From: Candidatus Hermodarchaeota archaeon
GTDB taxonomy: Archaea > Asgardarchaeota > Lokiarchaeia > Sigyniarchaeales > SOKP01
Assembly: GCA_048885525.1 (NCBI GenBank)
Contig: JBHLLP010000009.1
Location: 1 to 57,132, forward strand
DNA length: 57,132 nucleotides
Reading direction: 5' to 3'
The notes below the pieces were generated by a model. It was not told the origin of the DNA, ran no database searches, and saw nothing but the letters and a program-made list of their open reading frames with translations. Position 1 is the stretch's first letter. Each line of letters starts with the position of its first letter. The translations under genes and the position numbers were made by a program. Of this stretch, positions 1-57,132 are shown piece by piece.

Positions 1-620
1 ATTCTATTAAATTTGCAATGCAGGTTAAAGGTTTAGAACTTCCTGCATATGATAGTAGAGCTGCTAAGATCACAGGATTAGCATATGTAACTGCTAATCG
101 AGGAGGTTGCCACATTACTGCGTGGATTGAAGGTCCCGCTTTCTTATCAATGCCTTTTATGCTTATTGATGATGCTGATGTAGGTGACCCTCTTCAAGAA
201 ATCCCAGAAAAAACGTTCATCCTTAAAGATTTAGAGGATGGATTTGGAATATTTGATGCAATTGGAGGTTGTAAGTTTATGGGGATTGTTCTCACTGCTG
301 ATGATTGGGCATCCTTAATTTCTAAACTATTGGGGTATGAATTCACTGTAACAGACTTTAGAAAGACAGGTGAAAGACTTTTTAATCTTGCGAGAGTTTA
401 TAATATAAGAGAAGGTTTGACTAGAGCAGATGATACTCTTCCAGCGCGTCTATTAGAAGAACCACTGCCTGAAGGACCAGCTAAAGGACAAATAGTAAAC
501 TTAGAACCGCTTTTAAATTCATATTATGAAAATCGCGGATGGGATAAACAAACTGGCAAACCAACTAAGGAGAAACTAATAGAACTTGGATTAGAATGGA
601 CAATTAAGGAAATTTACTAA
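1..620 (+). CDS. Tungsten-dependent aldehyde:ferredoxin oxidoreductase family, C-terminal part (5' truncated by window edge)
   Basis: Motifs VKGLELPAYD, LAYVTANRGGCH, RVYNIREG, DDTLPARL and YYENRGWD are typical of the AOR C-terminal domains. The frame stays open upstream of the ATG at 18 (SIKFA-MQVK). Confidence 0.9.
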   Translation, partial: SIKFAMQVKGLELPAYDSRAAKITGLAYVTANRGGCHITAWIEGPAFLSMPFMLIDDADVGDPLQEIPEKTFILKDLEDGFGIFDAIGGCKFMGIVLTADDWASLISKLLGYEFTVTDFRKTGERLFNLARVYNIREGLTRADDTLPARLLEEPLPEGPAKGQIVNLEPLLNSYYENRGWDKQTGKPTKEKLIELGLEWTIKEIY

Positions 621-661
621 TTTATATAATTTTATAAACAATTAAAAGAGGGGAAAAAATC

Positions 662-2362
662 ATAGCTGAAGAAAAAAAGTTAACCTATGCTGATAAACCA
701 TGGAAAAAGAGTTATAAGCTTGGCCCTTTCAAACTTGCAGAAACTATGGCACCTTTTCCTGAAATATCCGCCTATAAATTTCTTGAGGATTCAGCAACTA
801 ACTTCCCAGAAAGTAAAGCGATTACTTTTATGGATGAAGTTATAACATACGAGGAATTAAAATTACAAGTAGATAAATTTGCTACAGCATTATCAGATTT
901 AGGGATAAAAAAGGGTGATAGAGTCGCAACAATACTTCCAAATTGTCCACAGTATATAATTAGTGATTTTGCAATTTTGCGAATTGGTGCAGTTCATGTC
1001 CCTCTTAGCATACTGCATAAAGCTCCAGATTTATTATATGAATTAGGTGAATCTAAAGCTGAAACTGTAATCTGTTCATATAGACGCCTTGAACGAGTGA
1101 ATGAAATAAAGGATAAAATAAGCGTTAAAACTATGATTTATAGCTGTATTCCCATTTTTCCTGATTACTCATTACCAGAAATAAACGAAACGTACGGAGC
1201 AATTCTATTTGAAGATTTAATAAACAAATATGAACCAAATCCCCCTGATGTTGAGATAAATCCTAAAGAGGATCTTGCTGAATTACCTTTCACTGGAGGT
1301 ACTACAGGTGTTCCAAAGGGTACTATGCTAACTCACTTTAATGTTACAACGACCACTATTCAGACATTTCAATGGTATATAAAACCATTGGAAGTAGGAA
1401 TAAAAGGAAAATCTTCTTTAGTAATATGTGTCCCAGCATTCCATCAGTATGGTCATATGATGGTATTTGCTGCTGTTTATATGGGTATGAATATATTTTT
1501 AGTTGATCCAAGAGACATTAATAAAATTTTGGATATAATTAAGAAACATCGGCCCTTTATGGTTTGTGCGGTTCCTACTCATTATATGATATTTGCTGAA
1601 AGAGATATACCAAAGATGCCAATCTTTTATTATTCTGCTGCTGCCGCACTTCCTCCTGAAGTCGCTGAAAAATTTGAGAAAAAGACGGGTGTTCCTCTAG
1701 GTGAGGGCTATGGAATGACTGAATCAGCTGTAACACATATAAATCTTTCGGGTCTTTCAAAAGTCACAGGATTTATGTCAGCAGTAAAAAGAAGCGTTGG
1801 ATTACCTGTTCCTGATACAGATGTTAAATTAGTCGATCCAGAATCTGGTGAAGAGGTTCCATTTGGAGAACCTGGAGAAATAATAGTTCGAGGTCCTCAA
1901 CTTATGAAAGGATATTGGCCTACCCCAGGAAAAGGACTTACTGAAGATGGATGGATAGCAACAGGTGATATTGGAAAGATGGATGAGGATGGTTATTTCT
2001 ATATAGTGGACAGAATTAAAGATATGATCAGCGTTTCAGGCATGAAGGTATATTCTAGAGTCTTTGAAGATCTGTTGTACGAACATCCCGCAGTAAACGA
2101 AGTTGCTATCATTGGAGTCCCAGATCCAGAACGTCCTGGAAGTGAACGAGTAAAAGCATTTATTCAATTAAATCCTGGATTTAAAGACACAACAACAGAT
2201 GAAATTCTCGAGTATTGCAGAGAGAAATTTCCACCATATGCAGTACCAAAATTTGTTGAGTTTCGTAAGTCATTGCCGTTAACATTAGCCATGAAAATCT
2301 TTAAACGAAAACTCAGAGATGAAGAAATCGCTAAAATGAAGGAAAGGGGAGAAATTAAATAG
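662..2362 (+). CDS. Long-chain fatty-acid--CoA ligase (AMP-forming); probable start is ATA at 662 (ORF track uses ATG at 746)
   Basis: P-loop FTGGTTGVPKG, GYGMTE, TGDIG and DRIKD motifs. An in-frame upstream extension IAEEKKLTYADKPWKKSY contains the family-typical KPWxxxY N-terminus. GAGGGG at 648-653 precedes it. Confidence 0.9.
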   Translation: MAEEKKLTYADKPWKKSYKLGPFKLAETMAPFPEISAYKFLEDSATNFPESKAITFMDEVITYEELKLQVDKFATALSDLGIKKGDRVATILPNCPQYIISDFAILRIGAVHVPLSILHKAPDLLYELGESKAETVICSYRRLERVNEIKDKISVKTMIYSCIPIFPDYSLPEINETYGAILFEDLINKYEPNPPDVEINPKEDLAELPFTGGTTGVPKGTMLTHFNVTTTTIQTFQWYIKPLEVGIKGKSSLVICVPAFHQYGHMMVFAAVYMGMNIFLVDPRDINKILDIIKKHRPFMVCAVPTHYMIFAERDIPKMPIFYYSAAAALPPEVAEKFEKKTGVPLGEGYGMTESAVTHINLSGLSKVTGFMSAVKRSVGLPVPDTDVKLVDPESGEEVPFGEPGEIIVRGPQLMKGYWPTPGKGLTEDGWIATGDIGKMDEDGYFYIVDRIKDMISVSGMKVYSRVFEDLLYEHPAVNEVAIIGVPDPERPGSERVKAFIQLNPGFKDTTTDEILEYCREKFPPYAVPKFVEFRKSLPLTLAMKIFKRKLRDEEIAKMKERGEIK

Positions 2363-2488
2363 ATTAGAAAATAAAATCGTATTAAAAATTTTTACTTTTA
2401 CTTTCTTGAATAAAAATAGAGTATCTATAAAAATCAATTAAAATTTAAAATACATAAAATATTTAAAGTTTTATTATAAAAAATTGGA

Positions 2489-2920
2489 GTGAATATTATG
2501 TTATTTGGAACTCAAGAATGGGCTGAGGATTTTTGTAAAGCAATTAATGAAAATGAAAATTATAGAGATGCTGCTGGACCAGAAGGCTTTCCTCCTGATG
2601 GATGGGAAGGTGATTTTCTTTTTGTTATTGAACCCTCTGGGAATTTAGATCACGAAATTCGTATATTTGTAGGACTTTACCATGGGGAATGCACCGGCTG
2701 TAGACGCTTAGAAGAAGGAGAAGAAGTAGATGTAGAATATGAATATGCTGGTCCTTATGATGCTTGGGTGGCAATCGTTAATAAAGAATTAGATCCTATT
2801 CGTGCCTTACTTGCAGGAAAAACTAAACTAAAGGGGGATATGGCTAAAGTCTTAAGAGCCACCAGAGCGGCACAGGAACTTGTTGTGTCGAGTACAATGG
2901 TAGAGACTGAATTTTATTAA
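2489..2920 (+). CDS. SCP2 (sterol carrier/lipid-binding) domain protein; ATG at 2498 is the likelier start
   Basis: F-x3-WA..F...IN....Y N-terminus and LDPIRALLAGKTKLKGDM C-terminus match the SCP2 pattern. GGAGTG precedes ATG 2498. Confidence 0.8.
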   Translation: MNIMLFGTQEWAEDFCKAINENENYRDAAGPEGFPPDGWEGDFLFVIEPSGNLDHEIRIFVGLYHGECTGCRRLEEGEEVDVEYEYAGPYDAWVAIVNKELDPIRALLAGKTKLKGDMAKVLRATRAAQELVVSSTMVETEFY

Positions 2921-2984
2921 AAAATGTGTATTTTTATTATTTTTTTCTTTTTAAATCAATCCTAATTATCATTTTAAGCCTAAG

Positions 2985-3794
2985 ATGGATATCAATAAAG
3001 CTAATTTATTTGAATTAACAACTAAACAAGTGTTTTTTTTTGATTTAGATGGGACTATATATTTAGGAAAAAATCTTTTTAAAGGAGTCCCTAAACTAAT
3101 AGAAGTATTAAGAAAAAAAAAGAGAAAGTTTTATTTTCTTTCAAATAATTCAAGTAAATCAACTGAAGATTATCTTGAAACACTAAATAAATATAACCTA
3201 AACATCACACGAAACAATCTTATTTTATCTCAACATCCAACGATAGAATTTCTTAAAAAAAATAATTTCAAAAATATATTTTTATTAGGAACACATTCTC
3301 TTAAAGATGAATTTGAAAAAGAGGGATTTAAATTAACTGAGGATAATCCCGAAATTTTAGTTCTTGCATTCGATCAAGAATTAACCTATGAACGATTAGT
3401 AAAAGCTGCATATTTCCTTCAAAAAGACGATTTTCCATATATTGCTACTCATCTAGATGATAGATGTCCTACTGAAAATGGTTATATTCCAGATGCTGGT
3501 GGAATTGCAGCTCTTTTATATAAAGCCACTGAAAGAATGCCAAAAGTTTTTGGAAAACCGAATAAAGAAATGCTCCTTTTTAAATTAAACGAGTTAGGTG
3601 TCTTACCTAAAAATGCTGTAATATTTGGAGATCGTCTTTATACTGACATACAAATGGGCATTGAAGCAGGGGTTACAACATGTTGCGTATTATCTGGAGA
3701 AATTACTATGAATATGATAAAAAATAGTGATCTAAAACCCGATTTTATTATAAGTGGAATATGGGAACTTTTAGACGAATTTAATAAAATATGA
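2985..3794 (+). CDS. HAD-superfamily hydrolase, subfamily IIA (NagD-like)
   Basis: Motif I FDLDGT, LSNNS, GKP and GDRLYTDI. Confidence 0.9.
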   Translation: MDINKANLFELTTKQVFFFDLDGTIYLGKNLFKGVPKLIEVLRKKKRKFYFLSNNSSKSTEDYLETLNKYNLNITRNNLILSQHPTIEFLKKNNFKNIFLLGTHSLKDEFEKEGFKLTEDNPEILVLAFDQELTYERLVKAAYFLQKDDFPYIATHLDDRCPTENGYIPDAGGIAALLYKATERMPKVFGKPNKEMLLFKLNELGVLPKNAVIFGDRLYTDIQMGIEAGVTTCCVLSGEITMNMIKNSDLKPDFIISGIWELLDEFNKI

Positions 3795-3960
3795 CTGAAC
3801 TATTCCATTATTGATTTCAATTATTCGAAAATTTTATTTCTTTTTAGAAATTACTTTAATATAAAATGTTTTACAAGTTATTTAGATAAACTATAAAAAT
3901 TAAAACTGTTGTTTTTATCATATCTAAATTTGTTGATTATCGAGATTTTGGTAGATCTAC

Positions 3961-6654
3961 ATGACAACAACTGAAAATAAGAAATTTGTCTACGATTTTA
4001 GTGAAGGTAATAAAGATTTAAAGAACCTCCTTGGTGGAAAGGGTGCAAACTTAGCTGAAATGACTAAATTAGGTCTTAGTATTCCGCCTGGTTTTACAAT
4101 AACAACCGAGGCATGTCTACTGTATTTTGGAAACCCAGAAAAAGTAATGAAAGATATAAGACCATTGGTAATTGAGCATTTAAAAACACTTGAAAAATTA
4201 ACTGGTAAGAAGTTTGGTGATAAAAATAACCCATTATTGGTTAGTGTACGATCTGGAGCACCAATGAGTATGCCCGGAATGATGGATACAATTCTCAATT
4301 TGGGTTTAAATGATGAAAGTGTTATAGGATTAGCTAAACAAACGGAAAATCCACGATTTGCTTATGACTCTTGGAGGAGATTTATACAAATGTTCGGAGA
4401 TGTATGCATGGGAATTGGAGATGAGAAATTCGAGAGAATTTTAAACAAATATAAACGTGCTATAGGAAGGAATGCTCAAGATACTGACTTAGAAGTAAAA
4501 GATTTACAAAAAGTCATAGCGGACTACAAGGCATTATATGAAAAAGAAATTGGTAAACCATTTCCACAAGATCCCTTTAATCAACTATTTCTCGCCATAG
4601 AAGCAGTATTTAAATCCTGGAATAACCGAAGAGCTATAACTTATCGGAAAATAAACAATATTCCAGATTTTGGTACAGCAGTTAATATTCAAACAATGGT
4701 ATTTGGGAATAAGGGATGGAATTCCGCCACAGGAGTAGCATTTACTCGTGATCCATCAACTGGGGACAATAGTAAATTTGGCGAATATTTAACAAATGCT
4801 CAAGGAGAGGATGTTGTAGCCGGGATAAGGACTCCTAAAAAATTAGAAGTCTTGGGAGAGGAATTTCCAGAAATTTATAAAGAATTACTGGAAACGATGG
4901 ATAAATTAGAAAATCATTATAGAGATATGCAGGATATTGAATTTACTGTTGAAGAAGGGAAATTAAATATATTACAAACGCGAAGTGGTAAAAGAACACC
5001 ATCAGCAGCAGTAAAAATAGCCGTTGATATGGTTAAAGAAGGGTTAATAACAAAAGAAGAAGCGATAATGAGTATTGATCCTAAAAAAGTTGCTAAATTA
5101 CTCTTTAAAAGTATCGATGAAAATTCAATTGTTCATGTATTAGCTCATGGAATCAATGCATCACCTGGCGCTGTTTCCGGAATTGCTATTTTTGACTCTG
5201 ATAGAGCTGAGGAATTAGCGAATCAAGAGCAAAAAGAAATAATATTAGTACGCCCACAAACAAAACCAGAAGATGTACATGGGCTTTATGCATCAGCTGG
5301 AGTTTTAACTCAATTTGGTGGAAAAACATCACATGCTGCAGTTGTTGCTAGAGGAATGGGCAAACCTGCTGTTGTAGGTGCTCAAGATGTTGAAATTGAC
5401 GAAGAGAATAAAGAATTTAGAGTTGCAGAAATGATTGTGAAAGAAGGCGACTGGATTACCATTGATGGGACAACTGGACGTATTATTGAAGGAAAAGTTC
5501 CATTGGTCGAGCCTGAAATTAAAGGAGAATTCCTTGAATTATTAGAGATGGCAGACGAGGTAAAAGTTTTAGGAGTAAGAGCTAATGCTGATACTCCAGT
5601 AGATGCTCGAAAAGCAATAGAATTTGGAGCACAAGGAATTGGTCTTTGTCGTACTGAACATATGTTTATGGCGCAAGACAGATTACCTGTGGTACAAAAG
5701 ATGATAATAGCAAGAACAAAAGAGGAACGACAAGATGCTCTTAATAAGATATTACCTATGCAAAAAGGAGATTTTATAGAAATATTTAAAATTATGGAAG
5801 GAAAACCAGTAACCATTAGATTATTGGATCCTCCCCTTCATGAGTTTTTACCAGATTTAGCTACTGTTTTGTTAGAAAATCAAGAACTTAAAATGACAAA
5901 TGCTCTATCAAGAGCTTTATTGGATACTAGTCCTTTAGATAATGAAATTAAAAAAAAGAAAAAAGTTATTTCATTAATAAGGTCATTATCAGAAGAAAAT
6001 CCAATGATGGGCTTAAGGGGTTGTCGCCTTGGAATTGTTTGGCCAGAAATTAATGAAATGCAAGTAAAAGCAATATTCCAAGCCGCATGCGAGCTTAAAC
6101 TTAAAGGAATTGAAGTTATCCCCGAAGTTATGATCCCTCTAGTTGGGATGATCTCAGAATTACAATTGGTTAAAGCTCAATTAATGGAAGTGGCTTTAGA
6201 AACAATTAAAAATTATAATGTAGATTTAGAATATAAATTTGGGACTATGATAGAAATCCCAAGGGCTGCCTTAACTGCAGATGATATTGCTATTGAAGCA
6301 GAATTCTTTTCATTTGGTACAAATGACTTGACACAAATGACTTATGGGTTCTCGAGAGATGATGCTGAGGGTAAATTTCTCCCAATCTACTTAAATAAAG
6401 AAATTTTAGAAAACAATCCCTTTGAAATTCTTGATCAAGAAGGTGTTGGAAAATTAATGAAAATGGCGATAAAACTAGGCAAAAAGACTAGACCGGATTT
6501 AAAAACTGGAATATGTGGTGAGCATGGAGGAGAACCAAGTTCGATTAAGTTTGCTCATTCAATAGGATTAGATTATGTATCATGTTCTCCATTTAGAATT
6601 CCCGTGGCTAGGATCGCCGCAGCTCAAGCTGCAATTGAACAGAATAAAGAATAA
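3961..6654 (+). CDS. ppdK: Pyruvate, phosphate dikinase
   Basis: LLGGKGANLAEM, SVRSGA..SMPGMMDT, NAQGEDVVAGIRTP, phospho-His motif GGKTSHAAVVARG, GLCRTEHMF, FSFGTNDLTQ and GICGEHGG. Confidence 0.97.
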   Translation: MTTTENKKFVYDFSEGNKDLKNLLGGKGANLAEMTKLGLSIPPGFTITTEACLLYFGNPEKVMKDIRPLVIEHLKTLEKLTGKKFGDKNNPLLVSVRSGAPMSMPGMMDTILNLGLNDESVIGLAKQTENPRFAYDSWRRFIQMFGDVCMGIGDEKFERILNKYKRAIGRNAQDTDLEVKDLQKVIADYKALYEKEIGKPFPQDPFNQLFLAIEAVFKSWNNRRAITYRKINNIPDFGTAVNIQTMVFGNKGWNSATGVAFTRDPSTGDNSKFGEYLTNAQGEDVVAGIRTPKKLEVLGEEFPEIYKELLETMDKLENHYRDMQDIEFTVEEGKLNILQTRSGKRTPSAAVKIAVDMVKEGLITKEEAIMSIDPKKVAKLLFKSIDENSIVHVLAHGINASPGAVSGIAIFDSDRAEELANQEQKEIILVRPQTKPEDVHGLYASAGVLTQFGGKTSHAAVVARGMGKPAVVGAQDVEIDEENKEFRVAEMIVKEGDWITIDGTTGRIIEGKVPLVEPEIKGEFLELLEMADEVKVLGVRANADTPVDARKAIEFGAQGIGLCRTEHMFMAQDRLPVVQKMIIARTKEERQDALNKILPMQKGDFIEIFKIMEGKPVTIRLLDPPLHEFLPDLATVLLENQELKMTNALSRALLDTSPLDNEIKKKKKVISLIRSLSEENPMMGLRGCRLGIVWPEINEMQVKAIFQAACELKLKGIEVIPEVMIPLVGMISELQLVKAQLMEVALETIKNYNVDLEYKFGTMIEIPRAALTADDIAIEAEFFSFGTNDLTQMTYGFSRDDAEGKFLPIYLNKEILENNPFEILDQEGVGKLMKMAIKLGKKTRPDLKTGICGEHGGEPSSIKFAHSIGLDYVSCSPFRIPVARIAAAQAAIEQNKE

Positions 6655-6742
6655 ATGTTAATTAAGATTTTTTTCCTTTTGTTATTTTTTACCACTATGG
6701 ATTTTGCATACTTAATTTAAACAAGATTGCATTGCATAGATT

Positions 6743-7291
6743 GTGATATATAAAAGAAACACTAAAGCGAAGGAACTAACTATTATCTATGGAATTGGAT
6801 TTTTAACTTTAATTTTATCAGCAATATTCTTCGCTATTAGAGGTTATCCTTTAGTAAATACTGCTACCGAGACCTTAAATATCTCTACACCTCCATTATA
6901 CATGATTTCTATTTTTCTTCCTTATGGGATATTAATTGGTGAGGTAATTTGGCTCTGGATTAAAAGAAAAGAGGGAATCTCATACTTTTTATTATTAATT
7001 GAAACAGCAATTGTTGGTATATTTTCTTTTATTAGATATATTATTAATATTCCATTTAGTGGTCATGCAATCATAATATTCTTTTATTTACTTCATCAAA
7101 TTATAAATCGTAAATATAAATCTTCAATAAGAATTCTGATTGGAGTTTTAGTCCTTATTATCATAATCATTTATAAAATCTTTCTATGGAACGATCCGAT
7201 TACTTTTTTATTAGGAACTATATTAGGGATAATTTTATGGGTTCCAGGATTTTTATATCGAAGAAGAAAAAATAAAATCACTTTATCCTAA
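6743..7291 (+). CDS. Hypothetical multi-pass membrane protein (about 6 TM)
   Basis: 182-aa ORF with repeated hydrophobic segments, an SGH motif and a basic C-terminus. Confidence 0.65.
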   Translation: MIYKRNTKAKELTIIYGIGFLTLILSAIFFAIRGYPLVNTATETLNISTPPLYMISIFLPYGILIGEVIWLWIKRKEGISYFLLLIETAIVGIFSFIRYIINIPFSGHAIIIFFYLLHQIINRKYKSSIRILIGVLVLIIIIIYKIFLWNDPITFLLGTILGIILWVPGFLYRRRKNKITLS

Positions 7292-7374
7292 TTTTCAAAA
7301 TGGAATATTAATTGTTTAATCTAATTTCTTTAGATAATTTTAAAAATTGTTGATTAATTATGAATTTCTAAAAT

Positions 7375-7390
7375 CCATAAAGGTTTTATC
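7375..7390 (+). promoter_or_regulatory. Putative BRE/TATA promoter of tyrS
   Basis: CCATAAAggTTTTATC about 35-45 nt upstream of the start. The same CCATAAA-NN-TTTWTA pattern occurs at 11220. Confidence 0.4.
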
Positions 7391-7423
7391 AATAGAAGAA
7401 TTTACTAATTTATAAAATGCTTA

Positions 7424-8545
7424 GTGATTGAGGATATGTCTTTAACTTTAGATGAAAAAATTACTTTATTAGAGGAAGTTGGAGAAGAAATTATTAGTTT
7501 AGATGAATTAAGGGAAATGATTAAATGGAAAGTTGAACATAATAAAGAGATATATGCTTATGATGGTTTTGAACCTTCTGGTAATATCCATATAGCTCAA
7601 GGGCTTTTAAGAGCTATTAATGTAAATAAAATAACAAAAGCGGGAATTCGCTTTAAATTTCTGGTTGCTGATTGGCATGCTGCTGCTAATAAAAAGTTTG
7701 GTGGCAATTTAGAAGTAATTAAAAAAGTTGGAGATTTTTTCATTGAATTATGGAAAGTTTGCGGTATGGATTTAACTAAAGTAGAGTTTATTTATGCTTC
7801 AGATATAGTAAAAAACACTGATTATTGGGAATTAGTACTAAAGATTGGAATAGAAACAACATTAAAGAGAGTTAAAAGATGTACTCAGATAATGGGAAGA
7901 AGCGAATCTGATAAACTTTACGCTTCGCAAATATTATATCCCTTAATGCAATGCACAGATATTTTTTATCTTCCTGCTGATATTTGCCAACTTGGCATGG
8001 ATCAAAGAAAGGTAAATATGCTAGCAAGAGAGGTTGCTAAAAAGTTAGATAAACCAAAACCTGTTGCGATTCATCATCATATGTTAATGGGTTTAAATAA
8101 ACCACCAGTAACAGATCTAAATGGTGTTGATAGAACAATAGAGATTAAAATGTCAAAATCGGACCCTGATTCATCGATATTTATGTTAAATTCTCCTGAT
8201 GAGGTAAAACGTAAAATAAACAAAGCATATTGTCCCCCCAAGCAAATTAAAGAAAATCCTGTGTTAGAATATTGTAAATATATTATATTTGAATTAGTTA
8301 ATGTCTTTAAAATTGAACGACCTGAAAAATATGGTGGAAATATTGAATATAGTTCATATGCTGAATTAGAAAAAGATTATGCAGGTGGTAAGTTGAATCC
8401 ACCTGATTTAAAACCAGCTGTAGTTAAATATCTTAATCAATTTTTAGCTCCTATTATAAAGCATTTTAAAACTGACGAGTATGCTAAAAAACTATATCAA
8501 TTTGTTCAAAGAGAATATAAGAAATATAAAGCGAATGAGATTTAA
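7424..8545 (+). CDS. tyrS: Tyrosyl-tRNA synthetase (archaeal/eukaryotic type)
   Basis: YDGFEPSG.IHIAQ (HIGH variant), ADWHA, YPLMQCTD, LGMDQRKVNMLARE and KMSKS. Start may be ATG 7436. Confidence 0.95.
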   Translation: MIEDMSLTLDEKITLLEEVGEEIISLDELREMIKWKVEHNKEIYAYDGFEPSGNIHIAQGLLRAINVNKITKAGIRFKFLVADWHAAANKKFGGNLEVIKKVGDFFIELWKVCGMDLTKVEFIYASDIVKNTDYWELVLKIGIETTLKRVKRCTQIMGRSESDKLYASQILYPLMQCTDIFYLPADICQLGMDQRKVNMLAREVAKKLDKPKPVAIHHHMLMGLNKPPVTDLNGVDRTIEIKMSKSDPDSSIFMLNSPDEVKRKINKAYCPPKQIKENPVLEYCKYIIFELVNVFKIERPEKYGGNIEYSSYAELEKDYAGGKLNPPDLKPAVVKYLNQFLAPIIKHFKTDEYAKKLYQFVQREYKKYKANEI

Positions 8546-8561
8546 GCAGAAATGACTAAAA

Positions 8562-10052
8562 ATGGATATAAACTTGTCACATAATAAAATAATTGATCTA
8601 TTTTTAAACCCAAAATCCGTAGCAGTAATTGGTGCGTCAAAAAACCCAATGAAAGGCGGTCATAGAATTGTAGATAATCTTGTTACAAATAATTTTAAAG
8701 GGAAAATATATCCAATAAATCCTAACTCAGAAGGAGAATTATTTGGATTACAATTTAAGAAGTCAGTTTTAGATATCGAGGAAGATATCGATTTAGCGGT
8801 ATTTTATATTCCTAATCGTAAAATTCCGCGCATGCTAGACGATTGTATTCAAAAGGGGATTAAAGGTGCTATTATTGAGGCTTCAGGATTTGAAGAAGTA
8901 GGTGAAAAAGGTCTTGAATTAAGAGATCAGATTTTAAAAATTACTGATAATTTTACAAAAATCCGAATTATGGGACCTAATTGTATGGGTCTTACTCGGA
9001 TTGATGGAGATAGTGATACAGAAGGTAATATGAAGGGAGGTTTTTTTACAAGCTTCGCTGTTTTTTACAAATATAAACGAGGAAATATTGCGATAATTTC
9101 CCAATCAGGAATGTTAAATGGTGGATTTTTGATGTATATGATGGAAAAGCATCCTGATTTGGCTATTAGATATTCATGTTCAATTGGAAACAAGATGGAT
9201 TTAAGCGAAATTGAATTTTTGGAATACTTTATAGAAGATCCAACTGTAAATGTTATAGCTGTGTATCTGGAATCATTTAAGGATCCAAGAAAATTTATTA
9301 AATTATGTAAGAAAATAAAAGATAAAAAAGACAAAACTATAATTCTTGTAAAAGGAGGTATAACTCCCCAAGGTCAAAAAGCCACTTTAAGTCATACAGG
9401 CGCATTAGCAGAGAATTCACAATTAATTAACGCGATCATAAAACAATCTGGAGTAATTCACGCAAAAAATTTTCATGAGCTATTTCAATTTGCCAGAACT
9501 TTTTCAATGATGTATAATGAAAATAAAATTTTACCAAAACAAGGAAATGTCTCTTTAATTACGGGATCTGGTGGGGCTGGTACAATAATTGCCGATATTA
9601 CCGCTGAATATGGTTTGAAATTCCCTTACTTTAGTGATGATGTATATCATAGATTAGTAGAAATATTTCCAGAATGGATGCCCCCTAACCGATTTGCACT
9701 TATAGATTTTTGGCCAGCAATAGAGAAGGCGATGATGAATAATAAAAATCCCGGAGAAGTCATGGCTATTGTATATAACCTTCTAATAAAAGATGAAAAA
9801 ATTGAAGGTATATTAAATATGATGTTCTGCTCAAAACGTTGGGGAAGTGTTACTAATTACAAACAAATGGTCAAAATGATTAATAACGCTTCTAAACCAA
9901 TATTCTTCTGGTTAATTGGTGAAGTTAAAGAAGTTCAAAGAGTATCTCGATATATGGCTGACAATAATGTCCCTGCATTTCCAACTTTAGAAGACATGAT
10001 TAAAAACTTTTGGGTCCTAGTTCAAGATTCAAAGAATAAAAACAAAACTTAA
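8562..10052 (+). CDS. ADP-forming acetate/acyl-CoA synthetase, alpha subunit (CoA-binding)
   Basis: PKSVAVIGAS, GPNCMG, SQSG, SIGNKMD, YLES, phospho-His SHTGALA and TGSGGAG. Confidence 0.9.
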   Translation: MDINLSHNKIIDLFLNPKSVAVIGASKNPMKGGHRIVDNLVTNNFKGKIYPINPNSEGELFGLQFKKSVLDIEEDIDLAVFYIPNRKIPRMLDDCIQKGIKGAIIEASGFEEVGEKGLELRDQILKITDNFTKIRIMGPNCMGLTRIDGDSDTEGNMKGGFFTSFAVFYKYKRGNIAIISQSGMLNGGFLMYMMEKHPDLAIRYSCSIGNKMDLSEIEFLEYFIEDPTVNVIAVYLESFKDPRKFIKLCKKIKDKKDKTIILVKGGITPQGQKATLSHTGALAENSQLINAIIKQSGVIHAKNFHELFQFARTFSMMYNENKILPKQGNVSLITGSGGAGTIIADITAEYGLKFPYFSDDVYHRLVEIFPEWMPPNRFALIDFWPAIEKAMMNNKNPGEVMAIVYNLLIKDEKIEGILNMMFCSKRWGSVTNYKQMVKMINNASKPIFFWLIGEVKEVQRVSRYMADNNVPAFPTLEDMIKNFWVLVQDSKNKNKT

Positions 10053-10061
10053 TTCATTATT

Positions 10062-10691
10062 ATGGTTCGTATTTTATGTATAGGAGATTCTCATGTACCT
10101 ATTCGAGCAAAAGAATTACCTATGCAAATTTATGATAAAATAAATGAAATAACAGAATCAGAACTTTTTGATTTTACGTTTTTTACCGGAGATTTAATTA
10201 ATTTCCCTGAATTGCTAGATTTTTTAAATATAAAAACCAAAAGATCTTTATTTAAAGTAATAGGGAATATGGATTATTATTACGGGAACCGAGATTTACC
10301 TAATTACCAAAAATTAGATATTTCTTTTGAAAATAATAATAAAATTATATTAGGTTTGACACATGGAGCGCAAGTAAGACCTAGAGGAGACCACGATCAA
10401 TTAGAGAATCTTGCGCTAAAACGTGGTTATACTATACTAGTTTCAGGACATACGCATAAAGAGGAAGTTTTCTTAACAAGCGGGGGGATTTTATTAATAA
10501 ATCCTGGAAGTGTTACTGGTGCATGGTCATTTATTGCCAGCGGTATTCCTTCTTTTATTGAAATATATGTTGATAATAGAGATAAGAATATTCTTATAAA
10601 ACTCTTTCAATTTGATAAAAAAATAAGACAAGTAAATACTTCAGAATTCTATTTTATCTTAAAGAAGAATAGGATTTATAAAAAATATTAA
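10062..10691 (+). CDS. Metallophosphoesterase, Vps29/MJ0936 family (Vps29-like)
   Basis: IGDSHVP.R...LP, TGDL, GNMD, THGAQV.PRGD...L, SGHTHK and INPGSVTGA. Confidence 0.85.
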   Translation: MVRILCIGDSHVPIRAKELPMQIYDKINEITESELFDFTFFTGDLINFPELLDFLNIKTKRSLFKVIGNMDYYYGNRDLPNYQKLDISFENNNKIILGLTHGAQVRPRGDHDQLENLALKRGYTILVSGHTHKEEVFLTSGGILLINPGSVTGAWSFIASGIPSFIEIYVDNRDKNILIKLFQFDKKIRQVNTSEFYFILKKNRIYKKY

Positions 10692-10710
10692 TTACTTTTT
10701 TAAGCATCTA

Positions 10711-11118
10711 TCAATCTAAAACGAGAATCTTAGAAAGCTTTAATAAAATTCCGAGGTTGCGTTTACCAGCTGATCCCTTTGAGAATCTTAATTTCTTATA
10801 TCCGAATGTATTATTTTTGAGTAGCATATTAAGAACTGAATTCTCCCCATTCACAAAAAAAACTAAATCTTCTGGAGTTGCTCTCAGTTCTAAATCAAAT
10901 TCTTCCAATTTCTCCTTTCCTAAGGCATAATTACCATCGTTAGCAACTAGATTTACCCAAAAATAATAGTCTACTTCCATTTGAAGACCAATAATTACTC
11001 TAGCATTAAATTTATTTAATAACTTTTCATTCTTGGGATTTTGTCTCTTTTCTTTTATTACACTTTCAATAGTCTGCTGAAATGTAATAAACAAATTTTC
11101 TTTATCTGATTCTTCCAT
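10711..11118 (-). CDS. Hypothetical protein, possibly SCP2-like fold
   Basis: 135 aa. The pattern DLELRATPEDLVFFVNGENSVLNMLL...KLRF resembles the SCP2 C-terminal half. Confidence 0.55.
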   Translation of the reverse strand: MEESDKENLFITFQQTIESVIKEKRQNPKNEKLLNKFNARVIIGLQMEVDYYFWVNLVANDGNYALGKEKLEEFDLELRATPEDLVFFVNGENSVLNMLLKNNTFGYKKLRFSKGSAGKRNLGILLKLSKILVLD

Positions 11119-11219
11119 ATTTAATTCATCCTTCCTAATTTCCTTTTTGTATTAATATTAATCCTAGTTAAATTAGAATTTTTTATATAATTTTAATTTA
11201 AATATTAAATTTAATAAAA

Positions 11220-11236
11220 CCATAAACATTTATATC
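11220..11236 (+). promoter_or_regulatory. Putative BRE/TATA promoter of the Fe-ADH gene
   Basis: CCATAAACATTTATATC, followed by SD-like AGGTGG at 11276-11281 and ATG at 11292. Confidence 0.45.
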
Positions 11237-11291
11237 AAAATATAAAAAAATTAAAAATCTAAATGTAAAATTCAAAGGTGGAAAGATAGAT

Positions 11292-12491
11292 ATGTGGCAC
11301 TTTCATTGCCAAAATATATTATATGGTGAAGATGCGTTAAATTTTTTAGAAAAAATTAAAGGAAAAAAATGTTTTATTGTCTCAGACAAGACTATTGAAG
11401 AAATAGGTTTATTAAAGATTTTAACAGATAAACTTGATAAATTTGGAAAGGAATATCAGATTTTTACAGAAGTAGTACCTGCTCCTCATGAAGATGATGT
11501 AATGAAGGGTAAGGAGCAGTGCAATAAATATAAACCTGAATTAATTATAGCGTTAGGTGGAGGTTCTGTTATCGATACGGCAAAAGCAATTTGGGCAATG
11601 TATGAATATCCTGAATATACCCTTAATAATATAGATCCTCTTTCCGATGAATTGTATGATTTTGCAAATAAAGCAAAAATGGTTGCTATTCCAACTACAT
11701 CAGGAACCGGATCAGAGGTAACATGGGCAGTGGTTATTTCTAGATTACAAAACAATGTGTGGAGAAAAATGTCAATGACTCATATGGTATTAGTTCCTAC
11801 TTTTGCCATCGTAGATCCTGTTTTTACAATGGGATTGCCACCACAATTAACAGTTGCTACTGCTTTCGATGCATTATCTCATTCTCTTGAAGCATATATT
11901 TCAATGTGGAAAAATGAGTTTAGTAATGCTATGGGACTTAAAGCAATTGAACTTATTTTTAAATATTTACCTATCGCTTATAAAGATGGAAGCAACAAGG
12001 AAGCAAGAGATTACTTACATCAGGCAGCAACTATGGCAGGATTATCATTTAGCAACTCACAAGCACATTTAGCTCATGCTCTAGGACATAGTAGCTCATC
12101 CATTTTTCATATTCATCATGGTCAATCCGTAGGACTCTATCTTCCTTATATTACTCAATTTTGTTTAAATGCACCTGGTGATAATAATGAATCGATCGTA
12201 ATGTACTCTGATCTCGCAAAAAAATTAGGTTGGGCAAATTGGAATGATGACGCAAAAAGCGCTGCTTTTTCCGTTGTGGCTAAATTAAAAGAGCTTCAAA
12301 ATTCTGTGGATTTTAAATCCAATCTTAAGGATTTAGGAATCTCTAAAGAAGATTTCGACAACAATCTGGAAACTTTGGTTAGCCTATTTTTCCAAGATCC
12401 TAGTGGTGTTATGGCTCCTAGAATTCCAGGCAAAACAGAAATAACACGTCTTTATCAATATGCTTTCGAGGGGAAGGATGTTGATTTCTAA
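11292..12491 (+). CDS. Iron-containing alcohol dehydrogenase
   Basis: GGGSVIDTAK, PTTSGTGSEVT and metal ligands DALSHSLE, HALGH, HG. Confidence 0.93.
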   Translation: MWHFHCQNILYGEDALNFLEKIKGKKCFIVSDKTIEEIGLLKILTDKLDKFGKEYQIFTEVVPAPHEDDVMKGKEQCNKYKPELIIALGGGSVIDTAKAIWAMYEYPEYTLNNIDPLSDELYDFANKAKMVAIPTTSGTGSEVTWAVVISRLQNNVWRKMSMTHMVLVPTFAIVDPVFTMGLPPQLTVATAFDALSHSLEAYISMWKNEFSNAMGLKAIELIFKYLPIAYKDGSNKEARDYLHQAATMAGLSFSNSQAHLAHALGHSSSSIFHIHHGQSVGLYLPYITQFCLNAPGDNNESIVMYSDLAKKLGWANWNDDAKSAAFSVVAKLKELQNSVDFKSNLKDLGISKEDFDNNLETLVSLFFQDPSGVMAPRIPGKTEITRLYQYAFEGKDVDF

Positions 12492-12581
12492 TTAATTTTC
12501 TAAAATAATAAACATAAATATGACCACATTATATTAATTTTTAAAGTATAAGTGATAATATTTCTAAACTAATATTGATGT

Positions 12582-14327
12582 TTGGACGAAAAAATGTCAA
12601 TTTCAGAAAATGAATTAGAAGCATTGGATATATTAAAAAATCAAATAGGAGAATCAATATTAGAAATTTCTAAAATAGAACGTTATTCACTTGGTTACTA
12701 TGCAGAAAATGGGCATATCACTAGTTTAAGTTTATATTCCTGTGGTTTATCTGAAATTCCAAAAGAAATAGGATCATTTTCCTCGCTAAAAGAGTTATAC
12801 TTTAGAGGTAATAATTTAAGCTCAGTTGCAGAAGAATTGTTTTCTTTACTTCAACTTGAGATCTTAGATTTAAGTGAAAATTATTTAATAGAATTACCAG
12901 ACTCAATTAGTTTACTTTCTTCACTTAAAGAACTGCATTTAGAGACGAATCAATTAGCTTTCTTACCAGAAACAATTGGTTCTCTCACATCTTTGGAAAT
13001 TTTAGATTTAAGTGAAAATAAGTTAAAAAATATCCCTAATTCAATTGGTCAGATGCAAAAGTTAAAAACACTTGATTTAAGCAGGAATAAAATTGAGGAA
13101 TTACCTACCACCATTGGAATGATGAATTCATTGGAAATTCTTTTCCTAGGAAACAATAAATTAATAAAACTACCCGATTCAATTACCCAACTAACTTCAC
13201 TTAAAAGGTTAAATTTAAGAAATAATAACATAACTAATCTTCCTGAAGCAATAGGTAATCTGTTATCATTGACTTCTCTTTTTTTAAAAGGAAATAATTT
13301 AACTAAATTGCCAAAATCTATAGGCGAATTAAAAAATTTAATTTACTTAGGATTAACTTCAAATCATTTAACTCATATTCCTGAGAGTATAGGTTCACTT
13401 TTTTCTCTTGAAAATTTAAGTGTTTCATCTAATAAGTTAGTTAAGCTTCCTGATTCAATAGGTTCTCTTAAATCATTATTAAGGCTTGAAATATCTGATA
13501 ATAATTTATATATGTTACCAGACTCGATTGGGGAACTATCATCACTTAAAATATTACGATGTGAACGTAATAATTTAAAAAATATTCCTGATTCAATTGG
13601 AAATCTTAGTACCCTTGAGATTTTAACCCTTAATATTAATAAATTAACAGAATTACCTAATTCAATTGGAAATTTAAAATCTCTGAAAGAATTAAATTTA
13701 TATGATAATCAATTAGAAAATTTGCCAGAAAGTATTGGATCCCTTTCTACTCTAGAAATATTGGATCTAAGTAAGAACCAATTAGAATTACTTCCCGAAT
13801 CAATAGGATCTTTAAAATCGCTTTTAGAATTAGACCTTTCAACAAATAAGCTAGAGACAGTACCCCCAACTATTGGTTCACTTCCTATATTAAAAACCCT
13901 AATCCTTGGTTTTAATAAATTAAAAGAGATTCCCAAATCATTTGGATTTCTTACAACACTCGAAGTTTTGGATTTAGGAAAAAATATCTTGATATCAATT
14001 CCAGAAACAATAGGTTCTCTTACTTCTCTAAAACATCTATATTTATATTATAATGAATTGAAAATGATTCCGGATTCAGTTGGGTCATTAAAATCTTTAA
14101 AATATTTATATTTGGGCAATAATAGATTATCTAGTCTTCCTGAATCTTTAGGTAGGCTTAAAAAGTTAAAATATCTTTTTCTAAGATCTAACTATTTAAC
14201 TGAATTACCAGAAACTCTAGAATCATTACCTTTTCTTCAATATCTAAATATAGAAAAGAACAATTTGAAAGGCTATCTAGATTTTTTACATAAATTAGAA
14301 CTTAGAGGAATTAAAATTCTCAAATAG
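12582..14327 (+). CDS. Leucine-rich repeat protein (22 full + 1 partial 23-aa LRRs), no accessory domain
   Basis: Consensus LxxLxLxxNxLxxLPxSIGxLxx repeated without indels from about aa 46 to 565. ATG at 12594 is a possible start. Confidence 0.95.
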   Translation: MDEKMSISENELEALDILKNQIGESILEISKIERYSLGYYAENGHITSLSLYSCGLSEIPKEIGSFSSLKELYFRGNNLSSVAEELFSLLQLEILDLSENYLIELPDSISLLSSLKELHLETNQLAFLPETIGSLTSLEILDLSENKLKNIPNSIGQMQKLKTLDLSRNKIEELPTTIGMMNSLEILFLGNNKLIKLPDSITQLTSLKRLNLRNNNITNLPEAIGNLLSLTSLFLKGNNLTKLPKSIGELKNLIYLGLTSNHLTHIPESIGSLFSLENLSVSSNKLVKLPDSIGSLKSLLRLEISDNNLYMLPDSIGELSSLKILRCERNNLKNIPDSIGNLSTLEILTLNINKLTELPNSIGNLKSLKELNLYDNQLENLPESIGSLSTLEILDLSKNQLELLPESIGSLKSLLELDLSTNKLETVPPTIGSLPILKTLILGFNKLKEIPKSFGFLTTLEVLDLGKNILISIPETIGSLTSLKHLYLYYNELKMIPDSVGSLKSLKYLYLGNNRLSSLPESLGRLKKLKYLFLRSNYLTELPETLESLPFLQYLNIEKNNLKGYLDFLHKLELRGIKILK

Positions 14328-14447
14328 TTATTAGTTCTATTAATCCTTTTTTTTATTTACATTAATATATCCTCAATCATAAACAATTAACTTATGAAAT
14401 TTATTTTGTCATGTAGCAACTCTAAAATAATATGATTTATATATTAA

Positions 14448-16487
14448 ATGGAGTTAGATAAAACTATGGATATTTCAAAAGCTATAAAAATCAAATTATC
14501 AGAGGAGCTACCACAATATCCAAAATTCTTTGAAGGTATAAGAAGAGCACCATCTAGAGGTTATAAATTAACTCCAGCTCAAACAAAGTTAGCTTTAAAA
14601 AATGCTTTAAGATACATACCCCCCTCCTTACATGAGAAATTAGCTATTGAGTTTATGGAAGAATTAGTAACAAGAGGAAGAATATATGGTTATAGATACA
14701 GACCAGAAGGTCCTATAAAAGCAAGATCTGTGGATGAATATAAAGGGAATACACTTGAGGGAAGAGCTTTGCAAGTAATGATTGATAATAATCTTGATTT
14801 CGATATCGCACTTTATCCTTATGAATTGGTAACTTATGGAGAAAGTGGACAAGTCTTTCAGAATTGGATGCAATATCGATTAGTTAAAAAATATCTTGAG
14901 GAATTAAATGAAGATCAAACTCTTGTTATAGCTTCAGGACACCCTGTTGGACTTTTTCCTACTTCAGAAACAGCACCTAGAGTAATCTCTACTAATGGGT
15001 TAATGGTTGGGATGTTTGATAATTCTGATGACTTTTCTGTGGCAGCAGCCTTAGGTGTGGCTAATTACGGTCAAATGACAGCAGGAGGATGGATGTATAT
15101 AGGGCCTCAAGGAATTGTTCATGGAACTTACATTACCTTATTAAACGCAGGAAGATTGTACTTAAATATCCCTCTAGACAAAGGTTTAAATGGGATTTTG
15201 TATCTTTCTTCTGGTTTGGGTGGTATGAGTGGTGCACAAGCTAAAGCTGTCGAAATTGCAGGAGGGATCGGTGTAATAGCAGAAGTTGACGAATCAAGAA
15301 TTAAAACCAGATATGAGCAAGGATGGGTCTCTCGAATATCTGATAATTTAGATGAGATCTTTGAATGGGTTAATAACGCTAGAAAATCGAATAGGCCATT
15401 ATCTATAGCATTCCATGGAAACATAGTTAATTTATGGAGATATGTTGTCGAAAACAATATTAAAGTTGAACTTGCTTCAGATCAGACTTCTTGTCATGCT
15501 GTTTACGATGGCGGGTATACTCCTTATCAAATAAGCTTTAAAGAGGGTAGAGAATTAATTAAGTCCAATATTGAGAGATTTAAAAAACTCGTTGATGAGT
15601 CTCTAAAAGAGCAATTTAAGTTCATTAATATCATGACAAAAAGAGGGACATATTTTTGGGATTATGGTAATTCCTTTATGAAAGCTGTGTATGATGCTGG
15701 TGTTAAAAATATAGCAAAAAATGGAGTAGATCCCTCAGAAGGATTTATTTTTCCATCTTATGTTGAAGATATAATGGGACCTATTTGTTTTGATTACGGT
15801 TATGGGCCATTTAGATGGGTTTGTCTTTCAGGTAAAGAAGAAGATTTGGATAAGACTGACCAAATAGCTATGAATTCTATTAATCCAGAGCGACATGCAC
15901 AAGATCGAGATAATTACTATTGGATACGTGATGCTAAGAAGAATAAACTAGTTATTGGAACAAAAGCAAGAATTTTATATGCTGATGCTAAGGAGCGTAT
16001 TAATATTGCTTTAAAATTTAATGAGATGGTAAGAAAAAGAGAGATCGGACCAATAATGTTGGGGAGAGATCATCATGATGTATCTGGAACAGATTCTCCT
16101 TTTAGAGAGACGTCAAATATTAGAGATGGGAGTAATGTAATGGCTGAAATGGCTATTCATTGTTTTACTGGAAATGCAGTAAGAGGTATGACTTATGTGG
16201 TTTTATCAAATGGAGGGGGTGTTGGTATTGGTAAATGCTTTAACGGAGGATTTGGCTTAGTTTTGGATGGTTCTGAAAAAGTTGATAGCGTTATCAGAAG
16301 TGCAATCGAATGGGATGTAATAGGAGGTATAGCAAGAAGAAGCTGGGCTAGAAATACTAATGCTTATGAGACGGCTATTAATTGGAATTTAGAAAATGAA
16401 AAAAGAGGACATTTAACATTACCATTTATAGCAGAAGATAAACTTTTAGAAAATATAGTAGAGAATTATTTAAGGAAGCTGAAATGA
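14448..16487 (+). CDS. hutU: Urocanate hydratase, long (about 670-aa) form
   Basis: MIDNNLD..IA.YPYELVTYG, GQMTAGGWMYIGPQGIVHGT, GLGGMSGAQ, DQTSCH, GRDHHDVSGTDSPFRET. Confidence 0.96.
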   Translation: MELDKTMDISKAIKIKLSEELPQYPKFFEGIRRAPSRGYKLTPAQTKLALKNALRYIPPSLHEKLAIEFMEELVTRGRIYGYRYRPEGPIKARSVDEYKGNTLEGRALQVMIDNNLDFDIALYPYELVTYGESGQVFQNWMQYRLVKKYLEELNEDQTLVIASGHPVGLFPTSETAPRVISTNGLMVGMFDNSDDFSVAAALGVANYGQMTAGGWMYIGPQGIVHGTYITLLNAGRLYLNIPLDKGLNGILYLSSGLGGMSGAQAKAVEIAGGIGVIAEVDESRIKTRYEQGWVSRISDNLDEIFEWVNNARKSNRPLSIAFHGNIVNLWRYVVENNIKVELASDQTSCHAVYDGGYTPYQISFKEGRELIKSNIERFKKLVDESLKEQFKFINIMTKRGTYFWDYGNSFMKAVYDAGVKNIAKNGVDPSEGFIFPSYVEDIMGPICFDYGYGPFRWVCLSGKEEDLDKTDQIAMNSINPERHAQDRDNYYWIRDAKKNKLVIGTKARILYADAKERINIALKFNEMVRKREIGPIMLGRDHHDVSGTDSPFRETSNIRDGSNVMAEMAIHCFTGNAVRGMTYVVLSNGGGVGIGKCFNGGFGLVLDGSEKVDSVIRSAIEWDVIGGIARRSWARNTNAYETAINWNLENEKRGHLTLPFIAEDKLLENIVENYLRKLK

Positions 16488-16584
16488 AAAAAAAAATCAA
16501 TTTAACTTGATTAATAAATTTTTAATTAGGAAAGTATCTACATTTTAAAGTAGAGTAATAATATGATTAAAAATGTGAATTATT

Positions 16585-18090
16585 ATGAACAATACTTTTA
16601 GATATGCAGAGGATCAACTCACTATTGAAAGAGCTTTAAAAGTATCAAGGGGAGATATGAAAGGCATTCTAACAGATGAAGTAAAAGAGCAAATTATTAA
16701 AAATCACAATATAGTACAATCAATAGCTAAAGGAGAAAAATTGGTATATAGCATAAATACAGGATTTGCGTCACTCTGCACTACTAAGATTTCAAAAGAA
16801 GAAACGGGAAAATTACAAGAGAATCTTCTTAAAAGCCATAGTGCAGGTGTAGGTACACCAATTGATCTTGAAATTGCTAAATTAATGCTCATTTTAAAGG
16901 TACAAGCGTTATCAAAAGGTTATTCAGGAGTATCTTTACAGGTGATAGAAAGAATATGCTGGCATATTGATAATGATTTTATTCCACTAGTTCCTGAACA
17001 AGGTTCAGTTGGAGCTTCTGGAGATTTAGCACCTTTAGCTCATTTATTTTTACCTTTGATTGGGCTAGGATCATTGACTAAAGATGGTATCAATTATTAC
17101 CCCACTCAAAAGGTTTTAGACAAACAAAATCTCAAACCCTTAAAACTACAGGCAAAAGAAGGAGTAGCATTAATAAATGGAACTCAATTTATCGCCGCTC
17201 ATGCTATAAAAATTGCTGAAAAATTATCAAATTGTCTTGATCATGCTGATCTCATTGGTGCTTTAACAGTTGAAGGTTACCTAGGATCTATTCAACCTTT
17301 TGCAGAAAAACTTATTAATTTAAGGCCTCATAAAGGAGCAGTTATAGTTGCGAAAAGAATGAGAAAGTTTTTAGAAGATTCACAATTAGTAGAATCACAT
17401 AAAGACTGTGGAAGAGTACAAGATCCTTATTCTATCCGATGTATTCCGCAAGTTCATGGTGCATCTAGAGATGCTTTATCCCATTTGAAAAAACAATTAG
17501 AACGAGAACTTAATTCAGTTACAGACAATCCTATTGTTTTCGAAGAAAATGAAACTTATAGTGGTGGAAACTTTCACGGACAACCATTAGCTTTACCTAT
17601 AGATTATGCATGTTTAGCAGCTTCTGAAATTGGTAATATATCAGATCGTCGCATTTTCCTTTTGCTTGAAGGTAAGTGGGATTTACCTTTATATTTAATA
17701 GGAAAAGCTGGATTAAATTCTGGATTTATGATAGCTCAATATACTTCGGCTGCTTTGGTTAGTGAAAATAAATCTCTTTGCTATCCTGCTAGTGCAGATA
17801 GTATACCTACAGGGGGTGGACAAGAAGATCATGTAAGTATGGGTTCTATAAGTGCCAGAAAAGCACTTAAAATAATCAATAACCTAGAAAAAATTTTGGC
17901 AATTGAACTCTTATGTGCAACTCAAGCATTTGATTTTAGGAGACCATTAAAATCTAGCAAAATTTTAGAAGCTTGTTATAAATATATTCGAGAGAAAATA
18001 CCTTTTATAACTGAAGATACTATTCTCTCAGATTATATTAAATTAGCAATAGAAATTATAAAAAGTAATAAATTATTAACTATTGTTTAA
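16585..18090 (+). CDS. hutH: Histidine ammonia-lyase
   Basis: YSINTGF, MIO-forming GASGDLAPLAH, LINGTQ, QDPYSIRC.PQVHG, DNP, SGGNFHG and QEDHVSMG. Confidence 0.96.
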   Translation: MNNTFRYAEDQLTIERALKVSRGDMKGILTDEVKEQIIKNHNIVQSIAKGEKLVYSINTGFASLCTTKISKEETGKLQENLLKSHSAGVGTPIDLEIAKLMLILKVQALSKGYSGVSLQVIERICWHIDNDFIPLVPEQGSVGASGDLAPLAHLFLPLIGLGSLTKDGINYYPTQKVLDKQNLKPLKLQAKEGVALINGTQFIAAHAIKIAEKLSNCLDHADLIGALTVEGYLGSIQPFAEKLINLRPHKGAVIVAKRMRKFLEDSQLVESHKDCGRVQDPYSIRCIPQVHGASRDALSHLKKQLERELNSVTDNPIVFEENETYSGGNFHGQPLALPIDYACLAASEIGNISDRRIFLLLEGKWDLPLYLIGKAGLNSGFMIAQYTSAALVSENKSLCYPASADSIPTGGGQEDHVSMGSISARKALKIINNLEKILAIELLCATQAFDFRRPLKSSKILEACYKYIREKIPFITEDTILSDYIKLAIEIIKSNKLLTIV

Positions 18091-19429
18091 CAATTTCATA
18101 AGGCGAATTAATTTGTTTGTTGCATCAACATATTCAAAAAAAGAACTTTTCAGTGGTGTTGAACCAGATTTAGTGATATTTCACTGTAATGAACTTGTTA
18201 CTATGAACACAAAATATGGTGCTCCAAGAATAGCTGGAGATATGTCCGAATTAGCAATCATTAATGATGGTGCAATAGCTATTAAGGATGATAGAATTGT
18301 TTTTATAGGGACAACCGATGAATTAATATCAAAATATGAATTCGGGAAAATTCCAACTAAAATTGATGCTACAAATAAGTTAGTTACTCCCGGATTTATC
18401 GATCCGCATACACATATTATTTTTGATGGTACGCGAGAAAATGAATTATCAATGAAACTTGAAGGAAAGACTTATATCGAGATTTTAAAAGCAGGAGGAG
18501 GAATTTTAAAGACTGTTGCTGAAACTAGAAAAGCACCATTAGAGAAATTGATTGAAAACGGTAAGAAAATCTTAGATAGAATGATGTCATTCGGGACTAC
18601 CACAGTTGAGACAAAATCTGGCTATGGTTTAACTATTGAAAGTGAAATTAAACAGTTAAGAGCTATAGAAATTTTAAACAAGCAACATCCATTAGATATA
18701 ATTCCAACCTTTATGGGAGCACATGCAATACCTCCGGAATATGAAGATAAAACTGATGAATATGTTAAATTGATTATCTCAGAAATGATTCCTAAAATAG
18801 TAAAAGAAAATCTTGCTGAATATTGTGATGTTTTCTGTGAAGAAGGGATTTTTAATAGGAAACAAACAATTAAAATATTGAAAACAGCTATTAGATATGG
18901 TTTAAAACCTCAAATACATATTGACGAGATTATAGATACAAATGGTGCATTATTAGCTTCTGAAATAAGGGCAATTCAAACAGGGCACTTATTAAAATCT
19001 AATGATGAAGGTTTAAAAGCTATGGCAAAATCAGGAGTTATTGCTACGCTCCTACCAGGAACACCATTTTGTTTAATGTTAGATGACTACGCACCAGCAA
19101 GAAAGATGATCGAATTAGGAGTACCTATTGCTCTAGCAACAGATCTTAATCCAAATTGCTGGACAGAGTCAATGCAAACAATAATTGCCTTAGCCTGCTA
19201 TCATATGAAACTCTCACCAGCAGAAGCTCTTACAGCAGCAACAATTAATAGTGCATGTGCTGTTCAAAGACAAGAAGAGATTGGGAGTCTTGAAATTGGA
19301 AAAAAAGCTGATATAATAGTTTTTGATGTACCTAATCATCAATTCTTACCTTATCATTTTGGCGTAAATTTAGCATTAAAAATAATAAAAAATGGAAAAA
19401 TAGTAGTTGAAAACGACTTTTCAACTTAA
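18083..19429 (+). CDS. hutI: Imidazolonepropionase; TTG at 18113 after AGGCG is a plausible alternative start
   Basis: PGFIDPHTH, AGGGILKTV.ETR, GTTTVETKSGYGL, GAHAIP, DVFCE, HIDE and ATDLNP. Confidence 0.95.
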   Translation: MFNNFIRRINLFVASTYSKKELFSGVEPDLVIFHCNELVTMNTKYGAPRIAGDMSELAIINDGAIAIKDDRIVFIGTTDELISKYEFGKIPTKIDATNKLVTPGFIDPHTHIIFDGTRENELSMKLEGKTYIEILKAGGGILKTVAETRKAPLEKLIENGKKILDRMMSFGTTTVETKSGYGLTIESEIKQLRAIEILNKQHPLDIIPTFMGAHAIPPEYEDKTDEYVKLIISEMIPKIVKENLAEYCDVFCEEGIFNRKQTIKILKTAIRYGLKPQIHIDEIIDTNGALLASEIRAIQTGHLLKSNDEGLKAMAKSGVIATLLPGTPFCLMLDDYAPARKMIELGVPIALATDLNPNCWTESMQTIIALACYHMKLSPAEALTAATINSACAVQRQEEIGSLEIGKKADIIVFDVPNHQFLPYHFGVNLALKIIKNGKIVVENDFST

Positions 19430-19433
19430 ATTG

Positions 19434-20351
19434 TTAAAAATCAAAATAATATTCTAACAAATGTTTATCTTCTAGTTTATCTGGTTTGTCTAATTGTAAA
19501 TAATATTCTAATGAGTTAAGAACTGCACCCAAAGGTAAAACACCTACTAATTCAGAACCTATAACTGGCACACCATAGCGTGCAGCCTCCATACGTACTA
19601 GCTCCATTTGTCTATATAAAGGTGTTTTCTTATAATTAATATTAGAGATTCCAACTTGTACATAATCACGATTTGTCAGTTCTGTACCCATTGCTTTTAT
19701 ATTTACAAGTCCTCCAGAACGGAGATGAATAGCTTTTGCAACTTTTTTTGCAATTCTGATATCCTTAGAACCTAGATTAATATTAAAACTTATTAATGGA
19801 TTTCTTGCTCCAGTTATAATTGCACCCGCAGTAGGATGGAATTCGGACGGTCCATAATCAGGTTTTCGTTCTGGATCCGTTTTAATGACTTCTTTTAGCT
19901 TTTCATACTCTCCTCTTCGAATATTATCAATATTTTTTCTCTCCATGCTCCGAGCAGATTCTTCATAAAGGTAAACAGGGATTCCTTCCTTTGCCATGAT
20001 TTCAGCGAACTTAACCGATAACTCGATACATTCTTCCATAGCAACGTTTTTTGCTGGAACAAAAGGAACTACATCAACAGCCCCAATTCGAGGATGTTGA
20101 CCCTTATGCGTATTCATATCAATTATTTCAATAGCTTTTTTAGCAGCATCGATGTTTGCTTTTAAAACAGCTTCAGGAGTTCCAACAAAAGTGATAACTG
20201 CTCTATTATAATCAGAATCATATTGAACATCTACAATCCGAGTATTAGGAGTATTTTTTATCTCAGAAACGATTAATTCAATTTTTTCACTGTTTTGTCC
20301 TTCACTATAATTCGGAATAGACTCTATAATTTTTTTTTTATCTTTTTCCAT
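19434..20351 (-). CDS. ftcD: Glutamate formiminotransferase (stand-alone FT domain)
   Basis: ESIPNYSEG, D.DYNRAV.T.VG, HKGQHPRIGAVDVVPFVP, IRRGEYE, HPTAGA..TGAR and GSELVG..P. Confidence 0.92.
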   Translation of the reverse strand: MEKDKKKIIESIPNYSEGQNSEKIELIVSEIKNTPNTRIVDVQYDSDYNRAVITFVGTPEAVLKANIDAAKKAIEIIDMNTHKGQHPRIGAVDVVPFVPAKNVAMEECIELSVKFAEIMAKEGIPVYLYEESARSMERKNIDNIRRGEYEKLKEVIKTDPERKPDYGPSEFHPTAGAIITGARNPLISFNINLGSKDIRIAKKVAKAIHLRSGGLVNIKAMGTELTNRDYVQVGISNINYKKTPLYRQMELVRMEAARYGVPVIGSELVGVLPLGAVLNSLEYYLQLDKPDKLEDKHLLEYYFDF

Positions 20352-20400
20352 ATAAAAAACCTACATTATTAGAGTTCTTAGTTGAATTAATTTAAATAAA

Positions 20401-21663
20401 TCATAATGAATATTTCTTTTTATAATATGTTTTGTCAGTAAATACATAAACTTTATCCTTACCATTTCCAACAACTCTATCAATTACTTTCAATTCAATA
20501 ACGATTTTCTTAAGCCTTGTTCCCTTTGGTGTTTTATTAACTAATTTTCCTTGATAATTTACTTTTTCAACTTTCTGGTGAATATAAGTATCAGTATCTT
20601 TAGCCATGATTATAATATCGTCATTTATAGAGAGATATCCATTATCTAATGAAATGGTTGTGAATCCAGTGTTTTTGTCATATTTCTCAATTTGACCTAC
20701 TTTTATATATCTATAATGAGATAAGTTTGTGGGTGATTTATGTTGATGGTCTTCTTCAGTCATTCTTTTAAAATAAAAACCAGGTGTAAATCCTCTGTTA
20801 TAAACTTTTTTTAATTCAGTTACCCATCGTCCTACTCTATCTTTCGTAAATGTTCCATCATAATATGCGTCAATTGCTTCTCGATATGTTTTAGAAACAA
20901 TTTCAACATAATGTGGATGTCGCATTCTACCTTCAATTTTAAAGGCATCAATTTTGGCATCAATTAATCTGGGAATATAAGCAATTGTACATAAATCTCT
21001 TGAATTCATGAATCTAACTCCATTATAAATATACTCTTTTCCCGATTCTTCCCGTACCAACCATCTTCTCCGACAAGGCTGTTCACAATTTCCTCTATTG
21101 GCAGATTTTTCTTCAGTTCCGCAAATATCTTGAGAAAAGTAGCATCTACCACTTACAGATGTACACATTGCTCCATGGATAAATGTTTCTATTTTAGTGA
21201 TTTGTAAATTCCTTTTTATTTCTTTAATTTTTTCAAGAGATAATTCTCTAGCTAAAATTATACGTTCTGCTCCTAAATTTTCATAAAATCTAGCAGAAAG
21301 AGAATTTGAGACATTACATTGAGTTGAAATATGGAATGGAATATCAATTTCTTTTGCAATCTCTATTGCAGCTAAATCATGAACTATAACAGCATCAATG
21401 CCTACTCCCTTACTTGTTTCAATAATTTTACGTAAATAATTGATTTCATTATCGTAAATTAAAATGTTTGTGGCTAGATATGTTTTTAGGTTATTTTTTT
21501 TACAAAACTCTACTACTTTGGGCAGATCATTTAAAGCAATATTTTCAGATCTCATTCGCATATTGAATTTTTCAATCCCAAAATAAACTGAATCTGCGAA
21601 TTTTGACGCTGCTTTTATTGCTTTAATATTTTTAGCTGGCGCTAGTAATTCTACTTTTTCCAT
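20401..21663 (-). CDS. Peptidase U32 family Fe-S protein (likely O2-independent RNA hydroxylase, TrhP/RlhA-like)
   Basis: ELLAPA, HISTQ, ILARELS, ETFIHGAMCTSVSGRC, NRGNCEQPCR and FKIEGRMR. Confidence 0.9.
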   Translation of the reverse strand: MEKVELLAPAKNIKAIKAASKFADSVYFGIEKFNMRMRSENIALNDLPKVVEFCKKNNLKTYLATNILIYDNEINYLRKIIETSKGVGIDAVIVHDLAAIEIAKEIDIPFHISTQCNVSNSLSARFYENLGAERIILARELSLEKIKEIKRNLQITKIETFIHGAMCTSVSGRCYFSQDICGTEEKSANRGNCEQPCRRRWLVREESGKEYIYNGVRFMNSRDLCTIAYIPRLIDAKIDAFKIEGRMRHPHYVEIVSKTYREAIDAYYDGTFTKDRVGRWVTELKKVYNRGFTPGFYFKRMTEEDHQHKSPTNLSHYRYIKVGQIEKYDKNTGFTTISLDNGYLSINDDIIIMAKDTDTYIHQKVEKVNYQGKLVNKTPKGTRLKKIVIELKVIDRVVGNGKDKVYVFTDKTYYKKKYSL

Positions 21664-21900
21664 AGTTTTATTTTCAATTAGATATTGTTTATTAAACTAC
21701 TTTATTAAATTAGAATAAATATATTATAGATTCTATTTAATAATTTATTTGAATCTTTTTAGGATTAAATTATTGTTGGAAAACCATAAACTATCTTTAA
21801 TAAAATTATTAAAATAATTAAAATTCGAACAATTAATAAGAAGTAAAGAGTTTAAAAATAAAATTATATTTAACGATTTTGTTAAAAGTAGTTTTAAAGA

Positions 21901-22341
21901 ATGCCTATTAAAGATTGTCAAATTGGAAATGATGTAAAAATAATTGAACCCGTTAATTTATATGGTAGTAAATTGGGGGACAAATGTTTTATCGGACCAT
22001 TTGTAGAGATACAAAAGAATACAATCATAGGTGAAAATACTAGAATTCAAAGTCATTCTTTTATATGTGAAGGAGTGACAATTGGTAATCATTGCTTTAT
22101 TGGCCATGGAACGATGTTTACTAATGATCTTTTTGATTCTCCAAATATTGAAAGTTGGATATTACGGAAAACTAAAATTGGTAATAATGTTCGAATTGGT
22201 GCAAATGTAACAATATTACCTGTAAAAATTGGAGATAACGTTATAATTGGAGCTGGATCAGTAGTCACTAAAGATGTTTCAGCTAATTGTGTTATAGCAG
22301 GAAATCCAGCAAAAATTATTAGAAAAATTGAGGTTAAATAG
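21901..22341 (+). CDS. Hexapeptide-repeat sugar N-acetyltransferase (WbpD/FdtC-like)
   Basis: IGPFVEIQK, SHSFICEGVTIG, FTND and IGAGSVVTKDV..GNPA. Confidence 0.88.
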   Translation: MPIKDCQIGNDVKIIEPVNLYGSKLGDKCFIGPFVEIQKNTIIGENTRIQSHSFICEGVTIGNHCFIGHGTMFTNDLFDSPNIESWILRKTKIGNNVRIGANVTILPVKIGDNVIIGAGSVVTKDVSANCVIAGNPAKIIRKIEVK

Positions 22342-22343
22342 GT

Positions 22344-23234
22344 ATGAAAATTGGAATTATCGGAATGGGTTATTGGGGTAAAATTATATTAAAAAATTTA
22401 GAAAGTATGGGAAAGAAAGACATAATTGTATCTGATATTTCGTTTCCAGAAACTAATGTGTATGATAAATACAACGCCTTTAAAGATTATAGAAAATTAG
22501 ATTGTGATTATGTTTTTATCACGACCCCAACGATAACTCACTATGAAATAACTAAATACTTTTTAGAAAAGAATGTGCATGTTTTCTGCGAAAAACCTTT
22601 AACATTGTCATCTTTTAAAGCAGAAGAATTATACAATATTGCTTTAAAAAATAAAGTAATTTTATTTACAGATTGGGTATTTACTTTCAATAATCAAATT
22701 GAAACGATGAAGAGAGATTATGAAAGTGGGAAATTAGGCGAAATTAGAAGTATTTTTATGAATAGATTAAATCTTGGTCCTGAAAGATTTGACGTTAATG
22801 CTCGATGGGATTTAGCATCTCATGATGTTTCAATAATCCAATACATTTTTTCAAAAAAACCACAAAGTATTAGATGGACAGATTATAAAAGAAATTTAGA
22901 GTCCCAACAAGAAGATAGTTCCTTAGGGTTAATTGAATATAAAGATTTTTCAGCAACTATTAATGTAAGTTGGTATTATAGGAAAAAAGTAAGGGAATGT
23001 GTATTTGAGTTTGAAAATTATTTCATTGTATGGGATGATTTTAAAAGATTCTTACAATATGAAGACGCTAGTAACGTAAGTTTTCCAATTTATTCTGGTA
23101 ATTTGAGTTATCCATGTAGTGAATACCACGCTCCACTGAAAAATTCCATAAATTCCTTTTTTACTTTTTCAGAAGAAGAAATGTTAAATCAAAAAGATTT
23201 AACAATTAGTACCATAAAAATCTTGGAGGTTTAA
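22344..23234 (+). CDS. Gfo/Idh/MocA NAD-dependent oxidoreductase (WbpB-like)
   Basis: GIIGMGYWG, HVFCEKP, RLNLG and WDLASHD. Confidence 0.88.
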   Translation: MKIGIIGMGYWGKIILKNLESMGKKDIIVSDISFPETNVYDKYNAFKDYRKLDCDYVFITTPTITHYEITKYFLEKNVHVFCEKPLTLSSFKAEELYNIALKNKVILFTDWVFTFNNQIETMKRDYESGKLGEIRSIFMNRLNLGPERFDVNARWDLASHDVSIIQYIFSKKPQSIRWTDYKRNLESQQEDSSLGLIEYKDFSATINVSWYYRKKVRECVFEFENYFIVWDDFKRFLQYEDASNVSFPIYSGNLSYPCSEYHAPLKNSINSFFTFSEEEMLNQKDLTISTIKILEV

Positions 23235-23237
23235 GTA

Positions 23238-24356
23238 TTGAATATTAAATTTAATGATTTATCAAAGCAGTGGGATATAATTAGAGAAGAAACATTGCCT
23301 AGATTAGAAGAATTATTCAAGAAATCTGATTTCATTGGCGGTAAAGCAATAGAGGAATTTGAAAAAAATTTTTCGAATTATTGTAATACAAAATATGCTG
23401 TTGGAGTCTCAAATGGGACCGATGCTTTAAAAATATCTTTGGCAGCTCTAGATCTAAAATCTCCATGCGGGATAATAATTCCAGCAAATACATTTATTGC
23501 TACAGCTTTAGCTATAACTTATCTTAGCAATATTAATTATGAAATAATCTTGATTGATTGTGATCAATTTTATCAAATTGATATTGAATTATTAGAATCA
23601 TATTTAAAAGAATACAGAAGAAATTGGAAATCTTGTGTAATTATACCAGTCCATCTTTATGGGCATCCTGCTAATATGAAAAGAGTAATTGAAATTGCAA
23701 AAGATTTTGAATGTTTTATTCTTGAAGATGCTTCTCAGGCTCACGGTTCTATTGTTTTAAATAAAAAAGTTGGAGGTTTAGGAGATATTTCCGCATTTTC
23801 ACTATATCCTGGTAAAAATTTAGGAGCTGCTGGGGATGCGGGTATAATAACTACAAATGATGAAGAATTATTTAATAAAGTGAAAGCACTAAGAAATTAT
23901 GGTTCCTTTAAGAAATATGAGTATGAATATCGGGGTTGGAATAATAGATTGGATACAATTCAAGCAATAATATTAGATTCAAAATTGAAATATTTAGATA
24001 AATGGAATAATATGAGAATTGATGTAGCTAATAAATATAATAGATTACTACATGATAATTCGAATTTTATTACTCCTAAGCAAGCACCATATATTGACAA
24101 GCAAATTTATCATATTTATGCTATTAGAGTTAAAAATAGAGATGATTTTCAAACTTATTTAGCTGAACATAATATTCCTACAATTATTCATTATCCCATT
24201 CCAATTCAGAAAACCAAACCATTTAAATATCTAGATCACTTCGATAATAAAAGAGCTTTACAATACGCGAATGAACTATTGAGTCTTCCAATATACCCAT
24301 TTCTAGATGATGTGGAAATAGAATACATTACAGAAACGATTAATAATTACTTCTAA
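23238..24356 (+). CDS. DegT/DnrJ/EryC1/StrS PLP-dependent sugar aminotransferase
   Basis: SNGTDAL, PANTFIAT, PVHLYG, EDASQAHG, SLYPGKNLGAAGDAG (PLP lysine) and N.RLDTIQA. Confidence 0.93.
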   Translation: MNIKFNDLSKQWDIIREETLPRLEELFKKSDFIGGKAIEEFEKNFSNYCNTKYAVGVSNGTDALKISLAALDLKSPCGIIIPANTFIATALAITYLSNINYEIILIDCDQFYQIDIELLESYLKEYRRNWKSCVIIPVHLYGHPANMKRVIEIAKDFECFILEDASQAHGSIVLNKKVGGLGDISAFSLYPGKNLGAAGDAGIITTNDEELFNKVKALRNYGSFKKYEYEYRGWNNRLDTIQAIILDSKLKYLDKWNNMRIDVANKYNRLLHDNSNFITPKQAPYIDKQIYHIYAIRVKNRDDFQTYLAEHNIPTIIHYPIPIQKTKPFKYLDHFDNKRALQYANELLSLPIYPFLDDVEIEYITETINNYF

Positions 24357-24520
24357 GTCATTTTTTTTAAATTATTAAATCGAATCTGACAATATATTCT
24401 AAAAATTATTTGAAAAGAATTTAATCTATTTATAAGGATTTCTCATTATCTTTCTCACTTTAAAGTCAGTTTTACAATTAATAAACTTTAAGATAAAATA
24501 ATAATTTTGAATGTTAATTT

Positions 24521-25555
24521 ATGTCTGAGGAAACTAAAAATAAATTTGTTATTTGGTTAAAAAAGTATAAACGATTAATTATTGGTTTATCTACTTTATT
24601 TTTAATCATTTTGATGATATTCTTAGTAGATTTCCGTAGTTTTATAGATAGAATAACCACAATTGGTATATGGGGAACATTCTTATTTGTCATTTGTTAT
24701 TCTGTAGCTTTTCTCCTTAGAGCATATAAATTAAAATTTATATTTATTGGACTTGATCAAAATATTCGCTTTAGTACGTCAATTTTTTCTATTGGAGCGT
24801 GTTTTGTAATAAATGATTTAACTCCAGGGAAAGTGGGCGATATAGCGAAAATATTCATAATAAAAGACCAAGAAAGTAAAAGATTAAGCGAATCAGTTGC
24901 AGCAATTTCAATAGAAAGAGTGTTAGATCTTATTTTTTTATTTCTTATTTGCAGCTTTACCCTCGTATATCTCTATATTATTAATATTGATGTAACTATT
25001 TTAGGACAAAGAATTCAATTCTATCTCATAATAGGTGCTATTTTAATTATACTTCTCATTATTTTCTTTCTATTGCTTCTCTATAAAACAGAACTTGTAT
25101 TAAAAGTTGTCCAAAAAATTTCAAAAAAATTAGAATTTTACGTGCGAAGATTTTTAATTAACTTTAAAGAAGGGATTAAGAAGTTTAGAAATCATAAGAA
25201 AGATTTTTTATATATTGTCATACTAAGTTTTCCTACTTGGATTTTTGATGCAATTATTATAGTAATCTTCTTCTATTTTTCAGGATACGCTGTTAATGTT
25301 TTTATATTAATTTTAGCAGCAATATTGTTATTTTTTAGTAAAACATTTCCAATTACTCCCGGAGGTTGGGGGATATCAGAAAACATTGGAGCTTTATTTG
25401 TCTCTCTATTTTATCCTTCAATTCCATACGCAGAAATTCTTTCACTTTTTATTATTGATCATTTATTTAGGAGTGTTTACCTATTTTTCTATGGGGGATA
25501 TTCAATATTTCATTATAATTACAAACTAAAAGAAATTCAAGATATAGAGTTGTAA
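24521..25555 (+). CDS. Lysylphosphatidylglycerol-synthase TM / putative lipid-linked sugar flippase (UPF0104/AglD2-like)
   Basis: Multi-TM with LRA.K, N..TPGKVGD, ERVLD and PITPGGWGISE motifs. Confidence 0.85.
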   Translation: MSEETKNKFVIWLKKYKRLIIGLSTLFLIILMIFLVDFRSFIDRITTIGIWGTFLFVICYSVAFLLRAYKLKFIFIGLDQNIRFSTSIFSIGACFVINDLTPGKVGDIAKIFIIKDQESKRLSESVAAISIERVLDLIFLFLICSFTLVYLYIINIDVTILGQRIQFYLIIGAILIILLIIFFLLLLYKTELVLKVVQKISKKLEFYVRRFLINFKEGIKKFRNHKKDFLYIVILSFPTWIFDAIIIVIFFYFSGYAVNVFILILAAILLFFSKTFPITPGGWGISENIGALFVSLFYPSIPYAEILSLFIIDHLFRSVYLFFYGGYSIFHYNYKLKEIQDIEL

Positions 25556-25702
25556 TTAAAAATTTAAAATATTCTTATCAAGAGAATCTAAATTAATTAG
25601 ATTAATTTAAGAAAAAAAATTATTTAAGAAAAGTTATGCTTAATAATTTATCAAATTTCTTTTCATAATTAAATTATTGAATAGTTACGGAATGAAGCCA
25701 TA

Positions 25703-26422
25703 TTGTTTGATGGAAAACGAATAATTTGTATCGCTCCTTGTTTCAATGAATTATACAAAATTGATAAAGTTGTGAAGAAAGTCAAGCAAACAATAGTGGA
25801 TGAAGTTTTAGTAGTAGATGATGGGTCGACTGATAATTCACCTGAAACAGCAAAAGCACAAGGAGCAACGATTATTTCATTAGGAAAAACTTATGGGGTA
25901 GGATTCGCTCTTCGAAAAGGAATTGAATATGGTATAAAAAACAAATATGATATAATAGTAATAATTGCGGGTAATAATAAAGACAATCCAAATGAAATAA
26001 TAAAATTATTGGAACCTATAACAAGAAATGGGTTTGATTTTGTTCAGGGATCTCGCTTCAAAAAGGGAGGTGGATACGGATCAATGCCATTTTATAGAAT
26101 TATTGCTACAAGAATCCATCCCCTATTATTTTCTATCATTTCCAGAAAGTGGGTTACTGAAAGCACTAATGGATTTCGAGCGTTTAAAACTTCAATATTT
26201 AAAGATAAAAGAATAAATATATGGCAACCATGGCTTGATCATTATGAACTTGAACCCTATTTATATTATAAATTAATAGTTCTTGGATACAAAACAACAG
26301 AAGTACCCGTAGAAAAGTTATACCCACCTAAACAATTAGGATATACAAAAATGAAACCAATAACTGGCTGGTGGAGTATTTTTAAACCGCTAATTCATTT
26401 AGGACTAAGACTACGCAAATAA
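25703..26422 (+). CDS. GT2 glycosyltransferase, polyprenyl-phosphate sugar synthase (DPM1-like)
   Basis: PCFNE, VVDDGSTD, G.G.A...G, DFVQGSRF and T.GFRAF. The DxD position reads AGN. Confidence 0.88.
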   Translation: MFDGKRIICIAPCFNELYKIDKVVKKVKQTIVDEVLVVDDGSTDNSPETAKAQGATIISLGKTYGVGFALRKGIEYGIKNKYDIIVIIAGNNKDNPNEIIKLLEPITRNGFDFVQGSRFKKGGGYGSMPFYRIIATRIHPLLFSIISRKWVTESTNGFRAFKTSIFKDKRINIWQPWLDHYELEPYLYYKLIVLGYKTTEVPVEKLYPPKQLGYTKMKPITGWWSIFKPLIHLGLRLRK

Positions 26423-26457
26423 AATTCCTTATAAACGTTTTTTTTTAATATTGTTTT

Positions 26458-27516
26458 TTAATAAATAAAAATTATGAGAAGATAAGAAATAAAAACCGCT
26501 ACAAAAGATAAATAAAATGTTAAAATGTGATTATTTACCTTAACTTCCCTTTTAAAAAGTCCTAAATTTAAATTAAATGAAAAAAAATCTTTTTCTTTCA
26601 AGATTCCATAAAATAAGATTGCCTGGAACCAACGTGCATATAAAAAGCTGAAGATCATGAACGAAGCAGTAGTAATTGTGGAAATAATTATAATTTCGAA
26701 TTGATCAGCCTCTTTTAATCTAAATAAAATAAACAGGAAAGCGATAATTATGAAGGGTATTATTCTGATGAATAATGGTAATTCAGTGCCAGAAGAAGAC
26801 CAATTAATTAATGTATCTAGAAACCAATCTGTTACAAACAGAGGAAGGATTAACAAAGCAATTATAATTGGTGCAATTGTTAAGATAAATATTTTCATCT
26901 CTTGCCAATTTTTTTTAATTAAATATTTCAAAAATAGAAACCCTACTGCTGGTAAAGTATAATATTTTGAGCATATTGATAAACCTAAAAATAAATAAAA
27001 TAAATATCTAGCATATTTTTCTTTTTTAGGATAAAATGAGAATGCTAAGAATAAAAAGAAGAAGAAATAAGCATCAGTAATATGATATCCACAATTTTCT
27101 AAACTAAATGAATTATTTAAAAAAAAAAATGGATTTACCATAAATAATCCAAAGGCATACTTAATATTTTTAATTTCAAAACTCTTTAAAACGAAATAAA
27201 AAATTAATACTGTCAAAAGATCCCAAAAAAAACCCCAAAATGCAAAAATTTCAATACTTCCAAAAGAAAGAAATCTAAAGATTTCTAAAAAAAATATTGC
27301 TAGGGGTGTACTTGTTAGATTCCTCTCAAAATAGAACCCTAAATCTCCCCAGGATCTTCCAGGATCTATTGCATGAGTATAATAATAATATAAAAGCATA
27401 CTAATTCTAATTATTATACCAAAAGCGATAAGGAATAAAGCTTTATATTCTAAAACTTTCTCTAAAAAGTTTTTCTCTAAGGATAGTTCAGACTTATTTT
27501 CCATATATGTTTTCAT
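26458..27516 (-). CDS. Polytopic membrane protein, possible GT-C fold glycosyltransferase
   Basis: About 10 TM. WGD after TM1, DL, NPFF, D..FF and SKYYTLP resemble GT87/PIG-M-like patterns. Confidence 0.55.
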   Translation of the reverse strand: MKTYMENKSELSLEKNFLEKVLEYKALFLIAFGIIIRISMLLYYYYTHAIDPGRSWGDLGFYFERNLTSTPLAIFFLEIFRFLSFGSIEIFAFWGFFWDLLTVLIFYFVLKSFEIKNIKYAFGLFMVNPFFFLNNSFSLENCGYHITDAYFFFFLFLAFSFYPKKEKYARYLFYLFLGLSICSKYYTLPAVGFLFLKYLIKKNWQEMKIFILTIAPIIIALLILPLFVTDWFLDTLINWSSSGTELPLFIRIIPFIIIAFLFILFRLKEADQFEIIIISTITTASFMIFSFLYARWFQAILFYGILKEKDFFSFNLNLGLFKREVKVNNHILTFYLSFVAVFISYLLIIFIY

Positions 27517-27801
27517 ATTGAAATTCTTAAAAAATTTTCTAAATAAAAACAGAAATAAGAAAAAAGCACTCTTATTAAACTGAATAACTATTACATGGAA
27601 ATAACATAGCTTTTAGTTAATTTCTATAAAGAAGTTTTCAGTATATCATGCAATTTTTAAATACAAATACTTAATTAATTCATAGATTATAGGTTTAATT
27701 TATCCATTAACCAATTAATTCAGAAATTTTCATATTTTTTACCAAAACCTAATAACAGTGTTCTTTTTAATATATCATTGATTCATATAAGATTCTTTTG
27801 A

Positions 27802-29238
27802 GTGAATATGATACCAAATAATAAAGAAAACCTTATTATAATGAAATTTGGTGGCTCTTGTCTCCAAAATTCTCAATCTTTTGATCAGATAAGGAGACTA
27901 ATTAAATCCTATATAGTAAAGTCTAAGTTAGTTATTGTTTTTTCGGCTATAATGGGTGTAACTGATATATTAATAGATTTTTATAATAAATCTTGCAGTG
28001 AAGGATCTAAATGTGAATATCTACTTGAAAATGTTAGAAACATTCATAGAGGATTAATATTTCAATTAATTAAATCAGAAAAAGAAGAATTTAAAAATTC
28101 TATTGAATATCTGAACAAAAATATTGAAGAGTTAAGCCAGTTAGGACGTGTAATAACATTAATTAGACCAAGTATGGATATTCAAGACTTAATAATATCG
28201 TATGGAGAAAAACTCAGTACATTCATTATAACCCAATATTTACTTTCAACCGGTATTAAAGCAAGATTTTTTTCTTCTAGTGAAATTATTCTAACAGATG
28301 ATAATTTTGGGAATGCTTTACCTTTATTGATTGAAACTAAAAATCTAGTAAATGAGAATTTAGTTCCATTATTAATTTATGATTCTGATCTTGTGATTTG
28401 TGTAACTGGATTTTATGCTTCTACAAAAGATAAAAAAGTTACTACTTTAGGAAGAGGAGGAAGTGATTTAACAGCAGCAATACTAGGTTATTCCTTACGG
28501 GATAAATTTAGATGTAGAGTCATTTATTGGAAGGATGTTAAAGGATTTTTAAATGCAGATCCTAGTATTGCTAAAAAAACCTTACTTTTAAAACAGCTTT
28601 CATATATGGAAGCAAAAGAACTTGCTTTTTTTGGTACAAAAGTACTTCATCCGCTTTGCCTTGATGTAGGTGAAAAAGGAGATATTACTTCAGAAATTAG
28701 ATCTTTTAAAGATCCAGACTCAAAGGAATTTACAACTATCACTAAAGAAATTGTAAAGGATGGGAAAATCATCAAAGCTATAACTTCGATTTATAAGCTT
28801 TCTATGGTAACAGTAGAAAGCGACACAATGGTCCCTCTCCCCGGAACAGCCTCAAAAATTTTTTCTTTATTAGGAGATAATAATGTAAATATTCTATTCA
28901 TCTCTCAGAGTTCTTCAGAAAACAATATCACATTTGGTATAGAGTTTGAAAATTCAAAAAAAGTAAGTTTTCTTCTGAGAAATTCTGAATTATTTGGAAA
29001 GAAATGGTTTCGAATTAAAATAAATAATGATATTTCTTTAGTAGCTATTGTTGGTGCTGGTTTACTTTATACACCAGGGATTGCGGGAAAAGTTTTTACA
29101 ACTTTAGGTAATAACAATATTAACATTTTAGCTATTGCTCAAGGCTCTTCAGAATTGAATTTCACTGCTATTATTGAAAGAGAAAATTGTTACAAAGCAA
29201 TAAATATATTGTATAATGCATTTATCGAACAAATATAA
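27802..29238 (+). CDS. lysC: Aspartate kinase with two C-terminal ACT domains
   Basis: MKFGGS, SA..GVTD, SYGEKLS, TTLGRGGSDLTA, WKDVKG..NADP, EAKELAFFG.KVLHP, SQSSSE and QGSSE. Confidence 0.93.
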   Translation: MNMIPNNKENLIIMKFGGSCLQNSQSFDQIRRLIKSYIVKSKLVIVFSAIMGVTDILIDFYNKSCSEGSKCEYLLENVRNIHRGLIFQLIKSEKEEFKNSIEYLNKNIEELSQLGRVITLIRPSMDIQDLIISYGEKLSTFIITQYLLSTGIKARFFSSSEIILTDDNFGNALPLLIETKNLVNENLVPLLIYDSDLVICVTGFYASTKDKKVTTLGRGGSDLTAAILGYSLRDKFRCRVIYWKDVKGFLNADPSIAKKTLLLKQLSYMEAKELAFFGTKVLHPLCLDVGEKGDITSEIRSFKDPDSKEFTTITKEIVKDGKIIKAITSIYKLSMVTVESDTMVPLPGTASKIFSLLGDNNVNILFISQSSSENNITFGIEFENSKKVSFLLRNSELFGKKWFRIKINNDISLVAIVGAGLLYTPGIAGKVFTTLGNNNINILAIAQGSSELNFTAIIERENCYKAINILYNAFIEQI

Positions 29239-29264
29239 AAAAGAAATGAGTTTTTTATTCCAGA

Positions 29265-30500
29265 TTAGTAAAATTCTTTAAATTTTTCTTGAGCTAGATC
29301 TCTTCTAATTTTTTCTTCTTGTTCGGGAGATATTTTTTCTATAAGAGCTTCGTTGCAAATTTTTTTTCCTATTATTACCTTAGGATTATTTGCCCAATTT
29401 ACATTTAATAATAGACAAAGGTAATATATAGATGACAATATGAACGCAATAAGATGTCCGATATTCCTCTCCGAAGGATCCTCAATTGAGATCTTTGCTG
29501 CAGGTACTTTTTGTTGTATTAATGCTTGAAATGTCGCATTTGCTTGAGAATTTACGATAGTTTGAGCACTTAGACCATCCACATACCTGATGGAAGAGGT
29601 TAAAATAATATCGGGATCTTCATTTTTTATTGTCCATAATATTGGTATAACAATCCCTTTGGTCCCTCCTAAGAGATATTCTAAAACAGAATGTTGGCAA
29701 ATTGGAGCAGATTGATAAGTACCAATCATTCCTTTTTCATCTTTTCCTGTGCTTTCTGATATTCCTTGAACCCATAATCCAACACTTCCTTCAAGATTTT
29801 TTGAATATGGCATTGAAAAGACTACTTTATAGTCTTTTTTATATAAACTAAATAGAAATGCTGCAAGTTCAATAGATGGGTGCTTTTCATATTCTGAAAA
29901 TAGTTCATAACTTTTCTCTAATCCTTTTAAAAATTCTTTAATATTAATACCAGCAATATAAGCAGGAACAATTCCTACGTTTGTAACGGATCCTGCATAG
30001 CGTCCAGAAAGATTGGGTACATCTAAAATAGGACATTCTATCTCTTTCAATATATTATTCATAGTTCCCATAGAAGACAGTCCTAAAAATTTATACCCTC
30101 TTTTTAAGAAAGTACCAATAGTTGAATTAATATCTAAGGTTTCTCCCCCTCGCGATATCGGAATCACAAGTGAATCTTTCGCAGATGTTTTATCTAAACA
30201 TCCTTTTAATTCGACAGCCCTAGAACTAGTAACAGGAAAAATTTTTCTTTTTGCTAAATGTTTTAAGGCAAGTAAGGTCTGAATTGAACCTCCTGTACCT
30301 AAAACAATTATGTTTTTTAACTCATCTGTCATAAATTGCTTTGCAGTGTTTTGAATTTCGTTAATATCAAAATAGGTATTTGTATCAAAGAAAAATGGAG
30401 AATCCCAATTATCTTTATTTTTAGCAATTAATTCTATTGAATCTCTCAGTATAGATTCATTTATTTTAGGATAATATTCAAATTTTATATTTGAAGTCAT
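29265..30500 (-). CDS. Divergent glucose-6-phosphate isomerase (PGI/SIS) family protein; start taken at ATG 30500 (ORF track 30587)
   Basis: GTGGS, SRGGET, GRYA, Q..SESTGK, QHS and NPKV..GKK correspond to PGI motifs. Confidence 0.75.
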   Translation of the reverse strand: MTSNIKFEYYPKINESILRDSIELIAKNKDNWDSPFFFDTNTYFDINEIQNTAKQFMTDELKNIIVLGTGGSIQTLLALKHLAKRKIFPVTSSRAVELKGCLDKTSAKDSLVIPISRGGETLDINSTIGTFLKRGYKFLGLSSMGTMNNILKEIECPILDVPNLSGRYAGSVTNVGIVPAYIAGINIKEFLKGLEKSYELFSEYEKHPSIELAAFLFSLYKKDYKVVFSMPYSKNLEGSVGLWVQGISESTGKDEKGMIGTYQSAPICQHSVLEYLLGGTKGIVIPILWTIKNEDPDIILTSSIRYVDGLSAQTIVNSQANATFQALIQQKVPAAKISIEDPSERNIGHLIAFILSSIYYLCLLLNVNWANNPKVIIGKKICNEALIEKISPEQEEKIRRDLAQEKFKEFY

Positions 30501-30779
30501 AAGATTCGAACCCTTATACTTTAGTAAATTTATTAATACATTTATATAATCTACTCTTGTTTTTATTATTTTATTAATTAATATCATAATTCATAGAATT
30601 TACACGAAATCGTGTTTAAGTTCTAAAAAATGTTAAAGATCAACAATACTATCATTTTCGCCATTAAAAAAATTTGAAAATTAGAACTCTATTTTGCTTA
30701 AAATAAAGGTATAACCAACTATACATAATATAATGTATCTATAAAAATAACACATTTTTTTTCTTTAAAGTGAATTTTA

Positions 30780-32039
30780 ATGGCTAAAGCAAGTGAAATT
30801 GAAGAAAATAATGCTTTTGAAATGGGTAAACCTTATTATTGTAAAGAATGCAAACGTAATCATACAAAAGGGAAAATCTATAAAGAACACATAAATTTTG
30901 CCTTCTTTGAAAATAGTGAAGATAAAAATAATGCAGATGAAACTATTGAATTTTATGATTATGAGTATGATGATGAGGCAGAATTGGTAGAAACTTTTAA
31001 TGAAATTGATGATGATGCCAATGAAGCTGAAAATCAATTAGATGATGATTTAGATTTAGAAAGTGAAGATGAGTTAAATGATAAGGAAAGTATAAAAGGA
31101 TGCATCGATGCTGTAAAAAAGCTTCCTGGTGTTGGAGAAGCTACTTTAAATAAATTAATAAAAGCAGGATTTTCAAGTTTAGAATCAATTGCATTCACAC
31201 CTCCTAAAATTATACAAGAAGAGAGTGGTTTAGGAGAGAAAACAACTGAAAAATTAATCAAATCTTCAATGGAACAATTAAATATTGGATTTAAATCCGC
31301 TGAAGATGTGTGGGAACACAGAAAAAATATCGCGAGAATAACTACGGGGAGCCAAGAGCTAGATGGTTCGTTAGGTGGTGGAGTTGAAACAGGCAGTGTT
31401 ATTGAGTTTTTTGGTGAATTTAGGACTGGTAAAACTCAAATTATGCATCAATTATGTGTTAATGTTCAACTACTCAAAGAAAAAGGAGGTCTTGAAGGAA
31501 AAGCTTTATATATTGATACAGAGGGGACCTTTAGACCAGAAAGGATTATACAAATGGCTGAAGGATTAGATCTAGATCATAAAAAAGTGTTAAAAAATAT
31601 AGTTTTTGGGCGAGCATATAATTCTGATCATCAAATTCTTCTAATTAAAGAAGCAGCAAACTTGATTAAAGAAAAAAACATCAAATTAATTGTAGTAGAT
31701 TCACTTATAGGACATTTCCGAAGTGAATATATTGGGCGTGGTACATTAGCAAACCGTCAACAGACAATTAATTCCCATTTACATGATTTATTAAGATTAT
31801 GTGATATATATCCAGATTTAGCAATTGTTGTGACAAATCAAGTTCAAGCTAAACCTGATGTTTTTTATGGAAACCCATTACAAGCTGCAGGGGGTAATGT
31901 TGTAGCACATGGTTCTACAATTAGAATTTATTTAAGAAAAGGCAAGGGAGAACAAAGAATTGCAAAAATTGTGGATGCCCCCCATCTACCAGAGGGGGAA
32001 GCTATCTTCTCTATAACTGAAAATGGTATATCTGATTAG
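30780..32039 (+). CDS. radA: DNA repair and recombination protein RadA with an N-terminal zinc-finger/acidic extension
   Basis: HhH LPGVG, FxxA motif GFKSA, Walker [22 protein letters not shown], Walker B IVVDS and GGNVVAH. Confidence 0.96.
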
Positions 32040-32070
32040 ACGGAAAAAATCTTTATTAGTTTAAATCAAT

Positions 32071-32388
32071 TTAAATTCTTATTTTCCAACCATCTTTTTG
32101 AGTGAATTATATTTTTTCATCCTTATTCATTTGGTGAATAATTAAGTTTATTGGTTTTTCAGAAATAGTAATTCTTTCTCTAGCAGCTCTCTCTAAGGTT
32201 TTTTCAGTTAATTCTTTTAAGGATTTTACTGATTTTTGATCATAAAAAATCTTTAAAATTAAATTTTCAATTTTTTCTTTAATCTTTAATGGTACTAACA
32301 GAAATTTATTATTATCCGAATTAATTGAATGTAAACCCATACCCTGATCTTTTTCAATAGGAATAATTTTCAACTTTTCTTCTTCCAT
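32071..32388 (-). pseudogene. Small winged-helix-like protein apparently interrupted by TAA at 32107-32109
   Basis: The 93-aa ORF ends MNKDEKI*. The same frame continues FTQKDGWKIRI* to 32071, which resembles a wHTH wing. Confidence 0.4.
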
Positions 32389-32678
32389 TCTCAGAGATAT
32401 AATTCTCTTTTACAATAGAGGATTTAATTACGGAGGATTCATTCCCTTTTAGTCTTTTTTCCTTTTTCATTTTTTGTTTGTTACTGAATCAAATGAACAT
32501 TTTCAATAATAAATGAATGGACTTCTCTAAATATAATTAGTTCTTATTATAGATATAAATGTATTTACCATTTATAATAACTTTCCTAACTCATTAAAAT
32601 CAATTAAGAGAGATATCTACTCTAAAACAAATAATTAATTTATATTAGAATTTTAATTAGAAAAATAATAAAAAAAAA

Positions 32679-35600
32679 TTAAATCAGCTTTTCAAATTCT
32701 TTTGCTTTATTTGTTAATCTCTTCACTTCTTTTGTCATTTCATTTACACCTAACTTAAATATTTCCGAAGCAATTTTTGAAGATATCTTATATTTCTGAG
32801 CCGCTTCATTATAATTCTTATCTTTAGCAGCCAATTTTGCTTCCTTTTCAAGTTTTTTAAGCTTAATATTAAGATCTTCGATTTTAGTCATACGTATTAG
32901 ATCATCTAAAATTTGTGCATCGCTTGTTAATTCCCAGTTGGTTGCAATTTTTATAGCATTATGTAAAATTTTAATGGATGTATCATAATCTTTGTTTTTC
33001 TTTGCACTTAAAGCATTCTTCTTTAAGTTTTTAATTTCTTTCTTAGCTCCTTTTATATTATCAATTACTGCAGCTCCTGCTTTTGATTCTATTGGAGCAG
33101 AAACAATTTCTTGTTGTTCACTTAAACTCACAAAATATGCTTCTCTTTCAGCCGGACCTATTTGAGCAAGATCATTAACCAATTTCTTTCTCTCTTCTGG
33201 TGATAAATCAACCAATTCTGAAACTTTCTGGTTAATAAGATTCAATTCTTGCTGAGAAATTGGTGGTGCCTCAATACTAGTAATTTCAATCGGGATTAAT
33301 ATTTTTTTATCCCTTAATTCTTTAATCCCCATGAAAATTTCTGCTGTTTCTTTACCCGCCTTTTCCGTAGCCTCTTTTAATAAAGTAGCTATAAAGAAGA
33401 AATTTCTCTCTGAATCTTTCATCAAGCTATTTGCAATCTTCAATACCTCTCGTGATTGAGATTTTTTAAGAGTTTTAGTACTAGTAATTTCATAAGTTAT
33501 CTCATGTGGCAAAATAATTGAAGTATTTAATATATCATCAACGAGAGTTCCAGAATCTCTAAATATATTTAATTGACCTCTCCAATTCGGAAGTTCATTG
33601 GCATAAATCTTCTCAAAAACATGTATAAATTCCATTAAATTCCTCCGTAGAATGAGAGATGCTTTTTTTCCTAACACCAATGCAACCCTTATGTTTTCAC
33701 CATCTGAAAGGAGCAACATTTTATCGCCATATGAAATTTCATTTAATTCTTCTTGACTTACCAGATCTTTACCAAAACTGCTTATTGCTGAAATAAATCC
33801 AGAAATTAACTCGGGATCGATTTCTTCAGAACCAAAGGATTTGAAATAAATACATGTGCCCGTTCCCTTATATAAAACTAAAATATGCTCTAAATTAATA
33901 GCATCATCAAAAATGGTTTTTACTTCTGTTAGAATTCGTAATTTCTCTCGTTTTTTAGGAACAACAATACCCCGATAAATAGCTACTGATCCTCCAATAG
34001 CAGCAGCAGCAATCCCTGCAATTATCAAGTATGGTAAAATATCTTCAAAAAGAAAACCTGCTGGTATTGGAATAATATCAATATCTGAAATTTTAGCTGT
34101 TCTTCCTTTGTGATAATATGCACTATTTAATTGAACGGTTATATTCAATGTTAAAGTATCGCTATAGGTAGGTATTATAACTTTTATTTCTCCTGTACTA
34201 TTAGTGTAATAATCTTCAGATTCACCAACTCCATTATTATAGTATAACGTAATATTGATACTTGATCCATCAATAGGCAACCAGACAGAACCATCAAAAA
34301 ATTCTGCTCTGATAATAAGTGAAAATGGAAGGCCTGCATTCACACTTTCAGGTGGGTTTACAACAGTAATTCTAGTTTCATATTTATCTATAATTCTTAA
34401 TAGTAAATCTACACTTGTTACATTATTACCATTTTTTAAGGCCATTACTGTAAAGGAGTAATTACCAATGGATAATAGAGAAATATTTAAATTACCCGAA
34501 TGTAAGGAGATACTTTCGGATATTGTGTGCATTACATAACCACTTGCTAAGGTATCAATGTTTTGATAAAAAATAGAATAAGAGACACCTGTACCAATTT
34601 GAATAATAGTTCCAAAATGCACATCTGATGTGTTAAATTCAATACCAATATTACTTCCAATGAAAGTCTCATAAAAATTATCTATGATTGATGGTTCTAA
34701 TTGTCCTCCTGGATTTGTTATCGATATAATATTACTATTTGCATAAACAATTGTTAAATTGAAAGTTAGTGGAATTATTTTATAATTTAAAATTACGACA
34801 GATACGTTAATCAAATAATTTCCTACACCTAAACCGGATGTTGTTATAGTTCCAATATACTTTGAAGTAGGTGAATTAAATGTAAGACTATTTAGAATAG
34901 TTCCATTATCTCCTGTGCCCAAATTTATATATCTCACTAAATATAAAGACGCATCTCTAGCAATTGTCTTATTTAAAGACTCAGTATCAGTTATATTGAA
35001 TTCTAAATTAAGGTCAAGAGCTATGGTAGAATTGTAATAATTTCCGACTCCGGATGGTTCTAATTGACCTCCTTGATTTGAAATTAATATAATATTAATC
35101 CGTGAATTTATTAAAGTTAAATTAAAACTAAACGTAGTATTTTCATAATTTAACATAATAACAGTAACATTAATTATATAAAATCCAGTATCTGTTAATG
35201 CTGACGTAACAATGCTTCCTGAATGTGTGTATGGTGCTAATGGAATAAACCCGAGGCTTTCTTGAAGAGTTCCCGTCATTCCTGTGTTAATCTGTTTGAA
35301 AGTTATAATATAATCACTTGGAACTAGAGTAACTATATTATTATTCCACTCTGTATCCGTTATGTTGAATTCAATCGTTAGGTCGCTTCCTAAGAAGGTT
35401 GTATAATTATTTCCAATACCAGTAGGAATGAGTATCTCTTCTGGATCTTCTACTGAAATCATATTGATCTGACTGTGATTTCCTCTTAAATAAAATTGAA
35501 TGTAAGCCAAGCTCCAATTATAATCAGGGTATTTAGAGACATTTAACTGTAATGTATATAAACCTGAATTTTTCCCTGCAATGCTAATATTCAATTTATA

Positions 35601-38600
35601 ATTACCAGGTCCCGGTTCAGTGAATAAATCAAATCCAGGAAGCCATTTAGTGCCGACATAATAATCCTTAATATTAACATTAGTCTCATTTAATCCAACA
35701 ATTGGATTGTTATTTGTTGTATCGTTAAAGTAGAAATTTACCGATACATTAGTCCAAGTAGTCCGAGCAAAATCAGCATCATCGTTCCATGATATATTAT
35801 CAATTCTAGTTTGAATTATCGTTAATAGAATCGTTAAGGTAATTTTTTGGGATTGATTACCAAAAGCTGAAATACTAAAATTGAGTATGTAGGGATCAAC
35901 TCTAACCGTTACACTTGATGTTATAACATCGAGTGTATAATTACCATTACCATCATTCCAAATATAGTAATCAAAGCCAAAAGGTAGAGTAGCTGGTCCA
36001 AACGTATCATATTCAACGATGGGGTTTCCTTTTCTATCCGAATAATTGAAAGTATAAGTCACATTGAGACCTCCTTTTACTTCTATGAGAGGAGGATTAT
36101 TAAAAGGTGTAATCTGCGTCAAAATTTGGCGTTCAAAAGTAAAAGTCCTTGTTAAATTAATATAATTGGTTTTATTTGCTCTAATAATGATATCTACAAA
36201 ACCATAATTGTCATCAAAGTCAGCGTGATTAGCATAAATAGTAATATTATATGTGCCATCGTTATTATCCGTTACATTATCTTGTCTAAATCCCATACCA
36301 CTAATTGAGTAGCTTATGATAGATTCATTAATCCCTATAGATCTAGTATGATCCATGTATTCTATTAATATGTCAAAGATTTCGTTTTCTACATAAGATG
36401 TTAGTTGCTCAGGGGTATGAATAGTAAGAGTCGTATTTCCAACTACTATTTCTTCCAAGACTGTACTTGCTGTATAGTAATGTGTTTTAGTAATATTGAT
36501 TTTTATGTTATATTTAGCATAGGGATAAAATATTGGATCACTACAATTTACAGTAATATTATAAAATCCTCCGCTATATGGATCAATTATTATAGGAGTA
36601 TATGCTTGATATGAACTGGCTGACACTTCTTTTACATAAATCTTTGCTAGACCTTCATCAATTCCTTCATCATTCCTACCAATATCTTTGAAGGAAATTG
36701 TGATATTAAATATATCATCAGAATTGTAGTATCCTATTATAGGATCGGGAAATTTAGTAGCGCTTAAGCTAGTTTCTCCCGTAATATAAATTATAAATGA
36801 TATAGATTGATTGTGATAATAAGTTTTTTTAACATCTATGGTTAAATTGAAATAACCATAACCTTCAGTAGCAAAATCATCATCGCTACAATTTATAGTT
36901 ATATCATAATTTCCAAGGCCTTGATCAATATTACTAACTGGGGAATGAAGAGTTTGATTTATAAAAACTTCTCTTGTTGCACCAGGTATGCCAAGATCTT
37001 TAATAGTATCATTAAAAAATAAGGAGATTACAAAAGTTTCAGTTGAATTATAGGATGATTTTACAGTTGTTGTATTGAAAAGATCTGTCACTCCCAATAT
37101 TTTAAAATAAAATGTTTCAGTCTGATTATTATAATAATTACCACCAGCACTAATTGTTATATTATTTTGACCATAATTAAATTTAGAATTATTGCAATCA
37201 AAAGTGATATTATATTGACCATTAGTAATATATTCTACACTCTCATTAATAGGACTATAATCCTCATTATTAATTTTATATTGGATATCTGCATCTGCAA
37301 TGATTTGATTTTGCCCCGTATCATTATAAAAAACAGTAATATTAAATACTTTATTCGCATTGTAAATGACATTTGGTGATGGATAAAGAATTTTCAATGA
37401 TGTATCTGCTACAACTTCTATAGTATCTTCTAAAAACCCTGCATCAGTATAATTATTCCATCCTAATTTAATTCTAAAAACACCATATTTAATTACAGTT
37501 TTCGAGATATTCCAATCACCAAAATATATCTCATCTCCTGCATAGAAAGAATCATTGGTTAATGTATAGTTTAAGAAATTATTAATTTCTACAGGAGAAT
37601 ACACAGTAAGATTGATTAGACCATCATCTACGTATGTTGAGAATGTGGCATTAAGATGTACTATATTTGTATAATTAAATTTACTAGGAGTGCTAGTTTC
37701 TGTATACGCTGTCATACTTGGGAGAAGATTTGTCGATTCTGCTGTTAAATACCACAATGTTCCATTTCCTGCACCTAAAATATTGACTTCTCTATATCCA
37801 TTCCCTAATGAATGGTTAGTACTATCTGATGTTTTAGGAGTACTGCCATTAAATACTCTTATGCTGTGTTCATCCCACGTATCTGGTATTGTAAAATTAA
37901 TTTGTTTATAACCTAAACGAGAATCAAAATAATTTAATCCTCCATTCCGAGTTACATTCCATTCTACCGGTTGAGCATCTCCAGAAATAATAAATTTAGA
38001 ACTTGCTCTTAAATCTGTTCTTGTATAATTAATTTGAACTTTTGCAACATTAAAAGAAACATCCCACCAATCAGCTGTAACAGTAAAATCTAAATTACCA
38101 TCTGAATCGTTTAATTCATCACTTGGGTTCCAGTATCCTTTTCCATCTGCGACATTTTCTACGACAATATCATTAATTTCTAATCCTATTTGTTTTGGCT
38201 TTGGTGTATTGCTCAGTGGTGCTAAATCTACTTTCAGACTGAAATCATATGACTCAGGTTCACTTGTTTCGAGTGGGTTTCTGTATGAAATTGTTTCATA
38301 ACTATTTCCAACACTATCAATATTCCAATATGTACTTACATCACTTGAGGTAAGTCTAATAAAAAATGTATTATTATATGTTTCCGCACTACTCGCATTA
38401 AGTAATTGATTTAATCCCGTAAGTTTTAACCACACATCGGTGGTACTATCATTTCCGATTTGACCTAGATATGCCAAACCACCAGTAAGATCTGCATTTG
38501 GTCTAATATAACCACTTGTATATTTAGCACTATATACATCATATGTAAATATCCTACCAGCAGCAGTTGATCGTATATTTACATCAACTGCTTTTAAATA

Positions 38601-39056
38601 ACAGCTTGATGGAACCTCAAATGAAGTATAACAAATTGACGTTTCCAATAACCAATTAGTAAGGGGGCCCGGTTCAACATCTAATGCTTTGTCAGGAGCA
38701 TATATATCATTAATTGTAACATTTACAAAACTAGAATTAAAAGTAGGATATTTAGGAGAAGGTAGAGTAAAAGTATTATTATTTACATCAGAAGCGTTCA
38801 ATAAAGTATTGAATGAATTATTTAAATAAGATTGATGTAATGTTATATTCATACTCTCACCAGTACCACTATAGCTTGAAGAGTAATCTGAAGTTTTAAG
38901 CTCGTTAAATAATTCATATTCAGTTGGTGAATCTAAATCATTGTAAGGATTATTAAAGTTCGAAATAAATTGGCCAACATTCAAAAAACTTAGCGTAATC
39001 GTTATAAGAAAAAGAATTAGAATCCGTCTATTTTTTTTAATATTAGAGTTAAACAT
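32679..39056 (-). CDS. Giant (2125-aa) single-pass cell-surface protein: signal/anchor, Ig-like repeats, TM, cytoplasmic longin-like domain and helical-repeat tail
   Basis: Basic plus hydrophobic N-terminus; beta-rich repeats with abundant N-x-S/T; TM ILPYLIIAGIAAAAIGGSVAIY then PKKREK; HILVLYKGTGTCIY...DPELISGFISAISSFGKDL. Confidence 0.85.
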   Translation of the reverse strand: MFNSNIKKNRRILILFLITITLSFLNVGQFISNFNNPYNDLDSPTEYELFNELKTSDYSSSYSGTGESMNITLHQSYLNNSFNTLLNASDVNNNTFTLPSPKYPTFNSSFVNVTINDIYAPDKALDVEPGPLTNWLLETSICYTSFEVPSSCYLKAVDVNIRSTAAGRIFTYDVYSAKYTSGYIRPNADLTGGLAYLGQIGNDSTTDVWLKLTGLNQLLNASSAETYNNTFFIRLTSSDVSTYWNIDSVGNSYETISYRNPLETSEPESYDFSLKVDLAPLSNTPKPKQIGLEINDIVVENVADGKGYWNPSDELNDSDGNLDFTVTADWWDVSFNVAKVQINYTRTDLRASSKFIISGDAQPVEWNVTRNGGLNYFDSRLGYKQINFTIPDTWDEHSIRVFNGSTPKTSDSTNHSLGNGYREVNILGAGNGTLWYLTAESTNLLPSMTAYTETSTPSKFNYTNIVHLNATFSTYVDDGLINLTVYSPVEINNFLNYTLTNDSFYAGDEIYFGDWNISKTVIKYGVFRIKLGWNNYTDAGFLEDTIEVVADTSLKILYPSPNVIYNANKVFNITVFYNDTGQNQIIADADIQYKINNEDYSPINESVEYITNGQYNITFDCNNSKFNYGQNNITISAGGNYYNNQTETFYFKILGVTDLFNTTTVKSSYNSTETFVISLFFNDTIKDLGIPGATREVFINQTLHSPVSNIDQGLGNYDITINCSDDDFATEGYGYFNLTIDVKKTYYHNQSISFIIYITGETSLSATKFPDPIIGYYNSDDIFNITISFKDIGRNDEGIDEGLAKIYVKEVSASSYQAYTPIIIDPYSGGFYNITVNCSDPIFYPYAKYNIKINITKTHYYTASTVLEEIVVGNTTLTIHTPEQLTSYVENEIFDILIEYMDHTRSIGINESIISYSISGMGFRQDNVTDNNDGTYNITIYANHADFDDNYGFVDIIIRANKTNYINLTRTFTFERQILTQITPFNNPPLIEVKGGLNVTYTFNYSDRKGNPIVEYDTFGPATLPFGFDYYIWNDGNGNYTLDVITSSVTVRVDPYILNFSISAFGNQSQKITLTILLTIIQTRIDNISWNDDADFARTTWTNVSVNFYFNDTTNNNPIVGLNETNVNIKDYYVGTKWLPGFDLFTEPGPGNYKLNISIAGKNSGLYTLQLNVSKYPDYNWSLAYIQFYLRGNHSQINMISVEDPEEILIPTGIGNNYTTFLGSDLTIEFNITDTEWNNNIVTLVPSDYIITFKQINTGMTGTLQESLGFIPLAPYTHSGSIVTSALTDTGFYIINVTVIMLNYENTTFSFNLTLINSRINIILISNQGGQLEPSGVGNYYNSTIALDLNLEFNITDTESLNKTIARDASLYLVRYINLGTGDNGTILNSLTFNSPTSKYIGTITTSGLGVGNYLINVSVVILNYKIIPLTFNLTIVYANSNIISITNPGGQLEPSIIDNFYETFIGSNIGIEFNTSDVHFGTIIQIGTGVSYSIFYQNIDTLASGYVMHTISESISLHSGNLNISLLSIGNYSFTVMALKNGNNVTSVDLLLRIIDKYETRITVVNPPESVNAGLPFSLIIRAEFFDGSVWLPIDGSSINITLYYNNGVGESEDYYTNSTGEIKVIIPTYSDTLTLNITVQLNSAYYHKGRTAKISDIDIIPIPAGFLFEDILPYLIIAGIAAAAIGGSVAIYRGIVVPKKREKLRILTEVKTIFDDAINLEHILVLYKGTGTCIYFKSFGSEEIDPELISGFISAISSFGKDLVSQEELNEISYGDKMLLLSDGENIRVALVLGKKASLILRRNLMEFIHVFEKIYANELPNWRGQLNIFRDSGTLVDDILNTSIILPHEITYEITSTKTLKKSQSREVLKIANSLMKDSERNFFFIATLLKEATEKAGKETAEIFMGIKELRDKKILIPIEITSIEAPPISQQELNLINQKVSELVDLSPEERKKLVNDLAQIGPAEREAYFVSLSEQQEIVSAPIESKAGAAVIDNIKGAKKEIKNLKKNALSAKKNKDYDTSIKILHNAIKIATNWELTSDAQILDDLIRMTKIEDLNIKLKKLEKEAKLAAKDKNYNEAAQKYKISSKIASEIFKLGVNEMTKEVKRLTNKAKEFEKLI
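34390..35480 (-). repeat. Three tandem, about 120-aa intragenic repeats in the giant surface protein
   Basis: SQINMISVEDPEEILIPTGIGNNYTTFLGSDLTIEFNITDT / SRINIILISNQGGQLEPSGVGNYYNSTIALDLNLEFNITDT / SNIISITNPGGQLEPSIIDNFYETFIGSNIGIEFNTSDV. DNA GGTTCTAATTG recurs near 34693 and 35056. Confidence 0.75.
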
Positions 39057-39292
39057 AAGTCACAACAATTTTTTTCTATTTAATTTAACATTTTTATAAT
39101 TCTATTAGCAATTAATCTTAATAATTTTGTAGGTTAATTTGTAAAAAATATGAAAAATATATGGGTTATATTGCGATTAATTCCTTTAAATATATCTGAT
39201 ATAGAGAAATTATGAGATATTGAGTAGAAATTTACATTTAATTTTTTTTATATTTATTTTAAAAAGATAATAATAATCTTTGAAAAAAATCT

Positions 39293-39991
39293 TTAACTTG
39301 TTTTTTCTTTCTCTTTTAAGATAATCCTTGCGTCTACACAGATCAATCCTTTATCATAAATAAATACTGGATTAAGATCCATTTCATTAATTTCTTCATG
39401 CTCAACTACGAGATCAGAAATTTTTAATAGTACTTGAACAATGGCATCTAAATCTGCTTTTGGTTTCCCACGATATCCATCTAGTATTGGAAAGCCTTTA
39501 ATTTCGTGAATCATCTCTTTAGCGTCATATTCAGTTATTGGTGCAATCCTAAAACTTACATCCTCTAAAAGTTCTACCAAAATCCCACCAATACCAAACA
39601 TTAGTGCAGGACCAAATTGAGGGTCTGTTGTCATACCAATAATAAGTTCTGTTATAGGCTCATCTGCCATTTTCTGTACAGAAATTTTCTTTTCTTTCTG
39701 AGATGGAATCTTGATTAATTCATTATAAGCATTCTCTGCGTCTTCTTTTGTTTTGAGGTTTAATTTAACGGCTCCTGTATCAGATTTATGAACTACATCT
39801 TCTGCCATGAGTTTCAATACAATAGGGAATCCAATCTCCTCTATTGCAGTAAGGGTTTCTTCTTTTGAAGTTGTTAATTTTTGACTCGGAATAGGAATAC
39901 CAATTTCTTGTAATAATTCTTTAGATTCAAATTCAGTTAATACTGTTTTACCAGATTCAAATTTAGTTTTTAATACTTCAGCTATATTCAT
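39293..39991 (-). CDS. ADP-forming acetate/acyl-CoA synthetase, beta subunit (ATP-grasp)
   Basis: LTEFESKELL..IGIP, IGFPIVLK, HKSDTGAV, ELIIGM..DPQFGP..MFGIGG and EMDLNPV..VDARI. Confidence 0.92.
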   Translation of the reverse strand: MNIAEVLKTKFESGKTVLTEFESKELLQEIGIPIPSQKLTTSKEETLTAIEEIGFPIVLKLMAEDVVHKSDTGAVKLNLKTKEDAENAYNELIKIPSQKEKKISVQKMADEPITELIIGMTTDPQFGPALMFGIGGILVELLEDVSFRIAPITEYDAKEMIHEIKGFPILDGYRGKPKADLDAIVQVLLKISDLVVEHEEINEMDLNPVFIYDKGLICVDARIILKEKEKTS

Positions 39992-40156
39992 TACTTAATT
40001 ACCGTTTTGGGATATTGAACTATTTACTTTTAATTATTAAATAAAATTATAAAAAAAATATAAAATTAATTAAAAAGCATTAGACCATTAGGTTATAATA
40101 AATAAAAATAGCTGTAAAATAAAATATTAAATAATAAGATTTAAAATAAAAGAAAT

Positions 40157-43006
40157 TTAAGTTTTTCTCCAAATTGTCATCCCTTTCTTTTTACGAATTC
40201 GCCATTTACGAATTTCATCAACAACAGAAACACTAAAAGCTGCTATGAAAAGAGTTATCCAGTAATAAGGGTGAGTTAATGGTACAACATGAAATGCTAT
40301 TCCCATCGGTGTAAATAATAAAAGTAGTTGTAATCCTAAAGAAAGTCCAGTTGCCCAAAATAAATGTCTGTTTGGGAACAAGTAAAATGGCTTAATATTG
40401 GAAGTACATGTAAAGACAAACAATAATTCGCATATAACTAAATTGGAAAATAGTATCGTCTGTGCTAATGCAGCTACATACTGCTCTGCTGTATAGGCTA
40501 CACCAAAGATTGTTATACCGCTCACTAGTGCTGGATCCACACCACCAGCAGTCCAGCTCGGAATTAAAACAGTCCATAAAAGTAAATACAATGTTACATC
40601 TGTAATAGATGTATAAATCCCAAGCAGAAGAACTGGACCTTTAATCTCAGGTAATAATGTAAATCCCTTTCTTGGCTCCTCTTTCATCACATCTGGATCC
40701 GTAGGCGTAAAACCCAATACCATAGCAGGAATTCCATCTGTTGCTATATTGAGCCATAAGATTTGAATGGGTGCAACTGGAAGGGCTAAAAACACAAATG
40801 GAAATATTTTCATTACTATATATGCGACAAGAATTAAAAAGATCTCATCAAAATTAGTACTTAACATATATCGGAAGAATCCTTTAGTAGTTTCGAATAT
40901 TCCACGTCCTTCTTCAATAGCATTTACAATTGTCGCATAGTTATCATCTATTAATATCATTTCTGAAGCTTCTTGAGTTACTTCAGTTCCTTTTAAACCC
41001 ATCGCTACACCTACATGTGCGCCCTTTACAGCAGGTGCATCATTCACCCCATCTCCTGTCATTGAAACCACTAAATCCAATTCTTTCAATCTGCGTAGAA
41101 TTCTGAGTTTGTGTTCTGATGTAACTCTTGCAAAAATGTCAACTGTTTTAACTCTTTCTCGGAGTTCATCATTATTCATTTCTTCTAGTTCTTCTCCTGT
41201 AATTGCTTCATTAGAATCGGTTAGACCTATCTCTTGCGCTATTGCAATCGCAGTAATTTTATGATCTCCTGTAATCATTATTGTCCTAATTCCAGCTAGT
41301 CTAGCCTCTTCAATTGCATCTTTTACTTCGTCCCTGGCTGGATCAATAATTCCTGCTAAGCCAAGATAAATATAATCTTGCTCAATTTCTTCCTCTTTAT
41401 AACTTTCATTTAATGGTTTATAAGCAATTCCTAAAACTCGTAGTGCATTCTTCGCAAATTCTTCATTTTTTTGAAGAATTATATCTTTTACTTCACTAAT
41501 AGGCTTCAACTGACCTTCCATAACTGCCTTTCCAGCTTTATTCAGTAGTACATCTGGAGCACCTTTAATTAGCGCAACAATCTGATTATCAATTTTCGAC
41601 ACAACTGACATCATTTTTCTATCAGAATCAAAAGGAATTTCATCAATCTTTTCAGCTTTAGTATCTAATTCCATTTTCATAGCTAAAACTTTTAATGAGA
41701 TTTCGGTAGGATCACCCACTACATCAGTATCATGAGTACCATCATTCTTCGGAGATACATTTGAATTATTGCAGAACATACAAACTTCAAGAAACCTTTT
41801 AAGATAATTTTCGTCTGATAATAGAACTTGTTTTCCTTTTGCTCCTATAATTTTTCCTTCAAGAGCATACCCTACACCCTCAACATTAAATTCTTTTCCT
41901 CCAAGAAAAATTTTAACTACAGTCATTTCGTTTTTTGTAAGTGTACCGGTTTTATCTGAACAAATAACATTAACCCTGCCCAAAGTTTCGACAGCAGTCA
42001 ATTTTCTAACGAGAGCATTACGATCCGCCATTTTGCGCATTCCTATAGACATAACTACTGTTATAACAACAATTAAACCTTCAGGAACCGCAGATACTGC
42101 TAATGATATTGATATCTCAAATGCTTCAATAAGTTCTTCTAAATTAAATTCAGTTACTAATAAAATGATTAGCTCGATTACAAAAACAGCAAGACAAATT
42201 ATTATTATTATGACTCCAAGAAGTTTTCCAAACCTATTCACCTCTTTTTGAAACGGACTAAGTTCAACTTCTTCTTCTTGTAAACTTTCAGCAATTTTAC
42301 CAATTTCGGTTTCCATTCCTGTTCCGATAACGATTCCTTCTCCATTTCCACGAGTGATAATCGTATTCATATAGCCGAGGTTGGTCCTATCAGCTAAAAT
42401 CATCTTATCATCAACAGGTTTTAATTGTTTTTTAACTGGTTTTGACTCTCCTGTTAAAATTGCCTCATCAACATAAAGTGAAAATTCTCTATTAAGTCTA
42501 ATATCAGCAGGAAACTTATCACCGTCTTCAAAGAGTACAATATCCCCGGGAACTACATCTTCAACTCCGATTTCTATTACTCTTCCATTCCTACGAACTT
42601 TAGCAAAATGAGGCGCTAATTTCTTAAGACTCTCAAGAGATTTCTCTGCTTGATATTCTTGATAAAATCCTAATATAGCATTCACTATCAAAATTGCGGC
42701 AATGACAATGGCATCAATATATTCTGAAGGCCAAGGTTCACCAGTACGCCTAGATTCATATATTCCAATTACAATTGAAATTACTATAGCAAACATTAAT
42801 AGATATATAAGAAAATCTTTAAATTGGCTTATGAAGATTTGCAAAGCCGTTTTTCCCTTTTCTTTAATTAACTCATTGCTTCCATATTCTTCAAGCCTTT
42901 TTGCAGCCTCACTTTCAGTTAAACCACCTTCTATTGTTGTACCCATTTTCTCAGCTACAACTTCATAGTTAATAGAGTGTGCGCGAATATTTTTTAAATC
43001 TATCAT
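40157..43006 (-). CDS. Cation-transporting P-type ATPase, type IIA (Ca2+, SERCA-like)
   Basis: TGES, PEGL (M4), CSDKTGTLT, KGAPD, MITGD, TGDGVNDAPA, STNFDE (M5) and WLNIATDG (M6). Confidence 0.95.
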   Translation of the reverse strand: MIDLKNIRAHSINYEVVAEKMGTTIEGGLTESEAAKRLEEYGSNELIKEKGKTALQIFISQFKDFLIYLLMFAIVISIVIGIYESRRTGEPWPSEYIDAIVIAAILIVNAILGFYQEYQAEKSLESLKKLAPHFAKVRRNGRVIEIGVEDVVPGDIVLFEDGDKFPADIRLNREFSLYVDEAILTGESKPVKKQLKPVDDKMILADRTNLGYMNTIITRGNGEGIVIGTGMETEIGKIAESLQEEEVELSPFQKEVNRFGKLLGVIIIIICLAVFVIELIILLVTEFNLEELIEAFEISISLAVSAVPEGLIVVITVVMSIGMRKMADRNALVRKLTAVETLGRVNVICSDKTGTLTKNEMTVVKIFLGGKEFNVEGVGYALEGKIIGAKGKQVLLSDENYLKRFLEVCMFCNNSNVSPKNDGTHDTDVVGDPTEISLKVLAMKMELDTKAEKIDEIPFDSDRKMMSVVSKIDNQIVALIKGAPDVLLNKAGKAVMEGQLKPISEVKDIILQKNEEFAKNALRVLGIAYKPLNESYKEEEIEQDYIYLGLAGIIDPARDEVKDAIEEARLAGIRTIMITGDHKITAIAIAQEIGLTDSNEAITGEELEEMNNDELRERVKTVDIFARVTSEHKLRILRRLKELDLVVSMTGDGVNDAPAVKGAHVGVAMGLKGTEVTQEASEMILIDDNYATIVNAIEEGRGIFETTKGFFRYMLSTNFDEIFLILVAYIVMKIFPFVFLALPVAPIQILWLNIATDGIPAMVLGFTPTDPDVMKEEPRKGFTLLPEIKGPVLLLGIYTSITDVTLYLLLWTVLIPSWTAGGVDPALVSGITIFGVAYTAEQYVAALAQTILFSNLVICELLFVFTCTSNIKPFYLFPNRHLFWATGLSLGLQLLLLFTPMGIAFHVVPLTHPYYWITLFIAAFSVSVVDEIRKWRIRKKKGMTIWRKT

Positions 43007-43374
43007 AAGATCATCAATTTTTTTTTAGAGATTCAATTAAAAAATAATAATTAAATTTCCTATATAATCTAATTATTTAATGAATAAATTTAAATTCACT
43101 TATAGATATTGGTTATAGAAAATAGATATAACATTCCGTTAATTCTTTAAAGCCTAATGAGTATAATATTAAGAAGATTTACTTCGTATTCTTATTTTAC
43201 ATAAAGTTGTCACATTCAAGCAAATTTAGATCTGCTTTATCTAATTTATACTGGCTTAAATTGTTAAAAAATATAAATACAAAGTTTATATTTATAATAA
43301 ATCTAATAAAAGTAAATTAATTAACTCAAAAAACCAAAATAAAGAACAATTACCAATATATTTTCTCGATTATT

Positions 43375-43962
43375 ATGAGACTTTCTCGAGTGGTTAGGTT
43401 AATCTTAAAGATATTCATAATAATTTTAGCTCTCTCTGTAACTGTTGTAACAATCTTAGGAGGTTTATCTGCAGTTATAATACTCAATCCAAATTCTAAA
43501 AATATAGGTATTGACTATTATAATGCAAGCTTTGATGTAGATTTTAACAACTCAACTGGTGATCTTACTGTCTTCAATTTTACTTTGCCTTTTAATGTAA
43601 CTAATGCAGGTTATTTTGATTTAGAAGATCTCCAATTAGATATTGACATAGCAGTGAGATATGAACATATCAATTATACAGGTGATGGATTAAATTACAC
43701 TAGATTCCTTAAGTATTTTGAAAAACAACAGAATTTTGGAAACATTAGAAAGGGTACTATAGGTTTTTTTAATTATACAGGTAATATAAGCGACATTATA
43801 TTTTTTCCAAATGCATTAACAGAAATAAATTGGTTTAGAACCCCACTCCCTGATTTAGAATTTTTTGCCAATTTTACTATTGATTTAACTTATTCTTTGG
43901 GATTGCATTCTCTCTCATTTAGTCTGCTAAATATAGCAATAGGAAATTACTCATTGTTTTAG
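43375..43962 (+). CDS. Membrane-anchored exported beta-sandwich protein (possibly LEA_2/WHy-like)
   Basis: N-terminal TM, about 10 N-x-S/T sequons and LPFNVTNAGYFDLEDL. Confidence 0.6.
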   Translation: MRLSRVVRLILKIFIIILALSVTVVTILGGLSAVIILNPNSKNIGIDYYNASFDVDFNNSTGDLTVFNFTLPFNVTNAGYFDLEDLQLDIDIAVRYEHINYTGDGLNYTRFLKYFEKQQNFGNIRKGTIGFFNYTGNISDIIFFPNALTEINWFRTPLPDLEFFANFTIDLTYSLGLHSLSFSLLNIAIGNYSLF

Positions 43963-43974
43963 GAGGGTAATAAG

Positions 43975-44466
43975 ATGAGTGCAACAAAAAATATGGTGAG
44001 AGGAACTATATTTGCAAGTATTTATGTTATTACTACGATTGGAATTCCCTTATTATTATTTAATTGGATGAAAAATCTACAAATACCATATGTAGGAGAA
44101 ATAATTTTAACTCAAGAGAGCTATAGTAGAATTATATTTTGGATAGTGGCTTTAGGAATGGTTGTATGTGGTTGTGCTTTCTTTTCATATTCTTCACCCA
44201 AACAATCTATAAGAAAAGCGATTTTTGCCTTTGTCCAAGTTACAGTTAATTGTTTATACATATGGAGTTATAAATTTTCTGGAGCTTCCGACATTTTATT
44301 AGATTTTGAAATAACTGGATATTCTGGTTTTTTATATATAAACCTCCAAACAATGATTTTGGTCTATATGGGTGTGTATTTCCTCAGTATCATTCTAAAA
44401 GTGTATGATATCATAGATTTTGCTGTAAATAGAAAACTAATTCGAGAGAATAGGATGAAAGCATAA
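43975..44466 (+). CDS. Hypothetical 4-TM membrane protein
   Basis: Four hydrophobic segments; SD-like AGGAGG directly upstream. Confidence 0.7.
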   Translation: MSATKNMVRGTIFASIYVITTIGIPLLLFNWMKNLQIPYVGEIILTQESYSRIIFWIVALGMVVCGCAFFSYSSPKQSIRKAIFAFVQVTVNCLYIWSYKFSGASDILLDFEITGYSGFLYINLQTMILVYMGVYFLSIILKVYDIIDFAVNRKLIRENRMKA

Positions 44467-44478
44467 AGGGGTGAAAAA

Positions 44479-44871
44479 ATGATATTTCAAACTATTGGAT
44501 TTTTGCAGGCTCTTGCTGATATTCTGGGAGCATTAATGATACTCATGGAACCTGTTCTAACTCCTATTGGACAGTGGATGAAAGATTGGATTACGGCTGT
44601 AATGGAGTTTTTACAGCAAAATTTTAGTAACAATTTTACAATCTTCATTATAATATGTATAATTATAGTAGTTTCTGGTATTATAGTTAACATCATCTGG
44701 CCAGGTGACATCAAAGGAACGATTTTTTCAAAAGGAAAAGTTGTAGATTTTGAAGAAAAAGTGGATATTTCTGAAGAAAAAGATATTATTGACGAAATCA
44801 GAAGATGTAAGGACTGTGGTAATCCTATAGGAGATGCAGAAGTGTGTTCTTTATGTGGCGCTCGTAATTAA
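44479..44871 (+). CDS. Membrane protein with a C-terminal zinc ribbon
   Basis: TM IFIIICIIIVVSGIIVNIIW, terminal CKDCG-x8-CSLCG and SD-like GGGGTG upstream. Confidence 0.75.
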   Translation: MIFQTIGFLQALADILGALMILMEPVLTPIGQWMKDWITAVMEFLQQNFSNNFTIFIIICIIIVVSGIIVNIIWPGDIKGTIFSKGKVVDFEEKVDISEEKDIIDEIRRCKDCGNPIGDAEVCSLCGARN

Positions 44872-45054
44872 TTTTCTTATTCCCCTATAAATTATTTTTT
44901 AAGATCTAAATCTGTACCATTCTTCCCAATATCCAAAAATAGTAATTTTAAAAAATATATTTTATTAAAACGATAATATTAAATTTAAAATTTGAATCTA
45001 TTCTATTTAGATGTAATAAGAATATAATTTATTAGAAATTTTTTTAGAGAGCGT

Positions 45055-45804
45055 ATGAGTTTTAATTCTAAGGTTGAAAATTTTAAAAACAAAAAGAATC
45101 TTGATGAAGAACTAAATTATTATAAATCTATTATTCTCAAGAAGGTAAAGAGTGGAGATTATAATTCGGCTTCAGAAAAGGTAAGATCTGCATTAATATT
45201 ACTTCAAGAACATAAAAATCTTTTTAATACTGAAAAAGAACTTATTGATTTTTACGAGTTAAGTAAGAGAATACAATCAGAATTGAATAATCATAGAATG
45301 GTTTATGAACGCAGATTTAATAATCTTTTAAGAGAAAAACTTGATGAAACTAATTTAGAAAACTTTTCAAAATTATTAGCTATGTTGAAGAATGAAGTAG
45401 ATCAGAATCTAGATAAATATCATCTTCAAGATATTAGCGCTAAAATCACTAAATATTTTAAATTTATAAAGAAAATGTATGAAATATTGAGTTGTTATAA
45501 AGTTTTAAATTATCATGAAGCTTCAGATAAAATTTTTGAGTTTGTAAGAGATATTAGATGTGAGAATTTCCCAAATTTAAAGATGTTAATCTCTTTAACT
45601 TATCAAAACTTAATCAGTAATAGATTATATGAATATTCAAAGAAATTTAACAAACTTTCACTTTCTTCCCTTTCTGAAAAGTTGGCTATAAATCAAGAAC
45701 AACTATGTGATTTTATTAATATAATAAAAAACCGATCAAAAAGTCCAATACAAGACTTTATTCCTGATACTCAAGAAATTATTTTCAAAAAATCAAGATT
45801 TTAA
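45055..45804 (+). CDS. Helical protein with a C-terminal PCI-like winged helix
   Basis: Helical body. C-terminus LYEYSKKFNKLSLSSLSEKLAINQEQLCDFI...IQDFIPDTQEIIF resembles the PCI consensus (Y..isl..la..l.l....e..l...i...id......f). Confidence 0.55.
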   Translation: MSFNSKVENFKNKKNLDEELNYYKSIILKKVKSGDYNSASEKVRSALILLQEHKNLFNTEKELIDFYELSKRIQSELNNHRMVYERRFNNLLREKLDETNLENFSKLLAMLKNEVDQNLDKYHLQDISAKITKYFKFIKKMYEILSCYKVLNYHEASDKIFEFVRDIRCENFPNLKMLISLTYQNLISNRLYEYSKKFNKLSLSSLSEKLAINQEQLCDFINIIKNRSKSPIQDFIPDTQEIIFKKSRF

Positions 45805-45841
45805 AAGACTAAGGATTGAATTTTCCTTGTTTGAAAGTAGA

Positions 45842-46765
45842 TCATAACCCTCTATAAAATTCTGGACGTAATATATTTTTATGAGTTAATCCATAATTTA
45901 TTGTACTTAAAATCTCACCTTTCTCGCGATCTAGAACACCTTTTATTGGTAAATAATTAGAGGCGTGATTCGATCTAAAAACACAATTTGCCTCCTTATT
46001 TTGAAAATTGATCATATTGATGAACATTTTTAATTCTTGAAGAATTTCTATTGAAGTCATTTCCTTAAATTCTCCCTTTATCTTTTTTCTAAAGATTTCT
46101 GTCCCAGAAGGAACCATAAGTGTAAGAAAAGCAATGTACCAAACTCTATCATCTCCAGGACAAATCTTATTAACTAAATCAGCTGATTCTAAAGCGTGAT
46201 TTTTTGAAATTTCTGGATTATTTGATCCACCAAGACCATTTATTAATGTAGCTGATAATATGATACCTGCTTTCATTAATTTTTTGGAAGCGTTAATATG
46301 ATCTGATTTATGCGCTTGTTTATGAACCATATCAAGTAAAGCATCAGATCCAGATTCAAAACCAACGTATGCAATTTTAATCCCTGCTTCAAATAAAGTC
46401 TTTAATTGCTCATCTGATTTTTTTAATATATCTTTAGAATGAGCGTATACTCCACAACGCTCTAAATATGGAAATATTTCAAAAGCATATTTAGTAATTT
46501 CTATTAATTTCTCTGTAGGAGTCACCATCGCGTTTCCATCTAGGAAAAAGATTTTTTTTATGTTAGGTCCATAAATTTTTTTAGCAACATCTAAATCTTT
46601 TTGAATATCCTTAGATTTTCTAATTAGGAATTTTTTTCCTAAATTTGACATACAAAAATCGCAGTTATAATTACAACCTTCAGTAACTTGAATTAACAAT
46701 GAAAAAGCTTCACTAGGGGGCCTAAAAACTGGTTTACAATAATATATTTCGTCTTCTCTTGTCAT
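45842..46765 (-). CDS. Radical SAM protein of unknown function
   Basis: PVFRPPSEA.SLLIQVTEGCNYNCDFC (CxxxCxxC), GFESG, FRSNHASNY and LRPE.YRGL. Confidence 0.88.
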   Translation of the reverse strand: MTREDEIYYCKPVFRPPSEAFSLLIQVTEGCNYNCDFCMSNLGKKFLIRKSKDIQKDLDVAKKIYGPNIKKIFFLDGNAMVTPTEKLIEITKYAFEIFPYLERCGVYAHSKDILKKSDEQLKTLFEAGIKIAYVGFESGSDALLDMVHKQAHKSDHINASKKLMKAGIILSATLINGLGGSNNPEISKNHALESADLVNKICPGDDRVWYIAFLTLMVPSGTEIFRKKIKGEFKEMTSIEILQELKMFINMINFQNKEANCVFRSNHASNYLPIKGVLDREKGEILSTINYGLTHKNILRPEFYRGL

Positions 46766-46784
46766 TACTCAATTAAAAAGATGA

Positions 46785-47564
46785 TTAATAATCCTCTTCT
46801 TCTTCCTCATCTTCTTCTTCCTCGTCTTCGTCTTCCTCGTCTTCATCTTCCTCGTCTTCGTCTTCCTCGTTTTCTTCTTCCTCTTCCTCCTCAATGTCAG
46901 AAGATTTTTTCGGACAAGAATTTAAATGTCGCCCAAGCCTTAAAAATTCTTTTCCACAATATGGACATTTCTGTTTCTCTCCAGTTTTTTTAGCAACTCC
47001 TGTAGATCTCTTAGTAGATCCCTTTTTTTTCCTTTTTCGTTTCAATGGCATAATATCTTCCATACTTGCATCATCTGGTGCAAACTCGCATTGAGAAATA
47101 TGTGTAGCTAAGTCTGCATATAATTCACCGCAAAAAGGACATTCTACCTCTCCAAATTCTTCTGAATCTTCTAGTTGTGCTTTTCCTGCTTTTCTCTTTT
47201 CGAATTTTGATGGTGCTTCTTCTTCCTCTTCCTCAAACTCATCTATTGATAAATCAACTTCTTCATCAGATATTATCTCTCCGATTTCGAATTCTTCTAA
47301 TTTTATTTTTCTTTCTTTAATTTTTTTTTCTGCTAACTTTTTGCTTTCATCATATACATCAGAAAATCGCTGGTTATTTTTTACTGGATCATATATATTA
47401 CACACTTGACAAACATAAGCTCGAGTACCTAAAATTAAATCTCTAGCAGGACAATAACATAAAGCTTGAAGACTTGTGCTTATATTACCTTTTGGTTCAA
47501 GATGTTTGCACGCAACTTTCCTTGAATATTTAATTTTTTGTTTACGTCTTGGCATGAAATTCAC
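46785..47564 (-). CDS. Multi-zinc-finger protein with a basic patch and poly-acidic tail (ATG at 47555 likely)
   Basis: N-terminal CKH..CYC..CQVC cluster; two C-x2-C-x9-H-x3-C fingers (CPFCGELYADLATHISQC, CPYCGKEFLRLGRHLNSC); KRKRKKK; D/E tail of more than 30 residues. Confidence 0.8.
   Translation of the reverse strand: MNFMPRRKQKIKYSRKVACKHLEPKGNISTSLQALCYCPARDLILGTRAYVCQVCNIYDPVKNNQRFSDVYDESKKLAEKKIKERKIKLEEFEIGEIISDEEVDLSIDEFEEEEEEAPSKFEKRKAGKAQLEDSEEFGEVECPFCGELYADLATHISQCEFAPDDASMEDIMPLKRKRKKKGSTKRSTGVAKKTGEKQKCPYCGKEFLRLGRHLNSCPKKSSDIEEEEEEENEEDEDEEDEDEEDEDEEEEDEEEEEDY
46801..46890. repeat. 15-bp tandem repeat (5 clear + 1 degenerate copies) encoding the acidic tail
   Basis: TCTTCCTCATCTTCT, TCTTCCTCGTCTTCG, TCTTCCTCGTCTTCA, TCTTCCTCGTCTTCG, TCTTCCTCGTTTTCT, TCTTCCTCTTCCTCC. 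Confidence 0.85.
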
Positions 47565-47655
47565 TAAAAGAAGTATTCTAGATAATTATTCTTAAAATTT
47601 AATTTTTTTGGATTGCATGAAAGAAAATAAAATTTTTGGATATCTAGAATTATGT

Positions 47656-49266
47656 TTAAAAGTTATAATGTATGTTTTTGAGATCGTAAACAATTTTATT
47701 TTTCAATTCAATGTTTTCGAGATTTGGTAATAAATCTTCAACAATATCTCTTAATTCCATAACTTTTTGGACAAGTAATTCTGCTTTATTCCAAAAGGAT
47801 GTTCTTAATGGATGTGTTTTTAATATAGCTTTATTAAAGTTCTCAATTGCAGCTCTATAAAATAAACAAGCATTTTCTAGTTTATTAAGTCTCGATTGAT
47901 ATATTGTTCCAATTTTATTGAAGCACATTCCAGCTCCAGCAAAATCCTCTTCTTTTTCGAATATTATGGCTGCATCTTGAATTTTATTTAAAGCTTCCTC
48001 TAAAACTTCATTATCTGCTTCCTTCAATAATAAATACCCTTTTATATAATGTGCTATTCCTAAATAAAAACTGCGATTTTGCTTTTTAGCGAGTTTATAT
48101 AATTCATCAGTAAATTCTTCAGCAAAAATTAGATGTTCATTTGAAATGCACATATGTGAGACGATTCTTAATAATTCTAAAACTCTATCAAAATTTTTAA
48201 TTTCTTTATATTTGTTAATACCTTGTCTAAATTTTTCAATTCCAGTAAATGAGTCTTTGTGTTCAAAAGCTTGGTTTCCTTCATAAATTAGTTGTTCTGC
48301 TGCTTCTTTTAACTTTATCTCCTTTTGCTTTTTCTTCGCATCAATCTCACCGTAAAAGAAATCATCTACATCGAATGCTATATCTTCACTCATAGGAATT
48401 TCAGATAAGAACTCTTTATTTCCAATACTATTAGGTTTACTCTCAAATTGAGATCTTTCTTTAATTTCTTGTTCTGATGAAATTAGAGTCTTTCCTGGTG
48501 GCAATGTATTCTCTCCATATGCAGATTGCAATGGTTTTCCTTCAGTAACTAATGCAGATAGTTCTGATAACACATTTGCGAAAAAATATTTATTAAGTCC
48601 ATCCACAACATAATCGATTTTATGATAGTTATTATCATAATCAGGATCATTAATGTCCATAGTAACATCAGTTATTTTATAAATTTCAAACCCCGTGTCA
48701 TATTTAGTCATTGTATATTCAGAACCATCTTCATTTTTTTTAATTTCTTGTTTTTTCTTTCCTAATAGTGTATGATCGAATACTAAACCACAAAAATCAT
48801 CATTGTTTTGCTGAAAACCCAACTGATTAAGTAGATCTATATAAGAAAAGAATAAGTTTAATCCAGGGTGACTATGGAACCATCCAACCATATAATATCC
48901 TTTTCCTTCCTTATCCAGGGTTTCCTGAATATTTTCAATAAATCCATAATGTCTTTCATCTAACTGCACATCTGTCGCATGACCAAAAGTTAGAGCCTCA
49001 GCTCTCTCTATATATACTAATTCTTCATCAGAATTTCCAATTAAAATACCATAGATCTCTTTCCATTCCTCGGGAGGTATTGACTTATTTGCATATCGAC
49101 TTGCATATAGGATTATTGTTTTATAAGCATCTGCTCTAATAACAACTGGCTTACTTATTTTTTCTATTATTTTTTTTTCTTTTGTCTTTTCATTTTCTAA
49201 ATTAGATTCCATATTTTCGTTTCCTGAATTTTTATTATTATTAGTTTTTTTGAATTTCTCTGACAT
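47656..49266 (-). CDS. MPN+/JAMM metalloisopeptidase (Rpn11/CSN5-like) fused to SNAP/TPR-like helical repeats
   Basis: KEIYGILIG...VGWFHSHPGLNLFFSYIDLLNQLGFQQ..FCGLVFD gives E-xn-HxH-x7-S-x2-D. C-terminal AGMCFNKIGTIYQSRLNKLENACLFYRAAIENF. Confidence 0.88.
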   Translation of the reverse strand: MSEKFKKTNNNKNSGNENMESNLENEKTKEKKIIEKISKPVVIRADAYKTIILYASRYANKSIPPEEWKEIYGILIGNSDEELVYIERAEALTFGHATDVQLDERHYGFIENIQETLDKEGKGYYMVGWFHSHPGLNLFFSYIDLLNQLGFQQNNDDFCGLVFDHTLLGKKKQEIKKNEDGSEYTMTKYDTGFEIYKITDVTMDINDPDYDNNYHKIDYVVDGLNKYFFANVLSELSALVTEGKPLQSAYGENTLPPGKTLISSEQEIKERSQFESKPNSIGNKEFLSEIPMSEDIAFDVDDFFYGEIDAKKKQKEIKLKEAAEQLIYEGNQAFEHKDSFTGIEKFRQGINKYKEIKNFDRVLELLRIVSHMCISNEHLIFAEEFTDELYKLAKKQNRSFYLGIAHYIKGYLLLKEADNEVLEEALNKIQDAAIIFEKEEDFAGAGMCFNKIGTIYQSRLNKLENACLFYRAAIENFNKAILKTHPLRTSFWNKAELLVQKVMELRDIVEDLLPNLENIELKNKIVYDLKNIHYNF

Positions 49267-49384
49267 ATCAACCTTTTCTAATTTATTAATTAATACTAAA
49301 AAAATAATAATTGTATACTTAATTAAAATTATGTAAAATCTGTTTATAATAGATTATTTAACAATTATTTTGAAGCTTTAGTTA

Positions 49385-49942
49385 TCATTTCTTTAATAGC
49401 GATTTCATAAACCGATTTTTTATTTCTTCTGGGAGTAAAGGGATGTTTTCTACCTCAGCATTCCCAGGTTGAGTTTTAATAAGAACAAAATGACATCCCT
49501 TCCCTAGGTTTTTTAGTTTTTTAATTATATCTTCTTCTTTATCAATAACGGTAATTGATCTAAATCCAGCTCCCTTAGCAATGATTTCTAATTTAGTTTT
49601 ATCACTTGTATATGTCTTTTGGTCTCCTGTGGAACCATATGAAGAATTATCAATAACTATTAGAGTTAGATTATTCGGATGATTATTAGCTATTGTACAT
49701 AGACTTCCAAGGTTCATTAATAAGGAACCATCTCCATCAATACACCATACTGCTTTTTTAGGTTGCGCAAGAGCAACACCTAGAGCTATAGAGCTAACTA
49801 GTCCCATAGATCCTAACATGTAAAAGGTTGTGGCTCTATCAGAGATATTATATAACTCACGTGAAGGTGCACCAATATTACAGATAATTAGTTCATCATT
49901 TAACAATTCTACAATCTTTTTTATAGCGTCATATCTTTTCAT
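49385..49942 (-). CDS. comE: Sulfopyruvate decarboxylase beta subunit (ThDP-binding)
   Basis: MKRYDAI, CNIGAPSRELY, FYMLGSMGL.SSIALG, DGDGSLLMNLG and DN..YGSTGDQ. Confidence 0.88.
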   Translation of the reverse strand: MKRYDAIKKIVELLNDELIICNIGAPSRELYNISDRATTFYMLGSMGLVSSIALGVALAQPKKAVWCIDGDGSLLMNLGSLCTIANNHPNNLTLIVIDNSSYGSTGDQKTYTSDKTKLEIIAKGAGFRSITVIDKEEDIIKKLKNLGKGCHFVLIKTQPGNAEVENIPLLPEEIKNRFMKSLLKK

Positions 49943-49943
49943 A

Positions 49944-50456
49944 TCATTCTCTCCATAATTGCCTTTTTAAAAGAATTCCTGCTGATTTATTGGAGTTTTT
50001 ACTAAATTCAACAGCATTTTTAATTTCTATTACTTTTTCTAATGAATCAATAATGAATTTTTCAATATTCAATATGTCTAATAGACTCGGAGTAAGCTGT
50101 CCCATAGGAATTTGAGCTATTATTTCTTCTCCTTCGGCACCTCTATGACTCATTATAAATACAACTGGAATTTTATACAATTGTAATAATGATTTTATAG
50201 CATTTACTGAATTGCCTAAACCCGAGTTTTGTATCAACAGCGCTGGAGTTCTTCCAGCTAAGTAAGCACCTGCAGCAATTCCTACACCTTCTTCTTCTCG
50301 TGTTATAGAAATATTTTGAATTTCGTGTCTTTCATCAATTTCTTCTAAAAGACCCTTCAATAAAATACAAGGTAATGATAAAATCAAGTCTATACCAGAA
50401 TCTTTAATCATTTCATATAATAGTATATCAACGTTCATAGCTCTAATGTTCTTCAA
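49944..50456 (-). CDS. comD: Sulfopyruvate decarboxylase alpha subunit (ATG at 50438 likely)
   Basis: SLPC, REEEGVGIAAGAYLAG, QNSGLGNS.N and SHRG.EGE.I.AQ.PMG. Confidence 0.88.
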   Translation of the reverse strand: MKNIRAMNVDILLYEMIKDSGIDLILSLPCILLKGLLEEIDERHEIQNISITREEEGVGIAAGAYLAGRTPALLIQNSGLGNSVNAIKSLLQLYKIPVVFIMSHRGAEGEEIIAQIPMGQLTPSLLDILNIEKFIIDSLEKVIEIKNAVEFSKNSNKSAGILLKRQLWRE

Positions 50457-50602
50457 TCAATGTTATTATAAAAGTAATTACAAAAATGACTTATAAATTC
50501 TTTAAAAGACTAGAAATGTTATCTTGAATAAAATTTTTCAATCGGTTAGATTTAATTGTAATTAGTTAATAATTTTTAAACCACATCTAATGAATATGGA
50601 TT

Positions 50603-51862
50603 ATGAAAGCACTCGTATTTAATTACAAACTTTACAGGTTAGCATTAGCTCGAATATTTGGAGCATTTTATCTAAAAGGATATCTTTCTAAATTTGGATC
50701 AGTAAGATTGAAAGATGTTCCTTTTCCAAAGCTTAAAACTAACAATTGGGTGATTGTGAAGACAAAATATTGCGGGATATGCGGTTCTGATCAGAAACAA
50801 ATCTTTCTTGATGGAAATTATGATAATCCCATAACTGCCTTACTTTCATGGCCCCAAACTTTAGGACATGAAGCTGTTGGGATTGTGGATAAAGTTGGAA
50901 AGTCATCAAATTTAAAACCGGGTGATAGAGTTGCTTTAAATCCATGGATAAGTTGCGAACCACGAGAGATTAAACCTATTTGTAAGCCTTGTGAAGAAGG
51001 AAATAAATATCTCTGTAGAAATTTTACAAAGGGTATTCTCACTCCCGGAATTCATTCAGGTACTAGTAGTGATGCTACAGGGGGATTTTCAGAATTTTTT
51101 CCAGCACATAAAACAATGGCAATAAAAATTCCTGATTCAATTTCATTTAAGCAAGCTGTTTTGTCAGATCCATTTTCAGTCGTACTTCATTCTATACTAA
51201 AAGTTGAACTTTATGAAGGATCGATTTGTGGGGTTTATGGTTGTGGAAATCTGGGGCTATTGACAATTCAATTCTTAAAGAGTATTTATGAAGATATAAC
51301 AGTAATCGCTATTGCCAGATTTCCACATCAAATAGAAATGGCAAAAAAATTTGGTGCAGATCTAGTAATCAAATCATCTCCACCAAGCAGGGTAATTGAA
51401 AGTGTTGGAGATTACTTAAATTATGATATTTATTATTTAAAAAAAAAGAAACCTTGGTTATTAGAAGGAATTGATTTTTTATTTGATACAGTTGCATCAG
51501 GAGAAACATTAGAAACAGGCTTACGTATCGTAAAATCAAGATTTGTAGATTTTAAGAATAATAAGGAGAGAGCTGGAGTAATTGTATTGACTGGAGTTCA
51601 TGTTCCTAAGAGATTTGAATGGACACCATGGTATTTTAAAGAGATAAACATTATTGGTAGTAATGCCTTTGCAATAGAAGATTTTGAAGGCACTCGAGAT
51701 CATGCTTATTATCATTATTTTCGATTATTAGAAGATGGAAGAATTGATCCAACACCAATAATTTCACATAAATTTCTCTTGAGAGATTATAAAAAAGCGT
51801 TTATAGTTGCCAGAAATCAAGAGAAATTTAAATCGATTAAAGTTAAATTTTATTATGATTAA
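50603..51862 (+). CDS. Zinc-dependent alcohol dehydrogenase (MDR family)
   Basis: CGICGSD, GHE, structural Cys cluster C-x8-CxxC-x7-C and GCGNLG. Confidence 0.9.
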   Translation: MKALVFNYKLYRLALARIFGAFYLKGYLSKFGSVRLKDVPFPKLKTNNWVIVKTKYCGICGSDQKQIFLDGNYDNPITALLSWPQTLGHEAVGIVDKVGKSSNLKPGDRVALNPWISCEPREIKPICKPCEEGNKYLCRNFTKGILTPGIHSGTSSDATGGFSEFFPAHKTMAIKIPDSISFKQAVLSDPFSVVLHSILKVELYEGSICGVYGCGNLGLLTIQFLKSIYEDITVIAIARFPHQIEMAKKFGADLVIKSSPPSRVIESVGDYLNYDIYYLKKKKPWLLEGIDFLFDTVASGETLETGLRIVKSRFVDFKNNKERAGVIVLTGVHVPKRFEWTPWYFKEINIIGSNAFAIEDFEGTRDHAYYHYFRLLEDGRIDPTPIISHKFLLRDYKKAFIVARNQEKFKSIKVKFYYD

Positions 51863-51882
51863 TAAGTGGAGTAAAAAGTTAT

Positions 51883-53139
51883 ATGAATTCAAATAAAGAA
51901 AAGGGTCCGATCCCTGCGTTAATATTCGAATTAAAAAGATTCAAGTTATTGAAAGCATTTCTTAAAAAAAAAATAAATCCTAAGGGGTTTTGGAAATCAG
52001 GAGGGCCAGTATCTATAAAAAGCATCCCATATCCAAAATCAATCGCTGAAGACTGGGTTATTGTTAAAACTGTTTATTGTGGAATTTGTGGTAGTGATAT
52101 GACTGAGTTAAATCTTAAGGGGTCACTTGATAATCCTATACGTTCTTTTATTTCTTTTCCTCAGATAATGGGACATGAACCTGTTGGGATTATAGATAGT
52201 GTTGGGCTTGAAGTTAAGAAGTTAAAAAAGGGAGATCGCGTGGTAATTACTCCGTGGTTATCATGTATTCCTCGAGGAATCTCCCCTGTATGTTCAAGGT
52301 GTTCTTTAGGTGATTTTAAACATTGTCAAAATTTCCAGAAAGGAAATCTTCCAGTAGGAATGCATTTAGGTGTTACACGTGGATTTGGGGGATTTAGTCC
52401 ATATTTATCAGTTCATGAATCTCAATGTTTTTTAATACCTGAAAAAATATCGTTTGAACAAGCAGTTTTAGCAGATCCATTTTCAGTTTCTTTCCATTCT
52501 CTATTATTATTAAATCCCAAACCAGATTCCCAAATCCTAGTTTATGGTTTAGGAATTATAGGTTTGTTAACAATACTTTGTTTAAAAAATATTTTTCGAG
52601 TAAAACATGTAATAGGTATTGGACGATATCAATTTCAAAGAGAATTAGCGCTTAAATTAGGTGCTGACCATGTTTTCTTAAGCTCAGGTGACTTATTAAT
52701 TGAAGAAATAGCAGTATATAATAATGTTGAATTATATACTCCTAAAAAAGGTCTTAAATGGGCATTAGATGGTGTAGATGGTATTGTTGATACGATAGGT
52801 TCGGCTGAGACTTTTGAAATTGGGGAGAGAATCCTCTGTACTCAAGGTAAATTAGTGTTTTTAGGTGTAAGCATACCAAAAAGGTTTGAAAATACTCTTC
52901 ATTATTTTAAAGAACTCGAAGTTATTGGTTCAAATGGATTTGGTAAAGAAATTTTCCGTGATAAGTCTTTGCATGCATTTCAGCATTATTTAAATTTTTT
53001 ATCAGAAGGATTAATAGATCCTCAGATGTTAATTACTCATAAATTTCCACTTAATGATTACAAGGATGCATTTAATACATTAGCTAATAAATCTAAAACT
53101 CAAGCTGTTAAAGTATTATTTGAATTTTCTACACCTTAG
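51883..53139 (+). CDS. Zinc-dependent alcohol dehydrogenase (MDR family), tandem paralog
   Basis: CGICGSD, GHE, C-x8-CxxC-x7-C, GLGIIG and ITHKF.L.DY. Confidence 0.9.
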   Translation: MNSNKEKGPIPALIFELKRFKLLKAFLKKKINPKGFWKSGGPVSIKSIPYPKSIAEDWVIVKTVYCGICGSDMTELNLKGSLDNPIRSFISFPQIMGHEPVGIIDSVGLEVKKLKKGDRVVITPWLSCIPRGISPVCSRCSLGDFKHCQNFQKGNLPVGMHLGVTRGFGGFSPYLSVHESQCFLIPEKISFEQAVLADPFSVSFHSLLLLNPKPDSQILVYGLGIIGLLTILCLKNIFRVKHVIGIGRYQFQRELALKLGADHVFLSSGDLLIEEIAVYNNVELYTPKKGLKWALDGVDGIVDTIGSAETFEIGERILCTQGKLVFLGVSIPKRFENTLHYFKELEVIGSNGFGKEIFRDKSLHAFQHYLNFLSEGLIDPQMLITHKFPLNDYKDAFNTLANKSKTQAVKVLFEFSTP

Positions 53140-53245
53140 TGATAAACTAATAAATTAATTTTGAATCTTACATTTTGTATAATTATTTACGAAAATTTAA
53201 GTAAATTTTATCTTAATTAGCTTCGATTTACTTAAATATTGGAAG

Positions 53246-53632
53246 GTGAAAAAGATCTTTATTGAATTAATTGCTTCTTTATATACAATTATAATAGGAA
53301 TCGCAATGCTAGCTATGTGGTTTCTTTTATTAATTAAGAGAGAAGTACCAGAGCTTAAAACTAAACCAACTCAAATATTTCTTCATTTGGTTGCTGAATT
53401 TCTTACAGCTATTATGTTAATAATCGGAGGAATCGGATTTATAATGAATCAACCATGGGGTGTGGCATTATTCTTTATAGCCATTGGAATGGGAATCTAT
53501 TCAACGATAAATGCGGCAGGTTTTTATGGACAGTTAAAAGATTGGCCGATGTTTATTATATTAATTGTATTTACTATTATATCTCTTTTAATAGCAACAT
53601 TGATAGTAATAATCGAATTCCACGTATTTTGA
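53246..53632 (+). CDS. Hypothetical 4-TM membrane protein
   Basis: 128 aa with four hydrophobic helices, HL.AE..TA and YS.IN..G.Y motifs. Confidence 0.7.
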   Translation: MKKIFIELIASLYTIIIGIAMLAMWFLLLIKREVPELKTKPTQIFLHLVAEFLTAIMLIIGGIGFIMNQPWGVALFFIAIGMGIYSTINAAGFYGQLKDWPMFIILIVFTIISLLIATLIVIIEFHVF

Positions 53633-53639
53633 TAAAAAC

Positions 53640-54854
53640 TCAAATAATTCCTTTTTTTTTGAAATCGCGAATTTCATCGTCTAAATAACCAAGGTTTTTA
53701 AGAATCTCCTTTGTCTGCTGTCCGATTTTAGGAGCGAGGCTTCTAATTTTTAAAGGAGTTCGTGAAAATTTTATAGGTGAAGCCACATTTTGGATATTAC
53801 CAAACTTAGGATGTTCTATATCTAAAACCATATTACGTGCCTTAATTTGAGGGTCATTACAAGCTTCTGCAAATGATTTTACTGGCATAACACAGGCATC
53901 TAAGTTTTTAAAAATATCCATCCATTCCCTTTGAGTTTTTTTTAAAAATTCTTTTTGTATCTCTTCAAAGAGGGCCTCTTTTTCCTTTCCTTTAACAAAT
54001 TGTTTTAGTTTCAAATCCTCACGATCGAGACCCTTACAAAATTCTCGCCAAAATTTCACTTCAATAATACCAACAGATAAAAATTTGTTATCTTTTGTTT
54101 TATAAACATTGTAAAAAGGAAAATCACCGTGTAGGGGATTTTGGGTTTCAACACCATTATTTAAATTCATAGAAAAATGATATGCAGCTACAAGAGGCAT
54201 AAATGAAAAAACACAATCAGTCATAGATATATCAATAAATTGTCCTTTTCTCTCAGGATTTTTCTCTCTTTCAATTAATGCACCCAAAATTCCAATAGCC
54301 GATACTAAACCACCTCCAATATCAGCTACTTGAACACCCGGATTTAATGGTTTTTTTTCTTCAATTTTATCACCATACACTATTCGTTCTTTATTTAAAT
54401 CTAAAATTCCGCATATACCTATATAGTTGAGATCATGACCAGCTATTTGTTCATATGGACCATATTGCCCATATCCTGTTAAGGAACAACAAATTATTGA
54501 TGGATTTATTGAAGCTAATGTATTATAATCTATTTTTAATTTAGTTGTCACCTTGGGTCGAAAAGTATCAAGAACAACATCAGCTTTTTTAACTAATTTA
54601 TAAAAAATTTCTCTTGCTTTTTCCTTTTTTAAATTTAACGTAATAGAATGTTTATTTCTATTAAGAATAAAATTGAAAGCACTTTCTCGATATCTTCCTC
54701 TTTGAAAGAATGGAGGTGGTTGTCCATACGGATAATAAGGATCTTCTATCCTTATTACATTTGCGCCAAGATCAGAGAGAATCATAGAGCAATATGGACC
54801 AGGTAACATTCTCGTTAGATCTAATATAATTTTCCCTTCTAAAGGTAATGACAT
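53640..54854 (-). CDS. CoA-transferase family III (CaiB/BaiF)
   Basis: PLEG..ILDLTR.LPGPY, LGANVIRIE, NRNKHSI.LNLK, FRP, TGYGQ.GPY, GHDLNY and catalytic ADIGG. Confidence 0.93.
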   Translation of the reverse strand: MSLPLEGKIILDLTRMLPGPYCSMILSDLGANVIRIEDPYYPYGQPPPFFQRGRYRESAFNFILNRNKHSITLNLKKEKAREIFYKLVKKADVVLDTFRPKVTTKLKIDYNTLASINPSIICCSLTGYGQYGPYEQIAGHDLNYIGICGILDLNKERIVYGDKIEEKKPLNPGVQVADIGGGLVSAIGILGALIEREKNPERKGQFIDISMTDCVFSFMPLVAAYHFSMNLNNGVETQNPLHGDFPFYNVYKTKDNKFLSVGIIEVKFWREFCKGLDREDLKLKQFVKGKEKEALFEEIQKEFLKKTQREWMDIFKNLDACVMPVKSFAEACNDPQIKARNMVLDIEHPKFGNIQNVASPIKFSRTPLKIRSLAPKIGQQTKEILKNLGYLDDEIRDFKKKGII

Positions 54855-54935
54855 AATATTAAAAAAAATAGATAAAATAAAAGTATAGAGGAAAAGTTTG
54901 AGAAAACAGAATTGTATGTATTTATTTAATAGTAA

Positions 54936-55034
54936 TTAGCGAACATAACGTTTTTTACTTCTTTGTACCCATTTAATATCTCCTAGACTACTTAATCCAA
55001 ATATTTCATATCCATTATTATTCCAGATAACCAT
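54936..55034 (-). CDS. Candidate small protein (32 aa): MVIWNNNGYEIFGLSSLGDIKWVQRSKKRYVR
   Basis: Below the ORF-track length cutoff. It fills a relatively GC-richer island between A-tracts, with TTATAAAA on the minus strand about 30 nt upstream of the ATG. Confidence 0.4.
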   Translation of the reverse strand: MVIWNNNGYEIFGLSSLGDIKWVQRSKKRYVR

Positions 55035-55103
55035 CCAAGATGAATCGGTAAAAAACTCTATATAATTTTATAATTAAAAAAAAGAAAAAAAACTAATTGA
55101 ATT

Positions 55104-55616
55104 CTATAATTCAATTATTTCAGATTCCATTTTATCAGTATTTATAATAACAAAAGTTGCTCTTCCCGTTAAATAACCACAGACTTCCCCGGGATTAACA
55201 ATCAAAATACCACTATCTAGTTTTTTACTCGATAAAGAATGGGTATGACCAGACAAAATTATATCAAACTTACCTGAGTTTGCTAAAGCATCTATTGTTC
55301 TTTGTTTTGGCATATGAGATACAAAGATTCTTTTTCCTCCCAGTTCTAAAATCATTTCATTGCCATTCTCAGCAAATTTGCATATCTCTCCTAAATTTTT
55401 CTTTAAAAATAATTTCTCTCCATCATTATTACCAAAAACACCGTAAAAATTCTCTTTTATTGAATCATTTAAATCATCAAACCATCTTTTTACAAATGGA
55501 GCCACATAATCTCCACAATGAATAAGGGCATCAACATTTCTTTCATTTATTATAGATACTGCTTTCAGTATATTATTCATATGATCATGGCTGTCTGATA
55601 AAACTGCTAACTTCAT
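55104..55616 (-). CDS. Metallophosphoesterase, YfcE/MJ0936 family
   Basis: SDSHD, HCGD, GNND, VSH, SGHTH and NPGEVCG. Confidence 0.9.
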   Translation of the reverse strand: MKLAVLSDSHDHMNNILKAVSIINERNVDALIHCGDYVAPFVKRWFDDLNDSIKENFYGVFGNNDGEKLFLKKNLGEICKFAENGNEMILELGGKRIFVSHMPKQRTIDALANSGKFDIILSGHTHSLSSKKLDSGILIVNPGEVCGYLTGRATFVIINTDKMESEIIEL

Positions 55617-55718
55617 TGCTAAAAACTCTTCTTTTAGTTTAAAATTTAATTGAATTAGATATAATTAAATTACATTATTATATGTTTTATATTAATAAGG
55701 AATTTTTGTGAATTATTT

Positions 55719-56792
55719 ATGATTGAAGATTTCTTTAAAAAAGAAATAACTTTTATTAACAATGAATTAAAGAATTATTTCACTCAATTATACAAAATAG
55801 AAAAAGACATACTTCTTAGAGATTTTATAAATCAGTTAGAAAAATTCATTTTAAATGAGAAAGCAAAGAGAATTCATCCAATTTTATTAACAGCTGCTTT
55901 CGCTGGAATTGTTAATCCCATGTATTTAGGAGATCAAATTAACCAAATTCGTGAAGTATCCATAGCAGTTGAATTATTACATAGTGGTCATTTAATTTAT
56001 GATGATCTTTTAGATGATGATATTATAAGAAGAAGTAAGCCTACTTTCCATATGCAATTACAAAGTGAATTGAACCAAGTTTATAAAGATATTGATCTTC
56101 CTAAAAAAGATGAATTAGTTAAATTGTATGGACGAGATATGTCAATTTTAGGTGGAACTCAAGGATATCTCTTAGGTCTAGATATATTAAAATCATCTAA
56201 ATTTCCCGAACAATTAAAACTATTAGCAATTAATGAGTATACAGAAGCAATGGATTATTTAATGAAAGGACAATTAATTGAAGAATATATGAGTTATAAT
56301 AATATTACAATGACATTGGAACAATATTTAAATATTGCAGAGTGTCAAAGAGCAAGAATGTTTGAAAAATCTACTAAAATTGGAGCAATTTTAGCTAAAG
56401 GAAATCTTCATTATCAGATCAAACCATTAAGTGATGCTATGTTAAGTATTGGGCAAGCCCATTCTATACGTGATGATCTTCTCGATTTAGAAGAAGATAT
56501 CAAAGGAAAAAAGAAGAAAATCGTATATATCTTAGCCGTTCAAAATACAGATGAAGACCAGTCTAAGAGAATAAATGAAATATATCATAAAGAAAAATTA
56601 ACCAAGAATGAAATTGAAGAAGTTAAGGATATATTTAATAAAACTAATGCTTTAATGATTGCCGAGCATTTAGCTAAAAACTTAGTAGAGCAATCTAAAA
56701 ATTCCTTAAAGAATATTTACCCAGATTTAAACAAAGAACAAAAAAGATTTTTTAGCGAATTTTCAGATTTTGTATTTCAAAGAGAATATTAG
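55719..56792 (+). CDS. Divergent trans-isoprenyl diphosphate synthase family protein
   Basis: AKRIHP, ELLH...LIYDDLLDDDIIRRSKPT (FARM), GQ and IRDDLLD (SARM). Confidence 0.85.
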   Translation: MIEDFFKKEITFINNELKNYFTQLYKIEKDILLRDFINQLEKFILNEKAKRIHPILLTAAFAGIVNPMYLGDQINQIREVSIAVELLHSGHLIYDDLLDDDIIRRSKPTFHMQLQSELNQVYKDIDLPKKDELVKLYGRDMSILGGTQGYLLGLDILKSSKFPEQLKLLAINEYTEAMDYLMKGQLIEEYMSYNNITMTLEQYLNIAECQRARMFEKSTKIGAILAKGNLHYQIKPLSDAMLSIGQAHSIRDDLLDLEEDIKGKKKKIVYILAVQNTDEDQSKRINEIYHKEKLTKNEIEEVKDIFNKTNALMIAEHLAKNLVEQSKNSLKNIYPDLNKEQKRFFSEFSDFVFQREY

Positions 56793-56808
56793 AGAACTTC
56801 TTTTCATT

Positions 56809-57132
56809 TTAAATTACAATATAATCTTCTTTTAGTCTTTTTAACATTAGATTGTTTAACTCTTTAAAAACCTCTAAAACGTTATGATTCTCTAATGCAG
56901 ATGTTTTATAAAATCCTTCTAATTTTCTCTCTTCTAAGTAGTTAGAAATTAATTCCTCTGCGATAATTTCAGATTTTGTCGTCTTATCGATTAAATCGCT
57001 TTTGCTACCTACTAATATTATAGGAATCTTTGAGTCAACAGCATTCTCAATTAATTTTTCGTACCAGAAATCTAATTGATAAAATGAGGGGTAATTAACA
57101 GAATCGAATACTAATAAAGCTCCGTTAGCACC
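56809..57132 (-). CDS. Rab/Ras-like small GTPase, C-terminal half (5' part lies beyond the window)
   Basis: Translated by hand: GANGALLVFDSVNYPSFYQLDFWYEKLIENAVDSKIPIILVGSKSDL...FYKTSALENHNVLEVF...IVI*. G4 is SKSD and G5 is TSAL. Absent from the ORF track. Confidence 0.88.
   Translation of the reverse strand, partial: GANGALLVFDSVNYPSFYQLDFWYEKLIENAVDSKIPIILVGSKSDLIDKTTKSEIIAEELISNYLEERKLEGFYKTSALENHNVLEVFKELNNLMLKRLKEDYIVI

Follow-up and report, generated by a model that had tools for sequence, protein, structure and literature searches.

Does a giant surface protein of an Asgard archaeon carry a docking module for small GTPases on the inner face of the membrane? Longin, winged-helix, and TPR/MIT-like folds serve the small-GTPase and membrane-trafficking machinery of eukaryotes, and a sequence-only reading of one long ORF in the window (the whole 57,132-nucleotide stretch of DNA analyzed) had interpreted its product as a single-pass adhesion receptor that couples extracellular contact to small-GTPase signaling.

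A giant ORF and its predicted topology

The ORF spans positions 32679..39056 on the minus strand and encodes a product of 2125 aa from an ATG start. A frame that stays open for 6.4 kb at ~29% G+C, together with at least 119 orthologs whose tails are 52 to 87% identical, indicates that the gene is real. The database call is shorter (2101 aa), but the basic stretch and hydrophobic anchor (aa 10-32) at the N terminus are conserved in orthologs, and we therefore take the ATG at 39056 as the real start. An AT-rich spacer of 236 nt lies upstream, with an ATP-grasp gene beyond it, and the gene looks monocistronic. Synteny with the P-type ATPase, ATP-grasp, and RadA genes extends to a close relative, but most of it is lost in a more distant one.

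The product is predicted to be a heavily N-glycosylated type I surface protein (ectodomain out, tail in) of a Lokiarchaeia-type Asgard archaeon (Table 1). The evidence for this architecture of ectodomain, transmembrane (TM) helix, and tail domains comes from sequence and predicted structures, and no part of the 2125-aa protein reaches a curated cutoff in Pfam or NCBIfam. The N-terminal signal or anchor of the sequence-only reading was recovered as a hydrophobic segment, and its pattern of basic n-region and hydrophobic core is conserved in the 16 orthologs inspected. The one TM helix proposed at about 33960-34040 coincides with a hydrophobic segment at nt 33966-34037. Of 79 N-x-S/T sequons, 78 lie N-terminal of this helix. 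The ectodomain has 78, compared with 32.8 ± 4.9 after shuffling (maximum of 49 in 2000 shuffles), a 2.4-fold enrichment, and the tail has 1, compared with 2.8 ± 1.5. Orthologs contain 4.3 sequons per 100 aa in the ectodomain and 0.47 in the tail. Together with the basic residues that follow the TM helix, this distribution argues that the tail is cytoplasmic, as had been proposed.

Table 1. Predicted features of the gene and its product
Feature	Position (nt)	Strand	Basis or remark
Signal peptide or signal anchor (aa 1-32): basic n-region, hydrophobic core	38961..39056	-	Hydropathy
Extracellular domain (aa 33-1673), Asn/Ser/Thr/Tyr-rich, Cys-poor	34038..38960	-	78 N-glycosylation sequons
Repeat array A, ~5 tandem ~110-aa units (aa ~473-1000)	36057..37640	-	Windowed Smith-Waterman self-comparison
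Repeat array B, ~4 tandem ~110-aa units (aa ~1133-1560)	34377..35660	-	Self-comparison
Membrane-proximal beta-sandwich, macroglobulin MG4-like (aa 1566-1648)	34113..34361	-	Pfam MG4, 19.2 bits (cutoff, 24.7)
Single TM helix (aa 1674-1697), then K/R-rich basic stop-transfer stretch	33966..34037	-	Hydropathy, sequence
Juxtamembrane helix (tail 4-24)	33894..33956	-	AF2 model; median net charge, +2
Longin domain (tail 25-151)	33513..33893	-	AF2, Foldseek, VIA-align
Winged-helix domain (tail 152-232)	33270..33512	-	AF2 models; near-neutral charge
Acidic small three-helix unit (tail 238-283)	33117..33254	-	AF2 models
C-terminal five-helix TPR/MIT-like bundle (tail 304-427)	32685..33056	-	AF2, pLDDT 87-98
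T-rich run, likely archaeal terminator	32661..32678	-	Directly after stop codon; sequence

The ectodomain, expected to be a sequon-rich repeat region of about 1650 aa, is 1641 aa long and contains two repeat arrays. Self-comparison scores were 101 to 120 at offsets of 110, 220, and 330 aa in array A and 150 to 188 at an offset of 110 aa in array B (null, 31 ± 6.5). The ~110-aa repeats are predicted to be of beta-sandwich type, and the ectodomain also has a unique head. Pfam hints of Filamin and Invasin_D3 in array A are weak and below the cutoff. A subthreshold MG4 match is also found in paralog C11 and in distant tail-bearing proteins, and MG4 is the Pfam family precomputed for homolog P0113. 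Orthologs fall into length classes of ~1555, ~1880, and 2100 to 2240 aa, and repeat number varies block-wise among them.

Domains of the cytoplasmic tail

The tail was anticipated to contain about 420 residues and contains 428. An AlphaFold2 (AF2) model built from a 92-sequence alignment (pLDDT 85.8) arranges it as a juxtamembrane helix, a longin domain, a winged helix, a three-helix unit, a flexible linker, and a five-helix TPR/MIT-like bundle. The domain suspected of being longin-like, at about 33570-33900, is indeed predicted to adopt a longin fold, with strands at tail residues 25-32 and 38-43, a helix at 51-63, strands at 74-79, 82-88, and 92-98, a helix at 104-120, and short helices up to residue 151. 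The beta-beta-alpha-beta-beta-beta-alpha block covers aa 1722-1817 (nt 33606-33893). Nearly all of the best Foldseek matches of this region are to longin or roadblock domains. VIA-align superimposed it on Sec22b (1ifq; Z 12.8, rmsd 3.2 Å, 125 of 127 residues aligned), Sec22 (3egd; Z 11.8, rmsd 2.6 Å, 119 aligned), and a Lokiarchaeota Roadblock-Longin protein (8yqg; Z 10.7, rmsd 3.5 Å, 131 aligned). No curated longin family gave a significant sequence match.

Eukaryotic longins (Sec22b, Ykt6, and VAMP7; sigma- and mu-adaptins; zeta-COP; TRAPPC1/2/4; the SRX domain of SRalpha; Fuzzy/Mon1) have the same beta-beta-alpha-beta-beta-beta-alpha(-alpha) fold as the modeled tail domain (Z 10 to 12.8, rmsd 2.6 to 3.2 Å, 115 to 125 residues), but here the longin is joined to a 1641-aa glycosylated ectodomain. 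As in longin SNAREs, it would sit on the cytoplasmic face beside a membrane anchor; however, the TM helix lies N-terminal rather than C-terminal of the longin, and there is no SNARE motif. Described Asgard longin and roadblock proteins (8yqg, longin-GTPase fusions, and the Lokiarchaeum set) share the fold and come from the same organisms, but they are either small and soluble or fused to GTPases (PMC10933270, PMC4917890), whereas this one is a giant surface protein.

A “helical domain” had been placed after the longin. AF2 and VIA-align resolve it into a winged helix, which had been missed, and a three-helix unit. The three-helix unit is present in full-tail orthologs and in tail-only soluble relatives and is missing from the two ~455-aa paralogs in the genome. 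The winged helix superimposes on Cdc6 (1fnn; Z 7.4, rmsd 2.8 Å, 71 aligned) and on ORC and MCM winged helices (Z 6.6 to 7.1), while Foldseek gave only weak matches of the MntR/MarR type. A longin followed by one or more winged helices is also the arrangement of NPRL2/NPRL3 of GATOR1 (PMC3747258), which are soluble eukaryotic GAP subunits, whereas the Asgard module is membrane tethered. Chains of GATOR1 and the SEA complex are among the Foldseek matches with long alignments, although TM-scores to GATOR1 are only ~0.2, and no Pfam NPR2/NPR3 match was listed for the tail (E up to 1) or its relatives (E up to 0.01). Tail paralogs could serve as pairing partners for the tail.

The winged-helix fold also raises the possibility of a transcription regulator or one-component sensor tethered to the membrane. 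Its winged helix would bind DNA either in place at the membrane or once proteolysis has released it, while the PAS/GAF-like longin would detect a ligand or the ectodomain's state. Neighbors in the ESM Atlas pair the same longin with HTH_47, TrmB, or V4R, one paralog has a weak TrmB match, and one distant homolog is labeled “predicted DNA-binding protein” by its source. Longins belong to a wider PAS/GAF-like group whose members often bind small ligands (PMC4917890). However, both the winged helix as a whole and its third helix are close to neutral (median net charge of 0 in 92 members). The nearest structures include protein-binding winged helices (Cdc6, ORC, and MCM) no less than those of repressors, and in the membrane-anchored protein the domain is flanked on either side by another folded domain. 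We consider this explanation very improbable.

The terminal TPR/MIT-like bundle of the sequence-only reading was modeled as five helices, which form two three-helix units with the long helix 347-381 in common. It is Lys rich, with a net charge of +11. It superimposes on the MIT domains of Vps4A (2jq9; Z 10.1, rmsd 1.6 Å, 64 aligned) and Sulfolobus (2w2u; Z 10.1, rmsd 1.3 Å, 69 aligned) and on the TPRs of LGN/Pins (Z 11), and profile matches include the consensus TPR motif and Sulfolobus MIT 2v6y (E 0.012). MIT domains (Vps4/CdvC, MITD1, katanin, calpain-7) and short TPRs share with the bundle three-helix units and the motif x-[DN]-Y-x-x-A-x-x-x-Y, but the bundle differs in having five helices in two units that share a long helix and in being very basic. 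Since a Z of ~10 falls in the noise range quoted for helical bundles and hhalign to the Asgard Vps4 MIT gave a probability of only 52% over 33 columns, the MIT reading of the modeled bundle is indistinguishable from a generic TPR or three-helix bundle.

This ambiguity bears on whether the protein is an ESCRT-linked receptor for membrane remodeling or sorting, whose basic tandem MIT-like bundle would bind the MIMs of two ESCRT-III proteins and which would recruit them, or be sorted by them, where the ectodomain clusters, with vesicles or protrusions being formed. Genes for Vps4 and for two ESCRT-III proteins are present in the genome. The last three helices fit the MIT domains of Vps4A, Sulfolobus CdvC, MITD1, and katanin (rmsd 1.3 to 1.6 Å, 64 to 69 residues, 12 to 19% identity), and calpain-7 aligns through its tandem MIT with the entire bundle. 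Subthreshold or borderline Pfam MIT matches occur in 5 of 92 relatives and in soluble paralog C21, which has the second-best MIT match in the genome after Vps4 (29.7 to 30.1 bits, borderline of the cutoff). Nevertheless, TPR proteins score equally in structure and better in sequence, no Pfam MIT match was found for the 2125-aa protein itself, and no ESCRT gene is linked to its gene, which makes an ESCRT role quite unlikely.

Conservation and reuse of the tail

Full-tail proteins form one conserved ortholog group within the same family and order. Their median identity is 71% for the tail, compared with 39% for the best alignment of the ectodomain. Beyond this group, the tail is matched by 1191 clusters (50% identity), in which many member proteins stop at tail residue ~228. 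The longin and winged-helix half is matched in 138 of 151 Asgard genomes sampled, among them 72 of 73 high-quality genomes. It follows N-terminal parts as different as FG-GAP propeller plus Ig, Big/MG4, CHAT, and polytopic MFS-like regions, and it also occurs in soluble forms. Thus, as the proposed survey of tails behind other ectodomains confirmed, this half recurs as a general tail module of Asgard archaea behind many different membrane proteins. Our literature search found no paper describing a giant surface protein with a longin, winged-helix, and TPR/MIT-like tail.

The protein might instead be a purely structural component of the envelope or glycocalyx, its ectodomain forming a major component of the coat of a cell without an S-layer and its tail only anchoring, spacing, or positioning it (for example, through the cytoskeleton or self-association) with no part in signaling or GTPase binding. 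A huge, sequon-rich ectodomain with repeat blocks that differ in number, a monocistronic gene with its own terminator, and a single ortholog per genome in most family genomes with a full-tail match are consistent with such a role. “Ca. L. ossiferum” has no ordered S-layer, and complex surface proteins are displayed in its place (PMC9834061). The ectodomain resembles those of archaeal S-layer glycoproteins in being large, N-glycosylated, and repetitive, but those proteins have no large folded tail in the cytoplasm. Mere anchoring would not call for 428 residues that make up four folded domains and are kept at 52 to 87% identity, and the presence of the longin and winged-helix module on polytopic transporter-like and soluble proteins argues for a generic docking function. 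A structural coat is therefore an unlikely explanation.

Small GTPases and the proposed function

Longin and roadblock dimers act as GTPase platforms (PMC3747258), and Lokiarchaeum encodes 41 longin-like domains, five of them fused to Arf-like GTPases; not all longin domains bind GTPases, longin SNAREs being an example (PMC4917890). In this genome, the tail longin profile retrieved a longin plus Arf-like GTPase fusion (C5:91029-91898; Pfam Arf, 4e-15) through a partial match to profile positions 4-59 of 104. It also retrieved two longin plus P-loop proteins and a protein above the Pfam Fuz_longin_1 cutoff (34.7 bits). By analogy with longins elsewhere, and given these fusions, we infer that the tail may couple to a small GTPase. 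Gene neighborhoods did not bear this out. No GTPase, roadblock, or ESCRT gene adjoins the gene, and no GTPase gene was found adjoining its orthologs. Within the genome, GTPase genes lie within 1, 3, and 5 kb of 6, 10, and 16% of longin-family genes, compared with 5, 10, and 14% of random genes. The receptor interpretation was thus supported as regards fold, topology, and tail reuse, whereas GTPase coupling, like adhesion to syntrophic partners, is a proposal.

The explanation that we favor, by a modest degree of confidence, is a glycosylated transmembrane scaffold or receptor whose conserved tail docks a GTPase or adaptor and a second partner. The likeness to eukaryotic single-pass adhesion receptors such as integrins would be one of analogy: a large ectodomain of N-glycosylated repeats, a single TM helix, and a cytoplasmic tail on which adaptors presumably dock. 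Some same-tail relatives have FG-GAP propeller and Ig-like ectodomains. The fast-evolving ectodomain would make contacts at the surface of an S-layer-less cell, while the near-invariant tail would dock conserved cytoplasmic proteins. By analogy with characterized longins, the longin and winged-helix half would most likely serve as a platform, either for a small GTPase or for a complex of adaptors or trafficking proteins, and the TPR/MIT-like end would most likely clamp a short helical peptide of the second partner, with an ESCRT-III-type MIM motif as a candidate. The reuse of the longin and winged-helix module behind so many membrane proteins suggests that its binding partner would be a common cytoplasmic hub rather than a protein-specific ligand.

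Topology and ectodomain of the surface protein

A stop-free frame of 6.4 kb is not expected by chance here because the G+C content around the gene is only ~28 to 30%. Hydropathy analysis identified only two hydrophobic segments in the encoded protein, aa 10 to 32 and aa 1674 to 1697 (nucleotides 33966 to 34037). The first is preceded by a basic n-region, the second is directly followed by a K/R-rich stretch, and the N-terminal pattern is kept in every orthologue inspected. Because this pattern is conserved, we take the ATG at position 39056 as the true start rather than that of the 2,101-aa version in the protein database. The ectodomain of 1,641 residues is high in Asn, Thr, Ser, Ile, and Tyr and low in Cys. 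It contains 78 N-x-S/T sequons versus 32.8 ± 4.9 in shuffled sequences (maximum of 49 in 2,000 shuffles), and the 428-aa tail contains 1 versus 2.8 ± 1.5 expected. The transmembrane helix is followed by basic residues and preceded by the sequon-enriched region, which puts the tail in the cell interior and the long N-terminal part on the exterior. The sequence-only reading, which had proposed one open frame with an N-terminal anchor, a sequon-rich ectodomain, a single transmembrane helix, and a tail in the cytoplasm, thus holds, and the composition of the predicted protein supports a glycosylated surface location. All sequencing runs found to contain the stretch are DNA metagenomes from sediment and soil; there is no RNA run among the runs listed.

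The same reading had also described the ectodomain as beta repeats. No internal repeats were detected by BLASTP self-search. Windowed Smith-Waterman alignment, the one method that detected them, resolved two tandem arrays with a period of 110 aa (aa ~473 to 1000 and aa ~1133 to 1560), with self-alignment scores of up to 188 versus 31 ± 6.5 for the shuffled null. Pfam matches to the ectodomain were exclusively sub-threshold and of the beta-sandwich type (Filamin, Invasin_D3, and MG4, the last at aa 1566 to 1648). The sub-threshold MG4 match was seen again in paralogues and distant relatives. When the ectodomain head (aa 33 to 480) was used for a feature search of the ESM Atlas, no usable match was obtained. 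The lengths of complete orthologues cluster at ~1,555 aa (n = 43), ~1,870 to 1,900 aa (n = 32), and 2,100 to 2,240 aa (n = 8), and a single protein has 2,731 aa. Therefore, the ectodomain gains and loses blocks of roughly three repeats.

Predicted fold of the cytoplasmic tail

A HMMER search with the tail against 1.84 billion cluster representatives returned 1,191 clusters at an E value of ≤0.001, of which 92 were aligned (A1) and used to build an AlphaFold2 model with a mean pLDDT of 85.8. In Pfam and NCBIfam searches, no curated cutoff was reached on the tail, and matches to all parts of the protein were sub-threshold. A GSH-S_ATP match on the longin domain (17.9 bits; 9/92 members) spans only 34 residues and was dismissed as chance. 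The modeled domains are listed in the table below, together with the related proteins of the same genome.

Modeled tail domains of the giant surface protein and related frames in its genome. Tail numbering runs from residue 1 to 428 after the transmembrane helix (aa 1698 to 2125 of the protein); C and L numbers are contigs and cut-out loci of the genome.
Feature	Location	Strand	Description	Basis
Long ORF	32679-39056	(-)	2,125 aa, ATG start, one long open frame	
Juxtamembrane helix	tail 4-24			AF2
Longin domain	tail, strands 25-32, 38-43; helix 51-63; strands 74-79, 82-88, 92-98; helix 104-120; short helices to 151			AF2/DSSP
Winged-helix domain	tail 152-232		three helices and a short strand	AF2
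Three-helix unit	tail 238-283			AF2
Linker	between three-helix unit and C-terminal bundle		low confidence	AF2
C-terminal bundle	tail 304-427		five helices, pLDDT 87-98	AF2
Polytopic longin proteins	C5:74184-75827, C5:76013-77683, C53:8194-10383, C12:5702-6808, C26:24043-25023			
Longin-like N terminus fused to Arf/Roc-type small GTPase	C5:91029-91898 (L022:3030-3899)	(-)	289 aa	Pfam Arf, 4e-15
Full longin match with divergent P-loop domain	C37:30745-31644, C27:729-1601		~290-300 aa	
Soluble ~455-aa paralogue	C21:21294-22667 (L016:3295-4668)	(-)	four-Cys N terminus, longin, winged helix, MIT-like end	
Soluble ~455-aa paralogue	C4:5281-6648 (L017:3282-4649)	(+)	four-Cys N terminus, longin, winged helix, MIT-like end	

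The juxtamembrane domain follows the longin order beta1-beta2-alpha1-beta3-beta4-beta5-alpha2(-alpha3) in the model, with a five-stranded antiparallel sheet between helices and a pLDDT mostly between 78 and 92. Nearly all of its top 50 Foldseek matches in the PDB are longin or roadblock proteins (zeta-COP, sigma-adaptins, VAMP7, Sec22b, Fuzzy, LAMTOR, MglB, and GATOR1 subunits). In VIA-align comparisons, it superimposed on Sec22b (1ifq) with a Z score of 12.8 and an rmsd of 3.2 Å over 125/127 residues, followed by Sec22 (3egd, 11.8), synbindin (11.7), sedlin (10.8), the solved Lokiarchaeota Roadblock-Longin protein 8yqg (10.7), and SRX (9.9 to 10.4); sigma-adaptins also matched. On the basis of this strand and helix order and the superposition of the whole domain on solved longins, we conclude that the domain is predicted to have a longin fold, as had been suggested from the sequence. 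The curated longin families (Pfam Longin, Sybindin, Sedlin_N, Clat_adaptor_s, and Fuz_longin_1) had no match in the protein at an E value of <1, and 1 of the 92 relatives had a sub-threshold Sybindin match. The tail-longin profile retrieves a 130-aa paralogue that passes Fuz_longin_1 (34.7 bits versus a cutoff of 26.1) and other proteins with weak Fuz_longin_1 or Sybindin matches. A roadblock/LC7 (MglB-type) identity was rejected, since there was no Robl_LC7 match, the helices come after beta5 as in longins, and MglB and LAMTOR rank below longins; roadblock proteins have a permuted order that starts with a helix and lacks the C-terminal helix pair. A genome-wide Pfam search for Robl_LC7 found 15 other loci, and the gene under study was not among them.

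The winged-helix core consists of helices at tail residues 169 to 185, 192 to 203, and 207 to 219, followed by a strand at 223 to 225, in the AlphaFold2 model. When this domain was folded separately, VIA-align matched it to the winged helix of Cdc6 (1fnn) with a Z score of 7.4 and an rmsd of 2.8 Å over 71 residues. More broadly, matches to Cdc6, ORC, MCM, and LexA winged helices had moderate Z scores (6 to 7.4) at an rmsd of 2 to 3 Å over 60 to 71 residues. Because these matches are spread over several families and those from Foldseek are weak, we assign the domain to no particular subfamily. The fold raises the idea of a membrane-tethered winged-helix regulator; the charge of the domain is near neutral across the tail family, and we regard this role as highly improbable. 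When the adjoining three-helix unit was folded jointly with the winged helix, all fold-search matches were taken up by the latter.

The C-terminal bundle is modeled as two three-helix units that have one long helix in common. Its last three-helix unit matches both the Vps4A MIT domain (2jq9; Z = 10.1, rmsd of 1.6 Å, 64 residues aligned) and a Sulfolobus MIT domain (2w2u; Z = 10.1, rmsd of 1.3 Å, 69 residues aligned), and the entire bundle aligns with the tandem MIT domains of calpain-7. TPR proteins (LGN and Pins) score equal to or above MIT, and Z scores below ~13 are common for helical bundles. The bundle profile likewise matches a consensus TPR helix motif and Sulfolobus MIT at an E value of 0.012, and hhalign paired it with Asgard Vps4 MIT over 33 columns at a probability of 52%. 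Pfam MIT, with a gathering score of 30 bits, had no match in the protein and matched 5/92 relatives at an E value of 0.0016 or weaker. The label TPR/MIT-like is therefore appropriate as first given, and no sharper assignment is made because TPR and MIT score alike with Z values in the range of helical bundles. The genome has genes for Vps4 and for two ESCRT-III proteins (C26:29462-29965 and C13:82791-83261), and its soluble paralogue on contig C21 reaches 29.7 to 30.1 bits with Pfam MIT, second in the genome after Vps4. These observations would suit a receptor dedicated to ESCRT-linked sorting or remodeling; given the equal match to TPR proteins, we consider this specific role improbable.

Distribution and reuse of the tail

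Proteins with the full tail number at least 119 in a word-indexed search, at identities of 52 to 87%, all from assemblies of the Lokiarchaeia type (Promethearchaeota) and including Lokiarch_08060 of Lokiarchaeum GC14_75. Among 151 Asgard genomes sampled, the full tail (profile positions 1 to 424) is confined to the family and order of the genome under study, mostly as one copy per genome. The first ~228 residues, which comprise the helix, the longin domain, and the winged helix, are found in 138/151 of these genomes and in 72/73 of those of high quality, with several copies per genome that are mostly C terminal in frames of 700 to 2,300 aa. ESM Atlas neighbors are 94 to 100% archaeal, mostly Promethearchaeota and without names, with one weak row for a bacterial cluster. 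The N-terminal parts joined to the same tail include an FG-GAP propeller with Ig-like domains (one from Odinarchaeia), Big and MG4 domains, and a CHAT protease domain, and tail-only soluble forms of ~420 to 430 aa occur in other Lokiarchaeia. We conclude that Asgard archaea reuse the longin and winged-helix half as a tail module. In the distant relatives P0200 and P0222 (P0257 in Odinarchaeia) and P0194, the longin and winged-helix tail stands behind either an FG-GAP beta-propeller and Ig-like domains, a layout like that of integrin alpha, or a CHAT protease domain.

Reuse extends to the genome itself (3.58 Mb, 99% complete), in which the tail-longin profile finds 32 frames. Three encode further single-pass, sequon-rich giants of 1,928, 1,307, and 938 aa, and five encode polytopic membrane proteins with the longin domain at the C terminus, one with a weak MFS match. 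Because polytopic as well as single-pass proteins end in this domain, it is an appendage that membrane proteins in general carry on the cytoplasmic side. The soluble ~455-aa paralogues are candidates for pairing with the membrane tail; most genomes sampled from the same taxonomic family contain frames of ~455 to 480 aa whose match covers that stretch of the tail profile as well. A 210-aa longin and winged-helix ORF at C17:19521-20153 was considered as a GTPase-coupled soluble relative and set aside; it has no adjoining GTPase and may be a remnant.

TPR proteins of ~650 aa with a terminal longin occur in arrays. Five such paralogues, with MalT-like TPRs and a C-terminal longin-like domain, form a tandem array at C33:12900-23122 (loci L013 and L014), and further members lie at C33:4478-6436 and C63:9615-14675. 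Two members of this family have a Ras-family GTPase gene close by, at distances of 82 and 419 nt.

Gene neighborhood and candidate roles of the tail

The gene looks monocistronic; its stop codon is followed by a T-run, and an AT-rich spacer of 236 nt lies before its start. Upstream, it has an ATP-grasp_5 gene and a P-type ATPase gene as neighbors, and downstream a conserved small ORF and the RadA gene. A relative with 81% tail identity has the same order; at 56% identity, only the ATPase is nearby, ~5 kb away. We looked for operon-type evidence and found none in the synteny with P-type ATPase, ATP-grasp, and RadA genes, which is lineage-local. The last 92 aa of the small downstream gene (32107-32480, minus strand) are 57% identical to the product of a gene of 161 aa that occupies this position in a relative, and its N-terminal ~35 aa lie in another frame beside an A-rich run. 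The gene may thus be frameshifted or shortened, or the assembly may be in error. The RadA/Rad51 protein (30780-32039, plus strand; 419 aa) has an N-terminal extension of ~100 residues ahead of its HhH domain, and the syntenic RadA of a relative has 327 aa.

The genome contains ~69 small-GTPase frames that are candidates for tail binding. Genes of the tail-longin family in this genome are no nearer to GTPase genes than random (6, 10, and 16% versus 5, 10, and 14% within 1, 3, and 5 kb). This agrees with the report that, in MK-D1, operons generally do not combine GTPase genes with longin or roadblock genes (PMC10933270). The GTPase gene nearest to the gene under study, ~18 kb away, encodes a Ras-family protein (56809-57132, minus strand; Pfam Ras positions 70 to 160) and is cut by the window end. 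Thus, of the earlier proposal of a receptor coupled to small GTPases, the single-pass surface protein with a longin tail stands, and the gene neighborhood provides no link to a GTPase.

At the level of sequence and predicted structure, the data show a conserved type I surface glycoprotein whose tail is made up of a longin domain, a winged helix, a three-helix unit, and a TPR/MIT-like bundle. Median orthologue identity is 71% for the tail versus 39% for the best ectodomain alignment. A tail under such strong purifying selection next to a rapidly evolving ectodomain suggests that the tail has a conserved partner in the cytoplasm. Longin and roadblock domains generally serve as platforms for small GTPases or adaptor complexes, and in NPRL2/3 a longin domain is followed by winged helices (PMC3747258), an order that the tail shares in the AlphaFold2 model. 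With this general rule, this precedent, and the longin-GTPase fusions that the tail-longin profile retrieves in the genome, a platform role is the likeliest for the tail, and we lean toward it: the longin domain would recruit a small GTPase or an adaptor complex, and the helical end could bind a helical peptide such as the ESCRT-III MIM recognized by MIT domains. GATOR1/SEA-complex chains match the tail with Foldseek E values of 6e−3 to 2e−2, but at a TM score of ~0.2 and an rmsd of >20 Å over long alignments, and no NPRL2/3 family was among the Pfam matches listed for the tail at an E value of up to 1. A purely structural coat protein would fit the glycosylated surface location, and we judge this alternative rather unlikely. 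Archaeal S-layer glycoproteins are lattice-forming, with a C-terminal anchor and no large cytoplasmic domain, and a folded 428-aa tail would be atypical of them.

Earlier publications have documented that longin-like domains are expanded in Lokiarchaea and occur fused to Arf-like GTPases (PMC4917890, PMC10933270). We found no published description of a surface protein with such a tail; the original Lokiarchaeum longin survey (Klinger et al. 2016), which was outside our search, may mention membrane-anchored longins. Known folds are thus combined in an architecture that appears to be new. Cells of “Ca. L. ossiferum” bear “complex surface proteins” and no ordered S-layer (PMC9834061), and the protein described here is a candidate identity for these structures in cryo-tomography of S-layer-free Lokiarchaeum cells.

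Longin domains, small GTPases, and ESCRT have a central place in thinking on how the endomembrane system of eukaryotes originated. To our knowledge, they have so far been treated in Asgard archaea as soluble parts whose wiring is unknown. This gene and the Asgard-wide longin and winged-helix family physically tie the longin domain to the inner side of surface proteins, and the conserved, foldable tail offers a concrete bait for cytoplasmic machinery linked to the Asgard cell surface. We tentatively raise the possibility of a widespread transmembrane coupling in Asgard archaea, in which hundreds of surface and membrane proteins would use one longin and winged-helix tail to recruit a small-GTPase/adaptor hub, and the flagship protein of the Lokiarchaeales would add an MIT-like, ESCRT-III-binding end. 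Such a system might be the precursor, in prokaryotes, of the receptor-adaptor-GTPase coupling of eukaryotes, with surface contact, for example with syntrophic partners, steering membrane remodeling. If the tail binds neither a GTPase nor ESCRT-III, the widely held view that all Asgard longins are GTPase platforms would need correction; if it binds either, receptor-to-trafficking coupling would be older than eukaryotes.

Follow-up and report, generated by a model that had tools for sequence, protein, structure and literature searches.

No known prokaryotes are more closely related to eukaryotes than the Asgard archaea, whose ubiquitin systems are investigated as precursors of those in eukaryotes. 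In eukaryotes the targeting of MPN+ enzymes comes from separate subunits or domains (PCI proteins, STAM/MIT, Abraxas/RAP80), and in the proteasome lid, CSN and eIF3 the scaffold and the MPN+ enzyme are split over separate PCI and MPN subunits.

The only archaeal Rpn11-like enzyme named in the literature that we found is minimal and operon-encoded: CsRpn11 from Candidatus Caldiarchaeum subterraneum (PDB 6fjv, 6fju, 6fnn). Its deubiquitinase activity is biochemically proven, 6fnn is the complex of CsRpn11 with ubiquitin, and the Ins-1 segment of the enzyme positions the ubiquitin tail (PMC6043591).

We report on a related gene in a contig of Candidatus Hermodarchaeota archaeon (Lokiarchaeia). 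The whole stretch that was analysed, 57,132 nucleotides of contig JBHLLP010000009.1, is referred to as the window. The protein, P0001, joins an MPN+/JAMM domain to a tetratricopeptide-type (TPR) domain in one chain.

Results

Gene and domain architecture

The open reading frame is real: it has at least 380 homologues with E <= 0.001, so it is not a chance ORF. Among the 120 homologues listed the identity is 60-100%, and nearly all of them cover at least 90% of the length. The alignment used below (A1) comprises 43 orthologues, down to 42% identity. The product was confirmed to be a three-part protein with an MPN+/JAMM domain, a disordered linker and a helical-repeat domain. Its features are as follows (all evidence in brackets).

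47656..49266, minus strand: the P0001 gene, encoding a 536-aa MPN+/JAMM-linker-TPR protein, stop codon included (ORF list and homologues)
49162..49266, minus strand: N-terminal tail, residues 1-35, low-complexity, predicted disordered (A1 and pLDDT)
48511..49161, minus strand: MPN+/JAMM domain, residues ~36-252 (Pfam JAB, family profile, Foldseek)
49057..49059, minus strand: codon of the putative catalytic Glu, E70 (invariant in 43 sequences)
48835..48876, minus strand: predicted zinc-binding JAMM motif, H131-S-H133-x7-S141-x2-D144 (residues invariant in A1)
48334..48510, minus strand: linker, residues 253-311, variable, partly acidic, disordered (pLDDT and A1)
48358..48408, minus strand: conserved linker motif L287-x-E-I290-P291-...-F298, residues 287-303 (A1)
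47659..48333, minus strand: predicted C-terminal TPR domain, residues 312-536 (model, VIA, Atlas, and Pfam in the family member P0127)

The N-terminal tail is poorly conserved, being variable and gapped in A1, and residues 1-36 have pLDDT < 50 in the AlphaFold model. The NCBIfam search returned no specific family for P0001. The MPN-TPR fusion seems to be undescribed; it is a new architecture within a known enzyme class.

The catalytic domain

Pfam JAB (PF01398) matches residues 39-154 with 46.9 bits (cut-off 22.5), and Prok-JAB scores 24.6 bits, just short of its cut-off of 25. When the family profile is compared with PDB sequences, CsRpn11 (3e-16) is followed by yeast Rpn11 (3e-13) and CSN5 (5e-13) and, further down, by BRCC36 (4e-9), then Rpn8, then AMSH (8e-4); neither archaeal JAMM1 nor a bacterial JAB is among the chains at E <= 1. 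The single-sequence search gives CsRpn11 as the best match as well (9.6e-11). The MPN domain is modelled at pLDDT ~80-90, and the best 50 Foldseek matches of the model, with E-values from 1.7e-8 to ~1.6e-6, are all MPN+ enzymes, namely CSN5, Rpn11, BRCC36 or CsRpn11; the fit to CsRpn11 (6fnn_A) has TMt 0.83 and rmsd 2.7 A. On these score rankings and on the predicted structure we class the MPN domain as eukaryote-like (Rpn11/CSN5 type) rather than prokaryotic, in agreement with what the first-pass annotation had read from the motif.

The JAMM site noted in that annotation is present as a complete motif, E...HxHx7Sx2D, with E70, H131, H133, S141 and D144 invariant in 43/43 orthologues of A1; the protease is apparently active. 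The peptide GWFHSHPGLNLFFSYIDLLNQLGFQQ (residues 128-153) includes H131-x-H133-x7-S141-x2-D144. E70 takes the position of the glutamate of E-x2-G-x-(L/M)-x-G in Rpn11/CSN5, and the alignment to CSN5 begins at this residue. Positions 70-287 of the family profile align to residues 31-240 of yeast Rpn11. The Ins-1 segment (residues ~93-103) can be aligned to Ins-1 of CsRpn11 with no more than a short gap; four of its residues, T93, G95, V100 and L102, are invariant in A1. The final element of the domain is a conserved helix, residues 228-241. In place of the eukaryotic G(F/Y)GCWLS, P0001 has GLNLFFS; the JAB paralogues that this genome has in its operons (GWYHSHPSYGCFLS, GWWHSHPGFGCFLS) are nearer to the eukaryotic GCWLS pattern than P0001 is.

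The linker

The linker is ~60 residues long; residues 242-309 have pLDDT < 50 and are predicted to be disordered. An acidic linker had been noted after the MPN domain, and a variable, partly acidic, disordered one is what we see. Within it L287, I290 and P291 are invariant in A1 and F298 occurs in at least 90% of the sequences, the rest being variable. In the AlphaFold model the conserved linker motifs, of which there are two (residues 243-252 and 287-303), are docked on neither domain of P0001.

The C-terminal domain

Modelled alone, residues 312-536 give pLDDT 95.3 and pTM 0.90. The model has ten helices: eight of ~17 residues each, separated by 3-residue turns and forming four TPR-like hairpins, plus two capping helices. 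This corresponds to the definition of the TPR superfamily, stacked helix-turn-helix repeats of ~34 residues in a solenoid (Pfam clan CL0020). In the VIA structure comparison the domain has Z 13-19 to many TPR proteins; Pins comes with Z 19.4 (rmsd 3.5 A) and LGN with 18.1, the rmsd range being 2.8-3.5 A. The Atlas neighbours are only clusters of the TPR_1/2/12 type (TM 0.6-0.7), with no SNAP cluster among the top 10. Pfam gives four hits to P0001 at E <= 0.1, none of them to a TPR model; TPR_8 is matched at E <= 0.1 by 20/43 family members, and in P0127 the homologous stretch passes the cut-offs of TPR_1, TPR_2 and TPR_12. The structurally nearest classes, LGN, KLC, Rap/PlcR and NASP, bind extended peptides.

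The first-pass annotation had stated that these helices recall alpha-SNAP. There is a resemblance of this kind. The Pfam SNAP model (PF14938) matches residues 421-480, a stretch covering the peptide AGMCFNKIGTIYQSRLNKLENACLFYRAAIENF, with 19.5 bits (22.3 bits if the C-terminal domain is taken alone) against a cut-off of 25; sub-threshold matches to the same stretch occur in 40/43 family members, the best with E 9.8e-6. The alpha-SNAP-type chain 3j96_G is second in the Foldseek search with the C-terminal domain (E 2e-3), and in VIA the Z values are 16.4 for Sec17 and 14.0 for alpha-SNAP (rmsd 6.0 A), which is below Pins and LGN and level with KLC, NASP, Rap/PlcR and 14-3-3. However, the SNAP model has 22 matches across this genome, among which the P0001 hit (20 bits) is the 7th, and it also finds matches in 8/14 control genomes, all of them without SNAP and with E. 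coli and B. subtilis included; in P0127 its hit overlaps the above-threshold TPR matches. We therefore reject alpha-SNAP homology of residues 312-536: the score is under the cut-off, Pins and LGN fit better, the Atlas neighbours are TPR only, and the controls match too. The alpha-SNAP similarity is a sub-threshold cross-match of the Pfam model, and the C-terminal domain, as modelled with high confidence, is a generic TPR of the LGN/KLC/TPR_12 class, which is also the outcome that the annotation had named as unfavourable to its own idea. The fusion to helical repeats is real; the specific SNAP kinship is not retained.

Two further assignments were considered for this part of the protein. A PCI-like C-terminus finds no support: a winged helix is missing, and the lid subunit 8amz_Q stands only mid-table with Z 12.1. 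An MIT-like tail is unsupported: the MIT model (PF04212) gives 15.1 bits against a cut-off of 30, and the whole-genome MIT scan (E <= 0.1), which found the presumed Vps4 and 17 other places, missed the P0001 gene.

Distribution

The MPN-TPR fusion was found in 68/68 sampled genomes of the host's own family and in one sister genus. The family forms one clade (SH-aLRT 99) in a tree of archaeal MPN paralogues; its placement is among these only, because the search for representatives gave almost nothing else and the sole eukaryotic representative, the CSN5-like P0270, did not pass the filter on domain coverage. Across one order of Lokiarchaeia the P0001 family is under purifying conservation. The archaeal MPN paralogues are a large radiation, with 387 clusters (50% identity) reaching E <= 0.001; this genome itself has six of them besides P0001. 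Among 100 of their representatives ~12 carry TPR-class fusions, four carry MIT and two RPN7/PCI domains; TIR domains occur in some representatives too.

Genomic context and ubiquitin machinery

Three neighbours of the P0001 gene are relevant to the discussion below.

46785..47564, minus strand: zinc-finger protein, 259 aa: Cys/His module at the N-terminus, C2HC fingers, acidic tail, and an acidic D-L-x-x-D-E-F-Glu-run motif (locus comparison)
45842..46765, minus strand: radical-SAM enzyme, 307 aa (Pfam Radical_SAM, 58 bits)
45055..45804, strand opposite to P0001: 249-aa helical protein (adjacent in 8/14 loci)

The zinc-finger gene lies 91 bp downstream of the P0001 gene and adjoins it, in the same direction, in all loci examined from the host's own family; in the sister family it is near the P0001-family gene. 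The radical-SAM gene follows 19 bp after the zinc-finger gene and is present in 14/14 loci. NCBIfam has no model above cut-off for the radical-SAM enzyme and no specific family for the zinc-finger protein. In three genera (g10, g12, g13) that yielded no match to the MPN-TPR gene or to its TPR domain, the zinc-finger and radical-SAM genes are kept adjacent; an obligate partnership of P0001 with this pair is thereby weakened. Since its constant neighbours occur also where the gene was not found, the context provides no firm functional clue. The complex prediction for P0001 (residues 36-536) with the zinc-finger neighbour has a score of 0.00, which is evidence neither way. A distant relative, P0173, has the same architecture as P0001 but no zinc-finger or radical-SAM neighbours; the 249-aa and 213-aa genes at its locus have no homology to the 249-aa and zinc-finger families of the window (hhalign probability 0.2%).

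Ubiquitin-family ORFs number 5 in this genome, alongside 3 E2 and 5 E1/ThiF homologues, and 3/4 of the Ub-like ORFs read have a free ...IPAS(T/I)AG end; those with the -AG end are on contigs C47 and C35. Contig C47 carries a Ub/E1/E2/JAB cluster and contig C37 an E2/E1/JAB cluster; these operons have their own JAB proteases. The P0001 gene is on contig C9, among unrelated neighbours and outside the Ub/E1/E2 operons. No gene for an MPN- partner (Rpn8/CSN6-type) adjoins it, no ESCRT gene is near it and no AAA ATPase is conserved nearby.

Discussion

We consider it reasonably probable that P0001 is a stand-alone deubiquitinase-like zinc isopeptidase, similar to Rpn11/CSN5, with a built-in TPR targeting domain. 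It would be a soluble enzyme from the eukaryote-like Rpn11/CSN5 branch of the MPN+/JAMM enzymes, and most probably it would strip the archaeon's own ubiquitin-like modifier off conjugated proteins. The flexible linker would connect the catalytic domain to a TPR domain of a peptide-binding class, which in turn may bring particular substrates or partners to the protease; targeting would thus reside within one polypeptide. The Ub/E1/E2 operons have their own JABs and P0001 sits outside them, so the substrate might instead be another beta-grasp protein or a peptide. The first-pass annotation had proposed a deubiquitinase-like enzyme with its own targeting solenoid, and we keep this in so far as a eukaryote-type MPN+ domain is fused to helical repeats. 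For its extension to membrane trafficking or AAA-ATPase machinery we found no evidence; the SNAP kinship is rejected and no AAA ATPase is conserved in the neighbourhood.

A role unrelated to ubiquitin seems unlikely to us. P0001 would then be a JAMM peptidase serving the zinc-finger/radical-SAM pair, e.g., to trim a modified protein or peptide or to set it free, much as bacterial JAB proteases process sulfur-carrier proteins. The order MPN-TPR, zinc-finger, radical-SAM is indeed kept in every own-family locus examined, with the short gaps given above, the three genes are near one another in the sister family, and the P0001 gene is outside the Ub operons. However, the pair stays together in the three genera where the MPN-TPR gene was undetected, P0173 does without these neighbours, and the closest relatives of the MPN domain are true deubiquitinases rather than Prok-JAB enzymes of the Mec+/QbsD type. 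Still less probable, in our opinion, is that P0001 is the catalytic subunit of a small lid/CSN-like assembly with the zinc-finger protein and a PCI-like 249-aa neighbour. The 249-aa gene adjoins the P0001 gene in 8/14 loci, the C-terminal ~45 residues of its product match Pfam PCI with E 0.01-0.055 in 3/9 members, the same stretch hits PSMD3 (0.22) and a PCI protein of a plant lid (0.68), an Atlas feature hit of 0.83 leads to a Thorarchaeota cluster with PCI in 19% of its members, and two MPN paralogue representatives carry RPN7/PCI domains. Yet every PCI signal is far under threshold; the 249-aa gene is on the opposite strand and absent from 6/14 loci, the nearby MPN- partner is missing, and the TPR end has no winged helix and only a mid-table resemblance to a lid PCI subunit. 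In addition, archaea are not known to possess PCI complexes (PMC6043591). We give a similarly small chance to the idea that the locus preserves an early solution of the targeting problem, a helical-repeat scaffold fused to an MPN+ enzyme, possibly accompanied by the PCI-like 249-aa neighbour and, as ubiquitin receptor, the C2HC-finger protein; if true, this Asgard locus would offer a living model of how a deubiquitinase module looked before the lid.

The remaining two explanations concern the C-terminal domain, and both appear very improbable. If the C-terminal domain were an alpha-SNAP homologue, it could couple modifier removal to an NSF/Cdc48-type AAA ATPase or to membrane trafficking; the matches recurring throughout the family and the Sec17 and 3j96_G hits speak for it, and they are outweighed by the sub-threshold scores, the better fit of Pins, the exclusively TPR neighbours in Atlas, the matches in SNAP-less genomes, the coincidence with TPR hits in P0127 and the lack of a conserved AAA ATPase nearby. 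P0001 could also be an ESCRT-linked deubiquitinase similar to AMSH, which itself unites MIT and JAMM domains, with an MIT-like bundle, formed by the last helices of the C-terminal domain, recognizing MIM motifs of ESCRT-III. Weak Pfam MIT matches at residues ~461-510 in 20/43 members (best E 2.7e-5) and the MIT domains of four MPN paralogue representatives are in line with this; on the other side are the MIT score at half its cut-off, the whole-genome scan that passed over the P0001 gene, the position of AMSH as the remotest MPN+ match and the lack of an ESCRT gene nearby.

We believe that the observation is of moderate value: the enzyme class is not new, earlier publications already relate it to the eukaryotic enzymes, and the TPR domain provides no specific functional clue. 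Nonetheless, beyond the minimal operon-encoded CsRpn11, Lokiarchaeia also keep, away from the conjugation operons, a conserved Rpn11/CSN5-type enzyme that looks active from its sequence and has a built-in TPR. The occurrence of TPR, MIT, PCI/RPN7 or TIR domains on some MPN paralogues suggests that the specialisation of deubiquitinases by means of targeting modules started in archaea, before there were eukaryotes. P0001 should be tractable for biochemistry because it is a predicted soluble, single-chain protein with both domains modelled confidently.

Comparison with known systems

With alpha-SNAP/Sec17, P0001 shares an alpha-hairpin solenoid and the local sequence resemblance at 421-480, but it is under the Pfam cut-off, and the fit is poorer than that of canonical TPRs (rmsd 6 A); the SNAP model is unspecific and matches many ordinary TPR proteins, bacterial ones included. 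LGN/Pins, kinesin light chain and BtubC are the best matches of residues 312-536 (Z 19.4, 18.1, 16.9, 15.6; TM 0.57-0.70) and agree with it in repeat length and capping helices; the sequence identity is only 10-15%, however, and their ligands are unrelated. To our knowledge, none of them is fused to a protease.

AMSH/AMSH-LP (STAMBP) resembles P0001 in being a stand-alone JAMM deubiquitinase with a flexible linker and an alpha-helical hairpin-type binding domain. The domain order is reversed, though, with MIT at the N-terminus of AMSH and TPR at the C-terminus of P0001; AMSH has a three-helix MIT and P0001 a four-repeat TPR, P0001 lacks the zinc-binding Ins-2, and no other MPN+ match is as weak in the MPN domain (8e-4).

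Rpn11 (PSMD14) and CSN5 belong to the same MPN+ subfamily by the Pfam JAB score, the sequence ranking and the fold, and the alignment to yeast Rpn11 spans the entire MPN domain and continues into the P0001 linker. The differences are that no Rpn8/CSN6-type MPN- gene adjoins the P0001 gene, that the C-terminal helices of the lid bundle are replaced by the linker and the TPR domain, that GLNLFFS stands for G(F/Y)GCWLS, and that the scaffold is in one polypeptide instead of separate PCI subunits.

CsRpn11 is the closest system, being both the best sequence match (9.6e-11 single, 3e-16 profile) and the best structural fit. The two enzymes have the same JAMM residues and an Ins-1 aligned with a short gap, both lack the long lid-anchoring Ins-2, and both are archaeal and outside any proteasome lid. 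P0001 has an extra beta-hairpin insert at ~171-189, which is deleted in the sister family. CsRpn11 consists of ~200 aa, the MPN domain alone, whereas P0001 has 536 aa with the linker and the TPR domain; CsRpn11 is encoded in a Ub/E1/E2/E3 operon, whereas P0001 is encoded outside, and in this genome the place in the operon is held by the paralogue on contig C47.

Gene and domain structure

The MPN-TPR gene, its two linker motifs and its nearest downstream neighbours lie in the AT-rich window (about 30% GC) as follows.

47656-49266, minus strand: ORF of the MPN-TPR gene, encoding the 536-aa protein P0001
48511-48540, minus strand: linker motif G-K-P-L-Q-S-A-Y-G-E, residues 243-252, invariant and predicted disordered
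48358-48408, minus strand: linker motif L-x-E-I-P-M-x-E-D-I-x-F, residues 287-303, invariant and predicted disordered
45842-47564, minus strand: zinc-finger/radical-SAM genes, an adjacent pair conserved across the order
91 bp after the MPN-TPR gene, minus strand: 259-aa zinc-finger protein (Cys/His module, C2HC fingers, acidic tail)
19 bp after the zinc-finger gene, minus strand: 307-aa radical-SAM enzyme
45055-45804, plus strand (opposite to the MPN-TPR gene): 249-aa all-helical protein, adjoining in 8 of 14 loci

Both peptides quoted in the first-pass annotation were found in this ORF. The sole above-threshold Pfam domain of P0001 is JAB/MPN (PF01398; residues 39-154, 46.9 bits versus a cut-off of 22.5); Prok-JAB (24.6 bits versus 25) and Rgg_C (residues 334-437) stay below threshold. 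Databases label the family as “hypothetical protein” or “proteasome lid subunit RPN8/RPN11”.

In an alignment of 43 orthologues (42-82% identity to P0001), the JAMM catalytic residues E70, H131, H133, S141 and D144 are invariant, and Ins-1, a segment of the MPN domain, is largely so (T93, G95, V100, L102). The long conserved block G223-E252, which includes the last MPN helix, is followed by a variable linker with an invariant L287/I290/P291 motif; the conserved helical domain begins at about residue 318. Both domains and the two short linker motifs are under strong purifying selection.

AlphaFold2 with the same alignment gave pLDDT values mostly of 62-90 per ten-residue block for the MPN domain, dropping to 50-57 in an insert at about 171-190, 79-96 for the helical domain and below 50 for residues 1-36 and 242-309. 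The pTM of the full model is 0.46; therefore, the two domains have no fixed mutual orientation. Modelled alone with its own alignment, the C-terminal domain (312-536) reached pLDDT 95.3 and pTM 0.90. Of its ten helices, eight measure about 17 residues and are separated by 3-residue turns, and two are capping helices; a 14-residue loop bears an invariant H-P-x-R...W.

The motifs at 243-252 and 287-303 resemble docking motifs. Kinesin light chain carries an autoinhibitory LFP-acidic motif, and by analogy one may speculate that motif 287-303 binds the TPR groove in cis; AlphaFold did not reproduce such docking.

Type of the MPN domain

In a single-sequence search of PDB sequences the Rpn11-like deubiquitinase of Candidatus Caldiarchaeum subterraneum (CsRpn11) came top (9.6e-11), followed by CSN5, Rpn11, BRCC36, Rpn8 and AMSH. 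The family profile ranked CsRpn11 (3e-16), yeast Rpn11 (3e-13, aligned across profile positions 70-287) and CSN5 (5e-13) before the weaker BRCC36 (4e-9), Rpn8 (6e-4) and AMSH (8e-4). Structures of archaeal JAMM1/desampylase and bacterial JAB are present in the PDB, and neither occurs in the best 60 of the 61 profile matches. When the full model was searched with Foldseek, CSN5, Rpn11, BRCC36 and CsRpn11 made up all of the best 50 matches, the closest fit being the CsRpn11 chain from a ubiquitin complex (TMt 0.83, rmsd 2.7 A).

The sequence and structure matches thus bear out the proposal of the first-pass annotation that the domain is of the eukaryote-like Rpn11/CSN5 type, and P0001 conforms to the MPN+/JAMM family and its eukaryote-like branch in every testable respect. 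Fuchs et al. 2018 (PMC6043591) came to a concordant result: the prokaryotic JAMMs that they found nearest to Rpn11 are those of Caldiarchaeum and of Asgard archaea. They also showed that CsRpn11 is monomeric and active as a deubiquitinase, with Ins-1 holding the ubiquitin tail in position. The eukaryote-like character is therefore a known property of Asgard JAMMs and not a new one. The eukaryotic GCWLS motif is matched better by the operon-encoded JAB paralogues of the same genome than by P0001.

The C-terminal domain

With Foldseek, nothing in the PDB matched this domain better than E 1e-3, and the top of the list was mixed: BtubC, alpha-SNAP (TMq 0.50), KLC1 (TMq 0.57-0.63), LGN and 14-3-3. 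An exhaustive VIA search was led by Pins (Z 19.4, rmsd 3.5 A) and LGN (Z 18.1, rmsd 2.8 A), followed by a Deinococcus TPR protein, BtubC, a Leishmania flagellar doublet-microtubule protein, Sec17 (Z 16.4, rmsd 6.0 A), NASP, KLC and Rap/PlcR; alpha-SNAP scored Z 14.0 and a lid PCI subunit Z 12.1. According to the guidance of the tool, helical-repeat matches are meaningful only with a clear margin, and SNAP has none over the other helical repeats. A shape search of the ESM Atlas returned solely TPR_1/2/12-type clusters (TM 0.57-0.70).

Below-threshold matches across the family were to SNAP (40/43 members), Rgg_C (39/43) and MIT (20/43). In P0001 the SNAP match covers residues 421-480 at 19.5 bits, under the cut-off of 25. 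The SNAP model is unspecific: it matched 22 places in the genome of P0001, the MPN-TPR gene being seventh (20 bits), as well as 8 of 14 control genomes, with E. coli and B. subtilis among these. In P0127, another family member, above-threshold TPR_1, TPR_2 and TPR_12 coincide with the SNAP match. P0001 also misses the Pfam threshold for MIT, and a whole-genome search with the MIT model found the presumed Vps4 and not the MPN-TPR gene. By its fold the C-terminus is a generic TPR, the very outcome that the first-pass annotation had set against its alpha-SNAP-like reading; that reading is given up, and the link to membrane trafficking proposed with it is not supported.

Distribution and paralogues

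The genome (87 contigs, 99% complete) contains seven JAB ORFs. All 68 genomes sampled from its own family have a full-length orthologue, and outside it such orthologues occur in one sister-family genus (43-45% identity); among the genomes searched in the rest of the phylum, the MPN part alone matches. Relatives of P0001 come nearly all from Promethearchaeota/Lokiarchaeia metagenome-assembled genomes (among the matches listed), which makes the source an Asgard archaeon. An exhaustive MPN-domain search yielded 387 clusters at E <= 0.001 among 1.84 billion cluster representatives; the TPR domain is present as well in about 13 of the top 150.

In an MPN-domain tree, which holds no eukaryotic sequences and is uninformative on which paralogue is nearest to eukaryotes, 12 of 13 MPN-TPR representatives form one clade (SH-aLRT 99), which also takes in seven shorter rows; these showed no TPR domain and are probably truncated copies. 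The distant relative P0173, in a neighbouring clade, shares the MPN-TPR architecture at an identity of just 26%. In a scan of 100 other paralogue representatives, TPR-class repeats were found in about 12, MIT in 4, RPN7/PCI in 2 and TIR in 1.

Five close MPN paralogues (P0141, P0144, P0147, P0148, P0151; about 576-593 aa, MPN identity 40-45%) fall outside the MPN-TPR clade; P0141, the one scanned, has no Pfam match in its C-terminal 380 or so residues. On contig C7:59280-62561 (L024, L025, L027), two MPN+ genes lie side by side; their products, of 459 and 488 aa, each have a long C-terminal stretch to which no Pfam domain is assigned. The opposite strand holds a 116-aa JAB-domain ORF without HxH, possibly an MPN- partner.

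Genomic context

Ubiquitin-system genes of the genome are clustered as follows, and the MPN-TPR gene lies outside all of these clusters.

C47:7526-12473 (L021, L043, L045, L046, L048, L052): Ub/Ub/Ub/E1/E2/JAB, a canonical Asgard ubiquitin operon
C37:27722-29631: E2/E1/JAB cluster
C16: E2/E1 pair

The C47 JAB is a 276-aa, Rpn11-like protein with GWYHSHPSYGCFLS. The four Ub-like ORFs read include three that terminate in ...IPAS(T/I)AG; these -AG ends (two of the three C47 ORFs and one on contig C35) leave no C-terminal extension to process.

Directly upstream of the MPN-TPR gene, at 49385-50456 (minus strand), is a split thiamine-pyrophosphate enzyme (subunits of 170 and 185 aa) resembling two-subunit sulfopyruvate decarboxylase; at 50603-53139 (plus strand) there are tandem 418/419-aa paralogues, zinc-dependent dehydrogenase-like by eye. 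This gene arrangement is not kept beyond the genus.

Discussion

We consider it probable that P0001 is a stand-alone isopeptidase. Its MPN domain would act, zinc-dependently, on a ubiquitin-like modifier, and the TPR domain would be a tethered peptide-binding module for targeting or scaffolding. This reading draws on the fold, the invariant catalytic residues, Ins-1, the kinship to proven deubiquitinases and the genomic ubiquitin system.

P0001 might instead be a peptidase serving the zinc-finger/radical-SAM pair, since the order of the three genes is kept in 12 of 12 own-family loci examined, and they lie near one another in two sister-family loci. The zinc-finger protein has an invariant N-terminal Cys/His module and an invariant last finger (C-P-x-C-x-K...R-H...C), and its C2HC fingers are putative UBZ4-like ubiquitin binders; the radical-SAM enzyme has no NCBIfam assignment. 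The pair is also adjacent in sister-family genomes of three genera (g10, g12, g13; 85-93% complete) that yielded no match to P0001 or to its TPR domain, so that it is the older, self-sufficient unit, beside which the MPN-TPR gene is an addition. This makes an obligate complex unlikely; the P0173 locus has no such neighbours. We hold this explanation to be doubtful. Less likely still is a mini lid/CSN-like module with the 249-aa neighbour (29-83% identity across the 8 loci). Its last 45 or so residues repeatedly give sub-threshold PCI winged-helix matches (Pfam PCI E 0.01-0.055; PSMD3 0.22), and the ESM Atlas relates it to a Thorarchaeota cluster that is 19% PCI; a Pfam ParD match at residues 21-62 is probably spurious.

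An alpha-SNAP adaptor, suggested by the SNAP matches across the family, is very improbable given a model that also matches E. coli. We give equally little credence to an AMSH-like, ESCRT-linked enzyme, suggested by the sub-threshold MIT matches.

We found no description of the MPN-TPR fusion, or of the trio with the zinc-finger and radical-SAM genes, in the literature on Asgard archaea. The fusion is apparently new; the enzyme class and its kinship to eukaryotic enzymes are already known, and P0001 is a clean, tractable example of archaeal deubiquitinase diversification. It is not an operon-type orthologue of CsRpn11. With AMSH it shares the design of a JAMM domain that a flexible linker joins to a helical targeting domain, although the two are unrelated beyond the MPN fold.
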